A DNA stretch of 64,000 nt from an uncultured Alcanivoracaceae bacterium. Lineage in GTDB: Bacteria > Pseudomonadota > Gammaproteobacteria > Xanthomonadales > Marinicellaceae. The position numbers were made by a program, and so were the translations under genes. The notes under the pieces are model-generated. The model was not told the DNA's origin. It worked only from the letters and a program-made list of their open reading frames with translations, and did no database searches. The stretch covers positions 22,379-86,378 of the forward strand of contig CAYGTC010000007.1 in NCBI GenBank assembly GCA_964352735.1, given 5' to 3'. This document shows positions 1 to 64,000 of this stretch, one piece after another; the first letter of the stretch is position 1; the number at the start of each line of letters is the position of its first letter.

Positions 1-139
1 TAAAGACTTTTTCAACCTGTTGAGTTTTTATCTGTACTTCATTTGAATCGTGATGCTTTGCTTCAACTGGCTTTATATTACTGCTGATAAACGCAGCAAT
101 AACCATTAACACCATGCATTTTTTACTGATTGATATCAT
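1..139 (-). CDS. hypothetical secreted protein, N-terminal fragment (gene runs off the window start)
   Basis: The reverse complement reads ATG (139-137) then MISISKKCMVLMVIAAFISSNIKPVEAKHHDSNEVQIKTQQVEKVF, with no stop before the window edge. The N-terminus is hydrophobic and signal-peptide-like, and AAGG lies 7 nt upstream. It is absent from the ORF track because it is truncated. Confidence 0.3.
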   Translation of the reverse strand, partial: MISISKKCMVLMVIAAFISSNIKPVEAKHHDSNEVQIKTQQVEKVF

Positions 140-378
140 TTTTATACCTTATTTAGTTTGCGCATGCGATTTTATACCCATCATATTAACCAAACAATAG
201 GCTAATAGTCACTGAACATTGAAAATATTATTTTTTATGTTAATCACATGCAATGGGTCAATCTATTAACAACATCAACATACGCATTAATGTACTATTA
301 AGTACTTAATAATTTAAAATAAATATTTATTAACACAATTCATCATGCGCAGCTTTTTCGCACGATAATAAATTAAAT

Positions 379-537
379 GAGACCTCTGCATAAGTCTGGG
401 TCTTTGGAAAAAAGAATTGAAAAGTTCAAGTTCAAGGCAGGAAACGCTATGAATAGCTGGCTATTGATGAGTTTTCTAACGCAGAAATTGAGCTTTTCAA
501 ACTTTTTTACATGATTCACGACTTATGTAGAGGTCTC
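379..537. repeat. 159-bp imperfect palindromic intergenic element (MITE/ERIC-like)
   Basis: The termini GAGACCTCTGCATAAGTC (379-396) and GACTTATGTAGAGGTCTC (520-537) are reverse complements with one G/A (G-U compatible) mismatch. The arms stay similar inward for about 60 nt. The symmetry centre is AATAGC-TG-GCTATT (452-465). The right arm recurs at 17795-17855. Confidence 0.75.
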
Positions 538-843
538 TAAATTGTTATTACTGACTATAGACAATATTAAGTGCGATTGTAACAGTTGCGTTAAAAAGAC
601 AATTACATTAATATATTTTTACATTTTTGTACATTTTATTTGCAATAATCATCGCCATCAACTAAATTAACAAGCGCGACAATTTGGTATAGTTACCACT
701 ACCGATGCCATAGGTATTGTTCAAAAAGTCAATTACCGATGTGCGGGGCTGTCGTAATACTAGTCAAACTGACAACAATTGCGTCTATTACAAAGTGCAT
801 TTTTTATGCCGATAATGATTTAAAGTGCAACCCCACTGTACGG

Positions 844-880
844 AAAACCAAGTTCAAGTAATTTGAACTTGGTTTTTTTA
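844..880. terminator. bidirectional rho-independent terminator hairpin
   Basis: A 14-bp stem (AAAACCAAGTTCAA 844-857 with TTGAACTTGGTTTT 863-876) has loop GTAAT. An A-run and a T-run flank it. It abuts the stop codon (878-880) of the minus-strand LysM/FecR gene. Confidence 0.7.
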
Positions 881-2224
881 TTGAGCCATTATTTTATAAG
901 TGTATTGGGAAATATTATCAAGATGATCAACAGCTTTGACGACAAAAGTTTTTGCACCTGAAGAGAGTCTGACAGGTGCGTCATGCCAATCTTGCCACAA
1001 ACCATTATCCCACCGATAGTGAACGCTATTAACTCCTGACTGCCGATCATAACTGAGAATATTAAATATTGTATTGGGCGAAACAACCACAACCCCATCA
1101 ACAGTTTTTTTTGTACCCAAGACGTCCAAAGCAACCAGTGGACCAGCTTCATCTGCTGAAGCATCTGCAATCACTAATGATTGTGCTTGAGACCTAAACC
1201 CAACAATATCATTTTTATCTATTCCGGCTACTCTCCAATAGAATTGACCAGAACGATTAAGATCAGCGATTTGCCAGATATTATTGGTCACTTTTTTCTG
1301 CAGAACGACCTGATTACAATCAATATCAATACAAATTTCCACCAAATAACTGTCGGCCTTATTGATTCCTTTCCACAATAATTTTGGATTAGAATAATTG
1401 AACACATCATCCAGTTTAGACAACAGTGGCGCTTTTAATAATCTTGTTGGTTTCGGCGGCGCCTGTCCTTTCTTAACCTTCATACCCATGCCTTCTGCAA
1501 TGGCCACTTGTTTGCCAGCAGATTCTACTTGAGAGTCACCTTTATAAACCGAAATCACTGAATTCCCATCTTCTAAAACACCTGTTCTCAGCGCAGTTTT
1601 TATGCCTTTTTGTGTTGAAGGCTGTAATGTTGTTGACCCTGAAATAATGGAAATTTCAGATTTTGCTACATCAAGATTATCCCAACTTAATTCAGCATCA
1701 CCTTTGATAATTTCTATAGTTGCTGTATCTGTCCCGCGCAAAGTCGTCTCTCTTGATTGCAAAAATACTTGAGAAAATTCCAAAATTTTAAATTGTGATG
1801 CATTATTTAACTTTAATAAAACCGACGATTTATCAAAAGTTCTTACACCTTCTTTTTGAATCAGCTGATCCCCTTTTGATGCTTGCAACCAATCACCAGT
1901 GTTCTTTTTTCTTTGCACTTTATTAACAACTTCAAGCATGGTTGCTTTTTGCGCAGGTATTTCTCGTTGTTTGATAATGATCAACTCTTCACCTATGGTC
2001 AAAACATGGGGGTCTTGAATATGGGGATTGAGTTTCCAGTTTTCTTTCCACAATATATCGGTTCCTAAATAGCTTCTGGTAATTGAATGTAAGGTCTCAC
2101 CTGATTTAACGGTATGCGTGATTTTGGTATCAATAACCTGAGCATAGACAAACATATATGGGTTTAACATGACAATCAGCACAATCAATAACAACTGATA
2201 TTTTGTTTTATTATTTTCCATCAT
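878..2224 (-). CDS. secreted LysM + FecR-like domain protein with C-terminal Ig-like module
   Basis: 448-aa ORF with an N-terminal signal/anchor (LLLIVLIVMLNPYMFVYAQ) and a LysM-like block (HTVKSGETLHSITRSYLGTDILWKENWKLNP...LTIGEELII). The central region resembles FecR sensor domains (IEIIKGDAELSW...VISVYKGDSQVESAGKQVAIAEGMGMKVKKGQAPPKP). The tail has an AVDHLDN Ig-like motif. It overlaps the upstream gene by 14 nt. Confidence 0.6.
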   Translation of the reverse strand: MMENNKTKYQLLLIVLIVMLNPYMFVYAQVIDTKITHTVKSGETLHSITRSYLGTDILWKENWKLNPHIQDPHVLTIGEELIIIKQREIPAQKATMLEVVNKVQRKKNTGDWLQASKGDQLIQKEGVRTFDKSSVLLKLNNASQFKILEFSQVFLQSRETTLRGTDTATIEIIKGDAELSWDNLDVAKSEISIISGSTTLQPSTQKGIKTALRTGVLEDGNSVISVYKGDSQVESAGKQVAIAEGMGMKVKKGQAPPKPTRLLKAPLLSKLDDVFNYSNPKLLWKGINKADSYLVEICIDIDCNQVVLQKKVTNNIWQIADLNRSGQFYWRVAGIDKNDIVGFRSQAQSLVIADASADEAGPLVALDVLGTKKTVDGVVVVSPNTIFNILSYDRQSGVNSVHYRWDNGLWQDWHDAPVRLSSGAKTFVVKAVDHLDNISQYTYKIMAQ

Positions 2225-3293
2225 TTTTTGCTCTGAATTTTAATTTTGTTTTCACTTTATTTCCAAATTGATCTTCTGCTATGACTTTAATGAAATTGCG
2301 TCCTCTTTTAAAAAAAGTGAAATTTTGCGGTAAAGGCTCCCACTGTTTTCGAACACTGAAATATTTGGCATATTTTAGTGATGTGTCATCTTCCACTGTA
2401 AGAAATATGTCTTGGTTGGTATTAACAATATACTTATGTCTTTTGGTGTCTAACGTTTGACCATCAATTTTGATTATAATGCTTGGTTTTTTATCATCAA
2501 CATTCCAAGCTATCGTTTCAGTGCTGCTATTACCAAGCTTATCCTCAGCCACCAATACACTGTTATTTTTGACTTTCATCTCAACTGAGTTACCATTAAT
2601 TTTATCGCCATTTAAGGTAAGTGAAGTCACTCCTACATCATCGATTGCTTCAACTCTTATCTGAGCTTTTGAACCAGCCAACCACTTTCCATTCTGCTTT
2701 ACAGCAGGCCCCAGCAACTCCCAATTGAATTGTGGCCCTTGAAAGTCAGCAATTAACCTTTCTTGTTTGATGTTTTCATTGCCAAAATAATCACTCGCTT
2801 TTACCGTAACAAGAGACGAATCTTTGGAAAATTCAACGCCCTGCTCATTATCTACGGCTTCACCATCAATCTGCACTGAAACATTACCTGAATCATCAAC
2901 AGCAACCCATTTCATCCTACTTTTAGGGCCAACAATTGTTTTATCACCCTTGTTAAATGTATTTGACCAAGTCAAATCTATGTCAGGCCCTATATCATCA
3001 ATCAATAAAATATTATCATTCGATTTAAGTTCTTTTGCCCCTTGCACTTGGATATCATGAACAACAATCCTATCCTGAGCATCTTTTATTAACAATTGAT
3101 ATTGACCAGCAGCCAAATCATTCAAACCTTCATCAATCGATTTAAAAACTCCACCATTGATGGCCCAAGTATTTGAATCTACCAACTGCAGCTGATTAAC
3201 AATATCTTTGGCCGATGAGAAGGTTAACGATTGCGCATTAATGTGAGTCGTTGCGATTATCAGACATGACAGTAGTATTTTCACTGCTTGCAT
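2211..3293 (-). CDS. secreted protein with tandem Ig-like repeats
   Basis: 360-aa ORF with a strong SD (TAAGGAG, 7 nt upstream of ATG 3293) and signal peptide MQAVKILLSCLIIATTHINAQS. Beta-sandwich-type motifs recur: VAVDDSGN, ASDYFGN, AIDDVGV, AEDKLGN, AEDQFGN. Confidence 0.5.
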   Translation of the reverse strand: MQAVKILLSCLIIATTHINAQSLTFSSAKDIVNQLQLVDSNTWAINGGVFKSIDEGLNDLAAGQYQLLIKDAQDRIVVHDIQVQGAKELKSNDNILLIDDIGPDIDLTWSNTFNKGDKTIVGPKSRMKWVAVDDSGNVSVQIDGEAVDNEQGVEFSKDSSLVTVKASDYFGNENIKQERLIADFQGPQFNWELLGPAVKQNGKWLAGSKAQIRVEAIDDVGVTSLTLNGDKINGNSVEMKVKNNSVLVAEDKLGNSSTETIAWNVDDKKPSIIIKIDGQTLDTKRHKYIVNTNQDIFLTVEDDTSLKYAKYFSVRKQWEPLPQNFTFFKRGRNFIKVIAEDQFGNKVKTKLKFRAKNDGK

Positions 3294-5190
3294 AAATAAG
3301 CTCCTTAGATGATTGAATGCCTGCTAACTTGGCATTCCAATGTGGTTTTTGTGGCGCTGCATCGGAAATCATGCGTGCTACTTCAGCTGCTGTTTCTGGT
3401 CGATTATCAGGGTTTTTATCCAACAATTTCAGAATTACTGTTATTAACTTTTCGGATTGTTTTGTAATCATTTTCTCTGGAAATAAAACTTTTTTAATAA
3501 GTGTATTACTTCTGGTTGTGTGCACTTTCTTAGCCAGGAAAGGGTTTTTACCTAACAAACATGTTGCAATCAATGCCCCCAAAGCAAATAAATCACTTTT
3601 CACGCTGACTGTTCCATGCTCATATATTTCAGGGGCAATGTATCCACTTGTTCCAGTCACATGATCTTTGGTTAAAGTTTGCAATAATGCTGTTGTGCCA
3701 AAATCAGTGATTTTAATGTCGCCATTAATGCCCAATAAAATATTTTCAGGTTTGATATCTCTATGCACAAAACCAAGTTCATGTGCACTATGCAGACCTT
3801 TAGATATGGCAATGGCGATGACTATGGTGTGTTCAATTGTTAATCTTTTATTTCTGTGTACAAAAGCATGCAAGGTTTCTCCATCAATGTATTCCATGGC
3901 AATAAAAGCAGTGGTATTAGTCGAGACCACATCAAATATGGAAACGACATTACGATGAGATATTCTGGCAGCAGTAATCGCCTCCTGAACCAACGTTTCA
4001 CTCATATTCCTGCGACTACCAAATGCACTCTTTATGGGCAATGTTTTTAAAGCCACATGTCTTTTTAACCTAGGGTCCCAACCCAAAAATACCGATCCCA
4101 TACCGCCCATACCAATTTGACTGATCACTTGATAACGATCAACAAAAATCTGACTCAAGGCATTTCTATTATCTATGTGTTTACTGATGGTTTCAAAACT
4201 TTTTTCTAAAGCTGTTACCTCACTGCCTTGCCATTGGCCTTGTTGAGTTTGTTCACCCAAGAGACTTTGGTAAGCATTAATGACTCTTCTTAATGGTTTA
4301 ACCCAAGAAATATAAGCCCAAAGTATTAAAAATATCATGGCCATCAGGATAAAAATAAAAACTTTACGAGCAGTGTCAACCATTTTACTGGCTGCTGCTT
4401 CGGCAAATTTTACAGGTTGTCTAGATATGATTGACCACTCTACGTTCTTAATTGAGGCTATGGCAAATATGCTTTTTTGTCCTTCTAGTTCATAACGATT
4501 GGCAGAATCAATTATATTCCCAGATCTGAGTTGTTGAGATAAAGACTTTGGAAGAGCGAACGCACCTTGTCCTGAGTGCTTTATTAAAAGCCCATCATTT
4601 TCAATCAATGACAAACTTGCAAAGTCCCCCAATAAACTTGGATTAAGCACATCATCAATCTTTAGGGATAATAAAGCAGAGAGATACACTTGTGGTCTGG
4701 CAGTTTTTACATGAATAACCAACTGCCTCTGATTTGTTAGAGAGACCAAAAAAATGGGTTGATCAATCTTTTTTGTGATCAGATCCTGGGCTACTTGAGA
4801 ATCTACTTGGTTTTTTTTAACCAACTGAATAATATTATTTTGAGTACTGATTTCTCGCGTTACCAACCCAATCGCATTGATATTATTTTGCGCAATTAAC
4901 GTTGACTTTAATAATTCTGCAGCACCTTCGGAATCTGGTTGCAAATAAATCGTCGGATTATTGCCCAAGGCTTCAAGTGTTGTGATGTATTGATCAAGCA
5001 AGTTCTCCATTCTATCTGCCGTAGCCCTAGAAACGATCATATGAGATTTTTGCGATTGATTAATGATCGCTTCTTGTGAATTGTTAATTTGGTACCATGA
5101 TAACAAAAAAGGTAAAATTCCCATTGCCAATAAAGTTAAAAATACCCAAATAATGATAGACCTATTTTTAAATTGCACTCTACACCCCAA
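3238..5190 (-). CDS. transmembrane Hanks-type Ser/Thr protein kinase with N-terminal extracytoplasmic Cache-like sensor
   Basis: TM1 (IIIWVFLTLLAMGILPFLL) is followed by a ~240-aa predicted periplasmic region and TM2 (VFIFILMAMIFLILWAYISWV). All kinase motifs are present: GMGGMGSV, VALK, HRDIKPENILL, DFG, GTSGYIAPE, DNRP. There is no in-frame ATG at the 5' end, so the start is TTG 5190 or GTG 5178. Confidence 0.85.
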   Translation of the reverse strand: MGCRVQFKNRSIIIWVFLTLLAMGILPFLLSWYQINNSQEAIINQSQKSHMIVSRATADRMENLLDQYITTLEALGNNPTIYLQPDSEGAAELLKSTLIAQNNINAIGLVTREISTQNNIIQLVKKNQVDSQVAQDLITKKIDQPIFLVSLTNQRQLVIHVKTARPQVYLSALLSLKIDDVLNPSLLGDFASLSLIENDGLLIKHSGQGAFALPKSLSQQLRSGNIIDSANRYELEGQKSIFAIASIKNVEWSIISRQPVKFAEAAASKMVDTARKVFIFILMAMIFLILWAYISWVKPLRRVINAYQSLLGEQTQQGQWQGSEVTALEKSFETISKHIDNRNALSQIFVDRYQVISQIGMGGMGSVFLGWDPRLKRHVALKTLPIKSAFGSRRNMSETLVQEAITAARISHRNVVSIFDVVSTNTTAFIAMEYIDGETLHAFVHRNKRLTIEHTIVIAIAISKGLHSAHELGFVHRDIKPENILLGINGDIKITDFGTTALLQTLTKDHVTGTSGYIAPEIYEHGTVSVKSDLFALGALIATCLLGKNPFLAKKVHTTRSNTLIKKVLFPEKMITKQSEKLITVILKLLDKNPDNRPETAAEVARMISDAAPQKPHWNAKLAGIQSSKELIYASSENTTVMSDNRNDSH

Positions 5191-5492
5191 AATTCAATGT
5201 CGACATTATAAAGAATTTTACTCAACTGAGGTATCAAATTAACGTTTCTTTACAATTTATTCAATATATTTTTTGTGACGCATATCACAAATAAAAATAA
5301 ATAAATATAAGTTATTGTAATGCAATCTATTTATTGTATTTTGATTTTTACACTTAATTTAAATATCCCTAATAATCTAACCCTTGGTCATCCGTGAATT
5401 TATTTGGTGGCTATCAATCGCATTCTGAGGAAGATCAAACTCATCAATCTCATGCAGTGCTAAACTTTCCAACGAGCACAGCGATCAAACTG

Positions 5493-5532
5493 AAAGTAAC
5501 AAAGTAACAAAGTAACAAAGTAACAAAGTAAC
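5493..5532. repeat. perfect tandem octamer repeat (AAAGTAAC) x5
   Basis: Five uninterrupted copies were read directly. They lie in the 419-bp gap between the nlpD stop and the kinase operon start. Confidence 0.95.
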
Positions 5533-5609
5533 ATTTTATATAAAAACTCTTAAAATAGCACCCGTAATTGAAAAGAGAGTAAAAACCTGAAATAGCTCAA
5601 TAAATAAAG

Positions 5610-6551
5610 CTATTTTTTAGGCAAATATTTCAAAGGGTTAACGGGTTGGCCATTTTTTCTGATTTCAAAATGCAGTAACGATTTACCATCATTGCCCTTA
5701 CCAGATTTAGCAATATGTTGGCCTTGTTTAACTGTTTGTCCTTCTTTGACCAATCTTTGAGAATTATGTGCATAGGCACTGAGAAGATTATCGGTGTGTT
5801 TGATAATGATCAACTCTCCATAACCTCTTAGACCGTCACCACTGTAGACCACCGTTCCATTATTGGTAGCCACTACAGTTGTGCCTTGACTGGCACTAAT
5901 ATCGATGCCTTTCCTAGACACATCTGCAGCAGAAAAGGTACTGATAACACGTCCATTAAGAGGCCACACCCATTTTGAACTGGCAGGTTTGACTGGCTGA
6001 GTTACTGGTTTTTTTACAATTGGCCGTGATTGAGGCTTATTCACAGGTTTAGTCACTGGTTTTTTTGCCACTGGCTTTGTAACATTAGGCTTTTTTGAGA
6101 CTTGAATAGGTTTCTTTACCGCAGGCTTTTTATTGTAGTTTTGCTTGGGTATTTTTGCTGGAGGTGTTGTTTTTCTAACAACAGTACCTATGGGTTTCGG
6201 TTTGATGCGAACAGGATGTGATCGGGCTTGCGCTACTTGGTTCCTTTGACGGCCTTTTGATTTTTTTAATCGCAGTTTTTGCCCAGGATAAATGTTATAG
6301 GGTGACTTTATTCGATTAATGCTGGCCAATTTTTTATAATCAATGCTGTATTTAAAACCCAAAGCATAAAGCGTATCACCTTTTCTAACAACCACCTCAT
6401 CAGGCACAAATCGTTTGGTCATTCTCTTTTGATGAACCCGATTGTATTTTCGAGGCTTGACTTCCTTAACAGGTGCAGGTGAATGAGGAGAGCAAGACGT
6501 CATAAGAACAAAGCTCAATAATATCAAACTGTGTAAAACAGCAGACCTCAT
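5610..6551 (-). CDS. nlpD: murein hydrolase activator NlpD (LysM + degenerate M23 peptidase lipoprotein)
   Basis: Lipoprotein-type signal (LMTSC), a LysM block (VVRKGDTLYALGFKYSIDYKKLASINRI) and a K/P-rich linker. The M23 domain has degenerate metal ligands (KGIDI, LLHFEI), as in E. coli NlpD. It follows surE-pcm. Confidence 0.85.
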   Translation of the reverse strand: MRSAVLHSLILLSFVLMTSCSPHSPAPVKEVKPRKYNRVHQKRMTKRFVPDEVVVRKGDTLYALGFKYSIDYKKLASINRIKSPYNIYPGQKLRLKKSKGRQRNQVAQARSHPVRIKPKPIGTVVRKTTPPAKIPKQNYNKKPAVKKPIQVSKKPNVTKPVAKKPVTKPVNKPQSRPIVKKPVTQPVKPASSKWVWPLNGRVISTFSAADVSRKGIDISASQGTTVVATNNGTVVYSGDGLRGYGELIIIKHTDNLLSAYAHNSQRLVKEGQTVKQGQHIAKSGKGNDGKSLLHFEIRKNGQPVNPLKYLPKK

Positions 6552-7207
6552 CCGCGTATCACACCCTCTAAAAATGGTACGAACATGACCGGTTCCAATT
6601 TATCGGTATAATAACCATTTTCAGTTTTAGTAATTTTAAACAAATTCTGTTGACGATTATCACCCACTGGCAAAATCATTACACCACCAACACACAATTG
6701 ATTCATCAGTGATTCAGGGATTTTTTCAGGTGCAGCAGTAGCGATGATAACATCATATGGCGCCTCATTTGGCCACCCTTCAAATCCATCACCTGTTTTT
6801 GTTCTGACGTTCAAATAACCCAATTTTATGAATCGCCTTCTTGCCATTCTGGTCAAATCATCAATTCTTTCAACACTGAAAACTTGTGGCACCAATTGGC
6901 CCAATATGGCCGCTTGGTAACCTGAGCCAGTACCCACTTCCAGAATCTTTTTTGGGTTTTGTTCAACAACAATTTCTGTCATTTTAGCAACCACCCATGG
7001 TTGTGAAATCGTTTGGCCATAATTGATCGGTAAAGCCGTATCTTCATATGCTCTATGTGACATAGCCTCATCCATAAACAAATGTCTTGGTACTTTGGCC
7101 ATTGCAGCCAGCACTTTTTCATTGTTGATGCCTTTTTCTCGCAACCTTACAACCATACGATCACGAGTACGTTGTGAAGTCATGCCTATACCAATTGCTG
7201 CATTCAT
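6548..7207 (-). CDS. pcm: protein-L-isoaspartate O-methyltransferase
   Basis: 219 aa with SAM-binding motif [12 protein letters not shown] and the QTISQP motif. It has 4-nt overlaps with surE and nlpD. Confidence 0.95.
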
Positions 7208-7959
7208 TGAATCAAATCACTCCACTTTCTCAATGCTTCTAATGCACTGTGTTTGGTCATATCAACTTTCATGGGTGTGATCGACACGTAACCATTTTTA
7301 ACCGCATGAAAATCAGTGCCTTCACCGGCATCTGCCTCAGCACCTGCAGCGCCAATCCAATAAATTTTACGCCCCCTTGGGTCTGTATCTTTGATGGCAC
7401 TTTCCGCTTTATGCCTATTGCCTAGTCTGGTAATTTTTACGCCTTTAACCTGATCGATAGGAACATTCGGAAAATTGATATTTAAGATACTGTCATCAGG
7501 CAGCGCATTGGTTTTAATGTGCTTGATGATTTTCTTGATATAATGCTGAGCCGTATCAAAATATCGCGGCTGACCATGCTTTGTCGCCAATGATAATGCT
7601 AAAGCAGGCAAACCCAAATATCGCCCTTCTATGGCAGCAGCCACAGTACCAGAATACAACACATCATCACCAAGATTCGCAGCATTGTTGATTCCGGAAA
7701 CAACCATATCAGGCTCTTCTGTCATAACACCAGTTAAAGCCATATGCACACAATCTGTGGGCGTCCCATTAACTGAATACCAACCATCAGACACTTGGTG
7801 TATACGAATAGGCCTATCTAAAGTCAAGGAATTACTGGCACCCGATCGATCTCGGTTCGGCGCAAAAACCGTAACTTGACCCATGTCATTCAATGTCTCA
7901 GATAACAACTTAATGCCAGTTGCAAAAACGCCATCATCATTACTGATTAAAAAGTGCAT
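7204..7959 (-). CDS. surE: 5'/3'-nucleotidase SurE
   Basis: 251 aa with the N-terminal ISNDDG motif and [22 protein letters not shown]. It sits in the surE-pcm-nlpD order. Confidence 0.95.
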
Positions 7960-8311
7960 AACAGATGTATTTAAAAAGGATTTATTATAGGTTACCTCTA
8001 TTAATTAATCAATCAACTCAGCTCGACATTGGGCAAGCATTATCAATGTTATCGTATTCTTATTAATAACACTCACAATTAAGAAAATATCGTCAGATTT
8101 CGACACCACTGTTACCAAAAATGGCTTACATCGATGCTGAATTAAGTCAATAAAAAATCCCTTTGCATCGCAAATGATATTAAGTAAAAGGCAATAATCG
8201 CAGTCACTATTTTTCAGTACAAATAGTAAAATAATTTTATTTTCTTTGTTTTGTTCATTCTTTTCATTTAGTGTGTAAAATGATGGTTTATTGTCATAAA
8301 TTTTTATCCCG

Positions 8312-10549
8312 ATGTCGAAAATTCTTAATTTTGAAATCATGCCCATGGGCGAATACGCTGAAAAGGCTTATTTGGATTATTCCATGTATGTTGTTTTGGA
8401 CCGCGCCTTACCTTTTGTAGGTGATGGACTTAAGCCAGTACAAAGACGCATCGTTTATGCGATGAGCGAACTGGGCTTATCCGCCAAATCAAAACACAAG
8501 AAATCTGCACGCACCATTGGAGATGTGATTGGTAAATATCATCCACATGGAGATTCTGCCAGTTATGAAGCCATGGTATTGATGGCGCAGCCTTTTTCTT
8601 ATCGTTATCCTTTGGTAGATGGTCAAGGTAACTTCGGTTCACCAGATGACCCTAAGTCATTTGCAGCCATGCGTTACACCGAATCGAGACTGACGCCCTA
8701 TTCTAAAAGCCTGTTACAGGAAGTCCCTTTGGGCACCATTGATTGGCAACCCAATTTTGATGGTACTTTACAAGAACCCGTTTTTTTACCTGCGCGCTTA
8801 CCGAATATTTTACTCAATGGCGGTTCAGGTATCGCCGTCGGTATGGCCACAGATATACCTCCACATAATTTACGTGAGGTTTCAGCTGCATTGTTTCATT
8901 TATTAGATCATCCCGATGCCAGCATAGAAGACTTGTGTCAGCATATACAAGGCCCTGATTATCCAACATATGCCGAAATCATTACACCCAGAAAAGACAT
9001 TATTGACATTTATACTTCTGGCAAAGGCAGCATTAGAATGCGCTGCGTACATGAACGAGAGGATAAAAACATTGTCATTACAGCGCTGCCACACCAAGCC
9101 AGTCCTGCAAAAATATTAGAACAAATTGCCACGCAGATGCGCACCAAAAAATTACCGATGGTTGAAGATTTAAGGGACGAATCAGATCATGAAAATCCTT
9201 TTAGGCTGGTGATCATAACACGCTCTAATCGCATTGACTATGATGGACTAATGAGTCATTTGTATGCAACAACCGACTTGGAAAAGTCTTTTAGAGTCAA
9301 TTTAAATTTAATAGGCTTGGATAAGCGACCTCAAGTTAAAAATCTCAAGCTCATTTTACAAGAGTGGCTAAGCTTTAGAACTGAAACCGTAAGGCGCAGA
9401 TTGCAATATAGATTAGATAAGGTTGATGCCCGTTTGCATATTTTGCAAGGCTTGTTGATTGCTTATCTTGATTTAGATGAAGTGATAAGAATCATACGCG
9501 AAGAAGAACATCCTAAAGAAACCTTAATTGCCACTTTTAAATTATCTGAAATTCAAGCCGAAGCCATTTTAGAAACAAAGCTTCGTAACCTTGCTCGCCT
9601 CGAAGAAATGAAAATCAAAACTGAGCAAATGGAATTGATGGCAGAAAAAGATGAAATCACCGGCATATTGATGTCACGTGCCAAGTTAAAAAAACTGATC
9701 AAAACTGAAATCATGGAAGACACTGAACTGTATGGTGATGCCAGAAGAAGTATGATTGTAGATCGTGCAGCGGCTAAAGTATTTGATGAAACCAGTCTAG
9801 TACCCAATGAGCCAAACACCATCATCATGTCAAAAGCCGGTTGGGTTCGCGCAGCAAAAGGCCATGATATTGACACCCAAAAATTAAGCTTTAAATCCGG
9901 TGATGAATATGCCCACCATGCGAGAGGACGCAGCAATCTTAATGCAGTATTCTTGACCAATAACGGTCGCAGCTTCTCTCTACTTTCGCACACCCTACCC
10001 TCCGCAAGAGGGCAAGGTGAAGCGTTAACCACGAAGTTTAAATTACCTGAGGACAGTCAATTTGTCGCGACAGTCTGCGAACAAGCCGATACCATTTTAC
10101 TAATGGCAAGCTCTGCTGGTTATGGGTTCATTACAGAAACTGAAAACCTTTATTCCAAAGTTAAAGCAGGCAAACAATGTATTTCTGTACCCAAAGGTTT
10201 TACCACCATACCACCCAAAGTTATCAACAATATAGATGAGGACTTTATCATTTGTGTAACCAGTGCCGGATATCTTTTGGCCTTTCCCGTGCGAGAATTA
10301 CCTCATTTAACCAAAGGTAAAGGCAATAAAATGATCAACATACCACCAAAGTTGCTCAAAGCTGGCGATGAAAAAATGATTGATATGATTGTGGTCAGTG
10401 AAAACCAATCCTTTTTAGTGTGGGCAGGTGCCAGATACATCAGAATAAAATGGAAAGATCTACAAAACTTTTTGGGATATCGTGCCAAACGTGGTAGCCT
10501 ATTACCTAAAGGGTTTAGAAATGTTGATCGACTGGAAAAAGAAACTTAA
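8312..10549 (+). CDS. parC: DNA topoisomerase IV subunit A
   Basis: 745 aa, near colinear with E. coli ParC as I recall it ([32 protein letters not shown]..., [10 protein letters not shown] catalytic Tyr region). It is shorter than GyrA. Confidence 0.93.
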
Positions 10550-11363
10550 GTTCATATTGATACCGATATCAGGTCAATGTCTGGCATTGCCTGATATCCC
10601 CAGCCTACAAAATTGTCCTGACAACATTTTTCATGCCAGTTTTCAAAATGATTCCCAACCCAGCAATGGTGCTGGTGGCGCAACAGGCAGCTTGACCAGG
10701 ATCATCAATTTTCCTGGAGGATCCAGTCTCTATTTTTTATACGTGCCTTCAACTTATGATCCTACAATACCCATCCCATTATTGATCACCTATCATGGTA
10801 CAGCAGGTGCTGGCAATGCCAGCCAACAAGCACAAGCGATCAGAAATTTTTGGCTACAAACCGCAGAGGACAATAACTTTATTGTATTGGCACAAACCGG
10901 CAGCAGTGCCAATGGCTCATGGACTGTTGGACTGGACTTTCCATTGATTAGGGATGAAATTCTGGATGAAGTTTTTGCCTTTTATAATATTGAGACAACA
11001 AGGACTTATGGTCATGGATTTTCAGCAGGCGGCCATGTCATGCACACCATGATGCTGTTTTATAATAACAATCGATTTGCCGCCTACACAGTCAGTGCTG
11101 GTGCTTTAGAACGAGATGCGATTCAGGAAGACCCCAATGTCCCAGCCAACAACAGTGTTGTACCCGTTTATATTTCGCACGGGCAGTTTGACAATATTGT
11201 GCCCATATCATTGGCCAATGACGATTATGCAAAATTTATACAAGCAGGTTGGCAAGACGGCAGAACGATATGGATAGATACTTTTAATGGAGGTCATACC
11301 ATTGAAGCAACTTTTCCTCAAAAAAGTTGGGATCAATTGTGTCGATTTACCACAGTTGACTAA
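10521..11363 (+). CDS. alpha/beta-fold esterase, PHB-depolymerase/LpqC-like family
   Basis: [27 protein letters not shown] followed by [10 protein letters not shown], with nucleophile elbow GHGFSAGG. The start is taken at ATG 10521. ATG 10482 would extend the overlap with parC further. Confidence 0.6.
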
Positions 11364-11387
11364 AAGACTCAGTAAGTCGATTGAAGA

Positions 11388-11420
11388 CAAAAAAACCTGA
11401 AAAATATTCAGGCTTTTTTA
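11388..11420. terminator. bidirectional terminator between convergent esterase and LTD genes
   Basis: Stem CCTGAA (11396-11401) pairs with TTCAGG (11407-11412). An A-run lies upstream and a T-run downstream. Confidence 0.7.
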
Positions 11421-11435
11421 TTAGGATTATGGTGT

Positions 11436-12059
11436 TTATTCAACAGAAAAATTCATCAATTCCACTGGCAATAAACCCAGCGTTTTGACACCCAAATCAT
11501 CAAACGTGTCTTGTGGGAATGAAGACCATTCAATTGAAGGATCATAGGGATCATTGACATTGGTATCGCCGCCACAGGTTAATGCATTTCTTCTCAACGT
11601 TTCATTTTGCGTGCCTACACCACCAGCATTCCACTCTGAGCCTGGGTCACCCAGTAGATCTCCTATACTGTCTATTGTAAGCGCACCATTGCGCAATTCA
11701 ATGGTATCATCTCCATTAAAAGTCATGACAGTTGACGAGGTTAGCTGATCTGCCAAAGCAAGGAGAGAGGCATTTGCTGAATTGTTGGCAACAACAAATA
11801 CATCGTTATCTGCTATCGAGCCACTGAGTGAAAGAGAAGACGCACCACCAGTACCGCCATTAGTGTTTCTGATCAATGTGTAACTGGTCAAATCAACAAG
11901 TGCACCTGTTCCATTGTAAATTTCTATGGCTTTATTGTTACCACTGCCCTCAACATACTCAGAAATGATTAAATCCTCCTGTAAAAGAGGACACCCACCT
12001 GCTGCGACAGTAAATGATGAGATCAATGCAAAACCAGTAACCAATATTTTGTGTGTCAT
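11436..12059 (-). CDS. secreted lamin-tail-domain (LTD) protein, paralogue 1
   Basis: 207 aa with a signal peptide (LVTGFALISSFTVAA). The LTD signature matches the N-terminus of ExeM/NucH-type extracellular nucleases (LIISEYVEGSGNNKAIEIYNGTGALVDLTSY...DVFVVAN...FNGDDTIEL...DSIGDLLGDPGSEW...NETLRR). It ends in LPVELMNFSVE. Confidence 0.75.
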   Translation of the reverse strand: MTHKILVTGFALISSFTVAAGGCPLLQEDLIISEYVEGSGNNKAIEIYNGTGALVDLTSYTLIRNTNGGTGGASSLSLSGSIADNDVFVVANNSANASLLALADQLTSSTVMTFNGDDTIELRNGALTIDSIGDLLGDPGSEWNAGGVGTQNETLRRNALTCGGDTNVNDPYDPSIEWSSFPQDTFDDLGVKTLGLLPVELMNFSVE

Positions 12060-12175
12060 AGAAGTATTTCCTTTAAGTTAAGCCTCATGGATATTATCAA
12101 AATAGTAAGCTTTTCACAATATGTGCTTTGAAACAAGCTTGGAAAACACCATAGGAAAGCCATTGAATACAGGCA

Positions 12176-12210
12176 ATAAAAAACCTGAGAAAATCTCAGG
12201 CTTTTATTTT
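12176..12210 (-). terminator. rho-independent terminator of LTD paralogue 2
   Basis: Stem CCTGAGA (12184-12190) pairs with TCTCAGG (12194-12200), and a T-run follows on the minus strand. It is sequence-related to the hairpin at 11388-11420. Confidence 0.7.
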
Positions 12211-12233
12211 AAAAGTGAATTGACAGAAAATAA

Positions 12234-12887
12234 TTATTCAACAGAAAAATTTTCTAACTCAACGGGCAATTCTGTACCACCAGCACCACCATCAGCACCA
12301 GGTGTAGCAACCATTGTCGCATTAGCATTGCTACCGGAAATTATAGTCGTTTCCCAAAAACCTGTTGGAGAAGGGTCATTTGGTTTTGGAGATGGCGCAT
12401 TTATTCCAGTAGGAGTTGTTACTCCCCAAGAACCATCATTCGGTAATTGACTGGCTACTCTATGCGCCACTACATTTGAAGCAAAAGTATCAGTACCACC
12501 AATGCGATCAACTCCAAAACTATCAACAACAGATGTACCATTAAAAAGGTCATATTTGTCATTGCCATTATGGTTAATCGAGGTACTGACTTGATCCACA
12601 GTGCCAGCGCCGAATAACGTGTTAACATCTGTCGGACCAACCACATAAAAACCACCAGCAGGTATGACTCCGGTCAAAGTCACGGTTGTCGGAGTCGTTC
12701 CCCCATTACTGTAACGACGCAATTGCCACCCATCAACACTAAAATCAACAGCAGCACCACTGTTATGTAATTCAACAAACTTTGCAATACCGCCATTGGA
12801 CTCAAAAACTTCAGATATAAGTACATCCGCAGACACCGACGCCGACAATAAAACCGACAAACTGGCCAAAATTATTTTTTTATTCAT
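12234..12887 (-). CDS. secreted lamin-tail-domain (LTD) protein, paralogue 2
   Basis: 217 aa with signal peptide (ASLSVLLSASVSA/DV) and a divergent LTD (VLISEVFESNGGIAKFVELHNSGAAVDFSVDGWQL...GFYVV...NGNDKYDLF...DSFG). It ends in LPVELENFSVE. Confidence 0.7.
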   Translation of the reverse strand: MNKKIILASLSVLLSASVSADVLISEVFESNGGIAKFVELHNSGAAVDFSVDGWQLRRYSNGGTTPTTVTLTGVIPAGGFYVVGPTDVNTLFGAGTVDQVSTSINHNGNDKYDLFNGTSVVDSFGVDRIGGTDTFASNVVAHRVASQLPNDGSWGVTTPTGINAPSPKPNDPSPTGFWETTIISGSNANATMVATPGADGGAGGTELPVELENFSVE

Positions 12888-13228
12888 TTCTCAAAATACT
12901 CCACAATTTTTATACGGAAAATAAGTTGTTCAATTTTCCTATTACTCAGTCTTACACTTACCATGAAGACACTAATTAACATCTCATTATAAAACATACG
13001 ATCATCAAGTCAAGTGATTCAATGTTGCCAACATCATCCAATGAACTCTTTGGCTCCACTGGGCAATTTGCAACATAAATGTAACACCATTATTGATTTA
13101 CCTAGGGACAAAATTTTATGACATTGTGATATTTCGTTAAATTATTCAACAAACTAATTTAACAATGTTAAAATAATGTAGTGTAATCCTATGAGTTAAT
13201 AATTGAGTCATCAAAATAAACCAAAAAT

Positions 13229-16200
13229 ATGAATAAAAAATTCATCACTTTATGCATTATAAGATTCAAGCCTATCGTTTTAATTTTACTGTTTTACTGC
13301 CTCACAGCACATGCATGGTGGGACAGTGACTGGAATCATCGTGTCAACATAACAGTTGACAACACATCAGCCACCGCTGTAACCAGCTACGAAGTTAAAC
13401 TCACCATTGATGCCAGCAATGCGCCAAACTTCGATTGGAGCAACAACGGAAATGATATTCGCTTTATTGACAGCGATGACATGACAATGTTAGCTCACTT
13501 TATTGAGTCATACGATGGCATTGCAGAAATCGCCACAGTTTGGGTGAACGTACCTAATATAGCTGCAATGGACTCTGCCAATTTATTTTTTTATTATGAC
13601 AACAGCACAGCTACTAATACGACTGATGCCAGTGCAACATTCTCCCAAAGCGGCCTCAAATATCATACACGCAACAGCACATTAGACCCAGACAGTTTGG
13701 CCACAGCTCAGTCTACTTTTGATGGCATAGCCGATGGCACAACAGGATTTGGTTGCAGCAATGTCACTGCATTTACCTCTTTAGAAAACAGCGAACTTTA
13801 TGGCAGCAATAACGCCATGGCTTTGACCTCTGAGGTATTCTTTAACATGCCATCTGGCGGCACATTACAACTCAGATTAGGAGGCGATTTTGGTGATGGA
13901 GGTGGATTATATGTAGACAATACCGTTATAGAAGAGTTATGGGGACCTGTTGGCACAGGTGATGACATGTGGTGGGCCAACACTTGGGCCAGCTTTACAA
14001 CTTCACAAGAAATACTTTATGGATCAATTGTTCTATCTGCGGGTTACCATGTCCTCAGACACATTGGTTTTGAGCAATGTTGTGATGGTGATGCTACATT
14101 GGAATACCGCATCGGCACCACTGGCTCATGGCTGGCGTTCAATACCAGCAATTTATCATTGGTCAGCCCTCAATGCCCTGTTAGCACTGCTGCAAGTTTT
14201 GCCGCCGAAGAAACATTCGATGCAATCATCGGCTATGTTTCATCACAATTTCACGATCAACATGTGCTGATAGAATGGCAATCGAACTCTGAAAGTTTTA
14301 ATGTGGGATTTAATATATGGATACAAGATCACACCGGCAAATGGCTTAAATCTAACGCAGAACTGATCCCATCAGAAAAAATTAACAGCCTCACACCTTT
14401 ACAATACCATTACCGTGTTGACAATATGTCTATTGAACATTTTCAAATCAGTTCAATCAATATCCATGGAAAAGAGGAATTTTATCGCACTTATGAAGTA
14501 AAAAAATCATATGGAAGGAAAACCACAACACAATCCATTGATTGGTCGATAGTCAATCAACAAAATAACACTAAGATTAAGCAAAGAAATCTGCTCAAAA
14601 ATTCACAGCTCACCCAGATCGATCAACAGGATCTTGTCGCCAATATTAAAACCAGCAAAACCGGCATAACTAGGGTTTATTTTGACCAGTTGATGGCCGC
14701 TGGCTTGGATATCACTCAGTTTGATGACAATAATTTAGCCGTTAGCTTTAAAGGTCGTGCAATCGCGCGTAATGTACATATTGATCATAATTCTGAAAAC
14801 AGTTACGTGGAATTCTTCGCCCAAACTCTGAATAATATTGATGCCTTATACCTCTCACAAGCCATTTACCAAATTTCAAATCAGCCAGATTTAGTAAAAC
14901 ACAGCAAAAACAACCGAATTCATAGACCTCTCACATTAACACAATCATATAACACAACAGATACCCGAGATAATAATGTTGTGTATAATTTTGCCAGCAG
15001 CAGCTCAGATCCTTGGTTTGAAAAATTATTAGCCAATTTTGGAAATGGGGCCACTCATCGCATTGAATTGACAAAACCAATTGATTTAGCGCTAAATGAT
15101 AACATCAACATAACGTTAAAAATGATGGGATTAACAGATTATCCTGGTAATGCTGCGATTAATCCAGACCATCACCTTAAAGTCATTCTCAATAATAACA
15201 CAGTCATATTTGATGGATTTGAAGATGGCATAGTTGATTGGCACATCAGCATACCTCTTACCAGCCAACAATTAGAGGATGGCGTCAATACATTAGATTT
15301 AACCTTGGTCAGTGATACTGGTTTTAGTGCTGATATGGTTTATTTTGACAAACTTGAGATCGATTATACAAAACCTCTGGCTAAAAATAATCAGCCGCTA
15401 TTATTCTCTACAGACCAAAAAAATACAGAATTTGAATTATCAGGCTTCATAGACAAAAATTTTATCGCCTATGCGCACAGCGCTTCAGGAGATTTGTTTG
15501 AACTGTACATTGATGACGAACCCTCAAATATCGATCGAATATTTATGGATCAATTTGAAATTCAGCTCACTCAACACCATTATGTTGATGCAATCAATGC
15601 CACTGGCAGTCACCAGTATTGGTTTTCTGATGCCGATACAGCACTAGCGGTTGATGAAATTCATATCACCAGCAAAGAAAAAATAACATTAGATAATAGC
15701 CATTACTTAATCATATCTGACACCAATTTTATCAATCACGATCTTGAACGCTTTAAAAATGCGAAGCAACAACAAGGACTTAAAACGTCCATTATCAGTT
15801 GGCAAGATATCATTGAAAAAAACGGAAATGGCTACGCTACCCCAGAAACTTTGACACGCTTTTTGAGTTCAACTTACCAGCATTTTCGCTTTACACATGT
15901 CTTGTTGGTTGGTGCTCAAACATATGATTACAATAATTACCTCGGGTTAAACACCGTCAATTTTATTCCAACGCATTATATGAAAACCAATGGGAACTTC
16001 CATTACACGCCGACTGATTTTCCATATACGGACATCAATAAGGATGGCTATCCAAATTTTGCACTGGGTCGCTGGCCAGTAAGAACAACACAAGAACTGA
16101 ACACCATTGTCAACAAAACCCTCACATGGCAACAACAACACCCATCAAATACCATCAATTCATTATTAATTGCTGAACAACAAGATCAAAACCTCATCAA

Positions 16201-16753
16201 TTTTGCCGAACAAGCTGACAGTGTTGCAAATACTTTACAGCTTGACGCTGATTTAACCCAAAAAGTATATGTGGATGATTACCTCGCTTCTTCCTCGGAT
16301 GATCCGATTGCTGAGGCAAAAAACGACTTAATCAACCACATCAATGGTGGCGTTGACTTGGTTATATTTGATGGCCATGGTAGCCCCACCACCTGGGCAT
16401 ATCAAAACTTATTCAATACACAGGATGTTGTGCAATTAACTAACATAAATCATCCATTTTTATTATCTCCATTGAGTTGTTATACCACATATTATGAAAA
16501 CCCCAGCACCAATACTTTAGCCCATCAAATGTTATTTTCAGGACAGAATGCTGCAGTAGCCATTCATGGCGCCATGGTATTAAGCCAATACTTATCCAAT
16601 CAAAACATGGCCACAACCACTTTGAAAGATATGATTGAGCGACAAAGCACCTTGGGAGAAGCCATAATGCGTGCTAAAATTGACTTATATCATGCCATTG
16701 ACGATAATATCCTCAACTGGAGTCTACTTGGTGATCCTGCAATTACGCTGTAA
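13229..16753 (+). CDS. large secreted multidomain protein: DUF2341 + PA14-like + beta-sandwich + C-terminal peptidase C25 (gingipain/PorU-like) domain
   Basis: 1174 aa with a signal peptide ending AHA. DUF2341 signature WWDSDWNHRVNITVDN...IRFID...VWVNVP...FFYYDN. PA14-like block LQLRLGGDFGDGGGLYVDNTVIEELWG. The C25 block runs from YLIISDTNF (about 15704) to LLGDPAITL, with GHG (His codon 16376-16378) and LSC (Cys codon 16478-16480). Confidence 0.75.
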   Translation: MNKKFITLCIIRFKPIVLILLFYCLTAHAWWDSDWNHRVNITVDNTSATAVTSYEVKLTIDASNAPNFDWSNNGNDIRFIDSDDMTMLAHFIESYDGIAEIATVWVNVPNIAAMDSANLFFYYDNSTATNTTDASATFSQSGLKYHTRNSTLDPDSLATAQSTFDGIADGTTGFGCSNVTAFTSLENSELYGSNNAMALTSEVFFNMPSGGTLQLRLGGDFGDGGGLYVDNTVIEELWGPVGTGDDMWWANTWASFTTSQEILYGSIVLSAGYHVLRHIGFEQCCDGDATLEYRIGTTGSWLAFNTSNLSLVSPQCPVSTAASFAAEETFDAIIGYVSSQFHDQHVLIEWQSNSESFNVGFNIWIQDHTGKWLKSNAELIPSEKINSLTPLQYHYRVDNMSIEHFQISSINIHGKEEFYRTYEVKKSYGRKTTTQSIDWSIVNQQNNTKIKQRNLLKNSQLTQIDQQDLVANIKTSKTGITRVYFDQLMAAGLDITQFDDNNLAVSFKGRAIARNVHIDHNSENSYVEFFAQTLNNIDALYLSQAIYQISNQPDLVKHSKNNRIHRPLTLTQSYNTTDTRDNNVVYNFASSSSDPWFEKLLANFGNGATHRIELTKPIDLALNDNINITLKMMGLTDYPGNAAINPDHHLKVILNNNTVIFDGFEDGIVDWHISIPLTSQQLEDGVNTLDLTLVSDTGFSADMVYFDKLEIDYTKPLAKNNQPLLFSTDQKNTEFELSGFIDKNFIAYAHSASGDLFELYIDDEPSNIDRIFMDQFEIQLTQHHYVDAINATGSHQYWFSDADTALAVDEIHITSKEKITLDNSHYLIISDTNFINHDLERFKNAKQQQGLKTSIISWQDIIEKNGNGYATPETLTRFLSSTYQHFRFTHVLLVGAQTYDYNNYLGLNTVNFIPTHYMKTNGNFHYTPTDFPYTDINKDGYPNFALGRWPVRTTQELNTIVNKTLTWQQQHPSNTINSLLIAEQQDQNLINFAEQADSVANTLQLDADLTQKVYVDDYLASSSDDPIAEAKNDLINHINGGVDLVIFDGHGSPTTWAYQNLFNTQDVVQLTNINHPFLLSPLSCYTTYYENPSTNTLAHQMLFSGQNAAVAIHGAMVLSQYLSNQNMATTTLKDMIERQSTLGEAIMRAKIDLYHAIDDNILNWSLLGDPAITL

Positions 16754-16790
16754 AGTATACGACTTCATCATTCTGATATGAGGCATAACA

Positions 16791-17780
16791 ATGAAAACCA
16801 TTTTATTTTTACTGACACTAATGAGCAATACAATCATGGCAAAAGAACACCAACTGGCCATTGTCATCCACGGTGGTGCGGGCACAATCCTCAAAAAAAA
16901 TCTCAGTGATGAAAAGGAAAAAGCCATCAAATTAAAACTCCAAGAAGCCCTTGATGCTGGTTATAAACTGTTGACTGAAGGAAAATCATCAACAGATGCT
17001 GTGGTTGCTGCCATTAATGTTTTAGAAGACTCTGCGTATTTCAATGCTGGCAAAGGTGCAGTTTATACCACCGAAGGCAAACATGAATTGGATGCATCAA
17101 TCATGCGTGGCAATGACCTTCAGGCTGGGGCAGTAGCAGGCGTGAGTAATGTTAAAAACCCAATCAATGCTGCAAAAGCGGTTATGTTGAATTCGCCACA
17201 CGTCATGCTTTCCAATAATGGTGCTGATCAGTTTGCCAGTTCTCAAGGACTGGAAACTGTTGAGAATAGCTATTTTGACTCAGAATACCGTTATCAACAA
17301 TGGCAATCAGTATTAAAGAAGGACAGCATTTCCCTATCTGAAGATTTACTGAAATCCGATCACAAATTTGGCACTGTTGGGGCCGTAGCTATTGATAAGA
17401 ATGGCATCATCACTGCTGGCACATCAACAGGTGGCATGACCAATAAAGCCTTTGGTAGAATTGGAGACTCTCCAGTCATTGGCGCAGGCACTTACGCCGA
17501 TGACCGCAGCTGTGGCATTTCAGCAACTGGACATGGTGAATACTTCATCCGATATGCTGTGGCTCATGACATATGTGCCAGATCATTATACAAAGAAATT
17601 TCGCTGGCTGAGTCTGCTGATCAAGTCATTAAACATGATTTAAAAAATGCAGGAGGCAGCGGTGGTATAGTCGGCTTAGACAACAAAGGCAATGTTGTGA
17701 TGAGCTTCAATACTGCAGGCATGTACCGAGGGTATAAAACAGCAACCTCAACTGTCCAAGTATTCATCTATAAAGACTGA
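16791..17780 (+). CDS. iaaA: periplasmic isoaspartyl peptidase / L-asparaginase (Ntn hydrolase)
   Basis: 329 aa with a signal peptide, IVIHGGAGT, the autoprocessing site HKFGTVGAVA, and the GHGEYFIR and GGSGGIVGLD motifs. Confidence 0.85.
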   Translation: MKTILFLLTLMSNTIMAKEHQLAIVIHGGAGTILKKNLSDEKEKAIKLKLQEALDAGYKLLTEGKSSTDAVVAAINVLEDSAYFNAGKGAVYTTEGKHELDASIMRGNDLQAGAVAGVSNVKNPINAAKAVMLNSPHVMLSNNGADQFASSQGLETVENSYFDSEYRYQQWQSVLKKDSISLSEDLLKSDHKFGTVGAVAIDKNGIITAGTSTGGMTNKAFGRIGDSPVIGAGTYADDRSCGISATGHGEYFIRYAVAHDICARSLYKEISLAESADQVIKHDLKNAGGSGGIVGLDNKGNVVMSFNTAGMYRGYKTATSTVQVFIYKD

Positions 17781-17794
17781 TTCATTTCAATCGT

Positions 17795-17855
17795 TAACGC
17801 TGATTGAAAACCAGCAAAACTTTTTTACAAGATTCATGACTTATGCAGAGGTCTC
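17795..17855. repeat. solo half copy of the palindromic element at 379-537
   Basis: TAACGC...CTTTTTTACAAGATTCATGACTTATGCAGAGGTCTC aligns with 477-537. The lengths are equal (61 nt), and the last 40 nt differ at only 3 positions. Confidence 0.75.
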
Positions 17856-18031
17856 AGAATTACAATAAAGATATTTTTTAACTGAATTCATCATAATTAT
17901 TAATTGCTTGTAATAATTACTCACCACATTGGGTCATGCAATCGAATGAATTGTGAAAATGATGTATTTCACATTTATTACACAATTGTTCATTACAATT
18001 TGTCTAATCACCCTTTGGTACTTTAAACTTC

Positions 18032-19228
18032 ATGTTCAAAAAAAATGTTATTCTCCCATTTTTGTTGTTAATAGCAACAGCGGCTTTAATTTGGTTTATA
18101 TTCAATAACAAACCCTCAGCAAAGAAATTTCGTCAAGCCCCTGTACAAAAAATCAGAACCACTGCCATACAACCCGTTGGTCAGTCTTATACCGTATGGA
18201 TACCCACATTTGGTGTCATACAACCAAAAGATCAAAGCCTTATGATTGCTCAAGTTTCAGGACAAGTAACAGCCGTCAGCGACCGCTTTCGTGATGGTTC
18301 TTTTTTTGAAAAAGGTGATTTATTACTGAGCATCGATGATACCGATTATCAAGCACAATTGACCATTGCCAAAGCAGAACTCAAGCAAGCAGAGTTTACT
18401 TATGCCGATGAAAAGGCTCGCTCTGATCAAGCCGTTAAAGACTGGTACAAATTGGGCAATAAATCAAATCCACCCACTTTGGTTTCCAGGGAATTACAAC
18501 TAAAATCATCTCTTTCTAATTTACAGGCCAGTAAAGCCAAGGTACAACAAGCGCAGCTCAACGTTGACAGAGCCACAATATACGCACCATATGCCGGCAG
18601 AGTCATGAACTTAAATGTCAATGTAGGCCAAGTGGTTAATTTAGGCAATACATTGGGCGAGGTTTATGCTGTTGATTCTGCTGAAATCAGACTTCCTTTA
18701 AAATCACAACAATTACATCACATCAATTTACCTGAATCATACAGAGATAATGAAAACGGTGCCTCCTCATTAGCCGTTCGATTTTCTATTGAAAGTGCGG
18801 GTCAATCGTATGATTGGCAAGCGACCATTAACAGGGTTGAAGGAACCATTGACACTCAAACCAGGCAACTTTACGTGGTTGCAGAAATTGAAAACCCTTA
18901 CGGGTTTCGAGAAGATGGTTCTCCTCCAGTAAAAATTGGCCAATTCATTAACGCCATGATCAAAGGCAATGAGCTGGAGAATGTGGTATTACTGCCCCAC
19001 GCATCGGTATATTCTGACAATTACATCAATATTATCAATAATGGAATTTTAGAACGCCGTAGCATTGAACCTTTATGGGAAGATGACACACATGTCATCA
19101 TTGCAGATGAATTTACTGAAGGACAAATGATAGCAACCACACCACTTGGCGATGTCATCAGTGGGACTGCTGTAGAAATTGTAGAAACAAAGACCCAAGC
19201 CAATAATGGTGAGAGCAGTTATGAATAG
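18032..19228 (+). CDS. RND efflux periplasmic adaptor (HlyD/MFP family)
   Basis: 398 aa with an N-terminal anchor, a coiled-coil hairpin (YQAQLTIAKAELKQAE...SNLQASKAKVQQAQLNV) and the IYAPYAGRV lipoyl-type motif. Confidence 0.85.
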   Translation: MFKKNVILPFLLLIATAALIWFIFNNKPSAKKFRQAPVQKIRTTAIQPVGQSYTVWIPTFGVIQPKDQSLMIAQVSGQVTAVSDRFRDGSFFEKGDLLLSIDDTDYQAQLTIAKAELKQAEFTYADEKARSDQAVKDWYKLGNKSNPPTLVSRELQLKSSLSNLQASKAKVQQAQLNVDRATIYAPYAGRVMNLNVNVGQVVNLGNTLGEVYAVDSAEIRLPLKSQQLHHINLPESYRDNENGASSLAVRFSIESAGQSYDWQATINRVEGTIDTQTRQLYVVAEIENPYGFREDGSPPVKIGQFINAMIKGNELENVVLLPHASVYSDNYINIINNGILERRSIEPLWEDDTHVIIADEFTEGQMIATTPLGDVISGTAVEIVETKTQANNGESSYE

Positions 19229-22200
19229 CGGTTTCATACAGTGGTTTGCAAAGAACCATGTGGCAGCCAATCTACTGATGGTCAGTATTGCATTCATAGG
19301 TCTGATGTCCCTAAACACCAGAATACCTTTAGAGGTTTTTCCTTCGATAGAACTTGACATAGTCAATATCAATACCAGCTTACCCGGATCTACGCCCAGC
19401 GAAACAGAACAAGGCATCACCATTCGTGTTGAAGAAGCCATCAGTGATATTGAAGGCATTGAGGCCATTACTTCACGTTCATCTGAAGGACAATCCTCGG
19501 TATCTGTTGAATTATCATCCAGTTACGACGCCCAGGTTATTCTGAATGAAATAAAAAATCGCGTAGATGCCATCAATACTTTTCCACAAGATATAGAAAA
19601 CCCGGTAGTCAATCAAGCCGTAAGGCAGCGTGAGGTCATTTCCGTTGTCGTATCAGGAGATGTATCTGAAAAAGAATTACGACTGGTCAGTGAACAAGTA
19701 AGAGATGATATCATTGCCATTGAAGGTATCACACAAGTTTTTTTGGAAAACGTCAGACCCTTTGAAATCGCCATTGAAGTGGATCAAAGTACCCTGAACG
19801 AATACGGCATAAGCATCAATACCATTGCAACAGCAATCAACAATAACTCCATAGATTTATCAGCAGGAAACATCAAAACTGATGCTGGGGAAATATTGAT
19901 CAGAACACAAGGACAAGCCTATCAACGTCAACAATTTGAAGACATCATCATCAGTAATAGAGAAGATGGTTCACTGCTGCGCTTGGGTGATATTGCTGCA
20001 GTCAATGATGGCTTTGAAGAACAATCCATTTTAACGCGTTTTAATGGAAAACGCGCCATGGAAGTTGAAGTCTACAGTGTCGGTAAACAGAGCGCCATTA
20101 CCGTTGCAGACAAAGTTAAAGACTACATTAGCTCCAAAAAACCTCAATTGCCACAATCCATTGAACTGGGGTATTGGAGAGACCGGTCCCAAATCGTTAA
20201 AAACCGCCTCAGCACTTTAATTAATAGCGCCATACAAGGCGGCTTATTGGTGATCATTCTTTTGACCATATTTTTAAGACCAAAAGTCGCCTTTTGGGTG
20301 GTCATAGGTATTCCCATTTCATTTTTAGGGGCTTTATCATTACTGCCTTTTTTTGGTATTACCATCAATATTGTCAGTTTATTTGCTTTCATATTAGTGC
20401 TTGGAATTGTCGTTGATGATGCCATTGTTACGGGAGAAAACATCTATACGCACATGAAACGCCATGGTGATGGACTTAAAGCCGCAATTGAAGGCACCAA
20501 AGAAGTCGCAACACCTGTGACCTTTGGTATTTTGACCACTGTAGCGGCTTTCATACCGTTAACCCTTATTGAAGGTGGACGCAGTGTCTTTTTCAAACAA
20601 TTGCCCTATGTGGTCATCCCTGTATTGCTGTTTTCACTGATTGAATCTAAATTTGTTTTACCTGCGCACTTAAAATATCTTAAACCTTACAGTAAAAACC
20701 CCTCTCGCTTCACACAATGGCAAAGCCGTTTTGCTGATGGCTTAGAAAGTTTCATCGAAAGATTCTATCAACCACTATTAATAAAAGCATTGCATAATAG
20801 GTTCTTGACCTTAAGTGTTTTTTTCAGCATCACTTTATTGGTTTATGCCATGGTATTCAGCGGCTGGACCCGCTTTATCTTTTTCCCCAGGGTTCCAAGC
20901 GAAATCGCAAGAGCCACGTTAGTTATGCCAATTGGCTCACCATTTGAATTAACCGATCAATACGTACAGTTAATCACAGATAAAGCGCAAATCCTGCAAG
21001 AGAAATACCGTGATGATGAAACAAATGAAAGCCTCATTCTTAACATCATGTCCAACTCAGGTGCTTCAGGTGGCACAGGCGCTGGTCAATCTCACATCGG
21101 TCGGGTAATGTTCCAAATTGTTGCGCCAGAAAAAAGAGAAAGCACCGTATCAAGTGCTGAACTGGTCAGAGAATGGCGGAAACTAATCGGCCCAATTCCA
21201 GGTGCGCAAGACGTCAATTATCGGGCCGAAATTGGCAGATCAAGTAACCCGATAGACATTCAACTCAGTGGCCAAGACTTACAACAATTGAAAGATCTTG
21301 CGCTGAATGTCAAACAAAAACTTCAACAATACCCCAACGTTTTTGATATCACCGACAGCTTATCCAATGGCAAAAGCCAAATTGAATTACAACTTAAACC
21401 ACAGGGGCAATTACTGGGCATTAGCTTATCAGATTTAGCCAGACAGGTCAGACAAGTTTTTTTTGGTGCACAAGTGCAACGCATTCAGAGAGGACGAGAT
21501 GATATCCGCGTAATGTTGAGATATTCTCTGGCAGAGAGAAGTCGTGTGAATACACTGAGCGAAATACTCATTGATGCACCTAATGGTATTCAAGTACCTT
21601 TTGACCAAGTCGCTTCAGTGATTAATAGCAAAAGTCCTTCCGTGATTAATAGGGTAGATCGCCGTCGGACGGTTAACATCACAGCTGATGTCAACAAAGA
21701 AAACATAAACATGGCAGCTGTTAATACAGAGATGCAAAGTTATTTACAACAATTAACCAATCCATTGTCTGGAGTAGATTTTGAGTTCGCCGGCGAAGCA
21801 GAAGAACAAAGAGACTCATTTGGCACATTGTTTTATGGTTTGATTGCGGTATTGTTTGTCATTTATGCCTTGTTGGCTATTCCATTTAAATCGTACATAC
21901 AACCCATTATCGTCATGTCAATCATTCCTTTTAGCCCAGCAGGTGCCATTATCGGGCACTGGATAATGTCTATGGATTTAACCATCTTAAGCTTAATGGG
22001 AATGCTTGCCCTTACAGGTGTTGTGGTCAACGATTCCTTAGTATTGGTTGATTATATTAATAAGAAAAAAGAAGCTGGAATGGATTTATTCACAGCCATA
22101 AAAACTGCTGGCATGGCCCGTTTCAGGCCTGTATTATTGACATCACTGACCACTTTTGTTGGATTAATGCCTTTGATTTTTGAAAAAAGCACACAGGCTC

Positions 22201-22355
22201 AATTTTTAATACCCATGGCTGTTTCATTAGGGTTTGGCATTATTTTTGCCACATTGATGACATTGTTTTTAATACCAGTTAATTATTACTTACTCAGTGA
22301 TGCAAGTAAATGGTGTCAAAATTTATTAAAAAAACAAGATTCTAAAACAGCCTAA
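19221..22355 (+). CDS. RND family efflux transporter permease (AcrB/HAE-type)
   Basis: About 1044 aa with 12-TM architecture, two large periplasmic loops and VVDDAIV/VVNDSLVLVDY motifs. The start is taken at ATG 19221 (MNSGFIQWF). ATG 19206 is possible. Confidence 0.9.
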   Translation: MNSGFIQWFAKNHVAANLLMVSIAFIGLMSLNTRIPLEVFPSIELDIVNINTSLPGSTPSETEQGITIRVEEAISDIEGIEAITSRSSEGQSSVSVELSSSYDAQVILNEIKNRVDAINTFPQDIENPVVNQAVRQREVISVVVSGDVSEKELRLVSEQVRDDIIAIEGITQVFLENVRPFEIAIEVDQSTLNEYGISINTIATAINNNSIDLSAGNIKTDAGEILIRTQGQAYQRQQFEDIIISNREDGSLLRLGDIAAVNDGFEEQSILTRFNGKRAMEVEVYSVGKQSAITVADKVKDYISSKKPQLPQSIELGYWRDRSQIVKNRLSTLINSAIQGGLLVIILLTIFLRPKVAFWVVIGIPISFLGALSLLPFFGITINIVSLFAFILVLGIVVDDAIVTGENIYTHMKRHGDGLKAAIEGTKEVATPVTFGILTTVAAFIPLTLIEGGRSVFFKQLPYVVIPVLLFSLIESKFVLPAHLKYLKPYSKNPSRFTQWQSRFADGLESFIERFYQPLLIKALHNRFLTLSVFFSITLLVYAMVFSGWTRFIFFPRVPSEIARATLVMPIGSPFELTDQYVQLITDKAQILQEKYRDDETNESLILNIMSNSGASGGTGAGQSHIGRVMFQIVAPEKRESTVSSAELVREWRKLIGPIPGAQDVNYRAEIGRSSNPIDIQLSGQDLQQLKDLALNVKQKLQQYPNVFDITDSLSNGKSQIELQLKPQGQLLGISLSDLARQVRQVFFGAQVQRIQRGRDDIRVMLRYSLAERSRVNTLSEILIDAPNGIQVPFDQVASVINSKSPSVINRVDRRRTVNITADVNKENINMAAVNTEMQSYLQQLTNPLSGVDFEFAGEAEEQRDSFGTLFYGLIAVLFVIYALLAIPFKSYIQPIIVMSIIPFSPAGAIIGHWIMSMDLTILSLMGMLALTGVVVNDSLVLVDYINKKKEAGMDLFTAIKTAGMARFRPVLLTSLTTFVGLMPLIFEKSTQAQFLIPMAVSLGFGIIFATLMTLFLIPVNYYLLSDASKWCQNLLKKQDSKTA

Positions 22356-22534
22356 GCCAATCAAAAACTGATTACATTTGAATGAAAACACCTTAATACA
22401 TGGATACAAATCATGTACAACCTACTATTTATTAAGCAATTGATGTTTTTTAGAATCAACTGATTATGGTTATAAAATTTACTGAGCGATTTATAATAAA
22501 GCGACTCAACCCCGTATTGCAACACAAAATAAAG

Positions 22535-22567
22535 AAGATAAAGCGATATTTTTTCTCGCTTTATCTT
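22535..22567 (+). terminator. 12-bp stem hairpin between the RND operon and clpS (possible terminator or leader structure)
   Basis: AAGATAAAGCGA (22535-22546) pairs with TCGCTTTATCTT (22556-22567), with a T-rich 9-nt loop. No clear downstream U-tract. Confidence 0.35.
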
Positions 22568-22621
22568 GAAATTTGGACAAAATAGCTCAAAATTATACTC
22601 AAGATAATATGTAATACGAAT

Positions 22622-22942
22622 ATGACAGACAAAGATTTATCATGGGATAACCAGTCACTGGTTTTCGATGAAACAGAACAACAAATTAAAGAGCCTTCTA
22701 TGTATAAGGTGTTCATCATCAATGATGACTTTACACCTATGGATTTTGTTATAGAAGTTTTGGTACGCTTTTTCAAAATGGATGAAGAAAGAGCTACACA
22801 AGTGATGATGCATGTCCATACCAGAGGCAAAGGTTTGTGTGGCATTTTTACACATGAAATTGCAGAAACAAAAATGATGCAAGTAAACCATCATGCTAAA
22901 GATCACGCCCACCCCCTATTGTGTGTAATGGAGTCAGTCTGA
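22622..22942 (+). CDS. clpS: ATP-dependent Clp protease adaptor ClpS
   Basis: 106 aa with the core YKVFIINDDFTPMDFVIEVL...MDEERATQVMMHVHTRGKGLCG. Confidence 0.95.
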   Translation: MTDKDLSWDNQSLVFDETEQQIKEPSMYKVFIINDDFTPMDFVIEVLVRFFKMDEERATQVMMHVHTRGKGLCGIFTHEIAETKMMQVNHHAKDHAHPLLCVMESV

Positions 22943-25218
22943 TGTTAGATAAAGAACTTGATCAATGTATTGGAAAAATTTACCAACAAGCTGTTTTCAA
23001 CCGACATGAATTTTTAACCGTTGAACACCTCATGCTTGGACTATTAAAGAACTCATCTGTTATCAACGTCCTTAACGATGTTGTTTGCGATATTCCTTTA
23101 CTCAAGTCAGAATTGCTACAACACATAGAACAGCATGTGGAAAGCATGCCCAAAGATATTGATGTGACACCGCAACCCACAACCGCATTTCAACGGGTGA
23201 TGCAACGGGCCATTTATTCGTCGCAATCGGCTGAAGTGGCCACTGTAACTGGTGATCGTGTTTTGGTGTCTTTTTTTGAAGAACCAGAATGTCACGTGGT
23301 TTACTTACTAGCCAAACAAGGCATTGAAAGGTTTGATATTGTCAGCAGTGTTGCTCATGGCAGCAATTCATCTGTAGAAGAATATGAAAACGACACAGAA
23401 TCACAAGAACAACCCAATGAAGATAACATTGATCAATACCTGATAAATCTCAATAAAAAAGCTGAAAAAGGCTTAATTGACCCGCTCATCGGCCGTCACC
23501 AAGAGCTGGAACGTGTCATTCAAATTCTATTGAGAAGAAGTAAAAACAACCCTTTATTGATCGGCGAACCAGGTGTTGGTAAAACAGCGGTTGCTGCTGG
23601 ATTGGCCAAACGCATCGTCGATAAAGAAGTACCTGAATTAATTCAAGATGCAATCGTGTTATCACTGGATTTAGGCAATTTACTGGCAGGAACAAAATAC
23701 CGTGGTGACTTTGAGAAACGCATGAAAAAAGTCATCAAACATGTCCAAAGCGTCGAAAATTCGATTTTATTCATTGATGAAATTCACACCATTATTGGAG
23801 CAGGCTCAGTTTCTGGCGGCACCATGGATGCATCCAATATGTTAAAGCCCGCATTAAGTACAGGCGAGTTACGTTGTATTGGCGCAACCACAGCACAAGA
23901 AGCCCGCACTGTTTTTGATAAAGACAGAGCTCTGGCCAGAAGATTTCAAAAGGTGACCATAGCTGAACCCAGCGTTCCTGAAACCATAGAAATCCTACAA
24001 GGTTTAAAATCACAATTCGAAAAACACCATCAAGTCAGCTACCACAATGAGGCCATTACTGAGGCGGTAAAATTGACATCAAGGTATTTGAATGAGAAAT
24101 TTTTACCTGACAAAGCCATTGATGCCATAGATGAGGCAGGATCATGGCAAAGAATCAAAAACAAACAAGAATCAACAATCAATGCATCAGATATTCGTCG
24201 TGTGGTTGCTTCAATGGCGAAAATCCCATTAAATGACCTGAATGGCGATGACATTCAGCGTTTACAATCAATCGAAAGAAATTTAAAAATGGTCATTTTC
24301 GGCCAAGATGAAGCCATAGATGCCTTATCTACTGCCATCAAAATGTCTAGAGCAGGCATGGCCAGAGCAGACAAACCGATTGCAAATTTATTATTCTCCG
24401 GCCCCACGGGTGTTGGCAAGACAGAGGTGGTCAAACAACTCTCACACTTACTCGGTTTAAAGTTACTGCGTTTTGACATGTCTGAATACATGGAGGCACA
24501 CAGTGTCTCAAAATTGATAGGCTCACCTCCAGGCTATGTAGGACACGAGAGCGGTGGCTTATTGACAGATAAAGTTCATCAGAACCCTCACTCTGTCGTC
24601 TTGTTGGATGAAATTGAAAAAGCCCACCCAGATATTTTCAATGTACTGCTGCAAGTCATGGACCGAGGCATGCTCACCGATTCCAATGGTCGCGAGTCCG
24701 ATTTCAGGAATGTTTTATTAATCATGACAACCAATGCTGGCGCTAAAGAACAATCGCGTGCTTCAATGGGCTTTACCCTTCAGGATAATACAAGCGACTC
24801 AATGCAGGCTATAACAAGGCTGTTCAGCCCAGAATTTAGAAACAGACTTGATTCAATCATTCAATTCAAGCCTTTACTGTCTTCCCATGTGCTTAAAATA
24901 GTTGATAAGATCATGATAGAACTCGAAGCACAATTATCTGAAAAATCCATAAAATTCAAACTCAGTCAAGCTGCAAAACAATGGCTGGTTACTAAAGGGT
25001 ACGATAAATTAATGGGCGCACGTCCCATGCAACGCGCCATAGAACAATACATTAAGAAGCCCATCATAGATGAGATACTGTTTGGTAAATTGGTCAATGG
25101 AGGATTGGTAAAAGTTAACGTGATCAATAAGAAACTGAACTTTAATATTGAGAGCAGATTACCATTACTGACCAACAGCAATACACTTAACTCTAACCAA
25201 ACACAAGCAACGGATTAA
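22942..25218 (+). CDS. clpA: ATP-dependent Clp protease ATP-binding subunit ClpA
   Basis: Two AAA+ modules ([16 protein letters not shown]). The N-terminus MLDKELDQ...[14 protein letters not shown] aligns with the E. coli ClpA start. ATG 22942 overlaps the clpS TGA by 1 nt. Confidence 0.95.
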
Positions 25219-25235
25219 AACAACCTGATTAGATA

Positions 25236-25268
25236 CTGCACATTTCACCTCTATAGTGAAATGTGCAG
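25236..25268. terminator. 13-bp perfect hairpin between convergent clpA and infA
   Basis: CTGCACATTTCAC (25236-25248) pairs with GTGAAATGTGCAG (25256-25268). It shares the 11-mer CATTTCACCTC with the hairpin at 48883-48920. Confidence 0.55.
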
Positions 25269-25341
25269 ATTAATTACGAGAAATTATGATTAAACCGTTA
25301 CTTCATGTTCGAGATAACGGTGTTGCCTTCGCGGCTGAATA

Positions 25342-25560
25342 TTATTTCTTACGAAAAGTGATTCTTCCCTTACTGAGATCATAAGGTGTCAATTCAACAG
25401 TAACGGTATCACCTGTTAAAATGCGGATATAGTGTTTACGCATACGACCTGAGATATGAGCAGTGACCAAATGGCCATTCTCAAGCTCAACCCTAAACAT
25501 AGTATTAGGTAAAGTCTCTAAGACTTTTCCTTCAAATTCGATTACATCTTCTTTTGCCAT
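25342..25560 (-). CDS. infA: translation initiation factor IF-1
   Basis: 72 aa: [30 protein letters not shown]... Confidence 0.97.
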
Positions 25561-25652
25561 AATTTCCTGTGTATAGATAAAAAACGTGGCGGATTTTAGC
25601 AGATTAAGCTGAATATTTCATTAACGAACAATGTTTATTGCCATTAAATTGA

Positions 25653-26315
25653 TTAACAGCCCATATTTTGCGGTAAATACTTCTTAAATTGCCGAATAGA
25701 AATCAATTCAGCGCCCATAGATTCCAAATGTTCACTGTGGGCCTGGCAATCCAAAACGTGATAGTTATTGCGACTTAAATACTGACATAACTCATACAAA
25801 GCAAATTTCGATCCATTGGTTTGATCACTGAACATTGATTCTCCAAAAAATATTTGCTGTAACGCAACGCCGTAAATACCACCAACCACTTTGCCCGAAA
25901 CTTCAACTTCTAAACAATGGGCAATGCCATGTTTGAATAAATCAATATAAGCCTGTTTCATTTCATCAGTAATCCATGTGCCCAAGCCATCTTTTCTGGT
26001 GAGCGAACAAGCATTAATCACATATTCAAAATCTCGATCAAAAAACACTTGATAAGCTGTTTTTTTAATCGCCCTTTTAAAACTTCGAGAAAGGTGAATT
26101 TTATCAGGGTACAAGACCATTCGTGGATTTGGCGACCACCATAAAATGGGCTCATTCTCAGAATACCAAGGGAAGATACCCCTCGAATAAGCTGCAACCA
26201 AAGTTTCAACTGACAAGTCTCCGCCAAAAGCCAACAAACCATTTGGCTCACTTAAGGCTTCTTCTATTGGCGGAAAGTCAGACCGACCATCCATTGTTGG
26301 CAAGCAGATTTTCAT
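25653..26315 (-). CDS. aat: leucyl/phenylalanyl-tRNA--protein transferase
   Basis: 220 aa with GLLAFGGDLS, GIFPWY, WWSPNPR and GESMFS motifs. It is adjacent to infA and clpSA, as in many gammaproteobacteria. Confidence 0.9.
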   Translation of the reverse strand: MKICLPTMDGRSDFPPIEEALSEPNGLLAFGGDLSVETLVAAYSRGIFPWYSENEPILWWSPNPRMVLYPDKIHLSRSFKRAIKKTAYQVFFDRDFEYVINACSLTRKDGLGTWITDEMKQAYIDLFKHGIAHCLEVEVSGKVVGGIYGVALQQIFFGESMFSDQTNGSKFALYELCQYLSRNNYHVLDCQAHSEHLESMGAELISIRQFKKYLPQNMGC

Positions 26316-26379
26316 AGAGGGTCACACGACTGTGTTATTTTCTAACAATGGAGTAGTGCGACCTATGAATTCAATAATG

Positions 26380-27363
<984 letters not shown>

Positions 27364-27501
27364 TTAATGACGGTATTCTAACAAAATCTACAGATTCTGC
27401 AATTATGATTTTTTTATCATCATATTCGATTTTGTCAATGTTTGTATTGGGGTTAGATTATTAACGCAAGCGACCTTTATTTGGCCACAATGCTGACAAA
27501 T

Positions 27502-28158
27502 TTATTCTTCTAATTGAATATTATCGGTATTTATTTGGGGCGCTTGCACCTTTTGTTTCTCAACCAATATAACACCGACTTCATCCATACTCAGAGAAGA
27601 TATATCCAAATCCGGCTCTTGAATTTTTTGTTTTTCAGCAAATATCGCACCCACTTCATCAAGGCTCAAATCAGAAATATCAAGTTGCACTGGTTCAATC
27701 GGCTTTTTTTCAACAATCTGAGTACCCACTTCATCAATATCTAACTCACCAATATCAAACTCGACTCTTTCAACGGGTTTAAATTGCACCAATTGAACGC
27801 CAGCTTCACCTAATGACAAGTTCGATGTATTAAAGTGTTGTGGTTGAATAAAAGGTTTATTGACAAGAACCACACCAGGCTCTGATAAAGTCAATGCATT
27901 TTTATTCTGTTGACCTTTTTCTGAGACTTGTTTTGCTAATGAAACCCTCAATCCAGCTTTCTTTAATGCCGCTCTAAAATGATTGGCCTTTTCTAAACTT
28001 AAAGATTTTTTTAATGTTCTGGACTTGCCATCAAAAAACTGTTCTGCCTTGTTGTTAGGCAACTTAAATAATTTAGAAAAATGCGCAATAGCACGGGATC
28101 GATCGATGGTGTTGATAAATTTACCTTTAAAAACCACATCAAATAACACTTCACTCAT
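27502..28158 (-). CDS. hypothetical protein: ~90-aa basic N-terminal domain + five tandem 25-aa acidic repeats
   Basis: 218 aa. It has a 4-nt overlap (ATGA) with the upstream acyltransferase gene. The repeat unit is LS(L/M)DEVG..(I/L)VEK.K(I/V)..P...(D/N)(I/T)S. Confidence 0.6.
   Translation of the reverse strand: MSEVLFDVVFKGKFINTIDRSRAIAHFSKLFKLPNNKAEQFFDGKSRTLKKSLSLEKANHFRAALKKAGLRVSLAKQVSEKGQQNKNALTLSEPGVVLVNKPFIQPQHFNTSNLSLGEAGVQLVQFKPVERVEFDIGELDIDEVGTQIVEKKPIEPVQLDISDLSLDEVGAIFAEKQKIQEPDLDISSLSMDEVGVILVEKQKVQAPQINTDNIQLEE
27520..27894 (-). repeat. 5 x 75-nt in-frame coding tandem repeat
   Basis: The marker CTTCATC/CTTCACC recurs at 27579, 27654, 27729 and 27804, which is an exact 75-nt period. 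Confidence 0.85.
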
Positions 28159-29018
28159 GATAACCTCTTATCTATTTCTTGCCATCGATCATTCAACCAT
28201 TGTTGCAATTCTTTTCTGAATGATAGATCTGTAATGTAATTTTTATTTTTCAATTGTTCTGGAATGGATACAGTGCTGATTTGAACATGAACACTTTCAA
28301 ACCGTCCCGTCAGATAATCCCACACTCCTGGTGTTTTGGGGCGATACTTTATACTGGTCAATACCAAAAATTTAATCTGAGCCCCCATAGAGCCCAACAC
28401 AAACCCAACACCACCTGACTTAGGTTTCAATAAATGCTTAAATTTGGCATGCTGCTTTTTTTGTTTTGCTTCAGAAAATCTGGTACCCTCGACAAAATTA
28501 AGCACTGAAATTGGAAAATCCTTAAATTTTTCACAAGCTTTTTTTGTCACTTCTAAGTCTTTGCCCTCCATGTGTGGATTTTTAGCCAAGTAATCAGCAG
28601 AAAATCGGCGCATAAAAGGAAAGTCCAAAGCCCACCATGCCAGCCCTAAAAACGGCACCCAAATCAATTCTTTTTTTAAGAAAAACTTTAAGAAGGGAAT
28701 TTTTTTGTAAAAAACATTCTGTAATATGGGTATGTCGGCAGCAGCCCTGTGATTACTGATGACCAAATACCAATCGTCAATGGCCAAATCATCAATACCA
28801 CTGACCGTAACTTTTTTACCATGAATCATTTCATGCGAAACCGTATTGACCCAAATCCAACTGTTTGCTATCGTCACCAAAAAACGCGACAAGGCATTTT
28901 GAAAAATTTTGATTGGAACGATCAACTTGATCAAAGAAAAGAATACCAGTATGGGTACCCAAAACACAGTATTAACAACCACAACAAGTAAACAAATAAT
29001 TCCTTTAATGACAGGCAT
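28155..29018 (-). CDS. lysophospholipid/glycerolipid acyltransferase (PlsC/YihG-like)
   Basis: 287 aa with an N-terminal TM segment, the H(X4)D motif in SNHRAAADIP, and the FVEGTR motif. Confidence 0.75.
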   Translation of the reverse strand: MPVIKGIICLLVVVVNTVFWVPILVFFSLIKLIVPIKIFQNALSRFLVTIANSWIWVNTVSHEMIHGKKVTVSGIDDLAIDDWYLVISNHRAAADIPILQNVFYKKIPFLKFFLKKELIWVPFLGLAWWALDFPFMRRFSADYLAKNPHMEGKDLEVTKKACEKFKDFPISVLNFVEGTRFSEAKQKKQHAKFKHLLKPKSGGVGFVLGSMGAQIKFLVLTSIKYRPKTPGVWDYLTGRFESVHVQISTVSIPEQLKNKNYITDLSFRKELQQWLNDRWQEIDKRLS

Positions 29019-29180
29019 ATGATAATGAATCTAAAAAACTTTCCATCATTTTAGACCGTTTATGCTTAATTTTCATCAATATAATCCATTAATTACCAAA
29101 AGATGCACAAATTAATTACACTTTTTAAACAGCTGCGCATATAATATATCTCTTTATTCGAACATAGAGATATAACAAAC

Positions 29181-30338
29181 ATGAGCGATTACCTTTTTAC
29201 CTCGGAATCCGTATCCGAAGGACACCCAGATAAAATAGCCGATCAGATTTCTGACGCCATATTAGACGCCATATTGACACAAGACAAATCTGCAAGAGTC
29301 GCCTGTGAAACCATGGTAAAAACCGGAACTGCTATCATTGCTGGTGAAATCACCACCAGTGCATGGGTTGACCTAGACAATGTTGTAAGAAAAGTCATTA
29401 CCGAAATTGGCTATGACAACTCTGACGTTGGTTTTGATGGTCAAACCTGTGCTGTTATGTCGTTAATTGGCAAACAATCAATTGATATCAACCAAGGTGT
29501 TGACAGATCAAGTCCTGAAGAACAAGGTGCTGGAGATCAGGGCCTAATGTTTGGCTATGCCTCCAATGAAACTGACGTATTGATGCCAGCACCAATTACT
29601 TACTCTCATCGATTGGTTGAAAAACAATCACAAATCCGTAAAGCAGGCATTCTACCGTGGTTACGCCCTGATGCAAAAAGCCAGCTAACTTTTAGGTATG
29701 TCAACAACAAGCCTGTCGCTATCGATGCAGTGGTATTATCAACACAACATGACGATGATATATCAATGAAGGATTTACAAGAAGCCGTCATGGAAGAAAT
29801 CATCAAACCAGTATTACCAGAACATTGGATAGACAAAAACACCAAATTCCACATCAATCCTACCGGCAAATTTGTCATTGGTGGCCCAGTTGGAGATTGT
29901 GGGTTAACAGGCAGAAAAATCATCGTTGATACCTATGGAGGCATGGCCCGTCATGGTGGTGGTGCATTTTCAGGAAAAGACCCATCAAAAGTCGATCGTT
30001 CTGCAGCATATGCTGGCAGATACGTAGCAAAAAATGTGGTTGCAGCTGGTTTGGCTGACAAATGTGAAGTACAAATTTCATATGCCATTGGCGTCGCACA
30101 ACCAACATCAATCAGCGTTACCACATTTGGCACCAACAAAGTGCCCGAGGCCAACATCGAAAAACTGATCAGACAGCACTTCAATTTGACACCATATGGC
30201 ATTATTACGGAATTGGATTTAATTCGACCAATTTATCAAAAAACTGCTGCATATGGTCACATGGGACGAGAAGATGCAGATTTCACATGGGAAGCCACAG
30301 ACAAAGCCGCACTATTAAAAGACGCTGCAGGACTGTAA
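29181..30338 (+). CDS. metK: S-adenosylmethionine synthetase
   Basis: 385 aa with [25 protein letters not shown] and GGGAFSGKD. Confidence 0.97.
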
Positions 30339-30391
30339 GCCTCTTATAACAAACATTTATACATACAAAATTAAACAACAGAGAAACCAAT

Positions 30392-31813
30392 ATGACACAA
30401 ACTAACGTAAAACCAATGTCTCCAGATTATATTATTGCCGACATCGGCCTTGCAGAATGGGGACACAAAGAGTTCCGCATCGCCGAAACAGAGATGCCTG
30501 GATTAATGGCCATCAGAGATGAATACAAAGATTCACAACCTTTAAAAGGTGCTCGTATCGCTGGTTCATTACACATGACTGTTCAAACAGGCATTCTGAT
30601 TGAAACACTTCGCGCTTTAGGTGCAGATGTTCGCTGGGCATCGTGCAACATTTATTCTACTCAAGATCATGCAGCTGCCGCCATTGCAGATCAAGACATC
30701 CCTGTATTTGCTGTAAAAGGTGAAACACTCGATGAATATTGGGAATACACACATAGAATCATGCAATGGTCAGATGGTGGCACTCCCAACATGATCTTAG
30801 ATGATGGTGGCGATGCTACCATGTTATTGATGTTAGGATCAAAAGCTGAGAAAGACCCTTCTGTTCTTGATAACCCATCATCAGAGGAAGAAGTCTGTTT
30901 ATTCAATGCTATCAAGAAAAGATTACCAACCAGTAATGGCTGGTATACAAAAGCATTGGCTGGCATCAAAGGTGTTACAGAAGAAACCACCACAGGTGTG
31001 CACCGTTTATATGAATTAGCCAAAGCTGGTGATTTACCATTTCCTGCCATCAATGTGAACGACTCCGTTACCAAATCAAAATTCGATAACCTTTATGGCT
31101 GTAGAGAATCTTTGGTTGACGGCATTAAGCGTGCAACAGATGTGATGATTGCGGGTAAAGTTGCCGTAGTTTGTGGCTATGGGGATGTTGGTAAAGGTTC
31201 AGCACAATCATTACGTGGCCTTGGCGCTTCTGTATTGGTGACAGAAGTTGATCCAATTTGTGCATTACAAGCCAGCATGGAAGGTTTCCGTGTTGTGACG
31301 CTAGACGATGTTGTTGATCAAGTTGATATCGTTGTAACAGCCACAGGTAATTACAATATTGTTACTTTCGATCATATGAAGAAAATGAAAAACCAAACCA
31401 TTGTTTGTAATATCGGCCACTTTGATAATGAGATTGATGTTGCCAGCCTTGAAAAGCATTGTGAATGGGATGAAATCAAACCACAAGTTGACCATGTCAT
31501 TTTCGAAGACGGTAAAAAAATCATCTTATTAGCCCGTGGTAGATTGATCAACCTAGGTTGTGCAACTGGCCACCCAAGCTTTGTCATGTCAAATTCTTTC
31601 ACCAACCAAGTATTGGCTCAAATCGAACTTTTTGTTGATGGTCAAAAATACAACAATGAAGTATTTGTATTGCCGAAAAAACTTGATGAAAAAGTTGCCA
31701 GATTGCACTTAGATAGAGTTGGAGTGAAATTAACTGAGTTATCTGAAGATCAAGCCGCTTATATTGGTGTCACTACTGATGGCCCATACAAGCCTGATCA
31801 TTATAGATATTAA
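30392..31813 (+). CDS. ahcY: adenosylhomocysteinase
   Basis: 473 aa with [11 protein letters not shown] binding, [10 protein letters not shown] and a C-terminal KPDHYRY. Confidence 0.97.
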
Positions 31814-31833
31814 TTGCTGATTAATCGATTCTA

Positions 31834-31856
31834 AAAAGCCAAGGACAGGCTTTTTC
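31834..31856 (+). terminator. weak rho-independent terminator after ahcY
   Basis: AAAAGCC (31834-31840) pairs with GGCTTTT (31848-31854), followed by TCTG. Confidence 0.4.
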
Positions 31857-31931
31857 TGAACCGACTGATCATTAAATATTTGGGTCAACACCATGGTGTT
31901 GGCCTAAATCTCATCAACCATAAAGAAGAAC

Positions 31932-32768
31932 ATGAAGACGAAAGCCCAATTTAGTTTTGAATTTTTTCCAGCCAGAACAGATGAACAAAAAGTAGTTCTT
32001 AAAAATACCCAAGAGAAGCTGCGCTTACTAGACCCAGACTTTTTTTCAGTCACTTTTGGAGCTGGCGGCTCAACAGTAGATGCCACAACCGAAACCGTAC
32101 TAGAATTAAAAAAGCACAAAAGCCCTTTGGTCATTCCTCATTTATCATGCATGGGTGGCACACCTGACTCCATTAAAGTGTTGTTGCAAAAATACCTCGA
32201 TAATGGCATTCAGCATATCTTAGCTTTAAGAGGGGATGTTCCCTCTGGCATGGGTTCAGTCGGCTACTTTCGATACGCCAACGAATTAATAGAGTTCATC
32301 AAAGAAGAATTCGGCAACGCTTTTCACGTCACCGTTGGTTGTTATCCAGAAATACACCCTGAATCCAATAACAAAGAGAGCGAACTCAAATATTTTAAAC
32401 AAAAAATACAGACTGGTGCTGATCAAGCCATTACACAATTTTTCTTTAATGCAGACGCTTACTTTGCTTATTTAGATGAATGCCAGAAAGCCAATATCGA
32501 CATACCCATCATACCTGGCATTATGCCAATTACCAATTACACAAATATCAATCGCTTTTGTGGTTTCTGTGGCGCCGAGATGCCACGTTGGCTCAAGTAC
32601 AAACTACAAAGTTATGGAGATGATCGTCAATCAATACAAAAATTTGGCACAGAATTCATTACAAATTTATGCGAACAACTATTAAAAGGTGGAGCACCAA
32701 GCTTACACTTTTACACATTAAATAGAGCAAAGGCCACACTTGATATTGTTAAAAACTTAATTGACTAA
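31932..32768 (+). CDS. metF: 5,10-methylenetetrahydrofolate reductase
   Basis: 278 aa with FSFEFFP, FFSVTFGAGGST and ILALRGD motifs. It follows metK-ahcY. Confidence 0.9.
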   Translation: MKTKAQFSFEFFPARTDEQKVVLKNTQEKLRLLDPDFFSVTFGAGGSTVDATTETVLELKKHKSPLVIPHLSCMGGTPDSIKVLLQKYLDNGIQHILALRGDVPSGMGSVGYFRYANELIEFIKEEFGNAFHVTVGCYPEIHPESNNKESELKYFKQKIQTGADQAITQFFFNADAYFAYLDECQKANIDIPIIPGIMPITNYTNINRFCGFCGAEMPRWLKYKLQSYGDDRQSIQKFGTEFITNLCEQLLKGGAPSLHFYTLNRAKATLDIVKNLID

Positions 32769-32899
32769 ATTTTTTTGTAATTATTTTTTTTTAATTCATG
32801 TCTTAGCTAACCTATCATTCATTGATAATTAATTAGATTAGCGTAAATTTTACAACGCTATGAGGTATCGAAATATCTATAGACACATTAAAAAGCACC

Positions 32900-33421
32900 A
32901 TGAATAAAAAAAATTTAACACATCCTTTACTCATTTTATTTATGAGTACGACAGCTCTATCAATTACACAAACACACGATGATTAGCCAATGATTAATCT
33001 AACAGTCGGAAAAATTAGCGTGTTTGATGACAAACCGATGAAAGCGAATAGGCATAGCATAGAATATAGAGGAAAAGAAATAACCAAGAGAAAACTCATC
33101 CCAGCCTTTGGCTATTCATGGAGTATCAATGGTACTAAATACTTATACCACGATTTAAAAAAGGATTGGCCATTTGACAATAACTTGGTATTTACTTTGA
33201 GCTTAGGCACAGGTTTTTTCGATAATAACTCAAACCTTGATCCAGGACATGCCATCGAGTTTAGAACAGGACTAGAGTTAACTTACCGATTCAGACAAGG
33301 TTATCGATTAGGTATAGCTGCTTATCATTGATCTAACAGCAGACTATCAAATTTCAACCCGGGCACTGAATCTGTTGTGTTAAGCTTTTTAACGCCTCTG
33401 AAGAAACTATTTGGGAAATGA
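32900..33421 (+). pseudogene. PagL-family lipid A deacylase (acyloxyacyl hydrolase) pseudogene with two in-frame stops
   Basis: A single reading frame contains MNKKNLTHPLLILFMSTTALSITQTHDD, then TAG (32984-32986). The 113-aa ORF follows, ending ...LGIAAYH, then TGA (33329-33331), then SNSRLSNFNPGTESVVLSFLTPLKKLFGK and a stop (33419-33421). The C-terminus parallels P. aeruginosa PagL ...VRAIHYSNAGLKQPNDGIESYSLFYKIP. Confidence 0.7.
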
Positions 33422-33662
33422 ACTTTAAATCATCTCATTCACAGGTCTACAAAACAAGTTATTTAGATGATTAAATTGTAGAACAACCACAATTACCCTG
33501 CATTTCCCTTCAATTAACAACAACTATGCCATTTCACTCCCACTTTATGACACCAAATGACAAAAAAACAAGATTTTGTTATTTTTCATAAAGTTACATT
33601 AAATAATTAAAGCTAAATATCAATCAAATATTTGATTTCATTGAATTTTTTACTTGTAGCAG

Positions 33663-33724
33663 TTGACACTAAGCCCCTTAAAAGATAAAGTGCATTTATG
33701 TGGGAAAAAGTGTCAATTTGTGGA
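33663..33724 (+). promoter_or_regulatory. dcw (Pmra-like) promoter with a four-repeat MraZ-box operator
   Basis: -35 TTGACA (33663-33668), a 17-bp spacer, then -10 TAAAGT (33686-33691). GTG-led pentamers follow at exactly 10-bp phasing: GTGCA 33690, GTGGG 33700, GTGTC 33710, GTGGA 33720. Confidence 0.65.
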
Positions 33725-33732
33725 AAAAAACA

Positions 33733-34182
33733 ATGTTTTATGGCGAAACAGCACTAAATTTAGATGCGAAAGGTCGCTTAGCCATTCCGGTTAAGTATCG
33801 CGACTTAATTGCTGACGCCTGCGAAAACAAATTAGTTTTGACATATAACCCTTATGAAAATGATTCTTTATGGCTTTATCCACAGCATGAATGGGAAAAA
33901 GTTCGGGATTCAATCAGTGCTTTAAGCACATTCAATCCCTCTCATCGTGCTTTACAAAGAAGATTAATAGGCAGTGCATATCATATAGAAATTGATAAAG
34001 GTTCACGCATATTACTTCCTGTAACATTAAGGCAGGTCACATCTATGGATAAAAAAGTGGTCATGCTTGGATTGGGCAATAAATTTGAAATTTGGAACGA
34101 AGAAGCAATGATCAAAGCCAGGCACATTATACCTGAGCTGAGTGAAGACCCTTCTGAATCCATGAATAACTTAGTACTATAA
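33733..34182 (+). CDS. mraZ: division/cell wall cluster transcriptional regulator MraZ
   Basis: MFYGETALNLDAKGRLAIP aligns with the E. coli MraZ N-terminus. The second SpoVT/AbrB-like half contains IDKGSRILLP. ATG 33733 is preferred over the upstream GTG 33700. Confidence 0.93.
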   Translation: MFYGETALNLDAKGRLAIPVKYRDLIADACENKLVLTYNPYENDSLWLYPQHEWEKVRDSISALSTFNPSHRALQRRLIGSAYHIEIDKGSRILLPVTLRQVTSMDKKVVMLGLGNKFEIWNEEAMIKARHIIPELSEDPSESMNNLVL

Positions 34183-34187
34183 AAATA

Positions 34188-35108
34188 ATGAACGGACAAC
34201 ATAAAACAGTACTGTTAGATGCTGCAGTAGAAGCTTTAGCGATTAATAAAAATGGGCACTATGTTGATGCCACATTTGGCCGAGGTGGGCACAGCGAAAA
34301 CATATTGCGTCATCTAGATACACAACAAGGCAAGTTGTTGGTCATAGATAGAGATCCACAAGCCATACAAGTTGCCAATGCTCTGGCTGAAAGAGATAAA
34401 AGAGTGATTGTTGAGCACCAAGCATTCGAGCAGCTTGGCCAAGCCATCTCAAAACACTTTGATGGCAAGGTTGATGGCATATTGTTTGATTTAGGTGTTT
34501 CATCTCCACAAATAGATCAAGCAGACAGAGGGTTCAGCTTTAATCAAGATGGTCCTTTGGACATGAGAATGGACAGCAGCAGTGGTGAAACTGCAGCCCA
34601 ATGGCTGAACACTGCAGACTGGAAAGAGATGTCAAAAGTATTTTGGCGTTATGGTGAAGAAAAAAATGCAACCAAAATTGCCAAAGAAATAGTTATTTAT
34701 AGAGAAAATGTAAAAACATTAGAAAGAACCAGTGAACTGGTCAGAATCGTCGAAAAAATTAATAAAAAAAAGAACAAACACCCCGCTACAAGAACCTTTC
34801 AGGCGATCAGAATTTATTTAAATAGAGAACTTGAACAAATAGAAAATGTATTACCTGTTGCCATTGACAACCTTAAAATTGGAGGTCGTCTGGCAGTGAT
34901 CAGCTTTCATTCACTGGAAGACAGAATTGTCAAAAGGTTTATGAAGAAACAGTCAAGCGCTGGTCGATATGATAAACGCATGCCTATAGCTCCGGCCAAT
35001 GAAGCACGTATTAAAATTATTGGCAAAGCCATCAAGGCAAATCAGCAGGAATTAAATGAGAATCCTCGTGCAAGAAGCGCGATCATGAGAACAGCAGAAA
35101 AAACATGA
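34188..35108 (+). CDS. rsmH: 16S rRNA (cytosine1402-N4)-methyltransferase
   Basis: 306 aa with HKTVLL, DATFGRGGHS, DLGVSSPQ and ISFHSLEDRIVK. Confidence 0.95.
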   Translation: MNGQHKTVLLDAAVEALAINKNGHYVDATFGRGGHSENILRHLDTQQGKLLVIDRDPQAIQVANALAERDKRVIVEHQAFEQLGQAISKHFDGKVDGILFDLGVSSPQIDQADRGFSFNQDGPLDMRMDSSSGETAAQWLNTADWKEMSKVFWRYGEEKNATKIAKEIVIYRENVKTLERTSELVRIVEKINKKKNKHPATRTFQAIRIYLNRELEQIENVLPVAIDNLKIGGRLAVISFHSLEDRIVKRFMKKQSSAGRYDKRMPIAPANEARIKIIGKAIKANQQELNENPRARSAIMRTAEKT

Positions 35109-35377
35109 AAATAAAAAATTTGTTGTTGACGGTTGCACTGGCAACGTTATTGCTTTTTGTGATTATAAATTATATTTATTTACAACATAAAAGCCGAAAT
35201 ACTTTTGTAGAGTTACAAGCACTAATTGAACAGGAACACCACCTGAATACCGAATGGGGGCGACTGCAAATTGAGTACTCAACACTGGTGAACAACAGTC
35301 GCATTGAAACTAAAGCAACCAAACTGCTGGGCATGAAATTGCCAGAAAACGAACAGATTCTTAACATTAAAAGATGA
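35105..35377 (+). CDS. ftsL: cell division protein FtsL
   Basis: 90 aa with a single TM segment plus a coiled coil. It sits between rsmH and ftsI with 4-nt overlaps. Confidence 0.85.
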   Translation: MKIKNLLLTVALATLLLFVIINYIYLQHKSRNTFVELQALIEQEHHLNTEWGRLQIEYSTLVNNSRIETKATKLLGMKLPENEQILNIKR

Positions 35378-37113
35378 TAAAAAAAGCAGATAAAAAAAAT
35401 AGAGTAAAAAACATTAAAGAAATCAATATCAATATGCGCACATCTATTGTTATTGCTTTTTTGATGTTGTGCTTTGTTACGATTGTGGTTCGCGCATTCT
35501 CCATACAAGTCAAAGGCAAAGAGTTTTATTCCAAGCAAGGGGATATGCGACAAATTAGAGCGATTGATTTAGATGTACCCCGAGGCACCATATTTGATAG
35601 AAACAACGAACCACTGGCCATCAGTACACCTATGGTTTCCGTTGGCATTCAACCAGCACAATTGATTGAACACATCGCAAGAATTGAACAATTGGCAGAA
35701 GCATTAGAGCTGGACCCAGAGAAACTAAAAAATTTAATTGTTGATAAAAAACACAAACAATTCATATATATCAAACGCCGTATACCACCTTATATTGCAG
35801 ATTCTGTTCGAGCGCTCAATATCAAAGGCGTCGAATTCCGGAAAGAATTTAAAAGGTTTTATCCAGCAGGCGAAATTGCTTCTCAACTGATTGGTTTTAC
35901 AGATGCAAATGACATAGGTAAAGAAGGCATCGAAAGCACATATGATCAATGGCTATCAGGCACAACAGGCCGTAAGCAAGTCATGCAGGACCGTTTTGGT
36001 CATATCATCAAAGATGTCAAGGAAATCACCACCGCAGAGCCTGGTAAAGATGTCATTCTAAGTATAGATCGTCGCTTACAATATGTCGCATATAAAGCCC
36101 TTAAAACAGCTGTCTATCAACACAAAGCAGAAAAAGGAGCCGCCATTATATTGGACATTGCAACAGGAGAGATTCTTGCTATGGTCTCTCAACCGTCTTA
36201 CAACCCCAACAACATCAATAAAGATTCTATTGGAGGCATGCGCAATAGGGCTTTGCAAGACATATATGAGCCTGGTTCTGTTATTAAACCATTTACCGTT
36301 ATTGCAGGTATGCTCAGCGGTGAGTATGATGAGCAAAGCACCATAGATACTACCCCATTCGAAGTTGATGGCTTCAAATTCAGTGATGCCAGAAACTATG
36401 GTGAAATCAACTTAGAAACACTGTTGAGTAAATCAAGCAACATTGGCGCAGCCAAAATTGCTTTAAGTTTAAGTAAAAATCACTTGTGGGACACATTCAA
36501 GCTTTTTGGTCTAGGAACCAGTACCAACAGCGGCATTATTGGAGAATCATCGGGTTTTTTACCAGATTTCAACAACTGGAGCCGCTCAAGACATGCAAAC
36601 ATATCATTTGGTTACGGCTTACAAGTCACCACCATACAACTGGCTGCAGCCTATGCCGCTATTGCCAATAATGGTCGTTGGCGGGCCCCAACATATATCA
36701 AAGGCAACATCAATGATGATAAAGCCATCATTGATCCTTTAATTGCACTTTCGGTAAGCAAAATGTTACGCAATGTTGTCAGCGAATACAACACTGGCAA
36801 AAGAGCAGCGATTGAAGGTTACAGCGTTGCCGGTAAAACAGGGACTGCAATCATTGCTTCCAAAGGAGGCTACTCTAATAAATATATAGCCAGTTTTGTT
36901 GGCTTTGCCCCTGCCAACAGCCCTCGTTTAGTGGTTGCTGTATCTATCACTGACCCAGTTGGAGAAGACTACGGTGGCGGCGTCGTTGCAGCGCCTGTTT
37001 TTCAACAGATTATGAAAAACAGCTTGCGTATACTTAACATTTCTCCTGAAGAAATTCCAGCTGCTGTTGCGGTGACAGAAGCAGATCAACTTGTTGAGGT
37101 TCATGATGAGTAA
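35374..37113 (+). CDS. ftsI: peptidoglycan D,D-transpeptidase FtsI (PBP3)
   Basis: 579 aa with an N-terminal TM segment, the PBP dimerisation domain, and the transpeptidase motifs SVIKP, SSN and KTGT. Confidence 0.93.
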   Translation: MIKKADKKNRVKNIKEININMRTSIVIAFLMLCFVTIVVRAFSIQVKGKEFYSKQGDMRQIRAIDLDVPRGTIFDRNNEPLAISTPMVSVGIQPAQLIEHIARIEQLAEALELDPEKLKNLIVDKKHKQFIYIKRRIPPYIADSVRALNIKGVEFRKEFKRFYPAGEIASQLIGFTDANDIGKEGIESTYDQWLSGTTGRKQVMQDRFGHIIKDVKEITTAEPGKDVILSIDRRLQYVAYKALKTAVYQHKAEKGAAIILDIATGEILAMVSQPSYNPNNINKDSIGGMRNRALQDIYEPGSVIKPFTVIAGMLSGEYDEQSTIDTTPFEVDGFKFSDARNYGEINLETLLSKSSNIGAAKIALSLSKNHLWDTFKLFGLGTSTNSGIIGESSGFLPDFNNWSRSRHANISFGYGLQVTTIQLAAAYAAIANNGRWRAPTYIKGNINDDKAIIDPLIALSVSKMLRNVVSEYNTGKRAAIEGYSVAGKTGTAIIASKGGYSNKYIASFVGFAPANSPRLVVAVSITDPVGEDYGGGVVAAPVFQQIMKNSLRILNISPEEIPAAVAVTEADQLVEVHDE

Positions 37114-38587
37114 ATCATTGAATACAATTCTTGAGTATCTCAGCATAAAACCCCTGGATCATGAAGTATTGATCAGTGATTTGAGCATTGACAGCCGTGA
37201 TAACCAAACAGGCGGACTGTTTATTGCACTGGCAGGGGAACAACACCATGGCATAAATTTTGCACACCAAGCTCAGGACAATGGCGCTCACGCGATTTTG
37301 AGCGAACCATATGGAATGGAATATCAAGAACAAGTAACATCTCTGAAGATACCTGTGATTGTGGTTAAACAACTGAACAAAAAAGCCGCTGACATTGCCA
37401 TGCAGTTTTATGATCATCCATCACAACAATTAACGGTAATTGGCATCACAGGCACCAATGGAAAAACTTCTAGCGCCTGGCTTTTATTACAAGCTTGGCA
37501 ACATTTGGGCATAAAAGGGGCCTATATTGGCACACTGGGTTACGGAACACTCAACACACTCAAAAAACTTGATAATACAACGCCTCCTGCTTTAGTCGTA
37601 CAAAAAATTCTTGCTCAATTTGTATGTTCTGGTATCACACATGTGGCGATGGAAGTTTCATCTCATGGTATTGCACTGAAGCGCATTAAGGGGCTCAAAT
37701 TAACAGGGGCTGCACTCACAAACATCAGCAGAGACCATTTGGATTTTCATCACACCATGGAAGCCTATGCCAATACCAAGAAAAAGCTCTTCACTGATGA
37801 AAATCTTAACTATTCAGTCATCAACCGTAATGATGCATATGGTAGATCGTGGATCGATCAATTAAAAGCCAATGTTTCCAGTTTTGCCATTGATGATGCG
37901 CATGCTGAACTCAATGTGACACAGATAAAATTATCATTAAAAGGCACTGAATTCACTGCAAATCATAAAGGCGAAACATACCAACTCTTCAGCCCATTAT
38001 TGGCACGATTTAATGTTGAAAATGTATTATTGGTCATCTCACTCCTGTTACAAGAAAAGCACGAGTGGAAAGATATCATTACAGCTATAGAAAACCTTAC
38101 ACCCGTTCCAGGGCGCATGAATACGCTGGATAAACATGATCATGCACCCCTAGTGATTGTAGATTATGCACATACACCAGATGCATTAGAACAAGTATTG
38201 ATCACCATCAATCAGCACCAACCAAAAAATATATGGTGTATTTTTGGCTGCGGAGGAGACAGGGATCCAGGGAAAAGACCATTGATGGGCAAAGTAGCTG
38301 AAAAACTCGCTTATCATTGCATCATTACTGATGACAACCCACGCACAGAAGACAGCAATAAAATCATCACAGACATTCTAAAAGGAATGAATGGCGATCA
38401 AATCACTGTCATGAACGATCGCAAAAGTGCGATCAGTTTCGCAATTGATCAAGCTGACGAAGATGATGTCGTACTCATTGCCGGAAAAGGTCATGAAAAC
38501 ACCCAACAAATAGGCATGCAATTTCACCCTTTTGATGACAGATTAATTGCTTCAAAAATATTAAGCCAAGCAGGGTCACGCATATGA
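37103..38587 (+). CDS. murE: UDP-N-acetylmuramoyl-L-alanyl-D-glutamate--2,6-diaminopimelate ligase
   Basis: Mur ligase P-loop GITGTNGKTS and a DNPR motif (DDNPRTED). The start is ATG 37103 or 37106, overlapping the ftsI end. Confidence 0.93.
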   Translation: MMSKSLNTILEYLSIKPLDHEVLISDLSIDSRDNQTGGLFIALAGEQHHGINFAHQAQDNGAHAILSEPYGMEYQEQVTSLKIPVIVVKQLNKKAADIAMQFYDHPSQQLTVIGITGTNGKTSSAWLLLQAWQHLGIKGAYIGTLGYGTLNTLKKLDNTTPPALVVQKILAQFVCSGITHVAMEVSSHGIALKRIKGLKLTGAALTNISRDHLDFHHTMEAYANTKKKLFTDENLNYSVINRNDAYGRSWIDQLKANVSSFAIDDAHAELNVTQIKLSLKGTEFTANHKGETYQLFSPLLARFNVENVLLVISLLLQEKHEWKDIITAIENLTPVPGRMNTLDKHDHAPLVIVDYAHTPDALEQVLITINQHQPKNIWCIFGCGGDRDPGKRPLMGKVAEKLAYHCIITDDNPRTEDSNKIITDILKGMNGDQITVMNDRKSAISFAIDQADEDDVVLIAGKGHENTQQIGMQFHPFDDRLIASKILSQAGSRI

Positions 38588-39924
38588 TCAACATGACTCT
38601 TTCACAAGCAGCAAAAATTGCCAATGTTTCATTACTGGGCAACGACCTATCATTTACGGGCATCAGCATCGATTCAAGAGCAGATTGTACCGGCACCCTT
38701 TTTGTTGCCATCAAAGGTAAAAACTTTAATGCCGAAGATTTTTGTCAACAAGCATTAGATAATGGTGCCAATGCAGTATTAGTGAGTCAAGATATTGGTC
38801 TATCAGCTCCACAGTTAATTAGTAAAGACGTCATATCAAGCTTGACTTCAATGGGCCAATACTGGGCAAAACATTGTCCTGCCAAAATTATTGCGATCAC
38901 AGGTTCAAATGGCAAAACCACAGTGAAAAACATGCTGAAATCGATTTTCACAATAGCACACAAATGTTGTGCAACAGTTGGCAATTTCAACAATGAATTG
39001 GGTGTACCTTTGACATTATGTAATATCGGTATTGACGACGATTATGCTGTGATAGAAATGGGCGCGGCAAAACTAGGAGATATCAGCCATCTTATTGCTT
39101 TGGTGGAAGCCACGACTACCATTTTAACCAACGCATCTCCCGCCCACATTGGAAGATTTGGATCATTTGAAAATATCGTTAAAGAAAAAGGCCAAATTTG
39201 CGCTCAATTAAACGAAAATCAACACAGTATATTACCCATTGATGACGACAATTATGATTATTGGTTTAAACATACCAACGCATCTGTCAGCAGCTTTGGT
39301 TACAACGAAAATGCCGATGTTAGAGCCATCATTAAGGAAAAAAGTTTTGACATTATCAGCAATACATCCACAATAAAAGACATTCACCTACCTGTTGCAG
39401 GGACACACAACAAAATCAATGCCGCTTGTGCATGTGCAGCAGCATTAACGTTCGGAATAGCACCTTCACAAATAAAACAAGGTCTTGAGCAATTTACTCC
39501 TGAAAAAGGCCGTTTACAAAACATGGGCATTGTCAATGGTAATGAATTGATTGACGACAGTTACAATGCCAATTCAGCTTCCGTAAAAGCTGCCATTGAT
39601 GTTTTAGCACAATACAAAAGTACCACCACACTTGTTTTTGGAGACATGGCCGAACTTGGAGAAGAGTCAGATACGCTTCATCAAATGGTTGGAAAATATT
39701 GCAAAGACAAAAACATTTCACATTTATTGACCATAGGCAAAAAATCATTACAAGCCAGTTTAACATTCTCAAATGAAGTCAAAAACTTCAATGATATTGA
39801 ATCATTAAAAACCCATTTACTACACAACTGGGAGCAATATGGCACGATTTTAGTCAAGGGCTCAAGAAGCATGCATCTTGAAGACTTAATCACTGCCTTA
39901 ATTAACGTGGAGAAAACGGCATGA
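38584..39924 (+). CDS. murF: UDP-N-acetylmuramoyl-tripeptide--D-alanyl-D-alanine ligase
   Basis: 446 aa with P-loop ITGSNGKTT, in the dcw position after murE. Confidence 0.93.
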
Positions 39925-41003
39925 TACTTTGGTTAGCACAATATTTTCAAGAACAACATACTTGGTTGAATCTGTTTTCATACCAAACATTCAGAGCCAT
40001 AATGGCAGCACTAACCGCGCTGATCATTTCATTAGTCTCTGGCCCAATGTTCATCAGAAAACTGCAAGAAAAACAGATTGGTCAACAAGTAAGGAAACTT
40101 GGCCCAGAATCACATTTATCCAAGCAAGGCACACCAACCATGGGTGGCGCATTGATAATAATATCCATCATTGCATCGTGCTTGCTGTGGGGAGACCTCA
40201 GTGTCAATTATATTTGGGTATGTATGTACGTACTGTTTGGTTTTGGATTAATTGGCTGGCTTGATGACTATCGCAAATTAATATTAAAAGATTCAGCAGG
40301 TCTTTCTGCACGTTGGAAATATGCTTTACAATCTCTTTTTGGCATGAGCGCCGTACTTTATTTGTATTTCTATGGAGATACAAGCCTTACCACCCAGATG
40401 GTCATACCATTTATCAAAGATTTAAACTGGTCTTTGGGACTTTTGGTTATTCCATTGGGATACTTTGTAATGGTTGGCTCTTCAAATGCAGTCAACCTAA
40501 CCGATGGCCTTGATGGCCTGGTCATTATGCCCGTAATACTCGTGGCCGCAGCCCTAGGCGTTATTGCTTATTTATCCGGCCACGCAGTATTTTCTCATTA
40601 TTTATACATACCATTCATACCAAATGCTGGAGAGATGGCCATATATTGCGCTGCAATAATTGGCTCCGGATTGGGTTTTTTATGGTTTAACACATATCCA
40701 GCAGAAATGTTCATGGGAGATGTAGGCGCATTATCATTGGGCGCAGCATTAGGTATAGTTGCCATCATCACACGACAAGAATTGGTGTTTTTTGTCATGA
40801 GTGGTGTTTTTGTCATGGAAACTGTATCAGTAATATTACAAGTTGGCTCTTATAAATTACGCAAAAAAAGAATTTTCAAAATGGCTCCTATCCATCATCA
40901 TTTTGAATTAAAAGGCTGGCCTGAGCCCAAAGTTGTTATTCGATTTTGGATCATGGCCCTGATTATGGTTCTGATTGGTTTAGCCACTCTTAAAATTAGA
41001 TAA
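39921..41003 (+). CDS. mraY: phospho-N-acetylmuramoyl-pentapeptide-transferase
   Basis: 360 aa, polytopic membrane protein with [19 protein letters not shown] and PIHHHFE. Confidence 0.96.
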
Positions 41004-41005
41004 AG

Positions 41006-42196
41006 ATGATTATGTCAAGCAAACAAGCCAATAAATTATCTTCCAATAGCTACTTAGTTGTTGGTGTTGATTTTTGGTTGATGATATCAGCGGCTTGCCT
41101 GGTGGCCATAGGCATCACAATGGTGGCCTCATCTTCATTTGCCATCGCAGAAAAATACAATCACGATGCCTTTTATTATCTGAAAAGGCACCTCATTTTT
41201 TTGACCATCGGCGGTTTACTCAGCTGCATTATATTGGCCATGAAAATGGACTGGATGCAACAACTCAGCCGCATATTTATTGTCATTGCCATCATATTAC
41301 TGATTGCAGTTTTATTTCCCGGCTTTGGCGTTAAAGTGAATGGGGCACGCCGATGGATCAACTTGGGCATTTCTAGATTTCAAGTAGTAGAAGCCGTAAA
41401 GCTTGCGTTGATTGTTTACCTGGCTGGTTACATTGTCAGGCACAAACAAGGATTACAAAATAAATTCTTTGGCGTAATAAAACCATTATTTTTGGCCGTT
41501 TTATTGGCATTTTTATTATTGCTTCAACCAGACTTTGGATCTGCTGTATTACTAATGACCATCACACTATTCATGATTTATATTGCTGGCGCACGTTATC
41601 GTGATTTGACGGTATTGGCCATATTCTCTATTTCATCCATGGCCATACTTGCCAAAGCAGAACCCTATAGAATGCAAAGATTAAATAGTTTCCTTAATCC
41701 ATGGGCCGACCCATTTGATGGTGGTTTCCAGTTGATACAAGCCTTGATTGCCATTGGCAGTGGCAAATTATCAGGAATTGGTATAGGCGGAAGCGTACAA
41801 AAACTGTTTTATTTACCAGAAGCCCATACTGATTTTATTTTTTCTGTTTTTGCTGAAGAGATGGGTTTTATTGGAGTCATTGCATTGATTGCAATTTACA
41901 TCACCTTGATCTGTCGAATTTTTGCCATTGCCAAACAAGCACTTAACAACGGCAAAGAATTTGCTTTTTTTGCTTGCTCAGGTATTGGCGTTTTGATAGC
42001 CTTACAAACTTTTTTAAGCATGGGTGTAAATTTAGGATTATTGCCAACAAAAGGATTAACCTTACCCTTTATCAGCTCTGGTGGCTCGGCAGTGATGATG
42101 AATTTATTAAGCCTGGCCATAGTCATACGGGTTTCCTATGAAAATCGTCGACACAACCTCAAAGCCATTCCCAAAAGCAGTGAGGCAACATCATGA
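41006..42196 (+). CDS. ftsW: peptidoglycan glycosyltransferase / division protein FtsW (SEDS family)
   Basis: 396 aa, a 10-TM SEDS protein with QPDFGSA, LPEAHTDFIF and LPFISSGGSA. It begins 2 nt after the mraY stop. Confidence 0.9.
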   Translation: MIMSSKQANKLSSNSYLVVGVDFWLMISAACLVAIGITMVASSSFAIAEKYNHDAFYYLKRHLIFLTIGGLLSCIILAMKMDWMQQLSRIFIVIAIILLIAVLFPGFGVKVNGARRWINLGISRFQVVEAVKLALIVYLAGYIVRHKQGLQNKFFGVIKPLFLAVLLAFLLLLQPDFGSAVLLMTITLFMIYIAGARYRDLTVLAIFSISSMAILAKAEPYRMQRLNSFLNPWADPFDGGFQLIQALIAIGSGKLSGIGIGGSVQKLFYLPEAHTDFIFSVFAEEMGFIGVIALIAIYITLICRIFAIAKQALNNGKEFAFFACSGIGVLIALQTFLSMGVNLGLLPTKGLTLPFISSGGSAVMMNLLSLAIVIRVSYENRRHNLKAIPKSSEATS

Positions 42197-43239
42197 AAGT
42201 TGCAATCATGGCAGGAGGAACAGGCGGACACATATTTCCAGGCTTAGCCGTAGCAAAAGAATTGAATAAAAGAAATGTACAAGTCGTATGGCTGGGTGCT
42301 GTGGGAGGTATGGAAGAAGAATTGGTTAAAAAACATAACATTCCCATTAAACTTTTAAACATAAAAGGCCTCAGAGGTAAAGGCATCAAAGGATTAATTA
42401 CCATGCCATTTAGATTACTCGGTGCCACATGGAATGCCAGTAAATATTTCAAACAACAACAAGTCAATGCAGTAATCAGCATGGGTGGATATGTGGCCGC
42501 TCCAGGTGGACTAGCAGCCAAATTAAAAAAATTGCCATTGCTGGTGCATGAACAAAACAGTAAATTTGGCATGACCAATAAATACTTGTCAAAGTGGGCA
42601 AAAAAAGTGCTGACCGGCTTTGACTTGAAAGGCTTGTATGGTTCACAATGGGTAGGCAACCCAGTACGAAAAAATATTGAAGAAATGAATATGCGTAACG
42701 ACCAATCCGAGCGCATCAATGTACTGATTATCGGCGGTTCACTAGGGGCCAATGCATTAAATACAATATTGCCACCCCTACTCAAACCGTTATTGAACAA
42801 TAAAAAAATTGCCATTAAACATCAATGCGGTAAAAATAAGCAAGAGCCCACACAACAAGCCTATAACACACATGACCATTTAGAAATCATGCCATTTATT
42901 GATGACATGAGTACCGCTTATGCATGGGCCGACTTCATCATCGCCAGAGCTGGCGCACTGACCATTGCAGAAATCAATGCCACAGCATTACCAGCAATAT
43001 TGATTCCCTACCCTCATGCGGTGGATGATCATCAAACTGAAAATGCCAAAAACATTGTTGACAATGATGCAGGATTTATTTGGCAAGAACATCAAGAAGT
43101 CGCATTATTAAATGAATTCATTACCACCCTTGTGAATGATGAAAAACGTCGAAAAAACATGGCAGTTCAATCACAGAAATTACATAAAAAGGATGCAGCA
43201 GCACAAGTGGCTCAAATATGCATGGAGATGATTAAATGA
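42193..43239 (+). CDS. murG: undecaprenyldiphospho-muramoylpentapeptide beta-N-acetylglucosaminyltransferase
   Basis: 348 aa with GGTGGHIFPGLAVA and the C-terminal RAGALTIAE...Q.EN motif. Confidence 0.95.
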   Translation: MKVAIMAGGTGGHIFPGLAVAKELNKRNVQVVWLGAVGGMEEELVKKHNIPIKLLNIKGLRGKGIKGLITMPFRLLGATWNASKYFKQQQVNAVISMGGYVAAPGGLAAKLKKLPLLVHEQNSKFGMTNKYLSKWAKKVLTGFDLKGLYGSQWVGNPVRKNIEEMNMRNDQSERINVLIIGGSLGANALNTILPPLLKPLLNNKKIAIKHQCGKNKQEPTQQAYNTHDHLEIMPFIDDMSTAYAWADFIIARAGALTIAEINATALPAILIPYPHAVDDHQTENAKNIVDNDAGFIWQEHQEVALLNEFITTLVNDEKRRKNMAVQSQKLHKKDAAAQVAQICMEMIK

Positions 43240-44687
43240 GTTATTTAACTCCCAACAATCGTTTCGTTAACCGCATGCAAAAAATACACCTCATCGGTAT
43301 AGGCGGCAGCGGCATGAGTGGCATTGCAGAAGTTTTGCATAATTTGGGTTTTGCTGTCACAGGATCAGATCTGCATAACAGCGAAGTCGTTAATCGACTG
43401 ATCAATATGGGCATTACAGTTTTCATTGGTCATGATGCTAAAAATATCATTTCTGCTAATGTTGTGGTCATATCTTCTGCCATACCCGAACACAATCCAG
43501 AACTTACAGCTGCGCGCGCACAGAAGAAAGCGATTTTATCACGCGCGGAAATGTTGGCTGAACTCATGCGTTTCAAAATTGGCATTGCTGTTGCAGGAAC
43601 GCATGGTAAAACAACCACTACTTCTTTGATCGCCAGCGTATTGGCTGCTGGTCACTTAGACCCAACTTTTGTTATTGGCGGACTGCTCAACTCTGCAGGA
43701 ACAAATGCTGGACTCGGTACCAGTGAATACTTAGTAGCAGAAGCAGATGAGAGCGATGGCTCTTTTCAACTCCTACAACCTATATTGGCAGTAGTTACCA
43801 ATATTGATGCCGATCATATGCAGACCTTTGAAGGGAAATTTTCATTATTAAAACAGGCATTTGATAATTTTTTACACCACTTGCCTTTTTATGGCGTGGC
43901 CATATTGTGTGTTGATGATGAACATGTAGCAGAACTGGCATCAAGTATTATTCGTCCAACCATAACTTATGGTTTATCCGAAAACGCCATGATCAGGGCA
44001 ATAAATATCACTCACCACAAACAAAACATGTCCTTTGATGTTCAGCAAAATGATACCACAATTGCTGAAAAAATAATCATCAACCTGCCCGGCTTGCATA
44101 ACGTTCAAAATGCCCTAGCTGCAATTGCAATTGGTATTGAGTTGGGAGTAGATATTGCTGACATCAAATCAGGACTTCAACAATTCGCTGGTATAGGAAG
44201 AAGGTTTAATTTAAACAATAATATCAAATGCGCGAAAGGCACTTTTACACTGGTTGATGATTATGCCCATCACCCAACTGAATTAACAGCCGCCATAAAA
44301 GCTTGTCGTGGCGGCTGGGACAACAGATTAGTTGTGGTATTTCAACCACACAGATACAGCAGAACCAGAGACTTGTTCGATGAATTTACCCAAGCGCTCA
44401 ATAATGCAGATGTTTTAGTCATTACTGATGTTTATGCAGCTGGAGAACCCCCCATCTCTGGTTATAGCTCTGGAGACCTATGTCGCAGTATACGTACCAG
44501 AGGAAAAATTGATCCTATATATATCGCAAACATCAACAACCTCAACAAAGACCTGGATAACATCATTAACAATGATGACTTGGTGTTAGTTGTTGGTGCA
44601 GGTAGCATTGGCCAAGTCAGTCAAAATATCATAAAAAACAAAGGACTGATTCACAATGATGAAGAAAATGGAGTTGAAAAAAAATGA
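43236..44687 (+). CDS. murC: UDP-N-acetylmuramate--L-alanine ligase
   Basis: 483 aa with HLIGIGGSGMSGIAE and P-loop AGTHGKTTT. Confidence 0.95.
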   Translation: MSYLTPNNRFVNRMQKIHLIGIGGSGMSGIAEVLHNLGFAVTGSDLHNSEVVNRLINMGITVFIGHDAKNIISANVVVISSAIPEHNPELTAARAQKKAILSRAEMLAELMRFKIGIAVAGTHGKTTTTSLIASVLAAGHLDPTFVIGGLLNSAGTNAGLGTSEYLVAEADESDGSFQLLQPILAVVTNIDADHMQTFEGKFSLLKQAFDNFLHHLPFYGVAILCVDDEHVAELASSIIRPTITYGLSENAMIRAINITHHKQNMSFDVQQNDTTIAEKIIINLPGLHNVQNALAAIAIGIELGVDIADIKSGLQQFAGIGRRFNLNNNIKCAKGTFTLVDDYAHHPTELTAAIKACRGGWDNRLVVVFQPHRYSRTRDLFDEFTQALNNADVLVITDVYAAGEPPISGYSSGDLCRSIRTRGKIDPIYIANINNLNKDLDNIINNDDLVLVVGAGSIGQVSQNIIKNKGLIHNDEENGVEKK

Positions 44688-45607
44688 ACTTTACTGATTT
44701 ATCTATTGCCGTTATTATGGGAGGACAATCTGCTGAAAGAGCCGTGTCTTTGCGCTCAGGTCAAGCCATTGTTAACGCATTGAAAGCACAAAAAATTCAA
44801 GTAACAGCCATTGATGGTATTGATCAGTTATTACACAGCTCATATCATGAATTTGATGCTGTATTTAATATTTTGCACGGTGAAGCTGGTGAGAATGGCC
44901 AGTTAGCAAGTTTATTATCTTCATTGAAAATAAATTATACAGGCTGCGATGTAACTGGAGCAGTACTGAGTTGGAATAAAGACATAGCAAAAACACTGGT
45001 CGCTGCGAAGGGTATAAAAACACCACATGCGCAAATATTAACCAATGCAGAAAAACTTGTCATTAAAAATGATGGGCCATGGATAGTAAAACCAACAAAA
45101 GAAGGTTCAAGCGTTGGTTTATATTATGCCGACAATGAACAAGCATTGAAAAATGCAGTTCAAAATGCCTTGAATGACGTAGACTCAATTTTAGTCGAAG
45201 ATTTTATTGAGGGTACTGAATGCACAGTATCAATAATCAAAGGCAAATCTCTACCTGTAGTAAAAATTAAACCCAGCGAAGGACTGTATGATTATCAAGC
45301 AAAATATGAAAGCGCAGAAACACAATATTTTTGCCCAAGCGGATTTGATGAGCAGACTGAGAAAGCACTACAATCAGATGCTTTAATTGCTTATAACGCG
45401 CTCAAATTAAAGGGTTGGGGTAGAGTCGATTTTATCGTTGACAAACATGGAAATCGTTGGTTTTTAGAGGCAAATACTACACCTGGCATGACGCAAACGA
45501 GTTTGGTTCCCAAAGCTGCTAAAGCATTTGGATGGGATTTCAAAAAACTGGTGTTGGAAATCCTATCGACTGCTTTTCACAATGATGAGGATAAGCATGA
45601 TGTCTAA
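44684..45607 (+). CDS. ddl: D-alanine--D-alanine ligase
   Basis: 307 aa ATP-grasp enzyme with GGQSAERAVSLRSG, EGSSVG and NTTPGMT. Confidence 0.95.
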   Translation: MNFTDLSIAVIMGGQSAERAVSLRSGQAIVNALKAQKIQVTAIDGIDQLLHSSYHEFDAVFNILHGEAGENGQLASLLSSLKINYTGCDVTGAVLSWNKDIAKTLVAAKGIKTPHAQILTNAEKLVIKNDGPWIVKPTKEGSSVGLYYADNEQALKNAVQNALNDVDSILVEDFIEGTECTVSIIKGKSLPVVKIKPSEGLYDYQAKYESAETQYFCPSGFDEQTEKALQSDALIAYNALKLKGWGRVDFIVDKHGNRWFLEANTTPGMTQTSLVPKAAKAFGWDFKKLVLEILSTAFHNDEDKHDV

Positions 45608-46340
45608 AGGTAGCAAATTATCATTATTATTAATATCACTGACCATTCTTTTGATGGCTGCATTGATGTCAGGAATGATTCAATCCGAACATTGGCGCAT
45701 TACAAATATTGTATTAAATGCACAATTTAAACGTGTCAATTCCGAACAAATCAGGGTCAGTGTTGCGTCACACCCGAATCGCTCTTTCTTCAAAGTAAAA
45801 GCAGATGTGATCAGAGAAAAAATCACTCAAATTCCATGGGTACAACAAGTCAGTGTAAACAAAAAGTGGCCAGATAGTTTAATCATTAAAGTGATCGAAC
45901 ATGAAGCCGTTGCTGTTTGGAATGACGACAAATTATTGAATGACAAAGGAGAGATTTTTGAAGTTGATAGCATTGATGACCTCACTGCATTGCCGCACAT
46001 CACTGGTAATGACAACAATTCTCAACATATTTGGGAAAAATACATTCGGTTCAACAACATCATTAAAAACACTGGTTATGATATTCAATCGGCCTCAGTC
46101 AGTAACAGAGGGAGTTGGCAATTAACATTATCAAATGGCATGAGTATGAACTTGGGATCACAACAAATGGATGCTAAATTGGTGAGACTCACAGATACAT
46201 GGACTCAACTGTTAAAACTAAAACAAAAAAGCCCTGATCACATAGACTTAAGATACACCAATGGATTTGTGGTCAAATGGCCACAGCCAATCATTGACCT
46301 AACAGATCAAACCTACATGAAAGGAAAAACTAATGGCTAA
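45597..46340 (+). CDS. ftsQ: cell division protein FtsQ
   Basis: The start is taken at ATG 45597 (MMSKGSKLSLLLISL...). One TM segment plus POTRA-like and FtsQ domains. It lies between ddl and ftsA. Confidence 0.85.
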   Translation: MMSKGSKLSLLLISLTILLMAALMSGMIQSEHWRITNIVLNAQFKRVNSEQIRVSVASHPNRSFFKVKADVIREKITQIPWVQQVSVNKKWPDSLIIKVIEHEAVAVWNDDKLLNDKGEIFEVDSIDDLTALPHITGNDNNSQHIWEKYIRFNNIIKNTGYDIQSASVSNRGSWQLTLSNGMSMNLGSQQMDAKLVRLTDTWTQLLKLKQKSPDHIDLRYTNGFVVKWPQPIIDLTDQTYMKGKTNG

Positions 46341-47556
46341 AAAAATTGATAACAACTTAGTGGTAGGGCTAGACATTGGCACATCAAAAATTGTTGCCAT
46401 AGTTGGAGAGCATCACAAAGATGATTCTTTAGAAGTTGTTGGAATAGGATCATCTCCCTCAAGAGGCTTAAAAAAAGGCGTCGTCGTAGATATTGAATCG
46501 ACGGTTCAATCCATCAGACGAGCTGTAGAAGAAGCAGAATTGATGGCTGGATGTGAGATACAATCGGTTTATGCAGGCATTGCGGGCAGCCATATTAACA
46601 GCATAAACTCTCACGGCATAGTTGCCATAAAAGACAAAGAAGTCAGCGCCAGTGATGTAGAAAAAGTACTTGATGCAGCAAAAGCGGTACCTATTTCTGC
46701 AGATCAAAGAGTTTTACATGTCTTGCCCCAAGAGTACGTCATTGATGGACAAGATGGCATCAGGCACCCAATTGGAATGTCAGGTGTAAGATTAGAGGCC
46801 AGAGTACACTTGATAATTGGATCAGATTCAGCAGCACAAAACATATCCAAATGTGTAGCGCGTTGCGGCCTTAATATCGATCAACTCATAGTTGAACAAC
46901 TCGCTTCATCTGAGTCAGCATTGACCGATGACGAAAAAGAGTTGGGTATTTGCTTGGTGGACATCGGTGCTGGTACTACAGATATTGCAGTTTTCACCAA
47001 TGGCGCAATCAGGCATGCATCTGCCATACCCATTGCTGGTGATCAAGTAACTAATGATATAGCCGTAGCGATGCGCACACCAACACAATATGCAGAAGAA
47101 ATCAAACTTAAGTATGCTTGCGCTTTACGCCAATTGGCTTCAGCAGAAGAAACCATTTCTGTACCCAGTGTTGGAGACAGAGCACCACGAAGATTAGCCA
47201 GACAAACACTGGCTGAAGTCGTCGAGCCTAGGTATGAAGAATTATTCACTTTGGTTCATGCAGAACTACAAAGAAGCGGATATGCCGAATTGATTGCAGC
47301 AGGAATCGTATTAACAGGCGGAGCCTCAAAAATGGAAGGCACTGTTGAATTAGCAGAAGAAATTTTCCATTTACCAGTAAGAATTGGCAAACCACAAAAT
47401 ATTTTAGGGCTAAAAGAAGTGGTCAATAACCCAGTTCATTCAACCGGTGTTGGATTATTACTCTATGGCACAAAAAATGAGCGTCATGGGGATAGCATTA
47501 ATGAATCGCCCAATTGGTTTAGCAGATTCAAAAGATGGTTTTTTTCAGAATTTTAA
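46333..47556 (+). CDS. ftsA: cell division protein FtsA
   Basis: 407 aa, actin-like, with VGLDIGTSKI, DIGAGTTDIAV and LTGGAS. It has a C-terminal amphipathic helix. Confidence 0.96.
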   Translation: MAKKIDNNLVVGLDIGTSKIVAIVGEHHKDDSLEVVGIGSSPSRGLKKGVVVDIESTVQSIRRAVEEAELMAGCEIQSVYAGIAGSHINSINSHGIVAIKDKEVSASDVEKVLDAAKAVPISADQRVLHVLPQEYVIDGQDGIRHPIGMSGVRLEARVHLIIGSDSAAQNISKCVARCGLNIDQLIVEQLASSESALTDDEKELGICLVDIGAGTTDIAVFTNGAIRHASAIPIAGDQVTNDIAVAMRTPTQYAEEIKLKYACALRQLASAEETISVPSVGDRAPRRLARQTLAEVVEPRYEELFTLVHAELQRSGYAELIAAGIVLTGGASKMEGTVELAEEIFHLPVRIGKPQNILGLKEVVNNPVHSTGVGLLLYGTKNERHGDSINESPNWFSRFKRWFFSEF

Positions 47557-47667
47557 TGAAAAAAAATGAGAGATCAATCAAAGATATGAGCATATTTAAA
47601 TAATTAATATGCATAATGATTTACAATAACAATAATTGTTAATTGAAACATTTTCGGAGGTAATAAA

Positions 47668-48846
47668 ATGTTTGAAATTATGGAAACTGACAGCACAGGT
47701 GCTGTAATAAAAGTAATAGGCCTTGGTGGTGGTGGTGGCAACACTGTCCAACAAATGGTCGAAGCCGATATCAACGGCGTAGAATTCATATGTGCCAATA
47801 CAGATGTACAGGCTCTGGATAAAACCAGATGTAAAAACATCATTCGTATTGGTCAGAACGTCACCAAAGGTCTTGGAGCAGGCGCTAACCCTGAAGTAGG
47901 CAGACAAGCCGCTTTAGAAGACAGAGAGCGTATCAAAGAAGTTTTGACTGGCACAGACATGGTATTTATCACAGCCGGCATGGGCGGCGGAACAGGTACT
48001 GGTGCTGCACCTGTAGTTGCACAAATTGCCAAAGAAATGAACATTTTAACCGTAGCTGTTGTAACCAAACCATTCCCATTTGAAGGCAAAAGGCGCATGA
48101 TGGTTGCGGATAAAGGCATCCAAGAACTAGAAGAGCATGTTGACTCATTAATAACCATTCCTAATGGCAAACTACTGACCCATTTCGATCGCGATGTTAC
48201 ATTATTAAATGCCTTCAAAGCATCAAATGACGTATTACACGGTGCTGTACAAGGAATTTCTGATTTAATTACCTGTCCCGGCATGGTTAATGTCGATTTT
48301 GCAGATGTAAAGACTGTTATGTCAGAAATGGGCATGGCCATGATGGGCACAGGCATAGGTAGAGGCGATGACAGAGCCGCAGTAGCCACTGAACTGGCCA
48401 TCAACAGTCCATTGTTAGAAGACATAGACATGCATGGAGCCAAAGGAATATTGGTCAATGTAACCGCTGGCATGGATTTAAGCTTAGGTGAGATTCAAGA
48501 AATTGGAGAAATGGTCGAAGAATACACGTCAGAGACATCTACAGTGGTCATTGGAACAGCCATAGATATGGATCTTGATGGTGAAATTCGCGTAACCGTT
48601 GTGGCCACAGGTCTCAATGGCGGCTTAAATGCAGAAAGAAAAGTCAAATTAGTTCAACCAAAGACACAGGAAAAAGTTGAAATATCTCCATATTACAAGA
48701 GCCCAAGAGCGACAATATCAGCTGGTCAAAATACCGCTCAAAAAATAGAACGTACAGAAGATGAAATCATTAAGGCAGACAAAGATCCAATGATGTCTGA
48801 AGACTATCTTGATATACCCGCCTTTCTACGTAACCAGGCGGATTGA
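47668..48846 (+). CDS. ftsZ: cell division GTPase FtsZ
   Basis: 392 aa with GLGGGGGN, the tubulin signature GMGGGTGTGAAP, and the C-terminal DYLDIPAFLR peptide. Confidence 0.98.
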   Translation: MFEIMETDSTGAVIKVIGLGGGGGNTVQQMVEADINGVEFICANTDVQALDKTRCKNIIRIGQNVTKGLGAGANPEVGRQAALEDRERIKEVLTGTDMVFITAGMGGGTGTGAAPVVAQIAKEMNILTVAVVTKPFPFEGKRRMMVADKGIQELEEHVDSLITIPNGKLLTHFDRDVTLLNAFKASNDVLHGAVQGISDLITCPGMVNVDFADVKTVMSEMGMAMMGTGIGRGDDRAAVATELAINSPLLEDIDMHGAKGILVNVTAGMDLSLGEIQEIGEMVEEYTSETSTVVIGTAIDMDLDGEIRVTVVATGLNGGLNAERKVKLVQPKTQEKVEISPYYKSPRATISAGQNTAQKIERTEDEIIKADKDPMMSEDYLDIPAFLRNQAD

Positions 48847-48882
48847 TATTATACTCAAGAGAAATAATATCGGCCCAACTAT

Positions 48883-48920
48883 AAATCGCAGTCATTTCAC
48901 CTCCGAAATGACTGCGATTT
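48883..48920 (+). terminator. 16-bp perfect hairpin after ftsZ (REP-like or terminator)
   Basis: AAATCGCAGTCATTTC (48883-48898) pairs with GAAATGACTGCGATTT (48905-48920). It shares CATTTCACCTC with the clpA-distal hairpin. Confidence 0.55.
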
Positions 48921-49042
48921 GAATCGTTTGTGGTATAAAACCCACACAACGTTGTGCAAAAACAACTGAGATTTTGTTAATATTAAAAATATGTGATAAG
49001 ATTCTCACTTCTTAGAGTTGTAATAAGTTTCATAATACAAGA

Positions 49043-49948
49043 ATGATAAAACAAAGAACCCTGAAAAACACGGTGAGAGCTACCGGTGTCGGAATACATA
49101 CTGGCAAAAAAGTATACATTACATTAAAACCAGCGCAAATAGACACTGGAATCACCTTCACAAGAACCGATTTATCTCCTTCTGTTACAGTCAAGGCCAA
49201 TGCCAATCTTGTGGGTGACACAAGCATGTCTACCACATTGATCAAAGATGGTGTCAGAGTATCTACTGTCGAACACCTTATGGCAGCATTCAGTGGTATG
49301 GGCATTGATAATTGTGCAGTTGAATTAAGCTCTTCAGAAGTGCCCATTATGGATGGCAGCGCAGGCCCATTTGTTTTTTTGATTCAGTCTGCTGGCATAC
49401 AAGTTCAACAAAAGGCTAAAAAATTTATTAAAATCATCAAGCCTGTAGAAATCAAGCATCAAGATAAAGTTGCAAGATTTACGCCGCATGATGGCTACAA
49501 ACTCAGATTCGATATTGAATTTAAACACCCCGCATTTTCAGACCACACAAAATCAAAAATAATAGACATCAGCACCAATGCTTTTATCAAAGAAATCTCA
49601 CGTGCACGAACATTTGGTTTCATGAGAGACATTGAAATGCTCAGAGAAAACAACTTGGCCATTGGTGGCAGCATGGACAACGCGATTGTTCTTGATGACT
49701 ACAGAGTCCTAAACCAAGACGGCTTACGTTATGAAGACGAATTTGTCAAACATAAAATTTTAGATGCCATCGGTGACATTTATCAATTAGGACACCCAAT
49801 TATTGGTGCTTTCTATGGGTATAAATCAGGTCATGCACTGAACAATCAATTGGCCCGAAAACTTTTAGAACAAACAGACTGTTGGGAACTGGTGACTTAC
49901 GAACACAGAAAGCAAAAAGAAGAAGCACTCTATCCCGTCTTTGCCTGA
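49043..49948 (+). CDS. lpxC: UDP-3-O-acyl-N-acetylglucosamine deacetylase
   Basis: 301 aa with MIKQRTLKN...[15 protein letters not shown] and HKILDAIGD. Confidence 0.96.
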
Positions 49949-49974
49949 TAAAGACTAAATATATCACGGTATAG

Positions 49975-50400
49975 TTGATGAATGGCCAACAATCCAAGTT
50001 GCTGATACTACTGATCATAGTGCTTTCTTTGTATGGTTGTCGATCTGGCTTTTCAGATCAACCTAGATTTCAGGCCATTCAAGATTACATTGACAAAAAC
50101 ACCCTGCCCTCTGTTCCTCAGGTCAATGCTTTTGTTTTTCAAGGCTGGGAATCATTGGACAATCGCCATGTAACCATTCTTAGCAATCAAGGAAGAAGTT
50201 ATTTGGTGTCCCTAATCAATTTTTGTAATGATTTAAGCTTCACACAAAATTTGACGCTGAAACAGGCCATCAGTAGCCAGTTAAGCACGCAATTTGATGC
50301 CATCATTGTCAATAAACAACATTGTCGAATCAAATCAATCCATCAAATCAACACCCAACAACGTAATGACTTACTCAATCTTGCAAAAAAGATCCGTTAA
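49975..50400 (+). CDS. hypothetical lipoprotein
   Basis: 141 aa with signal plus lipobox LSLYGC. No recognisable catalytic motif. Confidence 0.55.
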   Translation: MMNGQQSKLLILLIIVLSLYGCRSGFSDQPRFQAIQDYIDKNTLPSVPQVNAFVFQGWESLDNRHVTILSNQGRSYLVSLINFCNDLSFTQNLTLKQAISSQLSTQFDAIIVNKQHCRIKSIHQINTQQRNDLLNLAKKIR

Positions 50401-50612
50401 CCTTATTCACACACTGAGTAAAATTAATACGAACCCCTAATAAAATTGGTTGTCCAACAATGTAAAAATTTGCAATATATCTGTAATCTGTCACAGATAT
50501 ATTTGTATTATTGATATATAATTGGTAATATTATTATGTAAGTGGTGGGTTTACTTGAATTAACTGTCGTAAATATATGTTACAGTTATATTTTTTGGGG
50601 ATTAAGATAGAA

Positions 50613-51440
50613 ATGAAGATTAAATATGTGGCCATTTTTGTTGTTTTTATGCTGAGCGTGAATGATGCTCATGCTGAAGGCAATGGTGTGCTTAATTTTA
50701 ATAATTTCTATACTCCGTATTCAAATAACGCAGGCATCATTAATCCATCTATCAATTTGGCTCCAAATTCAGGCGATGATTGGATAAAAATCAAAAGCAG
50801 TGAAAATAATCTTTTCTCAGTTGCGAAGAATCAAGACCTCACATTTGGTGAAGAACTTGCCATTGCATGGAATTTATCTGATTCATTAAGTGTAAACTTG
50901 AGCGTCTTTGAAAATCAATTGTCAAACAATTATACTGCATCTAATGACCAAGCAGGATTAGCAGGTGTCAACAATAGACTGGGTTTCAACAAAAATTTAG
51001 TGAACAAAAGCATCAATGATTTATCAGCACAGCAGCCGGTATTAGATGCCAATAGGAACTTAACTGGTTATAAACTTGGGATTTCTTCTCAATTAGGACT
51101 GGGCAATGACTATAAGCTCAACATCAATTTTGATTATGGGCAAGTCGAAGGCGCAAACCTTGAAGGCTTTCAAAATCGAGACATCAATACCACTTCATTT
51201 GCTTTAGGTATACGTAAAGCAAAATTTGGCGCATCATTAAACACAGACATGTACTTACAGGAAGACGTTGATTTAATCGACAGATCTCGGTTAGGCCTAG
51301 AGTTTGACTGGCATTTTTCTGATGACACCAGCATTTCTTTTGGCACCAAACAACGGTTGAACAAAAACACCAATCGAGCCAGTACATTAGACAGTATTAC
51401 CGGCAATGTTCAATACATAAAATTCAAGCACAATCTATAA
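50613..51440 (+). CDS. hypothetical secreted / putative outer-membrane beta-barrel protein
   Basis: Signal peptide MKIKYVAIFVVFMLSVNDAHA starts at ATG 50613. The body is N/S/G-rich with alternating-polarity strands (YKLNINFDYG, TSFALGIRKAKFGASLN, LGLEFDWHF). Confidence 0.45.
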   Translation: MKIKYVAIFVVFMLSVNDAHAEGNGVLNFNNFYTPYSNNAGIINPSINLAPNSGDDWIKIKSSENNLFSVAKNQDLTFGEELAIAWNLSDSLSVNLSVFENQLSNNYTASNDQAGLAGVNNRLGFNKNLVNKSINDLSAQQPVLDANRNLTGYKLGISSQLGLGNDYKLNINFDYGQVEGANLEGFQNRDINTTSFALGIRKAKFGASLNTDMYLQEDVDLIDRSRLGLEFDWHFSDDTSISFGTKQRLNKNTNRASTLDSITGNVQYIKFKHNL

Positions 51441-51609
51441 CCACCCCTACTAGATTGTCATAACCCCCGCAAATATTACATGCTTCTCATCTGATTCATA
51501 AGTCACTATTCAAAATCAATTATTTGTTTTATTAACTGACGATCTGATAGTGATTAATCACAGCTTTTGTTATAGTCTAAGTTCTTTAACTGAATAATTT
51601 TTTGATATC

Positions 51610-54072
51610 ATGTTAGTACAAAAATTTGGCGGAACCTCACTTGCAACTACAGAAAACATTAAACGAGTCGCTCACATCATTAAAGAGACCAGTAAAACAT
51701 CTAAAAAAACAGTTGTTGTGTTATCAGCCATGGGTAAAGTTACTGATGACTTGATAGACATCATTGATCTGGCTCAAAGTGGTGACCAATGGCAAACTCT
51801 TTTAGAAGATTTACAGGCCAAACACTTACAAACACTGAATGAAATTAGCAGTCAATCAGAAATTGAAACCTCCAGCCAAAAACACAATATTACTGAACTG
51901 GTTCAAAAGGCATCCAGTTACTTACAAGGGATTGCTTTATTAGGCCAGTGTCCAAATGACATATATGCATCATTGATCACGCTGGGAGAGCAATTGTCAG
52001 TCATTCTTATGAAAACACAATTGATTTCAATGAACTTGTCTGTCAACATTATTGATGCACAATCCAGTATAATTACCTGCGATGACACTTTTGCCGGTCA
52101 AGTGGACTTGCAAGCTACGATAAAACGCATGAGCACGTATAAAGATATGGATACACAAATACTTCTTATGCCAGGCTTCACATCATCCAATCACGCAGGA
52201 AAGCCAACCACATTAGGAAGAAATGGTTCTGACTACAGCGCAGCATTAGCAGCGGTCAGCTTGGACGCAAAAGAATGTCAAATTTGGACGGATGTGGATG
52301 GTGTATTTAATGCCAATCCAAAAGAAGTTGAATCTGCCTATTTAATCCCGCAACTCAGCTACTATGAGGCCATGGAACTGTCCTATTTTGGAGCCAGCGT
52401 ACTACACCCGAAAACCATAACACCATTGATGCATGCACAAATTCCATGTTGCATAAAAAACACATTCAAGCCACAATCAACCGGCACCACAATCAGCAAT
52501 AAGAGCCAGCAATCCAATAATGTTGCAACAGCCATATCCAGCTTGCAAGACATCACAATGGTAACTGTAAGTGGTCCAGGCATGAAAGGAATGGTTGGCA
52601 TGGCATCAAAGGTATTTGAAAGCATTTCAAAACAAAATATCAGCATTGTATTAATTACACAATCTTCTTCAGAATATTCAATCAGCTTTTGCATTGAATC
52701 AGAACAAAAAAACAATGCGCAAAAATGCCTTGAAGAAACCTTTGCACTTGAATTAAAAAATCACTTACTAGAACCGATCCAGTTTAAACATAATTTGGCA
52801 ATCATCAGTTTGATTTCTGATAACATGAAAAAACGCAGGGGCACAGCGGCTCACTTTTTTCAATCATTGGCAATTGCCAACGTGAATATTGTTGCCATTG
52901 CACAAGGTTCAAACGAGAGATCTATTTCTGCTGTTGTTGAATCAGACAGAGTAATTCGTGCTCTCAACAGCTGTCATCAACGATTTTTTGATAGTACCCA
53001 ACAAGTTGAAATCATCCTTATTGGTTGCGGTCTGGTTGGTGATGCTTTTTTGCATCAAATATTAAAACAACAAAACCATCTCAAGCAACAAAACATCAAC
53101 ATCAAAGTGTGTGGCATTATCAACAGCAAAGGTGCTTTGCTTAATGAAAATGGCATAGATATAAGCAATTATAAGGTTCAATTACAGTCTGAATTACATG
53201 AAATAAACAGAAACCAATTAAAAATATTCAGACAGCAAAACAACATGATCAATCCAATCATAGTTGACTGTACTTCCTCAACATCAGTAGCGGAAGCCTA
53301 CTTGGATTTTTTCAGCGCTGGATACCACATCATCGCAGCCAATAAAAAAGCAAATACCTTGAGTCTTGACTATTATCAACAATTAAAACACACCGCTTTA
53401 CAATACAACCGACAATTTCATTACGAAACAAATGTGGGAGCTGGTCTACCGGTTATTGATACTTTTAGAAATTTGATACGTGCTGGTGATCATTTAAATA
53501 CATTTGAAGGAATTCTTTCTGGCTCAATGTCTTATATTTTTGGCAAACTTGATGAAGGTTTATCATTATCAAAAGCCGTAATAAAAGCCAAAGAAAAAGG
53601 TTTCACAGAACCAGATCCCAGAGATGACCTGTCTGGGACAGATATCGCCAGAAAAGTATTAATCATCGCCAGAGAAGCCGGTATGACTTTAGAATTAAGC
53701 GACATCACAATTGATTCACTGTTAACAGACGAATTGATTGATTGTCAAAGCGTTGAGGAATTTATGTCTTCATTAGCAAGCATAGATGATGAAATCGCTT
53801 TACGCAATGAGCAAGCCAAAAGAAAAGGTTGTGTATTGAGGTTTGTTGGCACAATCGATAATTCTGGCTGCAGCGTTTCTATTAAAGAAATCGATAAATC
53901 CTCAGCCTTATATGACATCAAAGATGGAGAAAATGCCATGGCCTTTTTCAGTGAATATTACCAACCCATTCCAATGGTACTCAGAGGCTACGGAGCAGGA
54001 TCAGCCGTGACAGCTGCAGGAGTGTTTGCAGATGTAATGAAAATTTTACCCACCAAAAGCAGTTTTATATGA
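51610..54072 (+). CDS. thrA: bifunctional aspartokinase / homoserine dehydrogenase
   Basis: 820 aa. Starts with MLVQKFGGTSL (aspartokinase), followed by ACT-like regions. The C-terminal homoserine dehydrogenase has ANKK and GAGLPVI motifs. Confidence 0.9.
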   Translation: MLVQKFGGTSLATTENIKRVAHIIKETSKTSKKTVVVLSAMGKVTDDLIDIIDLAQSGDQWQTLLEDLQAKHLQTLNEISSQSEIETSSQKHNITELVQKASSYLQGIALLGQCPNDIYASLITLGEQLSVILMKTQLISMNLSVNIIDAQSSIITCDDTFAGQVDLQATIKRMSTYKDMDTQILLMPGFTSSNHAGKPTTLGRNGSDYSAALAAVSLDAKECQIWTDVDGVFNANPKEVESAYLIPQLSYYEAMELSYFGASVLHPKTITPLMHAQIPCCIKNTFKPQSTGTTISNKSQQSNNVATAISSLQDITMVTVSGPGMKGMVGMASKVFESISKQNISIVLITQSSSEYSISFCIESEQKNNAQKCLEETFALELKNHLLEPIQFKHNLAIISLISDNMKKRRGTAAHFFQSLAIANVNIVAIAQGSNERSISAVVESDRVIRALNSCHQRFFDSTQQVEIILIGCGLVGDAFLHQILKQQNHLKQQNINIKVCGIINSKGALLNENGIDISNYKVQLQSELHEINRNQLKIFRQQNNMINPIIVDCTSSTSVAEAYLDFFSAGYHIIAANKKANTLSLDYYQQLKHTALQYNRQFHYETNVGAGLPVIDTFRNLIRAGDHLNTFEGILSGSMSYIFGKLDEGLSLSKAVIKAKEKGFTEPDPRDDLSGTDIARKVLIIAREAGMTLELSDITIDSLLTDELIDCQSVEEFMSSLASIDDEIALRNEQAKRKGCVLRFVGTIDNSGCSVSIKEIDKSSALYDIKDGENAMAFFSEYYQPIPMVLRGYGAGSAVTAAGVFADVMKILPTKSSFI

Positions 54073-54635
54073 TACAAAAAAAAATAAAACAAAAGATCTT
54101 TATTATCTTCATTTTGATAACATTATCTGCATGCCACCATAAAAAAAATATCAAAAAAAACATTGATTGGCAAGAAAGATCATCATGGTCAGTCAATGGT
54201 AAAATTGCCATTAAAGGTGGGCAAGAAAGTGGCAGTGGTAGAATTTTATGGCAAGTTGAGAATGGAACCATTCATGCACAATTTAAAGCTCCACTGGGAC
54301 AAGGCAGCTGGGAGATCACAGAAAACAATCAAGAAGCCATACTGAACTCCTCTAAATATGGAAAAAAAATTGGCTCAAATGCTGAAACATTGATTTCACA
54401 GGAATTGGGCTGGCAATTCCCATGGAAGAAACTCTCCTTGTGGTTAAGAGGCGTCAAAAACCCAGAACAACTGAATAATCTTACCAACAAACAATCTCAA
54501 TTTTTTGATCAAGGATGGCACATAATATTTGATAAATGGCAGGAAACATCATTAGGACTATTGCCTAAAAAAATAACAGCTACCAAACCACCATATTCGG
54601 TTAAATTAATCATTTACGGCTGGGAAGCCAACTGA
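54069..54635 (+). CDS. lolB: outer-membrane lipoprotein insertion protein LolB
   Basis: 188 aa with lipobox LSAC and size and position upstream of ispE typical of lolB. It has a 4-nt overlap with thrA. Confidence 0.75.
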   Translation: MIQKKIKQKIFIIFILITLSACHHKKNIKKNIDWQERSSWSVNGKIAIKGGQESGSGRILWQVENGTIHAQFKAPLGQGSWEITENNQEAILNSSKYGKKIGSNAETLISQELGWQFPWKKLSLWLRGVKNPEQLNNLTNKQSQFFDQGWHIIFDKWQETSLGLLPKKITATKPPYSVKLIIYGWEAN

Positions 54636-54641
54636 AAAAAG

Positions 54642-55463
54642 ATGCAAAAAATCATTCATCAATTAAGTCCAGCCAAAATCAACTTAATGTTAAGAATACT
54701 GGGGCAAAGATCCGATGGATATCACCTGCTTCAGACATATTTCCAATTATTAAATTGGGGAGATGACATCACTTTTAAATGCACTAAAAATGATAATATT
54801 CATATTAATGGAAACTTCAAAAACCTAAAAATTGAAAACAACCTCATTTTTAAAGCCATTCAATTATTAAAGCCTCATAGAACGATTCACAGTGGACTAG
54901 AGATATCTGTGCATAAAAGAATCCCCCAAGGATCCGGATTAGGCGGAGGCAGTTCTAATGCAGGCATCACACTCAGCACTATTAACCAATTGTGGCAATG
55001 CCAACTCAACCAACAACAATTACTAAAAATGGCATTACAACTGGGTGCAGATGTACCTATATTCGTTTCTAATCAATCAGCCATGGCCTATGGTGTGGGA
55101 GAACAATTGGTCCCATACCAACTAAAATCGATGCATTATTTTGTGTTAATTTTTCCATCAGTCAGCATAAACACTGTTGAAGTTTTCAGTCATGAAACAT
55201 TATTTAGAGAAGACAAAACCATAGATGAGCAAAAAATTCACAATAAAGAATACTGGACAAATACCTGCCTGCCTGTGGTGCTCGAACACTTTCCAGAAGT
55301 TGCTGAAATCTATCGTACGGCTTCAAAAATAACACCCACATATATGTCAGGTACAGGCTCCACCCTATTTTGTAGTTTTGATTCATTACATGATGCCAAA
55401 CAATTTCTGAGCCTCTGCCCAAAGCACTGGCAAACACAAATATGCCAAAGTGCAAAAAATTAA
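54642..55463 (+). CDS. ispE: 4-diphosphocytidyl-2-C-methyl-D-erythritol kinase
   Basis: 273 aa, GHMP kinase, with PAKINL and PQGSGLGGGSSNAG. Confidence 0.92.
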   Translation: MQKIIHQLSPAKINLMLRILGQRSDGYHLLQTYFQLLNWGDDITFKCTKNDNIHINGNFKNLKIENNLIFKAIQLLKPHRTIHSGLEISVHKRIPQGSGLGGGSSNAGITLSTINQLWQCQLNQQQLLKMALQLGADVPIFVSNQSAMAYGVGEQLVPYQLKSMHYFVLIFPSVSINTVEVFSHETLFREDKTIDEQKIHNKEYWTNTCLPVVLEHFPEVAEIYRTASKITPTYMSGTGSTLFCSFDSLHDAKQFLSLCPKHWQTQICQSAKN

Positions 55464-55560
55464 AAAAAAACAACAAATAGTCTTTTATTTATAAAATAAC
55501 ATGTATATAATAGCCCACCTTGTTTGAGGGAGCTCAGACCCATAAAAGAGCTTCATATAA

Positions 55561-55636
55561 TGGGATGTCGTCAAGTGGCTAAGACACCAGATTTTGATTC
55601 TGGCATTCGCAGGTTCGAGTCCTGCCATCCCAGCCA
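55561..55636 (+). tRNA. tRNA-Gln (anticodon UUG)
   Basis: The cloverleaf was checked by hand. Acceptor TGGGATG pairs with CATCCCA, then discriminator G and an encoded CCA. The anticodon stem is CCAGA/TCTGG with loop TTTTGAT. The T-arm is GCAGG-TTCGAGT-CCTGC. It resembles E. coli tRNA-Gln. Confidence 0.95.
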
Positions 55637-55641
55637 TATTC

Positions 55642-55683
55642 ATGCCTACAATCATTTAATTGATTGTAGGCATATTTGTTTTT
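55642..55683 (+). terminator. rho-independent terminator after tRNA-Gln
   Basis: A 13-bp stem (ATGCCTACAATCA 55642-55654 with TGATTGTAGGCAT 55661-55673) is followed by ATTTGTTTTT. Confidence 0.75.
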
Positions 55684-55786
55684 GGACAGTGTTAATAGCA
55701 ATAGTCAAATCAATGATTTACTTCAACCGATATGAGTATTAAAATGTCGCACACATTATGCAATAATCCAAGTTGAGCAAGTAATC

Positions 55787-56746
55787 ATGATAGTTGATAG
55801 CAATAGCATTAAACTTTTTACTGGAAACGCGAACCCAAAATTAGCAGAAAAAATTGCTAAATTTTTAGGAACACCACTTGGTAAAGCCAATGTTGGTAGA
55901 TTTAGCGACGGTGAAGTTGCGGTTGAGATCATTGATAATGTTCGCGGACAGGATGTTTACATTATTCAACCGACTTGTATGCCTACTGCTGATAATTTTA
56001 TGGAATTATTGGTTATGGTTGATGCATTAAAAAGGGCTTCATGTAATTCAGTCACTGCGGTAATGCCTTATTTTGGTTATGCTAGACAAGACAGAAGACC
56101 TCGGTCATCACGGGTACCTATAACATCAAAAGTTGCCGCAAAAATGATCGCAGCTGTTGGTACTGACAGAGTACTGACCATTGACCTTCATGCAGATCAA
56201 ATTCAGGGCTTTTTTGATATCCCAGTTGATAATGTCTATGCTTCTCCATTGACACTCGCAGACATATGGTGTCGTTACGACTCTAATGACGTAGTGGTGG
56301 TTTCACCAGACATTGGCGGTGTAGTCAGAGCACGTGCTGTCGCAAAAAGAATTGGTGCTGACTTAGCCATCATTGACAAGCGACGTCCTAAAGCCAATGT
56401 GGCTACAGTCATGAATATCATTGGAGACATTGAAAACAAAATATGCATACTTGTTGATGACATGATCGATACAGCAGGTACCTTGTGTGCTGCATCAACA
56501 GCATTGATGGAAAGAGGATCCAAAGAAGTTGTGGCTTACTGTGTCCACCCTATTCTTTCAGGAAAAGCCATCAGCAATATTGAAAAATCAGGCCTTAAAG
56601 AATTGGTTGTTACAGATACCATACCATTAAATGAACAGGCCATGAACTGTAAAAAAATCAGGCAATTAAGTGTGGCCGAAATGCTGGCTGAAACCATCAG
56701 AAGAATTGCCAATAAAGAATCCGTCAGTGAAATGTACGTCGACTGA
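55787..56746 (+). CDS. prs: ribose-phosphate pyrophosphokinase
   Basis: 319 aa with [17 protein letters not shown] and the PRPP loop [10 protein letters not shown]. Confidence 0.96.
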
Positions 56747-56867
56747 TGACTATTATGTCAATGATATAGACGCTGATTAAAGGTTTTACTTGGTCGCAAA
56801 GTAAAACATATCATGAATAGTTTGAATATTATTCAAATGTAAAATAACCTCTTATTAGGAGATACAA

Positions 56868-57509
56868 ATGTCAATTTTTAAAATCGATGCAGAATTACGT
56901 GAAGATTTGGGGAAAGGTGCGAGCCGCCGCCTACGTCGCGAAAATAAAGTTCCTGCAATTATTTATGGTGGAGATAAAGACCCACGCTCCATATCAATCC
57001 TTCACCACAAAGTATTGAGATACATTGAAGACGAAACGTTCTTCACCAGTATTCTTGAATTGAAAGCAACTGGTGGTAAAAGACAAAAAGTCATCTTACG
57101 TGATATGCAACGTCATCCATCCAAGCCCGTTGTTATGCATATGGATTTCCAACGCATTGCAGATGACGTTGAGCTAACACTTAATATTCCTTTGCACTTC
57201 TTGAATGAAGAAAATTCTCCTGCAGCTAAAACAGCTGGCATTATTGTTTCTCATCAGTTAACTGAAGTTGAAGTAAGCTGTTTGCCAAATGATCTGCCTG
57301 AATTCATCGACGTAGACTTGAATGATTTTAAAGAAGGCGATATCATCAGACTCAGCGACATTGAGTTACCAAAAGGCGTTACACTAACTGCCTTCACACA
57401 TGGCGATGAAGAAGAGCATAATGAAGTTGTGGTATCAACCACTCATGTACAATCATCAAGCTCAACAGATAGCAGCGAAGAGACTTCTGAAGAAGCCCCG
57501 GTTGAATAA
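56868..57509 (+). CDS. rplY: 50S ribosomal protein L25 / general stress protein Ctc
   Basis: 213 aa with GKGASRRLRRENKVPAIIYGG and an acidic, Ser-rich C-terminal tail. It lies between prs and pth. Confidence 0.9.
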   Translation: MSIFKIDAELREDLGKGASRRLRRENKVPAIIYGGDKDPRSISILHHKVLRYIEDETFFTSILELKATGGKRQKVILRDMQRHPSKPVVMHMDFQRIADDVELTLNIPLHFLNEENSPAAKTAGIIVSHQLTEVEVSCLPNDLPEFIDVDLNDFKEGDIIRLSDIELPKGVTLTAFTHGDEEEHNEVVVSTTHVQSSSSTDSSEETSEEAPVE

Positions 57510-57540
57510 GCCTATTTAATTGATGATTTTATCAGTAAAA

Positions 57541-57570
57541 AAACAGCCTCTGATTGAGGCTGTTTTTTTA
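57541..57570 (+). terminator. rho-independent terminator after rplY
   Basis: ACAGCCTC (57543-57550) pairs with GAGGCTGT (57556-57563), followed by TTTTTT. Confidence 0.85.
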
Positions 57571-57668
57571 TGTTTACTGTATAAAACCACGTAAATAAGT
57601 AAAATGCATTTATATACATTAAGGCATGATAAAATGCCACGCTAATTGATCAAAAAGAAACCAATGAT

Positions 57669-58244
57669 ATGAGAACCATCAAACTAATAGTCGGTCTTGG
57701 CAACCCTGGCATAAAGTACACACAAACACGTCATAATGCAGGTTTTTACTTTATTGATGCCCTATGCCAAAAATATGGATTTCAACTCAAAGAACATAAA
57801 AAGTTTTATGGGCAGGCTGCAAAGGTCACCATAGGCGATCATGATTTATGGCTCTTAAAACCCGAAACATTCATGAATCATTCTGGTAAATCAGTAGCCA
57901 GTATCGCCAATTTCTATAAAATCGCACCTGAACAAATTTTAGTCGCTTATGATGAACTAGACTTAGACCCTGGTGTTGCTAAATTAAAAAAAAGCGGCGG
58001 CCATGGCGGACACAATGGCTTAAGGGATATCATTGCATTGACTGGCTCTAATCAATTTTACAGACTCAGACTTGGCATAGGCCATCCTGGACATAAGAGT
58101 CAAGTGGTGTCATGGGTATTGAACCGCGCTACTCAAGACGATGAAATCAGCTTGCAACAATCGATTGATAAATCACTCAGCATCTTAGAAGATTTATTGG
58201 CAGGTAAAACAGAAAAAGCCATGAAGGATTTACACACCAAATAA
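57669..58244 (+). CDS. pth: peptidyl-tRNA hydrolase
   Basis: 191 aa with LIVGLGNPG...TRHNAGF and GGHGGHNGLRD. Confidence 0.96.
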   Translation: MRTIKLIVGLGNPGIKYTQTRHNAGFYFIDALCQKYGFQLKEHKKFYGQAAKVTIGDHDLWLLKPETFMNHSGKSVASIANFYKIAPEQILVAYDELDLDPGVAKLKKSGGHGGHNGLRDIIALTGSNQFYRLRLGIGHPGHKSQVVSWVLNRATQDDEISLQQSIDKSLSILEDLLAGKTEKAMKDLHTK

Positions 58245-58346
58245 AATACATTGACTGATCCGATTGACCAAATTAAACACTCCTTGTGTTAATTCTTCTT
58301 GAGATCAACCTCAAAACTGATTATTTTTTGAAGCTCAGCAAAATTA

Positions 58347-59402
58347 CTAAACATTTTTATTTTCAACCAATTTTAGCAAACCCAATAAGCCACCTTGCAT
58401 GCTATAAACATCATAGCCCAAGGTTGCTAATAAAAATGCTGCGGAGGCACAACGCATACCCGTATTTGAACAGGTTATAACGGTCATACTCTTATCTAAC
58501 ATTTCATCACATTTTTCTCTCAGATGCCCCATTGGAATATTGACACAATCCTGAAAACCAATATTTCTAAATTCATCTACTTCTCTAACATCTAATAATA
58601 CTGCACCTTCAAGTATCTTTTCATAGGCAGCATCAACTGTTAACCACCTGACCACATGACTTTTTAGCAAGGAAGAGAATTTTTTACCAATCATCTTCAT
58701 TAAAATTCCATTGCTTTTCATTCTTACTGATGCTGTACGAGGCTCCTTACTGACCAGTGCATTTTCACCGAACATCACCCCTTCACCTAATGTTGCTACC
58801 AGATCTTCACCATCAGCAACACATTTGTAAACATTGGCCTCCCCTTTTACAATGATGTAGCAATAATCACCTGAATCTCCTTCAGAAATAATTTCTTCAC
58901 CTTCATTGACATAAACAGGCTCGAGGTTTTTAAAAATTTGATCGACATGACCTCTAGGCAGCATTTGCACCGCTTTTGATAACAATAAACCCACCACCCA
59001 ACAGTATGACTGATGACCTCTTAATGGACTGTCTGCACTTGTTTCTTTGAATAAATTATCCCATACTGTGAAATGATCAAGAAATATATTATTCATCATC
59101 ATTACTTTAGCGTCATCAGATTCCACAGATGATGTGAGCTTTTTCTGCGAATTGACCTCACCTATGGGGTAATAGGATTGTAATGAAGTTGATTTGACCG
59201 ATTTTACCCGGCCAGAAGGATAATTTACCTTTACCGTACCACCAATAACATATTTGGCATAAAGCTTATTATCATCATGCTTGAAAATATCATCATTTTT
59301 TTCAAAATCATAAACTTCAAACTGTTCCAATAATAAAGGCAGGAATTTTTCCTCCATTTTATTGAAAGGATAATAATTCTTTAATTCTTCAACTGTAATC
59401 AT
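58347..59402 (-). CDS. cyclic-nucleotide-binding (CAP_ED) domain protein with C-terminal rhodanese-like domain
   Basis: 351 aa. A canonical cNMP-binding block (EGDSGDYCYIIVKGEANVY...GEGVMFGENALVSKEPRTASVRM) is preceded by a degenerate one. The C-terminal rhodanese fold (LLDVREVDEF...) has active-site loop CSNTGMR. Confidence 0.7.
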   Translation of the reverse strand: MITVEELKNYYPFNKMEEKFLPLLLEQFEVYDFEKNDDIFKHDDNKLYAKYVIGGTVKVNYPSGRVKSVKSTSLQSYYPIGEVNSQKKLTSSVESDDAKVMMMNNIFLDHFTVWDNLFKETSADSPLRGHQSYCWVVGLLLSKAVQMLPRGHVDQIFKNLEPVYVNEGEEIISEGDSGDYCYIIVKGEANVYKCVADGEDLVATLGEGVMFGENALVSKEPRTASVRMKSNGILMKMIGKKFSSLLKSHVVRWLTVDAAYEKILEGAVLLDVREVDEFRNIGFQDCVNIPMGHLREKCDEMLDKSMTVITCSNTGMRCASAAFLLATLGYDVYSMQGGLLGLLKLVENKNV

Positions 59403-59512
59403 ATTTTTATCTTCACAACATCTTGATTTAACGATAGCATATTCATAAAAAAAATCAATAAAACCAGTTGCAACTTCAACAATAATTTATAAATTATGTG
59501 ATAATCAAACTC

Positions 59513-60745
59513 ATGATAAAATTTACAGACTCTAAGCGATTGTTTTATAAAAAAATAGTCATAGCTACATTATTAGGTATTAGCTCTGGATTACCACTGT
59601 ATGTGTTAATACAGACCATACCTGCATGGCTCAAAGATGCCGGTGTAGATCTGTCTTCTATTGGCCTATTTCAATTAATTGGAATTCCCTACACATTAAA
59701 ATTTTTATGGGCGCCTTTATTGGAGAGATTCTCTGTACCCGTATTGGGACAACGCAGGGGTTGGATGCTCTTATCACAGATACTTTTAATCTTCTTTATC
59801 GCTACCATTGGTTTTTTTAATCCAAAAGACAACATTACCATTGTTGTGTATGTAACCCTAGCTATGACCACTGTCAGTGCTACACAAGATATTGTCATAG
59901 ATGCTTATCGCAGAGAGATGCTAAACGATGATGAATTAGGAGCTGGCAACGCATGGTTTGTTAATGCCTATCGATTCTCTTCTTTAGTTCCTGGATCATT
60001 CGCACTGATTTTGGCGGATAATATTGATTGGCAATTCGTATTTCCAATTGTTGCATTGTTCATGTTTATAGGTCTTATCACCACTTTATACGTCAAAGAA
60101 CAAATCAACTTAGAAAAACGCGTCACTACCATTGCTGCAGCAGTTATTGAGCCATTGAAAGATTACCTCGAACGTAACACAATAACAAAAGGCATCATTT
60201 TTATTGTATTTTTAATGTTGTATAAATTTGGAGACTCAATGGCAACAGCATTATCAACACCGTTTTATCTTGATATGGGCTATAGCAAAACCGTCTTAGG
60301 TACGGTGGTCAAGTTTGCAGCGCTGTGGTCTTCTATTGCTGGTGCATTTATTGCTGGGGCCATCATGAGAAAGATATCCATCAATCAATCATTGTGGATT
60401 TTTGGCTTCTTTCAAATGGTTACCATTTTGGGGTTTGCTTGGTTATCACAATTACCAGAACCTGATAAAATCAGCTTATTTATTGTCGTAAGTCTTGAGT
60501 ATTTAGGAGTCGGCATGGGTACAGTGGCTATCGTTTCATTCATGTTCAAAACCAGTAGTAAAGTATTCGCTGCTTCACAAATTGCCTTATTTACTGCCAT
60601 TACAGCGATTCCAAGAACCTTCATCAGTTCAACTACGGGTTTCATTATTGAAGCAGTAGGGTATACTGAATTTTTTCTCATTTGTACAGCATGTGCTATT
60701 CCTGGTATGTTGTTACTGTTTTATGTCGCACCGTGGAGAGAATAG
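59513..60745 (+). CDS. ampG: AmpG-family MFS muropeptide permease
   Basis: About 410 aa, polytopic, with the AmpG-type N-terminus (GISSGLPLYVLIQTIPAWLKDAGVDLSSIGLF...LKFLWAPLLERF...GQRRGWML). ATG 59513 is preferred over GTG 59498. Confidence 0.75.
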   Translation: MIKFTDSKRLFYKKIVIATLLGISSGLPLYVLIQTIPAWLKDAGVDLSSIGLFQLIGIPYTLKFLWAPLLERFSVPVLGQRRGWMLLSQILLIFFIATIGFFNPKDNITIVVYVTLAMTTVSATQDIVIDAYRREMLNDDELGAGNAWFVNAYRFSSLVPGSFALILADNIDWQFVFPIVALFMFIGLITTLYVKEQINLEKRVTTIAAAVIEPLKDYLERNTITKGIIFIVFLMLYKFGDSMATALSTPFYLDMGYSKTVLGTVVKFAALWSSIAGAFIAGAIMRKISINQSLWIFGFFQMVTILGFAWLSQLPEPDKISLFIVVSLEYLGVGMGTVAIVSFMFKTSSKVFAASQIALFTAITAIPRTFISSTTGFIIEAVGYTEFFLICTACAIPGMLLLFYVAPWRE

Positions 60746-60805
60746 GACCTATTGACTCATGATTTATTGTATAATGCCAATCCGATTGATCACGCATAAT
60801 TGAAT

Positions 60806-61486
60806 ATGATAGAAAACCCCAAACAATTCCCAGAAAAAGATTTTTTTATTGAAGGACCCAGCGGTAAACTGGAGTGCTTATCTGGCTTTCCTAGTAAAGC
60901 AGAAGATGACAGATTAACAGTTGGGATCATATGTCACCCTCATCCGCTTTTTGGCGGTACCATGCATAACAAAGTCACTCATATGATTGAAAAAGCATTC
61001 AAAGAGCTTAATCTGCATACGGTCCGTTTTAATTTTAGAGGGGTTGGCGAATCAGAGGGCGAATTTGATAACGGTATCGGCGAAACCGATGACCTGATCG
61101 CCATTTACAAATGGGTAAAACAAGTATTACCTGAACACAAAATATGGTTGGCGGGTTTCTCATTTGGCTCCTATGCGGCGCTGAGGGCATGTGAAGAAAT
61201 TCAACCCGAACAATTTTTAACTGTGGCTCCACCAGTTGAAAGGTACGACTACACCGATGTGGTTGCACCAGAATGTCCATGGCTTGTCATTCAAGGCGAA
61301 GATGATGATGTTGTCACACCAAAAGCCGTTTATGATTATGTCAACAGTATGGATCCTCGACCCCAATTGGTCACATTTAAAGCGGGTCACTTTTTTCATC
61401 GTCGCTTAATAGACCTCAAAGGGGCAATTAAAAACGGTATACTGCGACAATTACCACAACAAACAGATGACAAAGAAGAGTCGTAA
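60806..61486 (+). CDS. alpha/beta hydrolase (COG2945-like)
   Basis: CHPHPLFGGTMHNKV motif and nucleophile elbow GFSFGS. The start is ATG 60806 (TTG 60800 possible). Confidence 0.7.
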   Translation: MIENPKQFPEKDFFIEGPSGKLECLSGFPSKAEDDRLTVGIICHPHPLFGGTMHNKVTHMIEKAFKELNLHTVRFNFRGVGESEGEFDNGIGETDDLIAIYKWVKQVLPEHKIWLAGFSFGSYAALRACEEIQPEQFLTVAPPVERYDYTDVVAPECPWLVIQGEDDDVVTPKAVYDYVNSMDPRPQLVTFKAGHFFHRRLIDLKGAIKNGILRQLPQQTDDKEES

Positions 61487-61497
61487 AAACGACATTT

Positions 61498-62547
61498 ATG
61501 AATCCACTAGCCATTTATCAACAAAAACTCGATGAAGGTCAAATCAAGGAAGATACCTTGCAAAATGAAGTGGTATTGGCATTTGACAGCCTTTACCAAC
61601 AATTAAAAGCACCTAAAGTACCATGGTATTTGAGGCCATTTACCAGTACAGATCAAAGCCCAAATGGCATCTATATTTATGGTTCTGTCGGTCGTGGAAA
61701 AACCTTCTTGATGGATTTATTTGTATCCACAATACCTGAGAGAATAGTCAAAAGACAACACTTTCATGCATTTATGTTATGGTTACATAAACAATTACAC
61801 AGTATCAAAAATCAACAAAATCCAGTTGATATCATCATCAAAAGACTGTCATCAGAAATCAAGGTATTGTGTTTAGATGAGTTTTTAGTGCATGACATCA
61901 CTGATGCCATGATTTTGGCAAGCCTGTTACAAACTATGGAAAAGTATCACATCAAACTGGTCACCACATCAAACATAAACCCTATTGACCTTTATCATGG
62001 AGGCTTACAAAGAAAGAAATTCCTTCCTGCCATCGATTGGATACAACAAAATATGTCAGTCCTTAAACTCGATGGTATGTACGATTACAGGACAAAACAA
62101 AAAAACCAAGAAAAAAAGTGGCTCCACCCGATCTCAAATCATCAACAACAACATTTTGAGCAGACCTTCAACCATTTGGTTGCCAATAACAGGCTCTATA
62201 TTTCTCCAATCAGCATCAATAAACGTTCTATGAATGTCATCAAAAGGAGTGACCATCATGTTATGTTTGAATTTGAAACCCTGTGCAAACAACCCAGAAG
62301 TGCCAGTGATTACATAGCTCTGTGTGAACAGTACGATTCTATCAGCTTGGTCATCAGTAATCCGATAGAAGATGATGATCGCAATACTGCTAAACGTTTC
62401 ATTACTTTAATTGATGTCATGTATGATACACAAACCACTTTATATGTACTTTCACAGGTAGATTTCATCGATATTTATACTGGACAAGACTTCTCATTTG
62501 AGATGCAAAGAACACATTCTAGATTGACTGAAATGCAATCTTATTAA
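61498..62547 (+). CDS. zapE: cell division protein ZapE (AFG1-family ATPase)
   Basis: 349 aa with Walker A GSVGRGKT and Walker B VLCLDEF. Confidence 0.85.
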   Translation: MNPLAIYQQKLDEGQIKEDTLQNEVVLAFDSLYQQLKAPKVPWYLRPFTSTDQSPNGIYIYGSVGRGKTFLMDLFVSTIPERIVKRQHFHAFMLWLHKQLHSIKNQQNPVDIIIKRLSSEIKVLCLDEFLVHDITDAMILASLLQTMEKYHIKLVTTSNINPIDLYHGGLQRKKFLPAIDWIQQNMSVLKLDGMYDYRTKQKNQEKKWLHPISNHQQQHFEQTFNHLVANNRLYISPISINKRSMNVIKRSDHHVMFEFETLCKQPRSASDYIALCEQYDSISLVISNPIEDDDRNTAKRFITLIDVMYDTQTTLYVLSQVDFIDIYTGQDFSFEMQRTHSRLTEMQSY

Positions 62548-62720
62548 CCTGAATCCAGTCTATAATGGTGTCGGATTAATAATGTATTTTAACACTGACG
62601 CCATACCTAATTATCTACTGAATGTTTCAAGATTTACAAATTGACCTAGTTTGATGAAATATTCAGACTAGTATAAATTATCATATAAAATTTGATCGCT
62701 TTTGGTTTATACTATGCCGC

Positions 62721-63407
62721 ATGATTAAGTTTAACAGAGTTTCAAAAAGTTACGGCAAAGACAACAAAGCTTTAAAAGACATAAGTTTTGAAGTTGAAGC
62801 CGGTGAAATGTTATTCTTAACAGGCCACTCTGGTGCTGGCAAAACCACCATTTTAAAATTGTTGATGTTGATGCAAAATGTCAGTTATGGACGAATCACA
62901 GTTAACCGACAAGACATCTCAACACTAAGCAGTAGAAAGATACCTGCCTATCGACGTAATATTGGCATGATATTTCAGGATCACCGACTGCTTGAAAATA
63001 AAACTGTATTGGATAACATTGCATTGTCCTTACAACTCAGGGGGTATTCTGATAACTACAGTTTTAAGAGTGCTCTTGCTGCCTTAGCTCAAGTCGGCAT
63101 CGCTGACAAAGCCCCATTTTATCCTCAAGAACTTTCAAGCGGCCAACAGCAAAGGGTCGGTATTGCCAGGGCGTTTGTTGCCAAGCCTGAGATCATACTT
63201 GCAGATGAACCAACAGGAAACCTTGATCCTGACTTGTCACTCGATTTGATGAAAATATTTGAAAAGTTAAACAAACAAGGCATGACCATTATCATTGCCT
63301 CGCATGACCTGTTTCTTATCAAAAGATTACAAAAAAGGGTTTTAGTGATGGATAAAGGTGAGCTCATTGACGACTTCAGTCCTCAAAATGACATGTATAG
63401 CCCATGA
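62721..63407 (+). CDS. ftsE: cell division ATP-binding protein FtsE
   Basis: 228 aa with Walker A GHSGAGKTT, ABC signature LSSGQQQR and Walker B ILADEPTGNLD. Confidence 0.95.
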   Translation: MIKFNRVSKSYGKDNKALKDISFEVEAGEMLFLTGHSGAGKTTILKLLMLMQNVSYGRITVNRQDISTLSSRKIPAYRRNIGMIFQDHRLLENKTVLDNIALSLQLRGYSDNYSFKSALAALAQVGIADKAPFYPQELSSGQQQRVGIARAFVAKPEIILADEPTGNLDPDLSLDLMKIFEKLNKQGMTIIIASHDLFLIKRLQKRVLVMDKGELIDDFSPQNDMYSP

Positions 63408-64000
63408 TCAAAAGTGCAAAAAAACCACACCTGATTTCACGATACATCAGAGGACATAAAAGGGCGTTTTATGAAGGAGTCGTTATGCCATGGAAGCATC
63501 CCGTAAAAACCATGGTTACCATTCTAACACTGGCAATTTGTTTTTATATTCCATTATTGTTGTGGACTTTATGGCTTAATTATGAGGAGTTGAAACAAAA
63601 CTGGCAAAGCCAAGGCAGTATTGCGGTATTCATTTCACCACAAACTGATGCTCAAAAAACCAAGGCTTTATTAGCAGAAATTGAAAATTTCACCATCGTT
63701 TCTTCAACAAAACTTCAAGACGCAGAAGTCATCAAATCACAGTTGGCAAATGATGAACAACTCTCACAAATCATCGATATTATAACGGCACAAGATTTAC
63801 CCAAACAAGTTTCACTCAACATCACTACAGAAGCCAGCCCTGAACAAATGCAAGAATTACTCAATGCATTGGATAACAATCCTCAAGTTGAATACATCAG
63901 TTATGACAGGGAGTGGCTCAGTCAAATTCAGGCCTTAACACACACGTTATTACAAATGGCACGCGTCAGTGCTGTGATTTTCATTCTGATTATTATGGTC
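63404..64000 (+). CDS. ftsX: cell division permease FtsX (partial, runs off the window end)
   Basis: ATG 63404 overlaps the ftsE TGA (ATGA). I translated it by hand as MIKSAKKPHLISRYIRGHKRAFYEGVVMPWKHPVKTMVTILTLAICFYIPLLLW...REWLSQIQALTHTLLQMARVSAVIFILIIMV, with no stop before 64000. It is absent from the ORF track because it is open-ended. Confidence 0.85.
   Translation, partial: MIKSAKKPHLISRYIRGHKRAFYEGVVMPWKHPVKTMVTILTLAICFYIPLLLWTLWLNYEELKQNWQSQGSIAVFISPQTDAQKTKALLAEIENFTIVSSTKLQDAEVIKSQLANDEQLSQIIDIITAQDLPKQVSLNITTEASPEQMQELLNALDNNPQVEYISYDREWLSQIQALTHTLLQMARVSAVIFILIIMV

What the first reader, a model, noticed from the sequence alone, without database searches (positions are those of the whole stretch)
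15704..16753. Catalytically intact C25 (gingipain/PorU-type) domain in a gammaproteobacterial context
The C-terminal ~350 aa follow the C25 layout. It begins YLIISDTNF...W, continues through LLVGAQ..., TDFPYTDINKDGYPNFALGRWPV, INGGVDLVIFDGHGSP (His, codon 16376-16378) and LSPLSCYTT (Cys, codon 16478-16480), and ends LLGDPAITL. The dyad is preserved, so this is probably an active cysteine peptidase or transpeptidase, fused to putative carbohydrate- or surface-binding modules. No T9SS genes are visible in this window.
Basis: partly seen in the sequence, partly recalled or inferred. Interest (0 to 1): 0.6.

Follow-up and report, generated by a model that had tools for sequence, protein, structure and literature searches.

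The report
PorU-like peptidase fused to its cargo
The gene encodes a secreted protein that ends in an intact gingipain/PorU-type cysteine peptidase, one member of a large uncharacterised family in which this enzyme module is fused to the end of very different surface proteins in bacteria that have no type IX secretion system.

Summary
ORF 13229-16753 (1174 aa) ends in a full-length C25 domain (Pfam E 2e-63). His1050 and Cys1084 align with the RgpB and PorU catalytic pair and are invariant in 60 homologues.

The C25 domain is the last part of an ~850-residue C-terminal cassette:
- an FN3-like domain whose first strand resembles "PVxL";
- PorU-like N-domains;
- the C25 domain itself.

Six of the genome's seven C25 paralogues carry this cassette behind different passengers, and so do more than 1200 protein clusters elsewhere. 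Here the passenger is DUF2341 plus CCXG. Foldseek's best match is PorU, over 820 columns. I found no T9SS core genes.

The neighbouring LTD proteins ending in LPVELxNFSVE are probably not its substrates. Orthologues of this protein occur only in relatives without such tails. The tails instead track a different paralogue ("class A", another contig) and a small FN3-like protein that lacks the first strand.

Best reading: a T9SS-independent PorU-like peptidase acting on its own fused cargo. That mechanism is inferred, not shown.

An earlier scan note on this window described the PVEL tail. Other notes report PorU-like peptidases with short tags in other phyla.

The parts
13229..13315 (+). Signal peptide (residues 1-29, ...CLTAHA|WW), Sec/SPase I type. 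No lipobox.
   Evidence: Read from the sequence. AF2 models an N-terminal helix of low confidence. The AWW(D/N)S(D/N)WNH start of the mature protein is conserved in orthologues.
13445..13645 (+). DUF2341 beta-sandwich (residues 73-139). First part of the variable passenger.
   Evidence: Pfam PF10102, E 1.3e-15. AF2 strands at residues 37-123.
13658..14164 (+). CCXG domain (residues 144-312, with QCCDG). Second part of the passenger. No PEP-CTERM tail.
   Evidence: NCBIfam NF038118, 89.8 bits against a cut-off of 90, model positions 10-174 of 199. NCBI names orthologues 'CCXG family PEP-CTERM protein'.
14213..14524 (+). FN3-like domain that opens the conserved C-terminal cassette (residues ~329-432). 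Its own first strand is IIGYVSSQF, a degenerate form of the family consensus TxPVTLxxF. It is followed by V.I.W.S.SE..N.GF.IW.
   Evidence: Paralogue and homologue alignments. AF2 strands 332-342, 345-355, 358-366 and onward at pLDDT about 90. A profile of this domain finds it in the six cassette paralogues. It also finds it directly before T9SS CTDs in a Bacteroidota genome. No Pfam family matches it.
14525..14632 (+). Conserved IDW motif and long helix (residues ~433-468) linking the FN3-like domain to the PorU-like core. Natural two-gene versions of the cassette are split at this point.
   Evidence: W439 is nearly invariant. AF2 helix 439-461 at pLDDT above 90. Split pairs in G000 contig C12, G571 and G563.
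14633..15703 (+). PorU-like N-terminal beta domains (residues 469-825). H648, within a PDHH motif, is invariant.
   Evidence: Residues 531-1174 align to positions 97-732 of the 1095-position NF033707 PorU model. Foldseek aligns 820 columns with PorU 6za2, E 7e-26. Invariant residues.
15704..16753 (+). C25 catalytic domain (residues 826-1174) plus the stop codon. His1050 is at 16376-16378 and Cys1084 at 16478-16480. The protein ends 4 residues after LLGDP.
   Evidence: Of about 140 homologues, 118 end fewer than 10 residues after LLGDP.
11436..12887 (-). Context only: two small secreted lamin-tail-domain (LTD) proteins (12234-12887 and 11436-12059) ending in LPVELENFSVE and LPVELMNFSVE. They are probably cargo of a different C25 paralogue, not of this protein.

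Best explanation
SHOWN. The gene encodes a Sec-exported 1174-aa protein. It has a lectin-like passenger (DUF2341 plus CCXG domain) followed by a conserved ~850-residue C-terminal cassette. The cassette consists of an FN3-like domain, PorU-like beta domains and a C25 catalytic domain with an intact His1050/Cys1084 dyad, and it ends the protein. The cassette is a widespread module that is always C-terminal, sits behind very different passengers, and occurs in genomes without a type IX secretion system.

INFERRED. The cassette is a self-contained version of the PorU step of type IX secretion. In Bacteroidota the same FN3-like domain sits immediately before the cargo's C-terminal domain, the region where PorU is known to cut, and PorU acts in trans. 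Here the PorU-like enzyme occupies the place of that C-terminal domain. After export it most likely acts in cis on its own polypeptide near the FN3-like/helix junction. It would either release the passenger or, as PorU does, transfer it to a surface acceptor. How the protein crosses the outer membrane is unknown. Its function does not depend on the neighbouring PVEL-tailed LTD proteins.
For: - Domain and dyad.
- PorU-like over far more than the C25 domain: NF033707 model positions 97-732 (a paralogue covers positions 3-732). Foldseek's best hit is PorU 6za2, 820 columns, E 7e-26.
- Cassette shared by six of seven paralogues from residue ~324 to the end. Their passengers include an S8 subtilase with P-domain and GEVED, and 11-14 SdrD_B adhesin repeats.
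- Family size: 1219 representative clusters at E<1e-30. Nearly all of the top 150 match residues ~325-1173 and end at their own C-terminus. Protein lengths run from 568 to 4141 aa.
- A conserved natural split: a giant adhesin ending in the FN3-like domain plus helix, overlapping a ~740-750-aa free-standing PorU-like C25 gene with its own signal peptide. This is seen in G000 C12, G563 and G571, where it is the only C25 found. It looks like a cargo-enzyme pair.
- In a T9SS-positive Bacteroidota genome, 4 of 6 hits to the FN3-like profile have the domain followed by a ~93-98-residue 'YPNP' CTD. A fifth has the domain followed by the start of such a CTD at the end of the fetched locus.
- No SprA, PorV or GldM in the genome, which is 93% complete.
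Against: - No experiment exists for any member, so the catalytic activity itself is only predicted.
- I could not read the model coordinates. I therefore could not check whether the linker or the FN3 junction lies in the active-site cleft.
- No conserved cleavage motif was identified.
- In the model the FN3-like domain is a complete, confident fold. Nothing structural demands processing.
- A fusion of a subtilase to the cassette (contig C92) fits a purely degradative role equally well.
- The route across the outer membrane is unexplained.
Confidence: 0.45

Rival explanations
1. It is an extracellular degradative cysteine protease that works like a gingipain in nutrition. The lectin-like modules and beta domains only target it to particles or polymers, and it has no role in sorting or self-processing.
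For: Intact dyad. Signal peptide. The N-terminal modules are of binding type. One paralogue fuses the cassette to an S8 subtilase, giving two peptidases in one chain. The family has expanded to seven copies in a marine heterotroph.
Against: The similarity to PorU, a processing enzyme, extends ~300 residues upstream of the catalytic domain. Gingipains match only the catalytic domain. There is no gingipain prodomain. The cassette always sits at the extreme C-terminus behind giant adhesin-type repeats, which is not typical of secreted hydrolases. The conserved adhesin plus free-standing enzyme gene pair points to a dedicated substrate.
Confidence: 0.3
2. It is the trans-acting peptidase or sortase for the two adjacent LTD proteins and recognises their LPVELxNFSVE tails. 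This is the pairing the first reader implied.
For: The genes are divergently adjacent in this window and in a 71%-identical locus, where an LTD protein ends in LPVELINFSVD. The tail resembles the first strand of the cassette's FN3-like domain. All 13 genomes found to carry PVEL tails hold C25 genes.
Against: - Orthologues with the same passenger are found only in G560, G564, G566 and G569. None of them has PVEL tails.
- In three of those four genomes the neighbour in the same slot carries an IPTL-CTERM-like tail instead.
- A same-genus genome keeps the LTD-PVEL gene at the syntenic site without this gene.
- In two same-genus genomes, none of the 8 tail genes shares a contig with a C25 gene.
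- The tails track the class-A paralogue: 7 of 8 genomes with class A have tails, against 0 of 18 without it.
- Its own FN3 strand A is modelled in place with high confidence.
Confidence: 0.08
3. It is an ordinary T9SS component or cargo (PorU or a gingipain-like CTD protein) in a genome that does carry a T9SS.
For: TIGR04183 T9SS C-terminal domains are found on five small contigs of the assembly.
Against: - The protein has no CTD and ends at the C25 domain.
- It scores 142.6 bits on the PorU model against a cut-off of 420.
- SprA, PorV and GldM were not found, and GldK hits are only sub-threshold matches to the C-terminal half of the model.
- The SprA search does ring at 2543 bits in a Bacteroidota genome.
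- The five CTD contigs deviate from the genome's tetranucleotide signature (z 2.4-4.0, against about 0 for C25 contigs). The three ORFs whose N-terminus lies on its contig have signal peptides that look Bacteroidota-like to me. They are probably bin contamination.
Confidence: 0.02
4. The C25 domain is a non-catalytic structural or anchoring module.
For: It is always terminal, like an anchor domain. No activity data exist.
Against: Gly-His and Cys are invariant across 60 homologues that go down to 23% identity. That degree of conservation is not expected for a pseudo-enzyme.
Confidence: 0.05

Closest known systems
[quoted passage not shown]
   Same: Same C25 catalytic domain and dyad. The beta domains N-terminal to it are colinear (HMM positions 97-732; 820 Foldseek columns). 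The protein is linked to the same FN3-like 'PVxL' domain that precedes T9SS C-terminal domains in PorU's cargo.
   Different: It has none of PorU's C-terminal ~360 residues, including the CTD. The genome has no T9SS. It scores far below the equivalog cut-off. It is fused behind a passenger and an FN3-like domain, so the presumed substrate is in cis. No PorV, PorQ or PorZ partners are known.
Gingipains RgpB and Kgp (MEROPS C25; PDB 1cvr, 4ief, 4rbm)
   Same: Catalytic domain fold (TM-score 0.55-0.65 relative to the target) and the His/Cys positions.
   Different: No N-terminal prodomain, no IgSF domain after the catalytic domain, no CTD and no haemagglutinin/adhesin region. The catalytic domain is at the extreme C-terminus instead of near the N-terminus.
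NCBI protein name 'CCXG family PEP-CTERM protein' (NF038118), given to orthologues such as an Arenicella sp. MAG protein
   Same: Residues 144-312 match the CCXG domain of that family.
   Different: There is no PEP-CTERM tail. Two thirds of the protein is the PorU-like cassette. The score is 89.8 against a cut-off of 90. The name is misleading for this architecture.
Protease-mediated strand exchange in Bacteroidota type V pili (from my own knowledge, not checked here: lipoprotein pilins processed by Arg-gingipain, a C25 enzyme, with a C-terminal donor strand filling the freed groove)
   Same: This is an analogy for the sister PVEL system in this genome. That system has a C25 enzyme, a small and often lipoprotein-type FN3-like protein lacking its first strand, and cargo whose C-terminal tail looks like that strand.
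   Different: No homology to pilins was shown. It concerns the class-A paralogue, not the protein in this finding. It is entirely inferential.

Membership tests
Peptidase family C25 (Pfam PF01364 / MEROPS C25) | Full-length match to the family model above the curated cut-off | tested here: met
   215.2 bits against a cut-off of 23, model positions 1-374 of 374, residues 826-1174.
Peptidase family C25 (Pfam PF01364 / MEROPS C25) | Catalytic His and Cys at the positions of RgpB His211 and Cys244 | tested here: met
   His1050 and Cys1084 align with them and with the PorU pair. They are invariant in 60 homologues.
Peptidase family C25 (Pfam PF01364 / MEROPS C25) | Caspase-like alpha/beta fold of the catalytic domain | tested here: met
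   AF2 model against RgpB 4ief: E 1e-17, TM-score 0.65 relative to the target, rmsd 3.8 A. Kgp 4rbm: TM-score 0.57.
Peptidase family C25 (Pfam PF01364 / MEROPS C25) | Peptidase or transpeptidase activity | not testable with these tools
   Needs an enzyme assay.
T9SS sortase PorU (NCBIfam NF033707) | Score at or above the equivalog cut-off (420 bits) | tested here: not met
   142.6 bits.
T9SS sortase PorU (NCBIfam NF033707) | Own T9SS C-terminal domain | tested here: not met
   The protein ends 4 residues after LLGDP. Only model positions 97-732 of 1095 are covered.
T9SS sortase PorU (NCBIfam NF033707) | T9SS core genes (SprA/Sov, PorV, GldKLMN) in the genome | tested here: not met
   No SprA, PorV or GldM. 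GldK hits are only sub-threshold matches to the C-terminal half of the model. The positive control for SprA worked. The genome is 93% complete, so absence is probable, not proven.
T9SS sortase PorU (NCBIfam NF033707) | Multidomain layout N-terminal to the catalytic domain | tested here: met
   Colinear HMM alignment and 820-column Foldseek alignment to 6za2.
Gingipains (Rgp/Kgp) | N-terminal inhibitory prodomain (PF08126), IgSF domain and CTD after the catalytic domain | tested here: not met
   No PF08126 hit and nothing follows the C25 domain.
CCXG family PEP-CTERM protein (NF038118) | Score at or above 90 bits and a PEP-CTERM sorting tail | tested here: not met
   89.8 bits. The model's last 25 positions, where the tail lies, are not matched. 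The protein continues into the cassette.
C-terminal FN3-like + PorU-like C25 cassette (defined in this report) | An ~850-residue block (FN3-like, IDW helix, PorU-like domains, C25) ending at the protein's C-terminus behind a variable passenger | tested here: met
   Residues ~324-1174 align with five paralogues, and from residue 455 with the split sixth. They also align with the top 150 of 1219 strong representatives.

The most novel reading that the evidence does not exclude
The FN3-like 'PVxL' domain is the common handle for PorU-type C25 enzymes, and the pair exists in three layouts.
1. T9SS: passenger, FN3, CTD, with PorU in trans.
2. The fused cassette seen here: passenger, FN3, then the PorU-like enzyme, acting in cis, or split into two adjacent genes.
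3. A split 'PVEL system': the cargo keeps only the first FN3 strand as an 11-residue tail (LPVELxNFSVE). A small, often lipoprotein-type FN3-like protein that lacks that strand supplies the rest. A free-standing class-A PorU-like peptidase, often encoded next to it, docks or ligates the two.

Together these would be T9SS-independent ways of processing or anchoring surface proteins in Gammaproteobacteria and Acidobacteriota.
Probability: 0.3. Interest if true: 0.85.

Novelty: new variant of a known kind. Interest (0 to 1): 0.55.

Why it matters
To my knowledge, C25 peptidases have been studied only in Bacteroidota, as gingipains (virulence proteases) and as PorU (the T9SS sortase).

This work shows that the PorU-like architecture is common outside that phylum. 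C25 genes were found in about 45% of sampled Acidobacteriota genomes and about 4% of sampled Gammaproteobacteria. Much of it occurs as a C-terminal module fused to adhesins, lectin-like domains and even other proteases, in organisms without a T9SS.

If the module processes or anchors its own passenger, it is a new self-contained route for displaying surface proteins. It would also explain thousands of proteins now annotated only as 'C25 family cysteine peptidase', or misnamed 'CCXG family PEP-CTERM protein'.

The work also redirects the search for the enzyme behind the recently noted PVEL sorting tail. That search should move from this gene to a specific paralogue plus a small partner protein. 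The partner protein and at least one PVEL tail are present in cultured Tahibacter amnicola; whether that genome also carries the class-A peptidase was not tested.

Tried and rejected
1. LTD tails as substrates of this protein: rejected on distribution.
2. LTD tails replacing a missing first strand in this protein's FN3-like domain: rejected. AF2 models its own strand (residues 332-342) confidently.
3. A T9SS in the genome: rejected. The core genes are absent. The contigs carrying T9SS CTDs look like contamination.
4. Conserved operon partners of the class-A paralogue within +/-8 kb: none were found outside the same-genus pair in an ORF-clustering pass that kept only ORFs of 100 aa or more. Later profile searches did find the small FN3-like partner next to it.
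5. One apparent PVEL hit in an unrelated gammaproteobacterium (G389) proved to be a chance match inside a pta-type gene.
6. Literature searches for C25 or PorU homologues outside Bacteroidota returned nothing relevant. The PorU structure paper is not held.
7. The promoter and terminator scan around the gene was uninformative.
8. Pfam gives no name for the FN3-like domain or for the small partner protein.
Contacts between the linker and the active site could not be measured.
Full report
**1. Observation**

ORF 13229-16753 (+) encodes 1174 aa.

phmmer against PDB sequences aligns the domain with PorU (6za2), RgpB (1cvr, 4ief) and Kgp (4tkx). Counting along the printed alignment, His1050 (16376-16378) sits opposite RgpB His211 and Cys1084 (16478-16480) opposite Cys244. 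The same holds for the His and Cys of PorU. In a 60-sequence alignment of homologues (23-71% identity) G1049, H1050 and C1084 are invariant.

**2. Anatomy of the protein**

The N-terminus is a Sec signal peptide (...TAHA|WW). After it come:
- a DUF2341 sandwich (residues 73-139);
- a CCXG domain (residues 144-312; NF038118 at 89.8 bits against a cut-off of 90, with no PEP-CTERM tail);
- a disordered linker (residues 306-328).

From about residue 329 to the end the AlphaFold2 model is very confident (overall pLDDT 84, pTM 0.75). This part contains:
- an FN3-like sandwich (strands from 332-342 onward);
- a conserved IDW motif and a long helix (439-461);
- several beta domains (469-825);
- the C25 domain.

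The NCBIfam PorU model aligns residues 531-1174 to positions 97-732 of 1095, at 142.6 bits against a cut-off of 420. Foldseek's best PDB match is PorU 6za2 over 820 columns (E 7e-26). RgpB and Kgp match only the catalytic domain. The protein is therefore PorU-like well beyond the C25 domain, but it lacks PorU's C-terminal third and its CTD.

**3. A cassette, not a one-off**

The assembly (5.16 Mb, 183 contigs, 93% complete) holds seven C25 genes.

Six of them share the block from about residue 324 to the C-terminus. Their passengers differ:
- an S8 subtilase with P-domain and GEVED (contig C92);
- 11-14 SdrD_B adhesin repeats (C18, C12);
- unknown domains (C1, C74).

All six begin the block with an FN3-like domain whose first strand reads [LT]P[VI][TS]L.[FY]. 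This protein has the degenerate form IIGYVSSQF.

A scan of 1.84 billion representative proteins gave 1219 hits at E<1e-30. Nearly all of the top 150 match residues ~325-1173 and end at their own C-terminus. Their lengths range from 568 to 4141 aa. Of about 140 sequences, 118 stop fewer than 10 residues after LLGDP.

On contig C12 the cassette is split into two genes. A 2568-aa adhesin ends with the FN3-like domain and helix. It overlaps a 736-aa gene for the PorU-like core, which has its own signal peptide. The same two-gene form is conserved in G563 and in G571, where it is the only C25 found. This argues that the FN3-terminated passenger and the PorU-like core are functional partners, whether fused or not.

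**4. Link to T9SS cargo**

I searched a profile of the FN3-like domain against a Bacteroidota genome that does have a T9SS (SprA at 2543 bits). It gave six hits. In four, the domain (ALPITLVKF...W.T..E.N) is followed by a ~93-98-residue 'YPNP' type A CTD. In a fifth, the domain is followed by the start of such a CTD at the end of the fetched locus.

So in T9SS cargo this domain lies immediately before the CTD, which PorU removes in P. gingivalis (PMC11285876). In the cassette, a PorU-like enzyme stands where the CTD would be. This is the basis for the inferred cis-acting mechanism. No experiment or contact analysis supports it yet.

**5. No T9SS here**

SprA, PorV and GldM were not found. GldK gave only sub-threshold matches to the C-terminal half of the model.

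TIGR04183 CTDs do occur on five small contigs. These contigs deviate from the genome's tetranucleotide signature (z 2.4-4.0), whereas the contigs carrying C25 or PVEL genes sit near 0. The three ORFs whose N-terminus lies on its contig have signal peptides that look Bacteroidota-like to me. They are most likely bin contamination.

**6. The neighbouring LTD proteins and the PVEL tail**

Both LTD proteins end in LPVEL(E/M)NFSVE. A 71%-identical locus has one ending in LPVELINFSVD. The genome has 13 ORFs ending in PVELx[NKS]F[SET][VI][ED].

A strict DNA pattern found seven further cases among 185,579 species genomes. All seven lie at ORF ends, in records labelled Acidobacteriota, Marinicellaceae, Alcanivoracaceae and Chitinophagaceae. 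Every tail-bearing genome found has C25 genes. But C25 is much more widespread than the tails:

| Sample | Genomes with C25 | Genomes with PVEL tails |
|---|---|---|
| Gammaproteobacteria (401, including this genome) | ~16 strong | 1 (this genome only) |
| Acidobacteriota (151) | 68 | 2 |

The single extra gammaproteobacterial hit (G389) was a chance match inside a pta-type gene.

**7. Which C25 goes with the tails?**

I compared 26 relatives. Fifteen of them, including this genome, are in the same genus. G002 and G003 proved to be the same-genus genomes G570 and G565, because their hit coordinates are identical.

- Tails occur in G000, G559, G565, G567, G570, G573 and G580.
- Full-length homologues of the seventh paralogue ('class A': contig C4, 864 aa, PorU model positions 69-794, Lys-rich tail) occur in exactly these genomes plus G572.
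- That gives tails in 7 of 8 class-A genomes and in 0 of 18 others. The hypergeometric probability is 1.2e-5 by my own calculation. It is not corrected for relatedness.
- Cassette-type C25 genes are present in most of the tail-less genomes.
- Orthologues of this finding's protein (queried with its N-terminal 324 aa) occur only in G560, G564, G566 and G569. None of them has tails or class A.
- In G560, G564 and G569 the divergent neighbour is instead a ~240-aa protein ending in an IPTL-CTERM-like tail, and one of them carries a faint P-domain hit (TIGR04174 at 17.4 bits against a cut-off of 20.5).
- A same-genus genome keeps the LTD-PVEL gene at the syntenic site without this gene.
- In G570 and G565 no tail gene shares a contig with a C25 gene.

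In the Acidobacteriota sample, the class-A-specific N-terminal 350 aa hit only G410, G001 and G450. G410 and G001 are the only two tail-bearing genomes in that sample.

The adjacency in this window is therefore not evidence of a substrate relationship.

**8. A third component (outside the finding)**

The FN3 profile also hit a 128-aa secreted protein on contig C40 (2011-2394). The match starts at the second strand. AF2 models no strand before the one equivalent to strand B.

- Homologues in five of the eight relatives examined have a lipobox, and in two of those the conserved KW.TASE motif lies within about 10 residues of the lipobox Cys.
- Among the 26 relatives it occurs in G000, G559, G565, G567, G572, G573, G577, G578 and G580. 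It lies 0.2-12 kb from the class-A-type C25 in five of them.
- In Acidobacteriota the two best hits lie 200-430 bp downstream of the class-A genes of G410 and G001.
- The family has at least 250 clusters and no Pfam domain. Every source name listed is 'hypothetical protein', 'Uncharacterized protein' or 'Lipoprotein', including proteins of cultured Tahibacter species.
- In T. amnicola it sits in a glycosyltransferase cluster, and that genome has one strict PVEL tail.

This suggests a separate 'PVEL system': a class-A peptidase, a strand-less FN3-like anchor, and cargo carrying the missing strand. That reading is speculative. It is offered as the novel case.

**9. Verdict**

The domain is real and very probably catalytic. 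The protein is a new variant of the PorU kind: a T9SS-independent PorU-like cassette fused to its own lectin-like cargo. Its physiological reaction (self-release, self-anchoring or plain proteolysis) is unresolved. The proposed test against LPVELENFSVE peptides should be aimed mainly at the class-A paralogue.

**10. Earlier scan notes**

One note described the PVEL tail on this same window. Others describe PorU-like peptidases with other short tags in Chloroflexota and other phyla. I tested the former's claim about FN3 preceding the CTD. I did not test the latter.

Noticed in passing
G000 contig C4:107856-110450 (-), outside the window: 'Class-A' C25 paralogue (864 aa; PorU model positions 69-794; Lys-rich C-terminal tail). 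Its presence matches that of PVEL tails: 7 of 8 relatives with it have tails, 0 of 18 without it do. In Acidobacteriota its N-domain is found in only 3 of 151 genomes, including both tail-bearing ones. It is the likely PVEL-tail enzyme.
   Followed up: yes
G000 contig C40:2011-2394 (+), outside the window: A 128-aa secreted FN3-like protein that lacks the first strand. Five of eight relatives examined have a lipobox form. It is encoded next to or within 12 kb of class-A C25 genes in two phyla. The family has at least 250 clusters, no Pfam domain, and only 'hypothetical protein', 'Uncharacterized protein' or 'Lipoprotein' as source names. It is a candidate acceptor or anchor for PVEL tails.
   Followed up: partly
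G000 contigs C155, C130, C123, C172, C113: Five small contigs encode proteins with typical T9SS type A C-terminal domains; the three whose N-terminus is on the contig have signal peptides that look Bacteroidota-like to me. Their tetranucleotide signature is off (z 2.4-4.0) and the assembly has no T9SS core genes. They are probably contamination of the bin.
   Followed up: partly
G000 contig C92:8832-15236 (+): A 2134-aa protein that fuses an S8 subtilase, a P-domain and a GEVED domain to the FN3-like/PorU-like C25 cassette, giving two peptidase domains of different classes in one chain.
   Followed up: no
G000 contig C12:35549-45462 (-); also G571:C143 and G563:C5: A conserved two-gene form of the cassette. 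A giant SdrD_B adhesin ends in the FN3-like domain and overlaps by a few bases a ~740-aa free-standing PorU-like C25 gene with its own signal peptide.
   Followed up: yes
window ~15520-15550 (DRIFMDQFE, near residue 770), and the C-termini of several G000 proteins (C12 537 aa, C40 849 aa, C6 1400 aa): A recurrent motif D.IF..[SG]F[ED] ends several large secreted proteins in this genome and in a same-genus genome. It occurs internally in this protein and its orthologues. It may be another C-terminal signal or a domain boundary.
   Followed up: no
L072:7655-8371, L073:6729-7445, L074:7803-8534 (relatives); about 7 proteins in G000: IPTL-CTERM-like tails ([VI]P[ST]LS.[WY]G, then a TM helix and a basic cluster; TIGR04174 just below its cut-off). 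In three relatives such a ~240-aa protein occupies the slot that the LTD genes hold here, divergent from the orthologue of this gene.
   Followed up: partly
P0026, P0027 (NCBI MGH1541216.1, MEO0367809.1): NCBI names orthologues of this protein 'CCXG family PEP-CTERM protein', although they have no PEP-CTERM tail and are two-thirds PorU-like C25 cassette.
   Followed up: no
L095 (Tahibacter amnicola CP104694.1, 6313194-6333703): In this cultured species the small FN3-like protein lies inside a cluster of glycosyltransferases (GT4, GT2, PMT_2) and an epimerase. This hints at a link to a surface glycan, as with PorU and A-LPS.
   Followed up: no
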